20,000 nt of DNA, taken from an uncultured virus (IMG/VR IMGVR_UViG_3300008262_000183) (Duplodnaviria; Heunggongvirae; Uroviricota; Caudoviricetes). The DNA lies in the IMG/VR virus record IMGVR_UViG_3300008262_000183; one strand, given 5' to 3'. Each line of letters starts with the position of its first letter. Within the stretch, counting starts at the first letter, position 1. Shown here one piece after another: positions 1 through 20,000 of the stretch. A program made the position numbers and the translations under genes. Below the pieces are notes generated by a model, which had not been told where the DNA came from, made no database searches, and saw only the letters and a program-made list of their open reading frames with translations.

Positions 1-1
1 T

Positions 2-1498
2 GAAATTGATAAGATAAAACAGAATACCGTTAGATATAATAAATGGTTTATAAAAAAAGTTGAGTTTTCAAATTTCCTTTCATTTGGTAAGGATAACACA
101 ATTAATTTTACTGAATTAGATGGCATAACAGTTATCGAATCAACACCAAGAAATTTTGGTGGTAAATCAACTTCATCCGTAGATTTATTAATGTTTTTGT
201 TTTTTAATTCAACAACAAAAACAAAAACCAATATTGAAATTTTTAACAAGTTTACTGAAGATGATACTGTTTTAGTAAAGGGATATCTAACAATTGATGG
301 CGAAGATTATGTTATTGCCAGAACTCTTACTAGAAAGAAATCTAAATCGGGCGAATATAATGTTAAAAGTGATTTAGAGTTTTATAAAGATAACGGTGAT
401 GGAACATTAGAAAACTTAACCGGTGAACAAAGACGCGAAACCGAAACGTTTATTGCATCTGCTATTGGATCGGAAGAAGATTTCTTATCAACCATATTGA
501 CTACTGGGTATAATCTAGAAGAATTGATCGAATCCAAACCAACCGCAAGAGGACAAATTCTTACTAAATTTTTAGGATTAGAAAGTCTTAAGCAGAAGGA
601 AGAAATAGCAAAAGAGATATTCAATGATTGGTCTAAGAAGTTAGTTGGGAATACATATAATGTCGTTCAATTAGAATCTGATATTGAAAATTTTAAAGAA
701 AGTATCACAGATTCAAATAACCAAATAAGTCAAAATGAAACCTTATTGGTTGAATATGGTAGTAAACTTAAATCATTAGAAGATCGTAGAGATTTGATCT
801 TAGGTCTTAGAAGTAACGATATTGATCAAGAGCTAATTAAAATTAATCCAGACTCATTACAAAAAGATATTGATGAGTTGGAGCAGAAAAAAAATGCTGC
901 TAATTTAAATGCAAATGCGGTTGTTGTTGTTGAGCCATCAAAATATTATGATGAAGCTGAACATAAAGAACTTAGAAGTAAAATGTCAGAAATACAAGGG
1001 TTAGATGCCGTCTACAAGTATGAGAAAAGTGATAAAGAAAAATTGCTTAAACAACTAACCGATGGTACCATTTGTCCAACTTGTAAAAGAGCGTTAGATG
1101 ATGTGGATCATAGTGATGAAATTGATGAGCTAAAAAAGCTTATCGAAGACATAACTAAAGAGATGATCTCTAATCAAGAAAAATTTGATCAGTTAAAAAA
1201 TGAATCAAATACTTTTGATTTATTAAAAACAGAGTTTGAGACTTACGAAAGAAATAAACTTCGTAAAGAAAGATTTATATTAGAGTCTGAACAGAAACAA
1301 TTTGAAATAAATCAAATTAAGGATAAGATAACCCGCTATGAAAATAGTAGAAAAAAACTAGAAGAAAATCAAAAGATTGATGCCGAACTAATAACCCTCA
1401 GAACCAGAATTGAGACAGTTAATGGTGATATTAGAGTATCAAACACATTGATTGAAAGAAATAAGAATAACATTACTTCAATGCAAGAAAAGATTTAA
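2..1498 (+). CDS. sbcC: SbcC/Rad50/gp46-like SMC ATPase, N-terminal and coiled-coil part (5'-truncated by the window; frame breaks at about 1496)
   Basis: The frame of ORF 191..1498 is open back to base 2: EIDKIKQNTVRYNKWFIKKVEFSNFLSFGKDN. It has a Walker A-like NFGGKST (152-172), a long coiled coil and a zinc hook CPTC (1073-1084). The true start lies upstream of the window. Confidence 0.9.
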   Translation, partial: EIDKIKQNTVRYNKWFIKKVEFSNFLSFGKDNTINFTELDGITVIESTPRNFGGKSTSSVDLLMFLFFNSTTKTKTNIEIFNKFTEDDTVLVKGYLTIDGEDYVIARTLTRKKSKSGEYNVKSDLEFYKDNGDGTLENLTGEQRRETETFIASAIGSEEDFLSTILTTGYNLEELIESKPTARGQILTKFLGLESLKQKEEIAKEIFNDWSKKLVGNTYNVVQLESDIENFKESITDSNNQISQNETLLVEYGSKLKSLEDRRDLILGLRSNDIDQELIKINPDSLQKDIDELEQKKNAANLNANAVVVVEPSKYYDEAEHKELRSKMSEIQGLDAVYKYEKSDKEKLLKQLTDGTICPTCKRALDDVDHSDEIDELKKLIEDITKEMISNQEKFDQLKNESNTFDLLKTEFETYERNKLRKERFILESEQKQFEINQIKDKITRYENSRKKLEENQKIDAELITLRTRIETVNGDIRVSNTLIERNKNNITSMQEKI

Positions 1499-1916
1499 TC
1501 AGGAACTACATCGTTTGCTTATTGATAGTTGTTATTTTATTTTGGAATTAAACATTAATGAAAAAAATGAAGTTGAGTTTATTATGATTGATTCGGATAC
1601 CAGGGTTGTCAAACCGCTCACCGCTGGTTCAGGTTACGAAAGAACCATATCATCTTTAGCATTAAGATCTGTTTTAACTAAGATATCTTCATTACCAAAA
1701 CCAAATATTGTTGTTATGGATGAGGTGTTTGGTAAAATTGCTGATGAGAATTTAGAAATGGTTGGTGAATTCTTCAAAAAGATTAAGAATTACTTTGAAC
1801 ATATTCTTGTCATTTCACACAATCCGTTAATCAGGAATTGGTCTGATAATATCATAATGATTAAAAAAGAAGATAATGTATCTTCAATTGACTACATCAC
1901 AACAGGTATTAGTTAA
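1497..1916 (+). CDS. sbcC: SbcC/Rad50-like ATPase, C-terminal ABC half (in the +1 frame relative to the N-terminal part)
   Basis: NQELHRLL..., signature-like GSGYERTISSLAL, Walker B VVMDEVFG and H-loop ISH. The ORF-track TTG start at 1452 gives a residue run that does not look like part of this family. Confidence 0.85.
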   Translation, partial: NQELHRLLIDSCYFILELNINEKNEVEFIMIDSDTRVVKPLTAGSGYERTISSLALRSVLTKISSLPKPNIVVMDEVFGKIADENLEMVGEFFKKIKNYFEHILVISHNPLIRNWSDNIIMIKKEDNVSSIDYITTGIS

Positions 1917-1940
1917 TTTTTTTTATTAAAATATTTTAGC

Positions 1941-1948
1941 TATATTTG
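1941..1948 (+). promoter_or_regulatory. Bacteroidota-type -7 promoter element upstream of clpP
   Basis: TATATTTG matches the TAnnTTTG consensus, 20 nt before the ATG at 1969. Confidence 0.55.
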
Positions 1949-1968
1949 TTATAGATAAAACAAATAAT

Positions 1969-2643
1969 ATGACCCAGAAGGATTTAAGAAGTTTTGATCT
2001 TTACGCAAAAGATCGTGGCATCAGCTCATCAAACTTACATTATTTTAATAAAAATATTGAAAGTAGCTTAACACCATATATTTTAGAGGAAAGACAGTTA
2101 AATGTTACTGCTATGGATGTTTTTTCTAGATTAATGATGGAAAGAATTATTTGGGTAGCTGGTGAAGTAAATGACCACATGTCGACAATAGTTCAAGCGC
2201 AATTAATGTTCTTGGATAGTTTAGATAATAATGATATTACGATGCATATTGACAGTCCAGGTGGCTCTGTCAAATCTGGGTTATCTATGGTTGATGTTAT
2301 GGAATACATTAATTCAGATATTAGAACAATCAACACCGGAATGGCTGCCTCTATGGGCTCGATTCTTTTGGGTGCAGGTACAAAAGGTAAGAGAGGTTCA
2401 CTCAGATTTTCACGCACAATGTTGCATCAATCTAGTGGTGGATTTCGCGGGAATATCCAAGATGCAAAAATTGATATGATTGAGTGGGAAAAACTCAATA
2501 ATTTACTTTTCGAATTATTGGGCGGCTATTGTGGTAAAGATGCTAAACAAGTTATGCAAGATGCGTCTAGAGATTTATGGCTATCTGCTGAAGATGCATT
2601 AGAATACGGTATTATTGACGAGATTGTCAAAAAGAAAAAATAA
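1969..2643 (+). CDS. clpP: ATP-dependent Clp protease proteolytic subunit
   Basis: DVFSRLMMERII, IDSPGGSV, AASMGS (catalytic Ser), MLHQ (His), RDLWLSAEDALEYGIIDEI (Asp). Confidence 0.96.
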   Translation: MTQKDLRSFDLYAKDRGISSSNLHYFNKNIESSLTPYILEERQLNVTAMDVFSRLMMERIIWVAGEVNDHMSTIVQAQLMFLDSLDNNDITMHIDSPGGSVKSGLSMVDVMEYINSDIRTINTGMAASMGSILLGAGTKGKRGSLRFSRTMLHQSSGGFRGNIQDAKIDMIEWEKLNNLLFELLGGYCGKDAKQVMQDASRDLWLSAEDALEYGIIDEIVKKKK

Positions 2644-2667
2644 TTTTTGCTTTTTTTAGATTTAAAG

Positions 2668-2695
2668 AGGGAAGTTTTTGACTTCCCTTTTTTTT
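2668..2695 (+). terminator. Intrinsic terminator after clpP
   Basis: Stem AGGGAAGT / ACTTCCCT with a 5-nt loop, followed by a T run. Confidence 0.85.
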
Positions 2696-2718
2696 ATCTT
2701 TTCCTTATACTTATTATT

Positions 2719-2791
2719 AGACCTTGTGGTTGAATCGGAAGTGTCCTTGTGGCATTTGAGTTGGAATTGATACCAACGAATTCGGGTTCAA
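2719..2791 (+). ncRNA. Candidate structured 5' leader RNA (multi-stem), family unknown
   Basis: GC-enriched island in an AT-rich intergenic region. Outer stem TTGAATCGGAA (2730-2740) / TTCGGGTTCAA (2781-2791) encloses hairpins GTGTC-cttgt-GGCAT (2741-2755) and GTTGG-N8-CCAAC (2760-2777). Bases 2719-2732 also pair with 3623-3636. Confidence 0.5.
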
Positions 2792-2812
2792 ATACAAAAA
2801 AATATAAGGAAA

Positions 2813-3616
2813 ATGAACAGAAGAATTTCAGTTAACACTGGTCTTGCTGTACCACAATCTTTCATTACCAAAGGTAAACAAAGATTAAAACAGCACATAG
2901 ACACCGTATATCTTAACAACGGTGATGAGTTCGAAATCGAGCTTTACAATCCCACACAAAATAAAGTTTTAGCAAAAATCGAATTGAATGGTAATTCAAT
3001 AGGGTCTGGTATTATTCTTCGCCCAGGTGAAAGAGTATTCTTAGAAAGATATTTGAATGAAGCCAAAAAGTTTTTGTTTGAAACATATAATGTAAATGGG
3101 AATAATGAGGAAGTACAAAGAGCTATCGCTGAAAATGGTGATGTTACCGTTAAATTTTACAACGAAACAACACCAACCTATGGAACATACGGATCAGGTA
3201 GTAGCACGTTAACAATTAATAACCCAAATATAGGCTGGACTACAACAACAGGTACACCTTATTATGGAAATATGTTCACAACGACGTCTACTAACAACGT
3301 AAATACATTTTATAATACGTCATTAACAAGTGGAACGTTCAGCACTTCTAACACCCTTCTTAAATCAAATTCAACAAACACAATAAGAAGTGTTGAGACA
3401 GGTAGGGTTGAAAAGGGATCAAGTTCGGATCAATCATTTACATATGATAGTTCGTCATTTTATACCCACCCATTTCATACAAATTGGTGGAAATTAAAAC
3501 CACAGTCTACTAAGCCATTAGTTGCTGAGGATTTAGCCGTTTATTGCACAGAGTGTGGCGCAAAACGTAAAAAAGATAATCATAAGTTCTGTCCACACTG
3601 CGGAACAAAATACTAA
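2813..3616 (+). CDS. Hypothetical protein with a beta-rich N-terminal domain, a Thr/Ser/Asn-rich linker and a C-terminal zinc ribbon
   Basis: 267-aa ORF with C-terminal CTECG...CPHCG. AAGGA lies just upstream of the ATG. Confidence 0.85.
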   Translation: MNRRISVNTGLAVPQSFITKGKQRLKQHIDTVYLNNGDEFEIELYNPTQNKVLAKIELNGNSIGSGIILRPGERVFLERYLNEAKKFLFETYNVNGNNEEVQRAIAENGDVTVKFYNETTPTYGTYGSGSSTLTINNPNIGWTTTTGTPYYGNMFTTTSTNNVNTFYNTSLTSGTFSTSNTLLKSNSTNTIRSVETGRVEKGSSSDQSFTYDSSSFYTHPFHTNWWKLKPQSTKPLVAEDLAVYCTECGAKRKKDNHKFCPHCGTKY

Positions 3617-3642
3617 ATAAACTAATCACAAGGTCTTGTCTT

Positions 3643-3663
3643 GAGGTCGCATTTTGCGACCTC
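3643..3663 (+). terminator. GC-rich hairpin 3' of the Zn-ribbon gene (terminator or 3'-stabilising stem)
   Basis: GAGGTCGCA-TTT-TGCGACCTC is a perfect 9-bp stem, but the U tail is weak (TTGATATTT). Confidence 0.6.
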
Positions 3664-3667
3664 TTGA

Positions 3668-3675
3668 TATTTATA
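3668..3675 (+). promoter_or_regulatory. TATTTAT(A) putative phage late-promoter motif
   Basis: TATTTATA 14 nt before the ATG at 3690. The same motif recurs before several other genes (see findings). Confidence 0.5.
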
Positions 3676-3689
3676 GGAAAACCAATTTT

Positions 3690-4091
3690 ATGAAACTTCA
3701 AACAAGTAATAATAAAACGAACATATTAATCATTATAATTGGTATTATGGCTGCATACAATATTTTGCAAACCAAAGGTATAAAAACCGATGTATCAGCA
3801 TATAACAAAAAAATTGATTTAATACAAAAAGAAATCGATTCTGTACAGGTTTTAAATAAACAGTTAAACATACAGATCGCAAATATCGACACAGAAATTG
3901 ATAAAGTTGATGGCGATATTGGTAGAGTAACAAAAAACATAACAATTATTAAAAATCAAACAAATGAAAAAATTGATGCTGTTAATGAGTTTACTTTTAG
4001 TGACCTCGCTAAGTTTTTCTCAGACCGTTATGACGCAAGAGAAGACAGTAGTGCAGGACACAATAGTACCCCTCAAAACCCAAATCGCTAA
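3690..4091 (+). CDS. Membrane-anchored coiled-coil protein, i-spanin-like
   Basis: Likely start is the ATG at 3690 (MKLQ). N-terminal hydrophobic helix ILIIIIGIMAAYNIL, then a heptad coiled coil. Overlaps the next gene by 128 nt. Confidence 0.65.
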   Translation: MKLQTSNNKTNILIIIIGIMAAYNILQTKGIKTDVSAYNKKIDLIQKEIDSVQVLNKQLNIQIANIDTEIDKVDGDIGRVTKNITIIKNQTNEKIDAVNEFTFSDLAKFFSDRYDAREDSSAGHNSTPQNPNR

Positions 4092-4392
4092 ATTAGTCAT
4101 AAAAGATTTGATCAGGGGTGATGGTGCCATTGTCGAGGTTAAAGAATTAAACAAAGTGATTGGATTAAAAGACGAACAAATCAGATTGTTTAAAGAAAAA
4201 GACCTTTTAAAAGATCAAAAAATATCAAACTTGGAGGTAATCATTTCTAAAAAAGATGAGCAATTTTCTTTAGAAAGAGAAAAATCTGAAAAGTTATATA
4301 AAGAATTAAAGGGACAAAGAACTAAAACCTTTTTATATAAAGTTGGAACATTTGTTGGGCTACTTGCCACATCAGTATTACTTGTTAAATAA
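3964..4392 (+). CDS. Exported coiled-coil protein with a signal peptide and C-terminal hydrophobic anchor (possible spanin partner)
   Basis: MKKLMLLMSLLLVTSLSFS|Q is an SPI-type signal. Coiled coil, then C-terminal VGTFVGLLATSVLLV. No lipobox Cys. Confidence 0.7.
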   Translation: MKKLMLLMSLLLVTSLSFSQTVMTQEKTVVQDTIVPLKTQIAKLVIKDLIRGDGAIVEVKELNKVIGLKDEQIRLFKEKDLLKDQKISNLEVIISKKDEQFSLEREKSEKLYKELKGQRTKTFLYKVGTFVGLLATSVLLVK

Positions 4393-5040
4393 ATGAAAAA
4401 ACACATCACCCCACCCAATATTGCCCTATTAGTACTAGTTTTATTATTAATATTATCAGTATTAAATCCATGGGGAATAATACCCAATAGAGTAACAAAC
4501 GTTCCTGTCTATGTGGTTGATTCTATACCATATCCACAGCACGATACAATACCTTTTGAAGTCGAGGTTGAGGTTGAAGTACCCGTAGAAGTTGAAGTAC
4601 CATATACGGTTCATGATACCATATTAACCCCGGTGGATACTATGGCGATATTAAAAGATTTTTACACAAAAAATATTTCAAAAGAAGAATTAAAACTACC
4701 TAATAATCAAGGTGTTATAAGCTTGAGTCAAACTATTACCGAGAACAAAGTAGTGTCAACAGAGTTTAATGCTAAAATAACCCCTAAAGTCCAAAAGGAT
4801 ACCATTTTATTGCCTGAGCCAAAGAAAACTCAACTTTATTTTGGCGTTGTTGGGGGTGTGTCTAAACCAGATTTTATTTCAAATGTTGGTGCTGGGTTAT
4901 TACTTAAGACAAAAGAGGATAAAATATATAAATTTACAATTGGTGCCGCAAATAGATTAACCAGTGATATTAATGGTACATTCCATCCATACATGGAAGG
5001 TGGGGTGTTTTGGAAAATCAAAGCCAAAAAAAGAAACTAG
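4393..5040 (+). CDS. Membrane-anchored envelope protein with a Val/Glu/Pro linker and C-terminal amphipathic beta strands
   Basis: N-terminal TM IALLVLVLLLILSVL, repeat EVEVEVEVPVEVEVP, several DTI/DSI motifs, C-terminal YFGVVGG...GAGLLL...YMEGGVFWKI. Confidence 0.75.
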   Translation: MKKHITPPNIALLVLVLLLILSVLNPWGIIPNRVTNVPVYVVDSIPYPQHDTIPFEVEVEVEVPVEVEVPYTVHDTILTPVDTMAILKDFYTKNISKEELKLPNNQGVISLSQTITENKVVSTEFNAKITPKVQKDTILLPEPKKTQLYFGVVGGVSKPDFISNVGAGLLLKTKEDKIYKFTIGAANRLTSDINGTFHPYMEGGVFWKIKAKKRN

Positions 5041-5095
5041 AGCACAATTCAAACATTTTGTTTAATATTATTATAATTTTTATTATATTAAAATA

Positions 5096-5548
5096 ATGAA
5101 AACATACATTCTTTTTATCTTCGCTTCCTTTTCTGACCTAGAAGAACTTGAATTTTTCTGTTTTGAACATTTCCCACAACTTTCGATAGGAAGTATTAAG
5201 TATGTTATAGAATCTAGCGGTAATTGTATTATAATATTTGATAGTGATAAGCAAAAGGAACCCCTGGTTAATTCTTTAGATGAAACCCTATCTTTAGAAA
5301 GTATAAGATTTTATATGATTTTCGAAAAAAGTTCAATTTTCTGGTCCAAATTGCCAACAGATCTAAATAATTTCATATTCAAGCCACAGCCCAAAAACTT
5401 AGGCATATTTAAGATTCTAGCTGAAATGGATAAACAACCACTAGAGTCACAATTTAACCTAGATGAGATACTAGAAAAAATCCAAATTGATGGTATTTCT
5501 AGTTTATCCCCCGAGGAAAAAAAATTCTTAGACGATTTTGGAAATTAA
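5096..5548 (+). CDS. Hypothetical protein with a C-terminal DUF6576-like helical motif
   Basis: NLDEILEKIQIDGISSLSPEEKKFL resembles the C-terminal motif of Bacteroidota rhomboid proteases (recalled, not searched). Confidence 0.7.
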   Translation: MKTYILFIFASFSDLEELEFFCFEHFPQLSIGSIKYVIESSGNCIIIFDSDKQKEPLVNSLDETLSLESIRFYMIFEKSSIFWSKLPTDLNNFIFKPQPKNLGIFKILAEMDKQPLESQFNLDEILEKIQIDGISSLSPEEKKFLDDFGN

Positions 5549-5567
5549 AAAAAAAATGTTATCTTAG
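5537..5567 (+). promoter_or_regulatory. Bacteroidota-like promoter upstream of the sigma gene
   Basis: TTTG (5537-5540), a 19-nt spacer, then TATCTTAG (5560-5567). Consensus is TTTG-N19-21-TAnnTTTG. Confidence 0.45.
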
Positions 5568-5588
5568 CTTAACAAATAATTCCAGAAT

Positions 5589-6401
5589 ATGAAGAAAACC
5601 GCACCAATCGTCCGCTCCGAAGACATCCAATTTTACCTAAAGGATTTAAAGAAAATCCCGGTAATAACGCATGAACGAGAAATAGAAATTTTCAGAACCT
5701 TTAAGAACAAAAAAGATCTTTCAAAAACCGAAAAACAAAAATTGGTTGATGAAATTGTTAAAGGTAATTTAAGATTTGTGATTTCGATTGCAAAAACATA
5801 CCAAAACCAGGGATTGGATGTTGTTGATTTGATATCAGAAGGTAATATCGGTTTAATAAAAGCTGTTGATAGATATGATATTGATTCCGGTTTCAAATTT
5901 ATTTCATATGCTGTATGGTGGATTAGGCAACAAATTCTTTATGCTTTAAATGAGTACGCGAGAACAATCAGAGTCCCATCAAATGTTATCCAAGAGGCTC
6001 AAAAATTAAAAAAGAATGAATCTTCTCAGGAAGATCAATATTTTATTGAGCACAGTGAAACATATTTAAATAACATCCCAACAACTGTGGATTTATTTAA
6101 AGAAATAAATGAAGATGGTGATACACTTCTTGAATTAATTATTAATCCAAATGCTGAGTCGCCAGAAAAATTGGCAAATAGCGATGAAGATTTGAAACAT
6201 AGAATCAAATATATGTTGTCATTTTTGGACGAAAGAGAAAGTGCCATAATTGACGGTTATTTTGGGTTAAGCGGTATTGAGAAGAACTTAGAAGACCTCG
6301 GTGAAGAGTTTGGTTGCACAAAAGAAAGAATCAGACAATTAAAAGATAAAGCAATAAAGAAGCTTAGAAATGAAAGCTTTTCTCTATTAAAATATTTATA
6401 A
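5589..6401 (+). CDS. RNA polymerase sigma-70 factor, RpoD/SigA type lacking region 1.1
   Basis: Region 2 NLRFVISIAKTYQNQG...DLISEGNIGLIKAV...GFKFISYAVWWIRQ and region 4 HTH LEDLGEEFGCTKERIRQLKDKAIKKLR. Closely resembles the Bacteroidota primary sigma. Confidence 0.95.
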   Translation: MKKTAPIVRSEDIQFYLKDLKKIPVITHEREIEIFRTFKNKKDLSKTEKQKLVDEIVKGNLRFVISIAKTYQNQGLDVVDLISEGNIGLIKAVDRYDIDSGFKFISYAVWWIRQQILYALNEYARTIRVPSNVIQEAQKLKKNESSQEDQYFIEHSETYLNNIPTTVDLFKEINEDGDTLLELIINPNAESPEKLANSDEDLKHRIKYMLSFLDERESAIIDGYFGLSGIEKNLEDLGEEFGCTKERIRQLKDKAIKKLRNESFSLLKYL

Positions 6402-6411
6402 AAGAAAAAAT

Positions 6412-6699
6412 ATGAAAAAGTTCGTTGAAAATAATTTCGTAATGATTGTTTTTGTTATAATCCTATTAACATTTTTTAAGGGTTGTAGTGATAGCAGAGA
6501 AATCAAATCCATTAAAAATGAAATAAAAGCTATAAAGGATTCTACATATACAAAAACAGAATTAGGTATCATTCTAAAAATTGAAGGGCTAAGAGCTGAA
6601 AAAAGAATGATACAAGCAACAGATAGAAAAATGTTAGATGTTCAACGTCAAACACAAATTGATGAAGAATTAAAAACATTAGAAAAGTCAATCAAATAA
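6412..6699 (+). CDS. Small membrane protein or lipoprotein with coiled coil
   Basis: Hydrophobic FVMIVFVIILLTFF followed by KGC (possible lipidation Cys). Stop overlaps the next start (TAATG). Confidence 0.75.
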   Translation: MKKFVENNFVMIVFVIILLTFFKGCSDSREIKSIKNEIKAIKDSTYTKTELGIILKIEGLRAEKRMIQATDRKMLDVQRQTQIDEELKTLEKSIK

Positions 6700-7907
6700 T
6701 GAAAAATTGGTTTAATAAAAATTATAAAACAATAATAATTGCGGCATTTCTTGTCCCAATCATAACGGTAGCGATTGTATCTATCTCACACGTTACTATG
6801 TGGTATGGGATATCAAATCCAATTACATGGGCTGTATACTTATCCATTGGTATTGAGATTGCTGCCCTATCTGCTCTTGCGGCAATATCTGCTGACATGG
6901 GCTCTAAAGTATATTTTCCATTTTCAATTGTAACATTAATACAATTCATTGGTAATATATTTTTCGCTTATTCATTTATCGATATAAATTCACAACCGTT
7001 TAAAGATTGGGTTGATCTAGTTTCACCTTTAGTTTCATTTATGGGTGTTGAACCAACCGATTTTGTTGGTCACAAAAGATTCTTAGCATTTTTTGCTGGT
7101 GGAATGTTACCAGTTATCTCTCTTTCATTCTTACACATGTTAATTAAATTTACGGAAGAAGATAAGCAACAACGTACATCCAAAGATTCTGAACCAGAAA
7201 ATAAAATTGATGCTAGTGATATTGTTTCTGAGGTTTCTAGAGTTAGATTAAGTGAGAGCGACTTAAAAAAATTAGAAGAAGTTTTATTAAATCCACCAAC
7301 ACCAAATGAAGCTTTGGTGAAGGCTGCTGAAAAATATAAACAAAAAACCGATGATGAGATTTTAAAACAAGCTGAAAAAATAAAACAATCTCGTGAAGAG
7401 GTATCATCAGAATCCGCGATAAATAAAGATATCGTTGAAACAGATGATAAGATAAAGCAAAAAGAAGCTTTGATAAAAATGATGGAATTGGATCAAGAAC
7501 TTGGGTTATATGATGATCCAATTGATAATCCATTGATTAAAGAAGATACATACAATATTGCCAAATCAATTCAACAACCAGAGGTTGCGCCAGCTTTGTC
7601 TGATGAAGAAGTTAAGGAAATGTTTATGGATGAATGGGAAAGAAAATTTGATTTGGTTGAAGAGGAATATGTGCCAACGGAAGAAGATATTATATTAAAT
7701 GAGGAATTAAACGCCATTCAAAATGCAGTTGAAAATGAAACTATTCCGGAACCGTTTGCAATACAAGAAGAAGTTCAAAAATTTAATATAGATTTATCTT
7801 ATCCACAAAAAGAAGAAGAGGAAGAATATAATACAATTGAAAATAATGATTCTTTTTGGAGGGACCATTTATCTGAAGATATGGACGAAGATGTAAAAAA
7901 AAAGTAG
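6699..7907 (+). CDS. Multi-pass membrane protein (about 4 TM) with a long acidic C-terminal region
   Basis: Hydrophobic helices in residues ~10-150, then a Glu/Asp-rich tail. Ends GTA-AAA-AAA-AAG-TAG. Confidence 0.85.
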   Translation: MKNWFNKNYKTIIIAAFLVPIITVAIVSISHVTMWYGISNPITWAVYLSIGIEIAALSALAAISADMGSKVYFPFSIVTLIQFIGNIFFAYSFIDINSQPFKDWVDLVSPLVSFMGVEPTDFVGHKRFLAFFAGGMLPVISLSFLHMLIKFTEEDKQQRTSKDSEPENKIDASDIVSEVSRVRLSESDLKKLEEVLLNPPTPNEALVKAAEKYKQKTDDEILKQAEKIKQSREEVSSESAINKDIVETDDKIKQKEALIKMMELDQELGLYDDPIDNPLIKEDTYNIAKSIQQPEVAPALSDEEVKEMFMDEWERKFDLVEEEYVPTEEDIILNEELNAIQNAVENETIPEPFAIQEEVQKFNIDLSYPQKEEEEEYNTIENNDSFWRDHLSEDMDEDVKKK

Positions 7908-8188
7908 AGATTGAAATAACACCTACTCCAACAGATTACATTGAACCGGAACCAATACCAACAGAGTACATTGAACCAACGCCAACACCTACTGAGTATA
8001 TTGAGCCAACGCCTACTCCAACCGAGTACGTCGATCCAATTTATGAGGAAGTTGTTGAACCAACACCTACCCCTACACCGACAGTTTCAAATAAAATTTA
8101 TGTGGATGAACTACCACCAAGATTACCAATAGCTGGTTTAAAAACTTTTCAAAGGAATGTTAGAAATTCAAGACGTAGAAGCATTTAA
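7904..8188 (+). CDS. -1-frame extension of the 6699 protein (Pro/Thr-repeat tail with a basic C-terminus); not in the ORF track
   Basis: Hand translation: VEIEITPTPTDYIEPEPIPTEYIEPTPTPTEYIEPTPTPTEYVDPIYEEVVEPTPTPTPTVSNKIYVDELPPRLPIAGLKTFQRNVRNSRRRSI*. No ATG/GTG/TTG start precedes the repeats, and the frame is bounded by TGA at 7874. Confidence 0.8.
   Translation, partial: VEIEITPTPTDYIEPEPIPTEYIEPTPTPTEYIEPTPTPTEYVDPIYEEVVEPTPTPTPTVSNKIYVDELPPRLPIAGLKTFQRNVRNSRRRSI
7916..8035 (+). repeat. Four degenerate 30-bp coding repeats (xTPTPTEYIE)
   Basis: ITPTPTDYIE / PEPIPTEYIE / PTPTPTEYIE / PTPTPTEYVD. Differences fall largely at third codon positions of the 7904 frame. Confidence 0.85.
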
Positions 8189-8780
8189 CTTACCGAATTT
8201 AAAATCAAAAAATAGAAAATATAAAAAAACCCAAATTCTTCTATATGACACTGGAAGAAAGTTTGATAATTTTATTAAAAAACTTAAATATCGAAAATTT
8301 GGGGATTATAAAGACATTCCACATTTCTGCATAACCAAAACTGGTGAAGTTTATAGTTTTATTGATCCAGAATACGGTTCAGAGACTTTTGGAGAGAGTA
8401 GGATTGATAATAAACAAATAAAGATCGCCATAGAAAACCTTGGCTGGTTGAGCAAAAACACCATAAACGGTATCTACCAAAATTGGTTAGATGACGTATA
8501 TAGAGGTGCCCCACATATAAGAAGTTGGAGAAATCGAATGTATTGGGACCCATATACCCCAGAGCAATTACAAGCGTTAGCGGATCTATGTTTGATACTT
8601 TGTGTTAAATATGATATAAAGTATAGATGTGTACCTTCTTCTGGATATATTGAAAACATAAAAAATATGGGTGGAATAGTTAGTAAATCAAATTTTTTGG
8701 ATATTTATACTGATATAAACCCATCGTTTAATTTTAATATATTTGAAGAAAATGTCAAACAAACAGAACACAGGTTATGA
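8157..8780 (+). CDS. N-acetylmuramoyl-L-alanine amidase (Amidase_2/T7-lysozyme fold)-like protein, Zn ligands apparently substituted
   Basis: QILLYDT, PHFCITKTGEVY, IKIAIENLG, YTPEQLQALADLC, GIVSKSNF...DINPSF. Confidence 0.75.
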   Translation: MLEIQDVEAFNLPNLKSKNRKYKKTQILLYDTGRKFDNFIKKLKYRKFGDYKDIPHFCITKTGEVYSFIDPEYGSETFGESRIDNKQIKIAIENLGWLSKNTINGIYQNWLDDVYRGAPHIRSWRNRMYWDPYTPEQLQALADLCLILCVKYDIKYRCVPSSGYIENIKNMGGIVSKSNFLDIYTDINPSFNFNIFEENVKQTEHRL

Positions 8781-9231
8781 TGCTATAAAAAAGATGTTGA
8801 ATACACTAAGAACAATTAGTGAAAATACAACCGCATCTAAAACACTGAATGAAGAAAAAATAAATACCCTAGTAATAGGTAATAATGTTGAGGTTAAGGT
8901 TCATTCTGATGACCAACAAGACCTTAAAATTGGCGATGAAGAGAAGAACTCGTTAAACCAATTGATCGAAAATTTCAAGACACAAGTTTACGAATTGGCC
9001 ACTTTTGAAGAGGGGTTTAATATCTACCAAAATAGTGTGAGATTAGACGGTAGTATTGACAACGATTTAACGTTTGTGTTTATCGCTGGCCAAGACAGAG
9101 GTTTATATATCAATGCAAATATGTTAAAATTAGATAATGAAATGGCTCAGATTATTGATAAACTAAGCAAATTCCAACACACATTTGAAGATGTTATGAA
9201 CGAACTAATTGAAACTAGAAAATATAATTAA
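8752..9231 (+). CDS. Hypothetical protein
   Basis: Likely ATG at 8752 (MSNKQ). Codon usage matches neighbours and the gene is tightly packed. Confidence 0.75.
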   Translation: MSNKQNTGYDAIKKMLNTLRTISENTTASKTLNEEKINTLVIGNNVEVKVHSDDQQDLKIGDEEKNSLNQLIENFKTQVYELATFEEGFNIYQNSVRLDGSIDNDLTFVFIAGQDRGLYINANMLKLDNEMAQIIDKLSKFQHTFEDVMNELIETRKYN

Positions 9232-9233
9232 AA

Positions 9234-9473
9234 ATGGCATTAACTAGTGAGGACAAAAAAGAGATAGAAAAAATTGTAAAAAAGGAAATTAAAGATTTTC
9301 TTGATACAACCAAAGCACACGATATTGTGATAAAGGTTATCCAGAAAGAATTGGGTACTAAAAAAATAGACGATAAAATTGTTGATCTATCAACAAAGGT
9401 TGTTGTTGAGTTATTTAGAACATTATGGCAAAGAAAGGGATTCTGGGAGTCCGCATTAAAAAGTGTTAGATAG
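9234..9473 (+). CDS. Hypothetical helical protein
   Basis: 79-aa ORF; stop overlaps the next GTG start (TAGTG). Confidence 0.75.
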   Translation: MALTSEDKKEIEKIVKKEIKDFLDTTKAHDIVIKVIQKELGTKKIDDKIVDLSTKVVVELFRTLWQRKGFWESALKSVR

Positions 9474-10651
9474 TGAAATATATTAAGCCAAATTTTGATG
9501 AAGAGTGGATGGAAGCCATACGTTATCCTGAGTTTGAAGAAATGGGATATGAGGGCTGGATGCATACTGCACAAAATAATTTTAGTATAAGTAATTACGA
9601 AAAAATAAAAGATGTTTTATATAATGTTAATTTAGATTATGATAGTCTAGATAAAGACAAAAGAAACAGATTTGAAAAAGCATTTAAAATAGGTAAAGTT
9701 GAAATACCTATAGTGGTTAAATTTAGCGATACAGACTACGATTTGTTGGGAGGTAACACTAGATTAGCTGGGCTAATTAAAAATGGAATAAACCCTAAAT
9801 TATGGGTTATAGATATGACAAACAACGAAACTGAATTGGAAGAAAAATGGTCTGAGAAGTATAAGAAATCTATAGATTGTAATAATCCAAAAGGGTTTAG
9901 TCAAAGAGCTCATTGTCAAGGTAAAAAGAAAAAAATGAACGAAACTGAAGAATTAGAAGGTGGTTTAGCTGACAATAAAACATTGGTTCAAATTGCTAAA
10001 AAACATGATGCAAAGAGTTATTACCATATTGACGATATGGTTAAATCTTTGAAAAAGCAATTAGAGATGGGGATGAAAGTGGAAATGGAACATACTGACA
10101 GTAAAGATAAAGCCAAAGAAATTGCTATGGATCATTTATGGGAAGACCCATCATACTATACTAAACTAAAAAAGATTGAAGCAAAAGAAATGACTGGAGC
10201 AGACTCTGCGGGGGCATTCAGCGCACCAGCCTTTGGCCAAGTCATTAAGAAAAAGAATATTACCAAAATACATAACATGACTGAATCTGAACAAGAAATT
10301 GATGAAGTTACAGATGCAAGTTCATCTGGTTCATATGATGTTCCTTTTGGTGGTGGTAGAAATGGTAGAAAAAATCCATTAAAAATTGATGGTCCAGATA
10401 GTATCTATAAAGGTAGAGCTGTTAAAGATAAAAATTTCCCTAAGTGGGGTGGTCCTGGAGGTAAATTTGTTAAGATAAAAGACAAATGTAAGAAATACCC
10501 TTATTGTAATCAGGGGGATATAAATGCATTAGAGCTAATTGAGAGCGAAGAAATGACTCAAGCAATAGAAAGCGTGTCTCTAAAAAGCGGTTTGAGTAAA
10601 GAGTTCTTAAAGAAAATAGTTCTAAAAGAGATTAAACATATATTTATTTAA
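9473..10651 (+). CDS. Modular protein: ParB/Srx-like N-terminal domain, Cys/His mini-motif, DUF5661-like domain, Gly-rich Cys-containing C-terminus
   Basis: IPIVV...YDLLGGNTRL; KWSEKYKKSIDCNNPKGFSQRAHC; GMKVEMEHT...AKEIAMDHLWEDPSYYTKL; CKKYPYCNQG. Confidence 0.8.
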   Translation: MKYIKPNFDEEWMEAIRYPEFEEMGYEGWMHTAQNNFSISNYEKIKDVLYNVNLDYDSLDKDKRNRFEKAFKIGKVEIPIVVKFSDTDYDLLGGNTRLAGLIKNGINPKLWVIDMTNNETELEEKWSEKYKKSIDCNNPKGFSQRAHCQGKKKKMNETEELEGGLADNKTLVQIAKKHDAKSYYHIDDMVKSLKKQLEMGMKVEMEHTDSKDKAKEIAMDHLWEDPSYYTKLKKIEAKEMTGADSAGAFSAPAFGQVIKKKNITKIHNMTESEQEIDEVTDASSSGSYDVPFGGGRNGRKNPLKIDGPDSIYKGRAVKDKNFPKWGGPGGKFVKIKDKCKKYPYCNQGDINALELIESEEMTQAIESVSLKSGLSKEFLKKIVLKEIKHIFI

Positions 10652-10652
10652 T

Positions 10653-11960
10653 ATGAAAAAAGACCAAATGAAAGATTTTATAGAAGAAACTATCGCAAAA
10701 GAAATTAAAAAATTAATTAGCGAAAGTGTTTCTAATGAAGTTTATATAATAAAACATAATGGCCAACCTGTTGAACAATTTAAAACTCAAGAGGAAGCTG
10801 ATAAAGCATTAGAAGTATATAAAGCAAAGCACCCAGATCAAGAACTTATTGTTGAACCTGGTGAAGAACTTTCATTTGAAGAATTAGATAAAATGTCTGA
10901 AAAATTAGAAAACATGGAAAATATTAATGAAACAAAACATAAGGGCTATTTCACTACGGCTCAAGTAATGAAATTAGCTAAAAAAGCTGGCTATTGGGTT
11001 TTAGACGCCGGAGACGATTTACTAGAATTATGTGCTGCATATGGTGATAAAATTCCCGCAAGCGAAGTTTTCGAAGTTTTGGATGATTATGATATGCAAG
11101 AATTGAAATCTAAAATAAGAGTAAAAAAGGTCGAACCAAAAGAAGGTGATTTCACTGCACCAGAGGTAACTATGGACGAAAAACTTTATGGCGACCAACA
11201 TAAATTAGATGTTGATAAGGACGGCGATATCGGAGCAGATGATTTGGCCAAATTAAGAGCTGGAAAAGAAGAGACTAAAGAGGAAGAGGAAGAATGTATG
11301 GAGTGTGGTGATGGATATATGGAAGAGGGTGTTTGTGAAAAGTGCGGTAAAGAAATTTGTGAGTGTGGTGGTGGTATAATGGAATCTAAAAAAAGTATTA
11401 AATTGACTGAATCAGAATTGATTTCATTAATTACTAATATTGTTAATGAATCATTTCCAGCTGCAGAATTACAAGGTACTGTTCATAAAAAAAGTGGTGA
11501 GCAAAACGAAGATGCTCTTTCAGATGTTGAGGAAAAAATAAAAGAATATTTGAATTTCGATGGTAATGATAATTCAGAATTTCCACATCAAGTAGGTGGT
11601 GAAGTTAAAGCCAGAAGAGCTGATGAAAAAGAAGCTGATGAAGTATCAACTCATAGAGGTGGTGGAATGGAAGATCTTGATTATGATGTTGAACCATCTA
11701 AAGAATTTAAAGAAAGAATTGATATGGCGCTAAAGGGTGATGTTAAGATGGGTAACTCACAAGAAGCTGCTAATGTTGTCCCAAGTAAACTAGGGGAAAA
11801 GATTATTAAAAAGGTAAAAAAGAAAGATCAAGAAGAATCTGAGGCTCAAATGTATGCTAAAGCCGTACAGCCATCAAGAGAAACCAAAAAGAAAGACGTT
11901 GTTTCAGAAGAAATTCAAAGAATGAAACAAATGGCTTCGTACAATAAGAAAACTCAATAA
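10653..11960 (+). CDS. Acidic modular protein with an EF-hand-like DxDxDG loop and a Cys cluster (possibly head-associated)
   Basis: DVDKDGDIGADDL (11208-11246), CMECG...CEKCGKEICECG, C-terminal EEIQRMKQMASY. TATTTAT lies just upstream. Confidence 0.8.
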   Translation: MKKDQMKDFIEETIAKEIKKLISESVSNEVYIIKHNGQPVEQFKTQEEADKALEVYKAKHPDQELIVEPGEELSFEELDKMSEKLENMENINETKHKGYFTTAQVMKLAKKAGYWVLDAGDDLLELCAAYGDKIPASEVFEVLDDYDMQELKSKIRVKKVEPKEGDFTAPEVTMDEKLYGDQHKLDVDKDGDIGADDLAKLRAGKEETKEEEEECMECGDGYMEEGVCEKCGKEICECGGGIMESKKSIKLTESELISLITNIVNESFPAAELQGTVHKKSGEQNEDALSDVEEKIKEYLNFDGNDNSEFPHQVGGEVKARRADEKEADEVSTHRGGGMEDLDYDVEPSKEFKERIDMALKGDVKMGNSQEAANVVPSKLGEKIIKKVKKKDQEESEAQMYAKAVQPSRETKKKDVVSEEIQRMKQMASYNKKTQ

Positions 11961-12003
11961 ATCTTCTTTTTCTGTTTTTTTATCCTTATATTGTTTTAAT
12001 ATT

Positions 12004-12459
12004 ATGGGTATGAAAAAGAGTGAAGATTATTTGGGATTTGTTTCATCTGAAGATTTTAAAAATCAAGCCGAAGTTTGGTACAAAGCGTACAATATAATTC
12101 GTGAAAAAACAGAACTTTTTCACGATTTTGTAATTTCCCTATATAATTTAATAGACAGCACTTACATGGGTGCTGATGTTACAACCACAGAGTTGGATAA
12201 AAGAAACCACTTTGACTGGTGTTGGAAAAAAGTAATTTCAAATTTTTCAAAAGAATCAATCTTTTTCAAAGAAAGGGGTCAACACTATGACTATATCTGG
12301 TTATTTTTTTATGAAGCCTATTACTTAAATGAAACTAAGAACAATAGGATCAAGGAATATTTCGGTAAACTATTCCAATTTGACTACAAAAAGACTCGAT
12401 CAGAACTAGATATGTTAACCGAGCTTTATAAGATATTAGAATCTAATATAAAGAAATAA
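12004..12459 (+). CDS. Hypothetical protein (aromatic-rich, helical)
   Basis: 151-aa ORF preceded by TATATTG (11987-11993). Confidence 0.8.
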   Translation: MGMKKSEDYLGFVSSEDFKNQAEVWYKAYNIIREKTELFHDFVISLYNLIDSTYMGADVTTTELDKRNHFDWCWKKVISNFSKESIFFKERGQHYDYIWLFFYEAYYLNETKNNRIKEYFGKLFQFDYKKTRSELDMLTELYKILESNIKK

Positions 12460-12526
12460 AAAAAAATCCAGTTTTTAGCTTTAAAAAACCAAACTTTTCC
12501 CGTATATTGAGTTAAAATACTTGTAT

Positions 12527-12715
12527 ATGGAGACATTAAAAAAAATAAAAGATCTGGTGGAGAAGATGTCTGTAGATACCCAAAAAGTTTTTATTAAGGG
12601 TAATCGGAGCGCATCTATAAGAGCCAGAAAACACGCTCAAGAGTTAAAAGCTATGATCGGTGTTTACAGAAAAGAAATTTTAGAAGAAATCAAAAAACAT
12701 GATAAAGCCGATTAG
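12527..12715 (+). CDS. Histone H1-like (Hc1 family) DNA-binding protein
   Basis: KGNRSASIRARKHAQELK...YRKE matches the KGNKAAGTRARK motif of Bacteroidota/Chlamydia Hc1. ATG at 12527. Confidence 0.8.
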   Translation: METLKKIKDLVEKMSVDTQKVFIKGNRSASIRARKHAQELKAMIGVYRKEILEEIKKHDKAD

Positions 12716-12881
12716 TATATTTCTTTTTATTTTCAGCATCGTATTTTTATTAAGATATGTTGTTGAAGTTATTTTGGCCATCAGAAGCGAAGAGCCAAGA
12801 CAAATAAGCATAAATAAAATGATTGAGATATTTTTATATATTTCAATTTCATATATTTTAACATTTTTAATAACATTATAG
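12699..12881 (+). CDS. Small two-TM membrane protein
   Basis: Two hydrophobic helices in 60 aa; overlaps both neighbours. Confidence 0.7.
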   Translation: MIKPISIFLFIFSIVFLLRYVVEVILAIRSEEPRQISINKMIEIFLYISISYILTFLITL

Positions 12882-13342
12882 TGTACGAATTAATCGCCAG
12901 CCTCAGACCGTTTTTCTTCTCTTTAAGAGAGATTGAAAAAAATGTTAGTCTAGATTTAAGAATGCCCACAAAATGGAAACTAGAGAACATTCAATTTATT
13001 GTTTCTCAGTACAAATCCGTTTCAATGAAAGTTCAAGATAAAAATGATAAATTTCAACTCGTATCGTTGATAGCGGTAGCAAATGAGGACGGCTATGATA
13101 CAACAAGAGTATGTGCATTAGAGATAATCAGATATAATATTGAGTTAGAAGAAAAGGAAAGGCTCTTTAAAGAAAAGGTAAAAGAACTTGAATTGTTATT
13201 TAAAAAAGAATCTTTAGATAAATTAAAAGATATAACTTTTATAGAAGATGAGCAAGAAGATACAACAGGGGTTGGAATGGTTGTCGAAGGAAATGGAGAA
13301 GGACCAGAGGGAAGTGATGAATCACAAGAAGAAGACGATTAA
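12881..13342 (+). CDS. Hypothetical protein with coiled coil and acidic tail
   Basis: GTG start coupled to the previous TAG; 153 aa. Confidence 0.75.
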   Translation: MYELIASLRPFFFSLREIEKNVSLDLRMPTKWKLENIQFIVSQYKSVSMKVQDKNDKFQLVSLIAVANEDGYDTTRVCALEIIRYNIELEEKERLFKEKVKELELLFKKESLDKLKDITFIEDEQEDTTGVGMVVEGNGEGPEGSDESQEEDD

Positions 13343-13451
13343 CGAAATTAAATCTCTGGATAAAAATAAAATGTTTGAAGAAAAACCAAAAAAGAAGATA
13401 TCTATTTTGGATAGGATATTAATTATTTTTGGATATGGAAAAAAAGGGTGA
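13248..13451 (+). CDS. Small basic hypothetical protein with a C-terminal amphipathic helix
   Basis: 67 aa ending ISILDRILIIFGYGKKG. It fills the gap 13343-13434 and overlaps the upstream gene by 95 nt. Confidence 0.65.
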   Translation: MSKKIQQGLEWLSKEMEKDQREVMNHKKKTINEIKSLDKNKMFEEKPKKKISILDRILIIFGYGKKG

Positions 13452-13668
13452 TTTATTTAATCAATTAGCAATTATATCTGATTTATTAGAAAAATCAAAT
13501 GTTGAATCCATCAATCAAACAATTATATTGGAATTATCTAGAGAAGAATTTGTTAGAGTTTACAAACTAACACAACTAAAAGCAAAAAAATCTTTGGAGG
13601 TTCCAAAAACTAGTTTCAATATTAAGATTGGTGGTGTGAATATAATTTTTAGTATGAGTAATGCCTAA
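13435..13668 (+). CDS. Hypothetical protein
   Basis: Likely ATG at 13435 (MEKKG); converges on and overlaps the minus-strand gene by 20 nt. Confidence 0.65.
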   Translation: MEKKGDLFNQLAIISDLLEKSNVESINQTIILELSREEFVRVYKLTQLKAKKSLEVPKTSFNIKIGGVNIIFSMSNA

Positions 13669-14296
13669 ATAATTCATTTCTAGTGAAGCCTTTCGGTTCA
13701 AGCAAATTATAAAGCATCTTTCTTTGGTAACTGGTAACATCTCTTACAAACATAAAATTTTTTCTTTTCTTATTTAAGAGTTCTGTTTGTAGTATTTCAA
13801 ATAATCTGGACGTGTCGTTCAGATTTTTATTTTTATATACAGTCACATCATCATCTATTTGAACAAATATTTTATTATTCAATGTGAATATCTGTGCCGG
13901 CTGAGTTATTTTGGTAACGATGTCAAACATCTCAGGAAAAAAGATATGTTTCTTTTGTTGAAAATCATAAATCTTTTCTTGCTCCCACCATGGAATAAGT
14001 TCTTTTATTCTTAAACCGCTATCAAGCAATTCTATTGGGACATTTTGCCCCATTTCATTTCTTTCATATAAAACCTCATCTTTAACCCACCTATTCATTG
14101 GGTAGATTAAAACCAATTCAAAATTTAATTTTTGTCTTGATCTACCACGGTTCTCAGCACAGTATAGAGGTTTTTTTTGTGTTTTATACTCTCTCCAATG
14201 TTCATTAATTGTGGTTCTTTTGTTACACTTATGTATGATTTTTTTGCGCTTTCCATTGAGCATCAAAACAATCATATATTTGTACTTAGTTTTCAT
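13649..14296 (-). CDS. Hypothetical basic protein
   Basis: 215-aa ORF; start overlaps the upstream stop (ATGA). Confidence 0.8.
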   Translation of the reverse strand: MKTKYKYMIVLMLNGKRKKIIHKCNKRTTINEHWREYKTQKKPLYCAENRGRSRQKLNFELVLIYPMNRWVKDEVLYERNEMGQNVPIELLDSGLRIKELIPWWEQEKIYDFQQKKHIFFPEMFDIVTKITQPAQIFTLNNKIFVQIDDDVTVYKNKNLNDTSRLFEILQTELLNKKRKNFMFVRDVTSYQRKMLYNLLEPKGFTRNELFRHYSY

Positions 14297-14448
14297 ATGA
14301 ATTTAGTGATTAATGAGTATAGACCATAAATTGCCAACATACTCCAAACAAGCATAAAAACTACAACCCCTTTTGAAATAAGAGATACTTGGGTCTGGAT
14401 TTCATCGATTACACCCGAATCCTTTTTTTTACATTCCTTACATGACAT
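14293..14448 (-). CDS. Small membrane protein with N-terminal CxxC
   Basis: Likely start MSCKECKKK (CAT at 14446-14448) and C-terminal TM GVVVFMLVWSMLAIYGLYSLI. Minus-strand TATTTATA at 14457-14464. Confidence 0.7.
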   Translation of the reverse strand: MSCKECKKKDSGVIDEIQTQVSLISKGVVVFMLVWSMLAIYGLYSLITKFI

Positions 14449-14456
14449 ATATTGAA

Positions 14457-14550
14457 TATAAATAATTTTTTTGAAAAACAAAATCTTTTTATTCTCATAA
14501 AATTTTATTATATTTATTAAACCCATAATAGGGTATAATATTTATAAATA
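14457..14550. promoter_or_regulatory. Divergent promoter region with TATTTAT motifs on both strands
   Basis: Minus-strand TATTTATA at 14457-14464, plus-strand TATTTATT at 14511-14518, palindromic TATTTATAAATA at 14539-14550. Confidence 0.5.
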
Positions 14551-14559
14551 AATCAAAAA

Positions 14560-15081
14560 ATGAATAAGTGGTACGTAATTAAGGTAATGCCAGGTAAAGA
14601 AAGACAATTAAACGAACAGTTTAATTCACAGATTTCTTCTGGTAAAATAGCCTATATAAAAAGATTTATATGTCCAACCGAGAAGGAAATGAAGGTTGTT
14701 TCAGGTAAAAAAGTATACAAAGAAAAGGTGCTTTATGGGGGATACCTTTATTTTGAAACAATTGAAAGTTTAACGCAGGACCAACTTGCGTTTATTTCAG
14801 CCAATCCATCTGTGATGAGCATGCTTGGCGATAAAACCCCTAAGAGAATGAGTAGTGATGATATTTCTAGGATAATCAAAGATGAGATATTAGAAAATCT
14901 TAAAAAAGAAAAATCTTTAAAATATCTGGTTGGTGAAAGTGTTAAGATTGATATGGGGCCCTTTTCAGATTTTACTGGAAACATTGAAAGTATTAAAGGT
15001 GATAAAGTTGTTTTAAGTGTCAAAGTTTTTGGTAGAAGTACAACAGTGGAATTAAATTTAGACCAAATATCAAAATCGTAA
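14560..15081 (+). CDS. nusG: Transcription elongation/antitermination factor NusG
   Basis: NGN domain WYVIKVMPGKE...GYLYFE; KOW domain GESVKIDMGPFSDFTGNI...VKVFGRSTTVEL. Confidence 0.93.
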   Translation: MNKWYVIKVMPGKERQLNEQFNSQISSGKIAYIKRFICPTEKEMKVVSGKKVYKEKVLYGGYLYFETIESLTQDQLAFISANPSVMSMLGDKTPKRMSSDDISRIIKDEILENLKKEKSLKYLVGESVKIDMGPFSDFTGNIESIKGDKVVLSVKVFGRSTTVELNLDQISKS

Positions 15082-15374
15082 TGGAAACTGAAGTTTTAAT
15101 TTATTTACAAAAAATTAAAAGCTATCTAAACACCAATGAGGAAGCTAGAGAATATTTTATTGGAGATTCCAGCATAGATGAATTTTATAATCACCTATCA
15201 ATAATCTCCAATAAGAACTTTGAAACAAATGGCCAGCCAGAATTAACAAGAGAACAATTTGAGTTATTAAGAATGACTATAAAGGTTACAGCAATACGAA
15301 AACAAAGAGTTTTTTATAGTGACGACAAGTTATTTTTATATCTTGACGATTTTCCGGGCATTTGTATGAATTAG
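15081..15374 (+). CDS. Hypothetical protein
   Basis: 97-aa ORF coupled to nusG (TAATG). Confidence 0.75.
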   Translation: METEVLIYLQKIKSYLNTNEEAREYFIGDSSIDEFYNHLSIISNKNFETNGQPELTREQFELLRMTIKVTAIRKQRVFYSDDKLFLYLDDFPGICMN

Positions 15375-15412
15375 TATTTGTTTTTTTGAAAAAAAATGCA
15401 TATATTTTATAT

Positions 15413-16480
15413 ATGACATTTAAAATTCCCGTAAACTATAATTTGTACGATATGCCTTATGGAAATGATATTCCATCAGAGCAATTATACGTGTTTAATT
15501 TTGAAAAATTACCTTCTAGGTTTTATCAAAACAAAAAGTACAGTAGCGAAATAAGAGCATTTATTATAGATAGTGATTATATTGAAGTTAATAGAATTAC
15601 AACTAGAAGAAGAAATGACGACTCTTTTAAACAACTTTTCGCAAATAACAAAAAAAAGATTTTTATAATCTTATCACATAACAAGTTCGAAGATATGAAC
15701 GACAATATCGACCTTGAGATATTATATGACATATCTAATGGTGATATTACGGAACAATTTGATTTCGAACAAATAAAAAAATTTGAAAAGCCAGCTAAGA
15801 GAGCTCAAATCCATCTTGTTAAAACCGAGATGGGGCATATGGATACTCAAGAGTATGATCTGAATACCCCAGAAATTGATTTAGAATTGAATTACGGTAA
15901 GGATTTTCAAAAAATACATGACGTAATTGTAAAAAGATTAAACGCCGAAAATGACAAGGGAATAATTCTACTTCATGGTGATCCAGGTACTGGTAAAACA
16001 TCTTATATAAAATACCTAACAAAGTTGATTAATAATAAAGATGTTTTATTTATTCCACCATCTATGGCGGAAATGTTGTCAGAACCATCAATTATCCCAT
16101 TTTTAATGGATCATAAAAATTCTATTCTAATTATTGAAGATGCGGAAAGGGTTATATCCGACAGACAAATAAATGGATCTTCAGCTGGAGTATCAAATAT
16201 ATTGAATCTAACAGACGGTATTTTGGGGGACTGCTTAAACATTCAAGTAATCGCAACCTTCAATATGAGAAAAGAAAAAATTGATCAGGCTTTATTACGA
16301 AAGGGTAGATTAATCGCTGAACATAAATTTGAAAAACTAACAGTAGAAGAAACCAATAATTTATTAAAATTTTTGGGTAAGGACATAATTGTTGACGAAG
16401 GTTTGGTTTTAGCAGATATATATAATATAGATGTTGAGGAATATAAAACAGTAAATAAAAATTTAAAAATAGGATTTTAA
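15413..16480 (+). CDS. AAA+ ATPase (classic clade, single AAA domain)
   Basis: Walker A GDPGTGKT, Walker B IIEDAE, second region of homology IDQALLRKGRL. Likely ATG at 15413, after TTTG-N20-TATATTTT (15377-15408). Confidence 0.9.
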   Translation: MTFKIPVNYNLYDMPYGNDIPSEQLYVFNFEKLPSRFYQNKKYSSEIRAFIIDSDYIEVNRITTRRRNDDSFKQLFANNKKKIFIILSHNKFEDMNDNIDLEILYDISNGDITEQFDFEQIKKFEKPAKRAQIHLVKTEMGHMDTQEYDLNTPEIDLELNYGKDFQKIHDVIVKRLNAENDKGIILLHGDPGTGKTSYIKYLTKLINNKDVLFIPPSMAEMLSEPSIIPFLMDHKNSILIIEDAERVISDRQINGSSAGVSNILNLTDGILGDCLNIQVIATFNMRKEKIDQALLRKGRLIAEHKFEKLTVEETNNLLKFLGKDIIVDEGLVLADIYNIDVEEYKTVNKNLKIGF

Positions 16481-16481
16481 T

Positions 16482-16787
16482 ATGGAATTAGTAACAGCAG
16501 CAGATTTAGAACAACTAAAATCAACCGGAAAACCAATTTTAGCAGATTATTTCGCAAATTGGTGTGGACCCTGTAAGGCTCTTATGCCTAGATTAGAAAA
16601 TCTTGAAAAAGATTATCCAAATGTAAAATTTGTCAAATTAAATGTTGACGAAAATATGGACCACTCAATTCAAATGGGAATTAGATCGGTACCAACAGTA
16701 GTTTTTTTTAAGGATGGCGCTGAGTATAATAGATCTAGTGGAGCAAACCCAAATGGGTTTTATAAAGATATTTTAAATGATTTGTAA
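16482..16787 (+). CDS. trxA: Thioredoxin
   Basis: DYFANWCGPCK, KLNVDEN, GIRSVPT. Confidence 0.95.
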   Translation: MELVTAADLEQLKSTGKPILADYFANWCGPCKALMPRLENLEKDYPNVKFVKLNVDENMDHSIQMGIRSVPTVVFFKDGAEYNRSSGANPNGFYKDILNDL

Positions 16788-17068
16788 TGGCTTACACAGT
16801 AAATGTTTTTACCTTAAACGGATGTTCACATTGTAAAATTCTTAAAGAAGAATTAAATAAAAATGGAATTCCATTTAAAGAATTTGAAGTTAGAGAACAT
16901 AAGGAAATATATGATCAGGTAGTTGAAATAACTAAAGTAGATGCATTACCCACTGTTTTTTTACAAAATCCGGAAACAGAATCCGGGCCAATATTTGTGG
17001 CCGGAAGAGATTTTGATACCAAAGAACAAGCATTACTAAAAATAAAAAAATATATAAAAGAAAGTTAA
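16787..17068 (+). CDS. Glutaredoxin/NrdH-like redoxin
   Basis: VFTLNGCSHCKILK...GIPFKE...LPTVF. Confidence 0.85.
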   Translation: MAYTVNVFTLNGCSHCKILKEELNKNGIPFKEFEVREHKEIYDQVVEITKVDALPTVFLQNPETESGPIFVAGRDFDTKEQALLKIKKYIKES

Positions 17069-17069
17069 G

Positions 17070-17098
17070 AAAGGGATTTAAAAAAAATCCCTTTTTTT
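17070..17098 (+). terminator. Intrinsic terminator after the redoxin genes
   Basis: AAAGGGATTT-aaaaa-AAATCCCTTT followed by a T run. Confidence 0.85.
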
Positions 17099-17120
17099 AT
17101 GCAAAGAACGATAATAAAAG

Positions 17121-17128
17121 TATTTATG
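17121..17128 (+). promoter_or_regulatory. Putative late promoter (AAAG-TATTTAT)
   Basis: Lies just after a terminator and 22 nt before a structural gene; same context as 17881. Confidence 0.55.
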
Positions 17129-17150
17129 TAAAAGACTTTACTTTTATTAG

Positions 17151-17867
17151 ATGGCATCACAAATTAATTGGCTACAGATTGACACCCAAAGAGTTCCACT
17201 AGACGCTAGTGGCTCAGCCTCTTTAGTAATACTCGGTGGAACAGGATCAAATTATCTTGAAGCAGTATACGCAAAAAATCTATATTCTTCTGGTTCTTTA
17301 ACTGTAGGGGGTGATTTAGATATTCCGGGAAATTTAGTTGTTAGTGGTAATTTAACTGTAAAAGGGACAACAACTGCGGTAGAGTCGAATGTTGTCACAA
17401 TTGGTGATAATATTGTTGAACTAAATGGAACATCAGCCGCTTTTGGTGGTTTGTTAATCAAAGACCCAACCGCGCCAAATACTATTTCAGGCTCATTATT
17501 ATGGGATGCAACCAATGATTATTGGATCGGTGGTCCATTAGGTAGCGAAGAAAAAATAATTTTACAAAGTGATTTAGATGCGAGCAGTATTTGGCAAGAA
17601 ACTGGGTCATTTTATGCAACAACTAACGATCTACAGGTAACTGGATCAATGATTATTAAAGGGGATTTGAGAGTTGAGGGTACCACCACAATGGTACAAA
17701 CCTTAAATCCATCTATGGAGTCATTAATTGTTTCTGGAGCAATGAGTATTGTTAGAAATCAATTAACACCACAAATAGTATCAGCCTCATTATCAATTCA
17801 AAATCTGGGAACATTATCTGACAGGTCTTTAGCGACGGTATTAGATTGTGGAGATGGATTTTTTTAA
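17151..17867 (+). CDS. Virion structural protein (tail-fibre/appendage-like, beta-rich)
   Basis: Gly/Ser/Thr-rich with SGS/TGS repeats. Shares a GNLxVxG...DNI..LN...LxWD..NDYW module with the next gene. Ends LDCGDGFF. Confidence 0.7.
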   Translation: MASQINWLQIDTQRVPLDASGSASLVILGGTGSNYLEAVYAKNLYSSGSLTVGGDLDIPGNLVVSGNLTVKGTTTAVESNVVTIGDNIVELNGTSAAFGGLLIKDPTAPNTISGSLLWDATNDYWIGGPLGSEEKIILQSDLDASSIWQETGSFYATTNDLQVTGSMIIKGDLRVEGTTTMVQTLNPSMESLIVSGAMSIVRNQLTPQIVSASLSIQNLGTLSDRSLATVLDCGDGFF

Positions 17868-17880
17868 ATAAAAAATAAAG

Positions 17881-17888
17881 TATTTATA
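17881..17888 (+). promoter_or_regulatory. Putative late promoter (AAAG-TATTTATA)
   Basis: In the 45-nt intergenic gap, 24 nt before the ATG at 17913. Confidence 0.55.
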
Positions 17889-17912
17889 TAATAAAACAAG
17901 AAACATTAGAAA

Positions 17913-19985
17913 ATGGCTCAAATAATTAAACACAGAAGAGGTAGTATAACCCAATTAAAGGATGTTACCGCTAGAATTGGTGAATTGGTTGTTGCAACGG
18001 GTTCAATTAGTGATTTGAATGGTCCTATGGTCTTTGTTGGTGAAACAGAAGGCGTTGCTGGGGCATACAGACCACTATCCAAGATTTATCAAGGCTCATC
18101 TGCACCAACAATTACTGTTGGTTCACATGGTTCCGTAATCGATGGAACACCATTCTACGCATCAACTAACAAAACTCTTTATATTTTAAGTAAAGATGGT
18201 AATGCGGATATCGATTTAACAGGTAACATTGAGGGTAACACCATCAGCAATGTAACAATAACTTCCCTTACCGGAAGTAATGCAAATATTTCAAACGTTA
18301 CAGGTACAACTTTAACGAGTACAAACGCTAACATAACATCAGTTACTGGTAGCAATGGTAATTTTACTTATTTAACTGGAACAACATTTACAAGTACAAA
18401 TAGTAATATCACCGCATTAACTGGTAGCAGCGCAGTTGTTACTAATGTTACAGGTGGTACATTAACCGTTACTGGCCAAACTAATTTGGGCGGTGATCTA
18501 TATATCACAGGAAATACAATTCAAACAGGTTCAATTGATTTAACGGGTAATATTAAATTAGGTGGAAATATAAACATAGGTGACGCCACAACAGATTTTG
18601 TAACATTTGGTGCTGAAGTATCATCATCAATTGTGCCAGATGTTCACGATGCATTTGATTTAGGATCTTCAGATAAAAACTGGAGAAATTTACACGTTAG
18701 CGGAACAGCATACATTAATATATTAGAAGCGCAATCAATATCTCTAGATGGAATTACAGTATTTGATGATTTAGCGGTAAGTGGTAACACATTCCTTGGG
18801 CAAGGTGGTGGAGATATTCTTGTTGTTTCTGGTTCAATTTATAATGATGCATTAACACAAAACAGAATTGTTGTTGTTGGTGCAAATGGTCAAATAACAG
18901 ATAATAATAACTTAGTATTTGACACTGCGAAATTACAAGTAGGTGAAGGTCAATTTGAAGTTGACGTTACTGATGGCGATATTAGAACATCTGGATCACT
19001 AATTGTTACCTCAACGTCACAATTAAAAGGTGCGGTTGGAATGAATTCAACATTAGATGTTACTGGTTCTGCACAATTCAAGAGTACAATTAATGTAGAT
19101 AGTGAAGCAACATTAGCATCAGCAACAGTTGAAGATTTAACACAAGACAGAATTGTAACTGTGGGTGCAGGTGGTTCATTGATTGATAGCTCAGGATTTA
19201 CATATAACGGAACAGTATTCAAAATTGGCAATGGCCAATTTGAAGTTGATACCAATGATGGTGATATTAGAACATCAGGTTCTTTAACAGTAGAGGGTGG
19301 ACAAACAATTAATGGTGATGTTACTGTGAATGGTGTCTTAACCGTAACAGGAAACACACAACTACAATCAAACTTGTATATTTCTGGTAATTTAGAAGTT
19401 TTAGGTTCATCAACGAACGTAATTTTACAATCACAAACAGTAGAGTTAGATGATAACATCATTAGACTTAATGCATACTCACCATTTGAAAGATATGCGG
19501 GATTTGAAGTAATTGACTCGGGATCTTCTGGTGTGTCAGCATCATTAGTTTGGGATTCACTAAACGATTATTGGATGTTTGTTTCCTCAAGCTCACAATC
19601 AAGCAAATTGATTGGTACAACAGCGGGAACTTATGGTAGTGAAATCAGTTTAACGAATAATACAATTCCTAAAGCAACTGGCGCAAATACAATTGGTAAT
19701 AGTTTATTAACAGATAATGCAACTACATTAGCATATAATACAAATAAATTTACAGTAACTGCAAGTGATGGAGCTACCTTAATTGCTGGCAATGTTACAT
19801 TGAGTTCAGCCGGAGGTGCCGATGCAGCAAATAACTCATCTGCTATTGTATTTAAAAATTCTTCTAACGTATTGGGGTATGTTTCAACAACTGAAACTAC
19901 AGATGTTTTAGATGGTATTTTAGGTTACAAAAATTCAGATGGAGCGTTGGTTTTCTCAACCGTAATTGATGGTGGGGGCTACTAA
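17913..19985 (+). CDS. Tail-fibre-like virion protein with internal repeats
   Basis: N-terminal MAQIIKHRRGS...GELVV (resembles fibre-attachment N-termini), Thr/Asn/Gly repeats, a duplicated 52-aa unit, C-terminal IDGGGY. Confidence 0.78.
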   Translation: MAQIIKHRRGSITQLKDVTARIGELVVATGSISDLNGPMVFVGETEGVAGAYRPLSKIYQGSSAPTITVGSHGSVIDGTPFYASTNKTLYILSKDGNADIDLTGNIEGNTISNVTITSLTGSNANISNVTGTTLTSTNANITSVTGSNGNFTYLTGTTFTSTNSNITALTGSSAVVTNVTGGTLTVTGQTNLGGDLYITGNTIQTGSIDLTGNIKLGGNINIGDATTDFVTFGAEVSSSIVPDVHDAFDLGSSDKNWRNLHVSGTAYINILEAQSISLDGITVFDDLAVSGNTFLGQGGGDILVVSGSIYNDALTQNRIVVVGANGQITDNNNLVFDTAKLQVGEGQFEVDVTDGDIRTSGSLIVTSTSQLKGAVGMNSTLDVTGSAQFKSTINVDSEATLASATVEDLTQDRIVTVGAGGSLIDSSGFTYNGTVFKIGNGQFEVDTNDGDIRTSGSLTVEGGQTINGDVTVNGVLTVTGNTQLQSNLYISGNLEVLGSSTNVILQSQTVELDDNIIRLNAYSPFERYAGFEVIDSGSSGVSASLVWDSLNDYWMFVSSSSQSSKLIGTTAGTYGSEISLTNNTIPKATGANTIGNSLLTDNATTLAYNTNKFTVTASDGATLIAGNVTLSSAGGADAANNSSAIVFKNSSNVLGYVSTTETTDVLDGILGYKNSDGALVFSTVIDGGGY
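18852..19292 (+). repeat. Intragenic duplication of about 156 bp (18852-19007 and 19137-19292)
   Basis: LTQNRIVVVGANG...GQFEVDVTDGDIRTSGSLIV versus LTQDRIVTVGAGG...GQFEVDTNDGDIRTSGSLTV; nucleotide identity is visible in blocks such as caatttgaagttga and gatattagaacatc. Confidence 0.85.
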
Positions 19986-20000
19986 AAAATAAAAGATAAA

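Follow-up and report, generated by a model that had tools for sequence, protein, structure and literature searches.

Programmed frameshifts in tailed phages are known chiefly for tail-chaperone genes and a few capsid genes, and are ribosomal. A different arrangement is encountered in phage lambda, where holin and antiholin, S105 and S107, are produced from one gene via two start codons at the N-terminus. The dnaX site of Escherichia coli is characterized by a strong 3' stem-loop and a Shine-Dalgarno-like element on its 5' side. In the phage G/GT tail chaperones, a minor -1 shift close to the gene's 3' end adds a C-terminal extension at a set ratio (PMC5009743).

A second group of systems relies on slippage, which is described as efficient in vivo on runs of nine As or Ts (PMC5009743). 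The insertion sequence IS1447, a member of the IS3 family, harbours two overlapping ORFs for a transposase and an A9 run right after an mRNA stem-loop; slippage of around 16% is reported in each direction, the productive shift being +1 through the loss of one A (PMC6211511). In Roseiflexus IS630, a hairpin adjacent to the 5' side of the motif stimulates slippage (PMC5009743). The inner-membrane gene tssM1 of Citrobacter rodentium, which belongs to a type VI secretion system, carries a poly-A tract (A11) before a stop codon, and slippage that adds As results in a truncated and a full-length protein; both forms and their ratio are reported to be needed (PMC4256274). In the Shigella type III secretion operon, slippage after 58 codons of spa13/spa32 generates a 112-aa C-terminal extension that amounts to 25–30% of the product and overlaps the start of the next gene, whose expression is affected by spa13 slippage (PMC5009743).

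The locus described here lies in a window of 20,000 nucleotides, the whole stretch of DNA that was analysed, from an uncultured tailed virus, a large freshwater phage (IMG/VR record IMGVR_UViG_3300008262_000183). A gene for a membrane protein, ORF1, stops immediately after an A9 run, and an open -1 frame continues from the run into a neighbouring amidase-like gene. Some form of RNA-level recoding, by either slippage or a ribosomal shift, very probably operates at the A9 site, and RNA-polymerase slippage is on balance regarded as the main route to the long isoform. The slipped RNA, the making of the long protein, the isoform ratio and the function are all matters that we infer from the sequences.

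Comparison with the systems above reveals both shared and divergent traits. The geometry of hairpin plus A-run seen in IS1447 (PMC6211511) recurs in most relatives of this locus; the gene, however, encodes a phage membrane protein rather than a transposase, the putative shift is -1 and gains one A, and the hairpin of the window itself is weak. The likeness to tssM1 is that of an inner-membrane gene with a poly-A tract before its stop, although the proteins are unrelated and the C. rodentium case is a single interrupted lineage with canonical, uninterrupted relatives (PMC4256274). In contrast, the interrupted state dominates the phage family, in which it accounts for 67 of the 72 distinct long-form junctions. 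With dnaX the window shares the E. coli heptamer A_AAA_AAG, a run of the length on which slippage takes place in Thermus thermophilus (nine) and, by prediction, two products with a common N-terminus (PMC5009743); the shifted product of E. coli dnaX is shorter, whereas here it would be longer, and the gene families are unrelated. The G/GT shift is ribosomal, takes place on a short heptamer and concerns tail genes, whereas this locus presents a membrane protein beside an amidase, at least nine As and, in relatives, a 5' hairpin. As in lambda S, a membrane protein is encoded directly upstream of a gene for a cell-wall hydrolase, with two forms, predicted in this case, that differ at a charged terminus; in lambda, however, the dual starts are N-terminal, and no holin family match was found here.

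A full-text literature search returned no earlier description of this recoding, which would place a recoding site in a membrane-protein gene beside a cell-wall amidase, in a family that has thousands of members in the databases. Gene callers split or truncate the gene in essentially every record. The family includes natural controls, namely an unbroken sister subfamily, rare in-frame lineages with one A more, and more than 10 hairpin sequences, and for this reason it offers a good system in which hairpin-stimulated polymerase slippage could be studied outside insertion sequences. Should the amidase prove to be controlled by the long form or by translational coupling, lysis timing of a new kind would come to light.

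Reading frames at the junction

The features of the junction and its surroundings are collected in Table 1. Direct reading of the sequence gives GTA AAA AAA AAG TAG as the 3' end of ORF1, and the -1 frame, closed by a TGA at 7874-7876, is open from 7877 to a TAA at 8186-8188. These readings agree with the first-pass annotation, which had described a 402-aa ORF1 with A9 before a G, and a -1 frame that opens after the TGA at 7874 and extends 94 codons past the run. It had given isoforms of about 402 and about 495 aa: the short length is exact, and the predicted long isoform, consisting of ORF1 plus the extension, has to be corrected to 496 aa, with the junction ...DVKKK-VEIEI....

Table 1. Features at and around the A9 run (window coordinates)
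Feature	Position	Strand	Basis or remark
95-aa putative lipoprotein gene with coiled-coil part, upstream neighbour	6412..6699	+	ORF list
ORF1 (402-aa short isoform, membrane protein)	6699..7907	+	ORF list and translation
36 nt 5' of the run, hairpin region	7859..7894	+	folding; covariation in relatives
A9 run, proposed slip site	7895..7903	+	0-frame reading GT[A AAA AAA AA]G; G at 7904
-1-frame extension, 94 codons and TAA	7904..8188	+	translation
0-frame TAG ending the short isoform	7905..7907	+	one codon past the run
Four 30-nt tandem repeats, xTPTPTEYIEP linker units	7910..8029	+	Tandem Repeats Finder and translation
Conserved basic C-terminal tail of the predicted long isoform, GLKTFQRNVRNSRRRSI	8135..8185	+	alignments of relatives
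Amidase_2-like gene, 207 aa	8157..8780	+	Pfam PF01510

The absence of a canonical start ahead of the repeats, also claimed at first pass, was borne out, as the earliest one in the -1 frame of the window is GTG 8102, past the repeats. The four Pro/Thr repeats were recovered by Tandem Repeats Finder with a period of 30, 4.0 copies, 74% matches and no indels. The basic end RNVRNSRRRSI is likewise present: its final 29 nt and the stop codon overlap the amidase gene, whose ATG at 8157 sits within the RNV codons of the -1 frame. With 38.6% A, the window contains three A/T runs of nine or more, against 5.9 expected under a Markov-1 model. The A9 run by itself is not unusual in the window; the excess over chance resides in the whole layout, as it has been kept in relatives.

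Conservation and coding in relatives

The ORF1 family comprises 4231 database matches, on phage contigs of up to about 330 kb, and a blastn search of the window against GenBank phages gave no match. The contigs of relatives fall in MAG bins labelled Emticicia, Flavobacteriaceae, Alphaproteobacteria, Woesearchaeota, Bdellovibrionales and Pirellulales; no host is assigned because these bins of mixed labels hold binned phage contigs. A total of 109 loci with a complete ORF1 provided 84 distinct junctions, and, as related sequences are non-independent, the counts that follow overstate the number of evolutionary events.

An A9-A11 run is located at the end of ORF1 in 67 of the 84 distinct homologous junctions, and in every one of the 67 the downstream ORF lies in the -1 frame. 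The runs consist of ten As in codon register 1 (n = 32) or 2 (n = 23), nine in register 2 (n = 9) or eleven in register 1 (n = 3), are never shorter than nine in these out-of-frame relatives and are followed by G, C or T. The first-pass annotation had set against its own proposal a picture in which all homologues are in frame with no conserved slippery site; the relatives present the opposite picture, 67 of 84 being out of frame with the run. Its choice of A-AAA-AAG as slip site holds for the window, which has this heptamer in register, whereas the element conserved in the family is an uninterrupted stretch of at least nine As with a variable next base.

The complete -1 ORFs (n = 63) span 51-152 codons, with a median of 86, and all but one (62/63) terminate in a tail of the RNVxNSxRR type that overlaps the amidase start. 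In the same relatives the +1 frame extends for 38 codons at most, and the overlap between the 0 and -1 frames is usually just 13-16 nt, which is the run itself. An additional case, L126, on an NCBI MAG contig, displays A11 and an open -1 frame about 110 codons long. K31, R35, V37 and R43 show no variation across 33 aligned tails. Conservation of the RNVxNSxRR motif is confounded, because its DNA also encodes the conserved N-terminus of the amidase (MLEIxDV); the part of the tail upstream of the ATG (K-K/R-h-h-S/T) alone is free of this overlap.

The -1 frame bears the signature of a coding sequence. No stop is found among its 4790 codons, compared with 390/4829 in the 0 frame and 417/4852 in the +1 frame (about 8%), and in 52 related pairs the substitutions at codon positions 1, 2 and 3 number 268, 305 and 783, so that 58% fall at the third position; the overlap with the amidase gene is excluded from the latter count. 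Reassignment of the stop codon was rejected, as the 0-frame stops past the run are a mixture of TAG and TAA and stops make up about 8% of codons further on.

A coding -1 frame could also belong to a separate small gene for an independent peptide of about 90 aa, translated by reinitiation or from a non-canonical start. TTG or GTG codons soon after the ORF1 stop in some relatives (in L001 at 4365 and in L002 at 4329) would suit such a gene. No conserved start codon, however, was found in the -1 ORF among 62 distinct relatives: 41 have no ATG ahead of the last 15 codons, the position of the first ATG, GTG or TTG ranges from codon 7 to codon 103, and 11 have none at all. An independent gene would also leave unexplained the conserved A-run, its conservation at synonymous sites and the hairpin. 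Moreover, five relatives and the sister subfamily carry the same peptide in frame, as the C-terminal end of the membrane protein, and a separate gene is considered highly improbable.

The sister subfamily has a single continuous ORF that runs across the amidase ATG and ends in IKRLSYLRRDA*, the in-frame equivalent of the basic tail. Among 72 distinct long-form junctions, the five that are in frame have nevertheless kept an A10 run, and four of them (L054, L071, L099 and L119) look like versions with one A added, since one A fewer would bring an immediate 0-frame stop. Their C-terminal parts match the -1-frame peptides of shifted relatives (E 1e-9 and 3e-8). A fused protein therefore exists, because the sister subfamily and the five relatives carry the same C-terminal part in frame. 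A search by sequence words for longer proteins that include the -1-frame peptide of L001 returned none, which is weak evidence, and none of 120 database proteins among the matches listed carries the tail. The retention of A9-A11 in 67 of 84 junctions, always with a -1 shift, together with the coding signature and the lack of a conserved start, supports the central claim of the first-pass annotation, namely that a programmed -1 frameshift or slippage on the A-run gives rise to two isoforms.

The run and the stop that follows appear to be maintained in their own right. In 53 of 62 distinct relatives the first 0-frame stop follows the run within two codons, where 22% would be expected, and in all 62 it does so within four. 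The central Lys codons of the run are always AAA, although elsewhere 19% of Lys codons are AAG, and the run is uninterrupted in 67/67 cases, whereas AAAAAA accounts for just 56% of the KK pairs found elsewhere. These patterns suggest that the run is under selection at the nucleotide level, and the proximity of the stop suggests that selection acts on the out-of-frame state. The Lys/Glu-rich tails contain further A10 runs that are in frame, so a composition of this kind gives rise to such runs easily.

The same observations bear on the possibility of a sequencing or assembly artefact, in which the run would in reality contain one more A and the gene would be a single ORF of 496 aa. Long homopolymers are error-prone, and five relatives have been assembled in frame. 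An error of this kind would, however, have to account for 67 distinct sequences, drawn from many independent assemblies, that are out of frame with runs of 9, 10 or 11 As in two registers and always in the -1 direction, as well as for a stop so close to the run. Run length is also reproduced across independent samples of the same strain, and 15 DNA runs from at least nine studies contain 99-100% of the words sampled from the stretch, words which need not cover the run. An artefact appears extremely improbable.

Phase variation at the DNA level would dispense with recoding by RNA polymerase or ribosome: through replication slippage, genomes would alternate between OFF, with the short protein, and ON, with the fused one. 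The five in-frame junctions with A10 among 72 demonstrate that variants with an additional A occur in nature or in assemblies. Repeated samplings of the same strain nevertheless revealed no difference in run length: an identical A10 junction is common to 13 IMG/VR records, and the A9 of the window recurs in the nearest record (G001), in the metagenome contigs L045 and L046, in one DNA contig (X3) and in two RNA-library contigs (X16 and X17). If the extension were produced by rare ON genomes alone, the -1 ORF should decay in OFF lineages; instead, it is free of stops throughout and shows a third-position bias. The 5' hairpin would remain unexplained, and phase variation is judged very unlikely.

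RNA structure and the route to the long isoform

The hairpin of the window type, as folded for L045, is weak (-2.9 kcal/mol), ends 10 nt from the run and ranks at a fraction of 0.32 among control windows. The argument for a hairpin rests on the relatives because that of the window is weak. In 46 of 63 distinct relatives the 5' hairpin falls in the lowest tenth of control windows, and 39 of 63 distinct loci have a hairpin of -5 kcal/mol or lower whose end lies 0-2 nt from the run. A clade of 16 sequences shares a 10-bp stem in which 88.8% of positions are paired, against 71.8% in shuffles (0/500 reach the observed value); in five of the ten pairs both partners change, and pairing in slid controls amounts to 17-49%. 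Across the family, more than 10 different hairpin sequences occupy this place 5' of the run. GAGGAG-like strings that resemble Shine-Dalgarno sequences, and might act as ribosomal stimulators, are present in the 3' arms of some hairpins, with no conserved element of this type apparent at these loci. A terminator formed by hairpin and run was considered and discarded, as the A-run is no U-tract and the order of the two elements is reversed on the other strand.

On the 3' side the situation is different. Pseudoknot-free folding of the 80 nt downstream of the run at eight loci disclosed no shared structure, with z-scores from +0.75 to -1.6; the 80 nt of the window fold at -3.3 kcal/mol, worse than the shuffle mean. 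As most relatives possess a 5' hairpin and no 3' stimulator was found at the folded loci, slippage is favoured over a shift of the dnaX type.

In the slippage scheme, most transcripts would be read straight through into the 402-aa membrane protein ending in ...VKKK, and a fraction of them would undergo, at the A9 run, a change of frame equivalent to -1. Shifted reading would append the 94 further codons, which specify a Pro/Thr-rich repeat linker and the basic tail, and would yield the 496-aa isoform, the extension terminating 29 nt inside the amidase gene. When RNA polymerase moves past the run, the 9-10 bp RNA:DNA hybrid would be made up entirely of rA:dT pairs, on which the nascent RNA could realign with the addition of one extra A. 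In most relatives slippage would be aided by a hairpin that the nascent RNA forms immediately 5' of the run, as is the case for IS1447 and for Roseiflexus IS630. There may be a contribution from ribosomal -1 slippage on A_AAA_AAG, leading to the same protein product.

Programmed -1 ribosomal frameshifting could also be the main route, with an mRNA faithful to the DNA and a shift on A_AAA_AAG (A_AAA_AAA or A_AAA_AAN in relatives) that the adjacent 0-frame stop would possibly help. The evidence from conservation and coding fits this reading as well as it fits slippage, an in-register X_XXY_YYZ heptamer is contained in every run (67/67), and the stop lies within two codons in 53 of the 62 relatives. 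The A_AAA_AAG of the window is also the most shift-prone heptamer in E. coli (PMC5009743). A heptamer would suffice for the ribosome, yet the run is never shorter than nine in the 67 junctions, and the base past the run varies, so that the best heptamer is not kept. No 3' stem-loop was found at the eight folded loci, and the downstream region of the window folds worse than its shuffles. Hairpins on the 5' side are described as lowering -1 frameshifting rather than raising it, and the conserved structure is a 5' one that abuts the site. Ribosomal frameshifting is considered rather unlikely to be the main route, and RNA-polymerase slippage remains the preferred one. The two RNA-library contigs, X16 and X17, cross the run with A9 and no indels at a depth of about 3; contigs drop rare variants, and DNA may be present in such libraries, which makes these contigs neutral with regard to slippage. 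In one set of raw reads (X24), none came from this phage.

The membrane protein and its neighbours

ORF1 is organized into a conserved N-terminal helical membrane domain (residues ~1-165) followed by an acidic, variable tail that ends in VKKK. An AlphaFold2 model of residues 1-170 comprises five helices with a pLDDT of 75, and a profile search detected a TacA1-like stretch at 171-214. Pfam, PHROGs and NCBIfam returned no family for the membrane domain and no holin match, and the ESM Atlas returned unnamed viral clusters only. Foldseek searches of BFVD found only uncharacterised phage homologues (E 3e-11 and 9e-10); in the PDB, nothing matched at E 0.001 or better.

Some traits of the locus are holin-like, namely the membrane helices of the model, a charged C-terminus (the acidic tail and the basic end of the long form) and the adjoining amidase-like gene. 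Typical holins are much smaller, the 402 and 496 aa of the two forms being well above their size. It is possible, although doubtful, that ORF1 is a membrane protein of holin-like or lysis-associated type and that its two C-terminal forms, one with the basic tail and one lacking it, adjust when a coupled amidase acts or how much of it is present. That translation of the extension affects the downstream amidase, as spa13 slippage affects its neighbour, is only a hypothesis. A more elaborate and quite unlikely version envisages a large family of uncultivated freshwater jumbo phages in which a slippage cassette of hairpin plus poly(A) sets both the isoform ratio and the amidase dose as a lysis timer. 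The long isoform and its basic tail would come from slipped transcripts only and, as the extension frame ends inside the amidase gene, these transcripts alone would couple ribosomes onto the amidase start; such a timer would work by the infidelity of RNA polymerase instead of dual start codons. A complex prediction for the amidase and the last 45 residues of the extension scored 0.00 and is uninformative about binding.

The location of ORF1 between a putative lipoprotein gene and an amidase-like gene, noted at first pass, extends to its relatives, where both neighbours are conserved. The amidase-like product, which may act as the phage endolysin, matches Pfam PF01510 with E 2.1e-8 and 35 bits (cut-off 26), and this neighbour is kept in every locus checked with a long enough contig. 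The upstream protein has only weak lipoprotein matches in NCBIfam, at E 0.004-0.02 and below the cut-off; in relatives, it starts with MKKF...FFK[GA]CG, which resembles a lipobox.

The junction in the window

The first-pass annotation had placed an A9G tract at 7895-7904, within the GTA-AAA-AAA-AAG-TAG end of a 402-aa membrane-protein gene (ORF1), followed by a -1 frame that opens only after TGA 7874, runs for 94 codons to TAA 8188, encodes four xTPTPTEYIE repeats and has no canonical start ahead of them. All of this is confirmed: the first canonical start in the -1 frame is GTG 8102, downstream of the repeats, and Tandem Repeats Finder returns four repeat units. The frame ends in ...GLKTFQRNVRNSRRRSI. 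Promoter-like or terminator-like sites are absent between 7908 and 8156. A single A9 run is in itself unsurprising in this window, as A accounts for 38.6% of the bases and three A/T runs of nine or longer are present against 5.9 expected under a first-order Markov model. The other two, A10 at 5547-5556 and A9 at 12458-12466, start inside the TAA codons that end ORFs 5096-5548 and 12004-12459.

Features around the junction
Feature	Coordinates	Strand	Remarks
Sigma-70-type factor	5589-6401		
ORF1	6699-7907	+	402 aa; hydrophobic N-terminal domain, long acidic tail; ends GTA AAA AAA AAG TAG
-1 frame	TGA 7874-7876, then open to TAA 8186-8188	+	94 codons past the run
A-run	7895-7903	+	Nine As; G at 7904; TAG stop at 7905-7907
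Tandem repeats	7910-8029	+	Four 30-nt units, no indels (Tandem Repeats Finder); xTPTPTEYIEP encoded
Amidase_2-like gene	8157-8780	+	ATG 8157, within the RNV codons of the -1 frame; Pfam E 2.1e-8

The broken frame and its extension in relatives

Searches with the N-terminal domain recovered 39 IMG/VR, 80 metagenome and six MAG loci, together with 4231 protein database matches. ORF1 is complete in 109 loci, which represent 84 distinct junction sequences. The earlier reading was to stand or fall with its homologues, which might share a slippery site and an open -1 frame or might all be in frame with no conserved site; the former layout prevails, as 67 of the 84 junctions carry a run of 9-11 As at the ORF1 end and every one of them has its downstream ORF in the -1 frame, despite varying run length and codon register (ten As in register 1, 32 junctions; ten in register 2, 23; nine in register 2, nine; 11 in register 1, three). 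The other 17 have no run at that end; they include L076 (152 aa, ending ...LHMLVKFT) and L105 (101 aa), early-stopping ORF1s that may be broken or otherwise organised copies. The -1 ORF is complete in 63 of the 67 (four leave their contigs) and spans 51-152 codons, with a median of 86; in 62 of these 63 it closes with a tail of RNVxNSxRR type that overlies the start of the amidase gene. In the +1 frame, 38 codons is the maximum. As the overlap between the 0 and -1 frames is usually just 13-16 nt, that is, the run itself, and a -1-frame TGA abuts the run in 20 junctions, the shift is pinned to the run. Among the 120 database proteins listed, 107 finish on KK[KN] followed by 0-2 residues; in several of the remaining 13, KKK or KKN stands a few residues from the C-terminus, and an in-frame tail occurs in none of the 120.

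The extension bears the marks of a coding sequence. With the amidase overlap excluded, 62 distinct loci show no stops in 4790 codons of the -1 frame, against 390 in 4829 of the 0 frame and 417 in 4852 of the +1 frame. Differences at -1-frame codon positions 1, 2 and 3 number 268, 305 and 783 in 52 related pairs of 1-20% nucleotide divergence, pairs that are non-independent and that were aligned with the -1-frame translation as guide. A separate small gene is a very improbable reading of the -1 ORF: 41 of 62 have no ATG before the last 15 codons, 11 have no ATG, GTG or TTG whatever, and the first possible start varies from codon 7 to codon 103. Five long-form relatives (L054, L071, L072, L099 and L119) stay in frame as far as the RNV...RRR end, and their C-terminal parts align with the -1-frame peptides of shifted relatives, past the amidase overlap (E 1e-9 and 3e-8). 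The A-run is absent from the sister subfamily (228-290 aa), in which a single ORF ends IKRLSY[LV]RRDA-stop and shares its last codons with the amidase ATG (GATGCTTAA). Conservation of RNVxNSxRR is confounded, since this motif coincides with the conserved N-terminus of the amidase (MLEIxDV); the K-K/R-h-h-S/T motif upstream of the amidase ATG is free of this confounding and common to the sister subfamily. On these comparisons, the -1 ORF is coding and part of the same protein as ORF1.

The acidic and Pro/Thr-rich linker on either side of the run is hypervariable between strains, and the Pro/Thr repeats fall within ORF1 in some relatives (L003, L072, L099) and within the extension in others. Two motifs, (D/E)xLYWE and YDL(E/D)N(N/D)xVI(I/V)P, recur in the extensions of L001, L006, L024, L048, L052, L099, L119 and others, and suggest a small folded or binding element within an otherwise disordered tail. 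The window extension lacks LYWE and YDLxNNxVIIP and has FWRDH in its ORF1 tail instead. In a contig of a co-occurring relative from sequencing run X3 both flanks match, and 503 bases within 7652-8156 are replaced by 482 unrelated ones.

Apparent selection on the run and the mechanism of the probable recoding

None of the 67 runs is interrupted; elsewhere in the same ORF1s, AAG encodes 19% of Lys and KK is AAAAAA in only 56%. In 53 of 62 cases the first 0-frame stop follows the run by no more than two codons, where the density of 0-frame stops predicts 22%, and in all 62 by no more than four. An A10 run persists in all five in-frame relatives, and in four of them the loss of one A would create an immediate 0-frame stop; they resemble "+1 A" derivatives, natural or made in assembly, of the out-of-frame layout. 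Strains sampled more than once show the same run length each time: one identical A10 junction is common to 13 IMG/VR records, and the window A9 recurs in G001 (the nearest record available), L045, L046 and contigs of runs X3, X16 and X17. A frame break of sequencing origin is thus very unlikely, because the site shows signs of selection, with its uninterrupted run and unusually near 0-frame stop, and a run length that repeats across samplings of one strain. Switching at the DNA level only is improbable. Contigs of the two RNA libraries, X16 and X17, cross the run as A9 without indel, at a depth of about 3, where contigs drop minor variants and DNA is possibly present. The one set of raw reads contained nothing from this phage. 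These contigs end 10-18 nt past the run (7913 and 7921), the next starts at 7928 and the DNA contig is continuous; at such depth the ends may be chance.

The run is very probably a conserved site of RNA-level recoding of some kind. The first-pass annotation had named programmed -1 frameshifting or transcriptional slippage, and a conserved, coding -1 ORF accompanies all 67 runs. Either event would yield the same predicted protein, ...DVKKK-VEIEI...; the two-isoform reading proposed earlier is supported, with the long form predicted at 496 aa rather than about 495. Slippage by RNA polymerase is ranked first and considered somewhat probable, because the run is never shorter than nine, although seven As would suffice for a ribosomal heptamer, a shared 3' structure is lacking in the eight loci folded and in most relatives a hairpin precedes the run. 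A ribosomal -1 shift is possible but rather unlikely. The A-AAA-AAG heptamer noted earlier is indeed present in the window and is, according to PMC5009743, the most shift-prone in E. coli; the adjacent 0-frame stop would suit a ribosomal mechanism too. In relatives, however, the base after the run is G, C or T, and the 80 nt downstream show no common structure in eight loci (z-scores +0.75 to -1.6; window -3.3 kcal/mol).

In most relatives the 36 nt upstream of the run form a hairpin abutting it, which ranks in the lowest tenth of same-gene-tail control windows in 46 of 63 distinct loci and of shuffles in 44; in 39 a stem of -5 kcal/mol or lower reaches to within 0-2 nt of the run. At least ten unrelated hairpin sequences, read from fold rows, occupy this position. 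In a 16-sequence clade, a 10-bp stem is 88.8% paired against 71.8% for column shuffles (0/500 reach it) and 17-49% for slid controls, with changes on both sides in five of ten pairs and a covariation score of 0.462 against 0.196 (0/500). One argument against slippage is the hairpin of the window itself, which is weak (-2.9 kcal/mol) and lies 10 nt from the run. Hairpins of the in-frame relatives are weaker or more distant (0, -2.2, -6.1, -6.1 and -6.8 kcal/mol), which fits slippage, with n=5 only. Comparable arrangements are described in two papers: in Roseiflexus IS630 the stimulator of the slippery motif is likewise a hairpin directly 5' of it, and a stretch of nine As or Ts allows efficient slippage in vivo (PMC5009743); in IS1447 a stem-loop similarly precedes an A9, on which about 16% slippage occurs in each direction (PMC6211511). 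Poly-A slippage and -1 frameshift sites are already known; the gene context is new here, and no earlier description of such a recoding site was found in full-text literature searches.

Gene neighbourhood and possible function

Relatives keep the gene order sigma factor, small putative lipoprotein, membrane protein and amidase-like protein. A lysis-associated role of the membrane protein is tentatively suggested, because its gene follows a putative lipoprotein and its end overlaps the amidase-like gene. The N-terminal 170 residues, modelled as five helices (pLDDT 75), match solely uncharacterised phage proteins, with no match to holins or any other family. What separates the two predicted isoforms is a basic C-terminal tail, and regions of this kind adjust the timing of holins. 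Judging by the Shigella pair spa13/spa32, translation of the extension may in addition influence that of the amidase. Complex prediction for the extension tail and the amidase returned no verdict. Residues 171-214 of ORF1 (7209-7340) match the C-terminal part of Pfam TacA1 (PF08681; E 1.4e-6, 28.6 bits, cut-off 21); this stretch, VSRVRLSESDLKKLEEVLLNPPTPNEALVKAAEKY, is conserved in many relatives and odd in a membrane protein just after a sigma-factor gene.

The amidase-like protein has no obvious signal peptide by eye. In the long subfamily an invariant ILLYDTG stands at the place of IILCHTS in the sister subfamily (alignment A5; loci L027-L044). In Amidase_2 enzymes a His in this N-terminal motif binds zinc, and the long-subfamily protein may therefore be catalytically altered, judging from the motif.

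By its gene content the window appears to come from a large phage: it encodes SbcC-like pieces, a ClpP-like protease, a NusG-like protein, thioredoxin, glutaredoxin and structural-protein matches. G001, which matches positions 7500-8500 at 100% identity, is a fragment of 43.8 kb with an estimated completeness of 13%, and contigs of relatives reach 333 kb. The DNA occurs in lake and freshwater metagenomes, with 99-100% of sampled words present in each of 15 DNA sequencing runs that come from nine studies or more. Two of six MAG contigs with the gene are binned as Bacteroidota (L125 and L126; Emticicia and a 248-kb contig labelled Flavobacteriaceae), and the remaining bins carry unrelated labels. 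Together with a G+C content of 31% and an amidase ATG that has no spaced Shine-Dalgarno sequence upstream, the two bins hint weakly at a host among the Bacteroidota. The SbcC/Rad50-like gene consists of two ORFs in different frames, 2-1498 and 1452-1916 (+), which match phrog_77 at profile positions 298-747 and 831-954 and whose overlap, 1452-1498, contains no homopolymer; the split could be natural, a second recoding site or an error.
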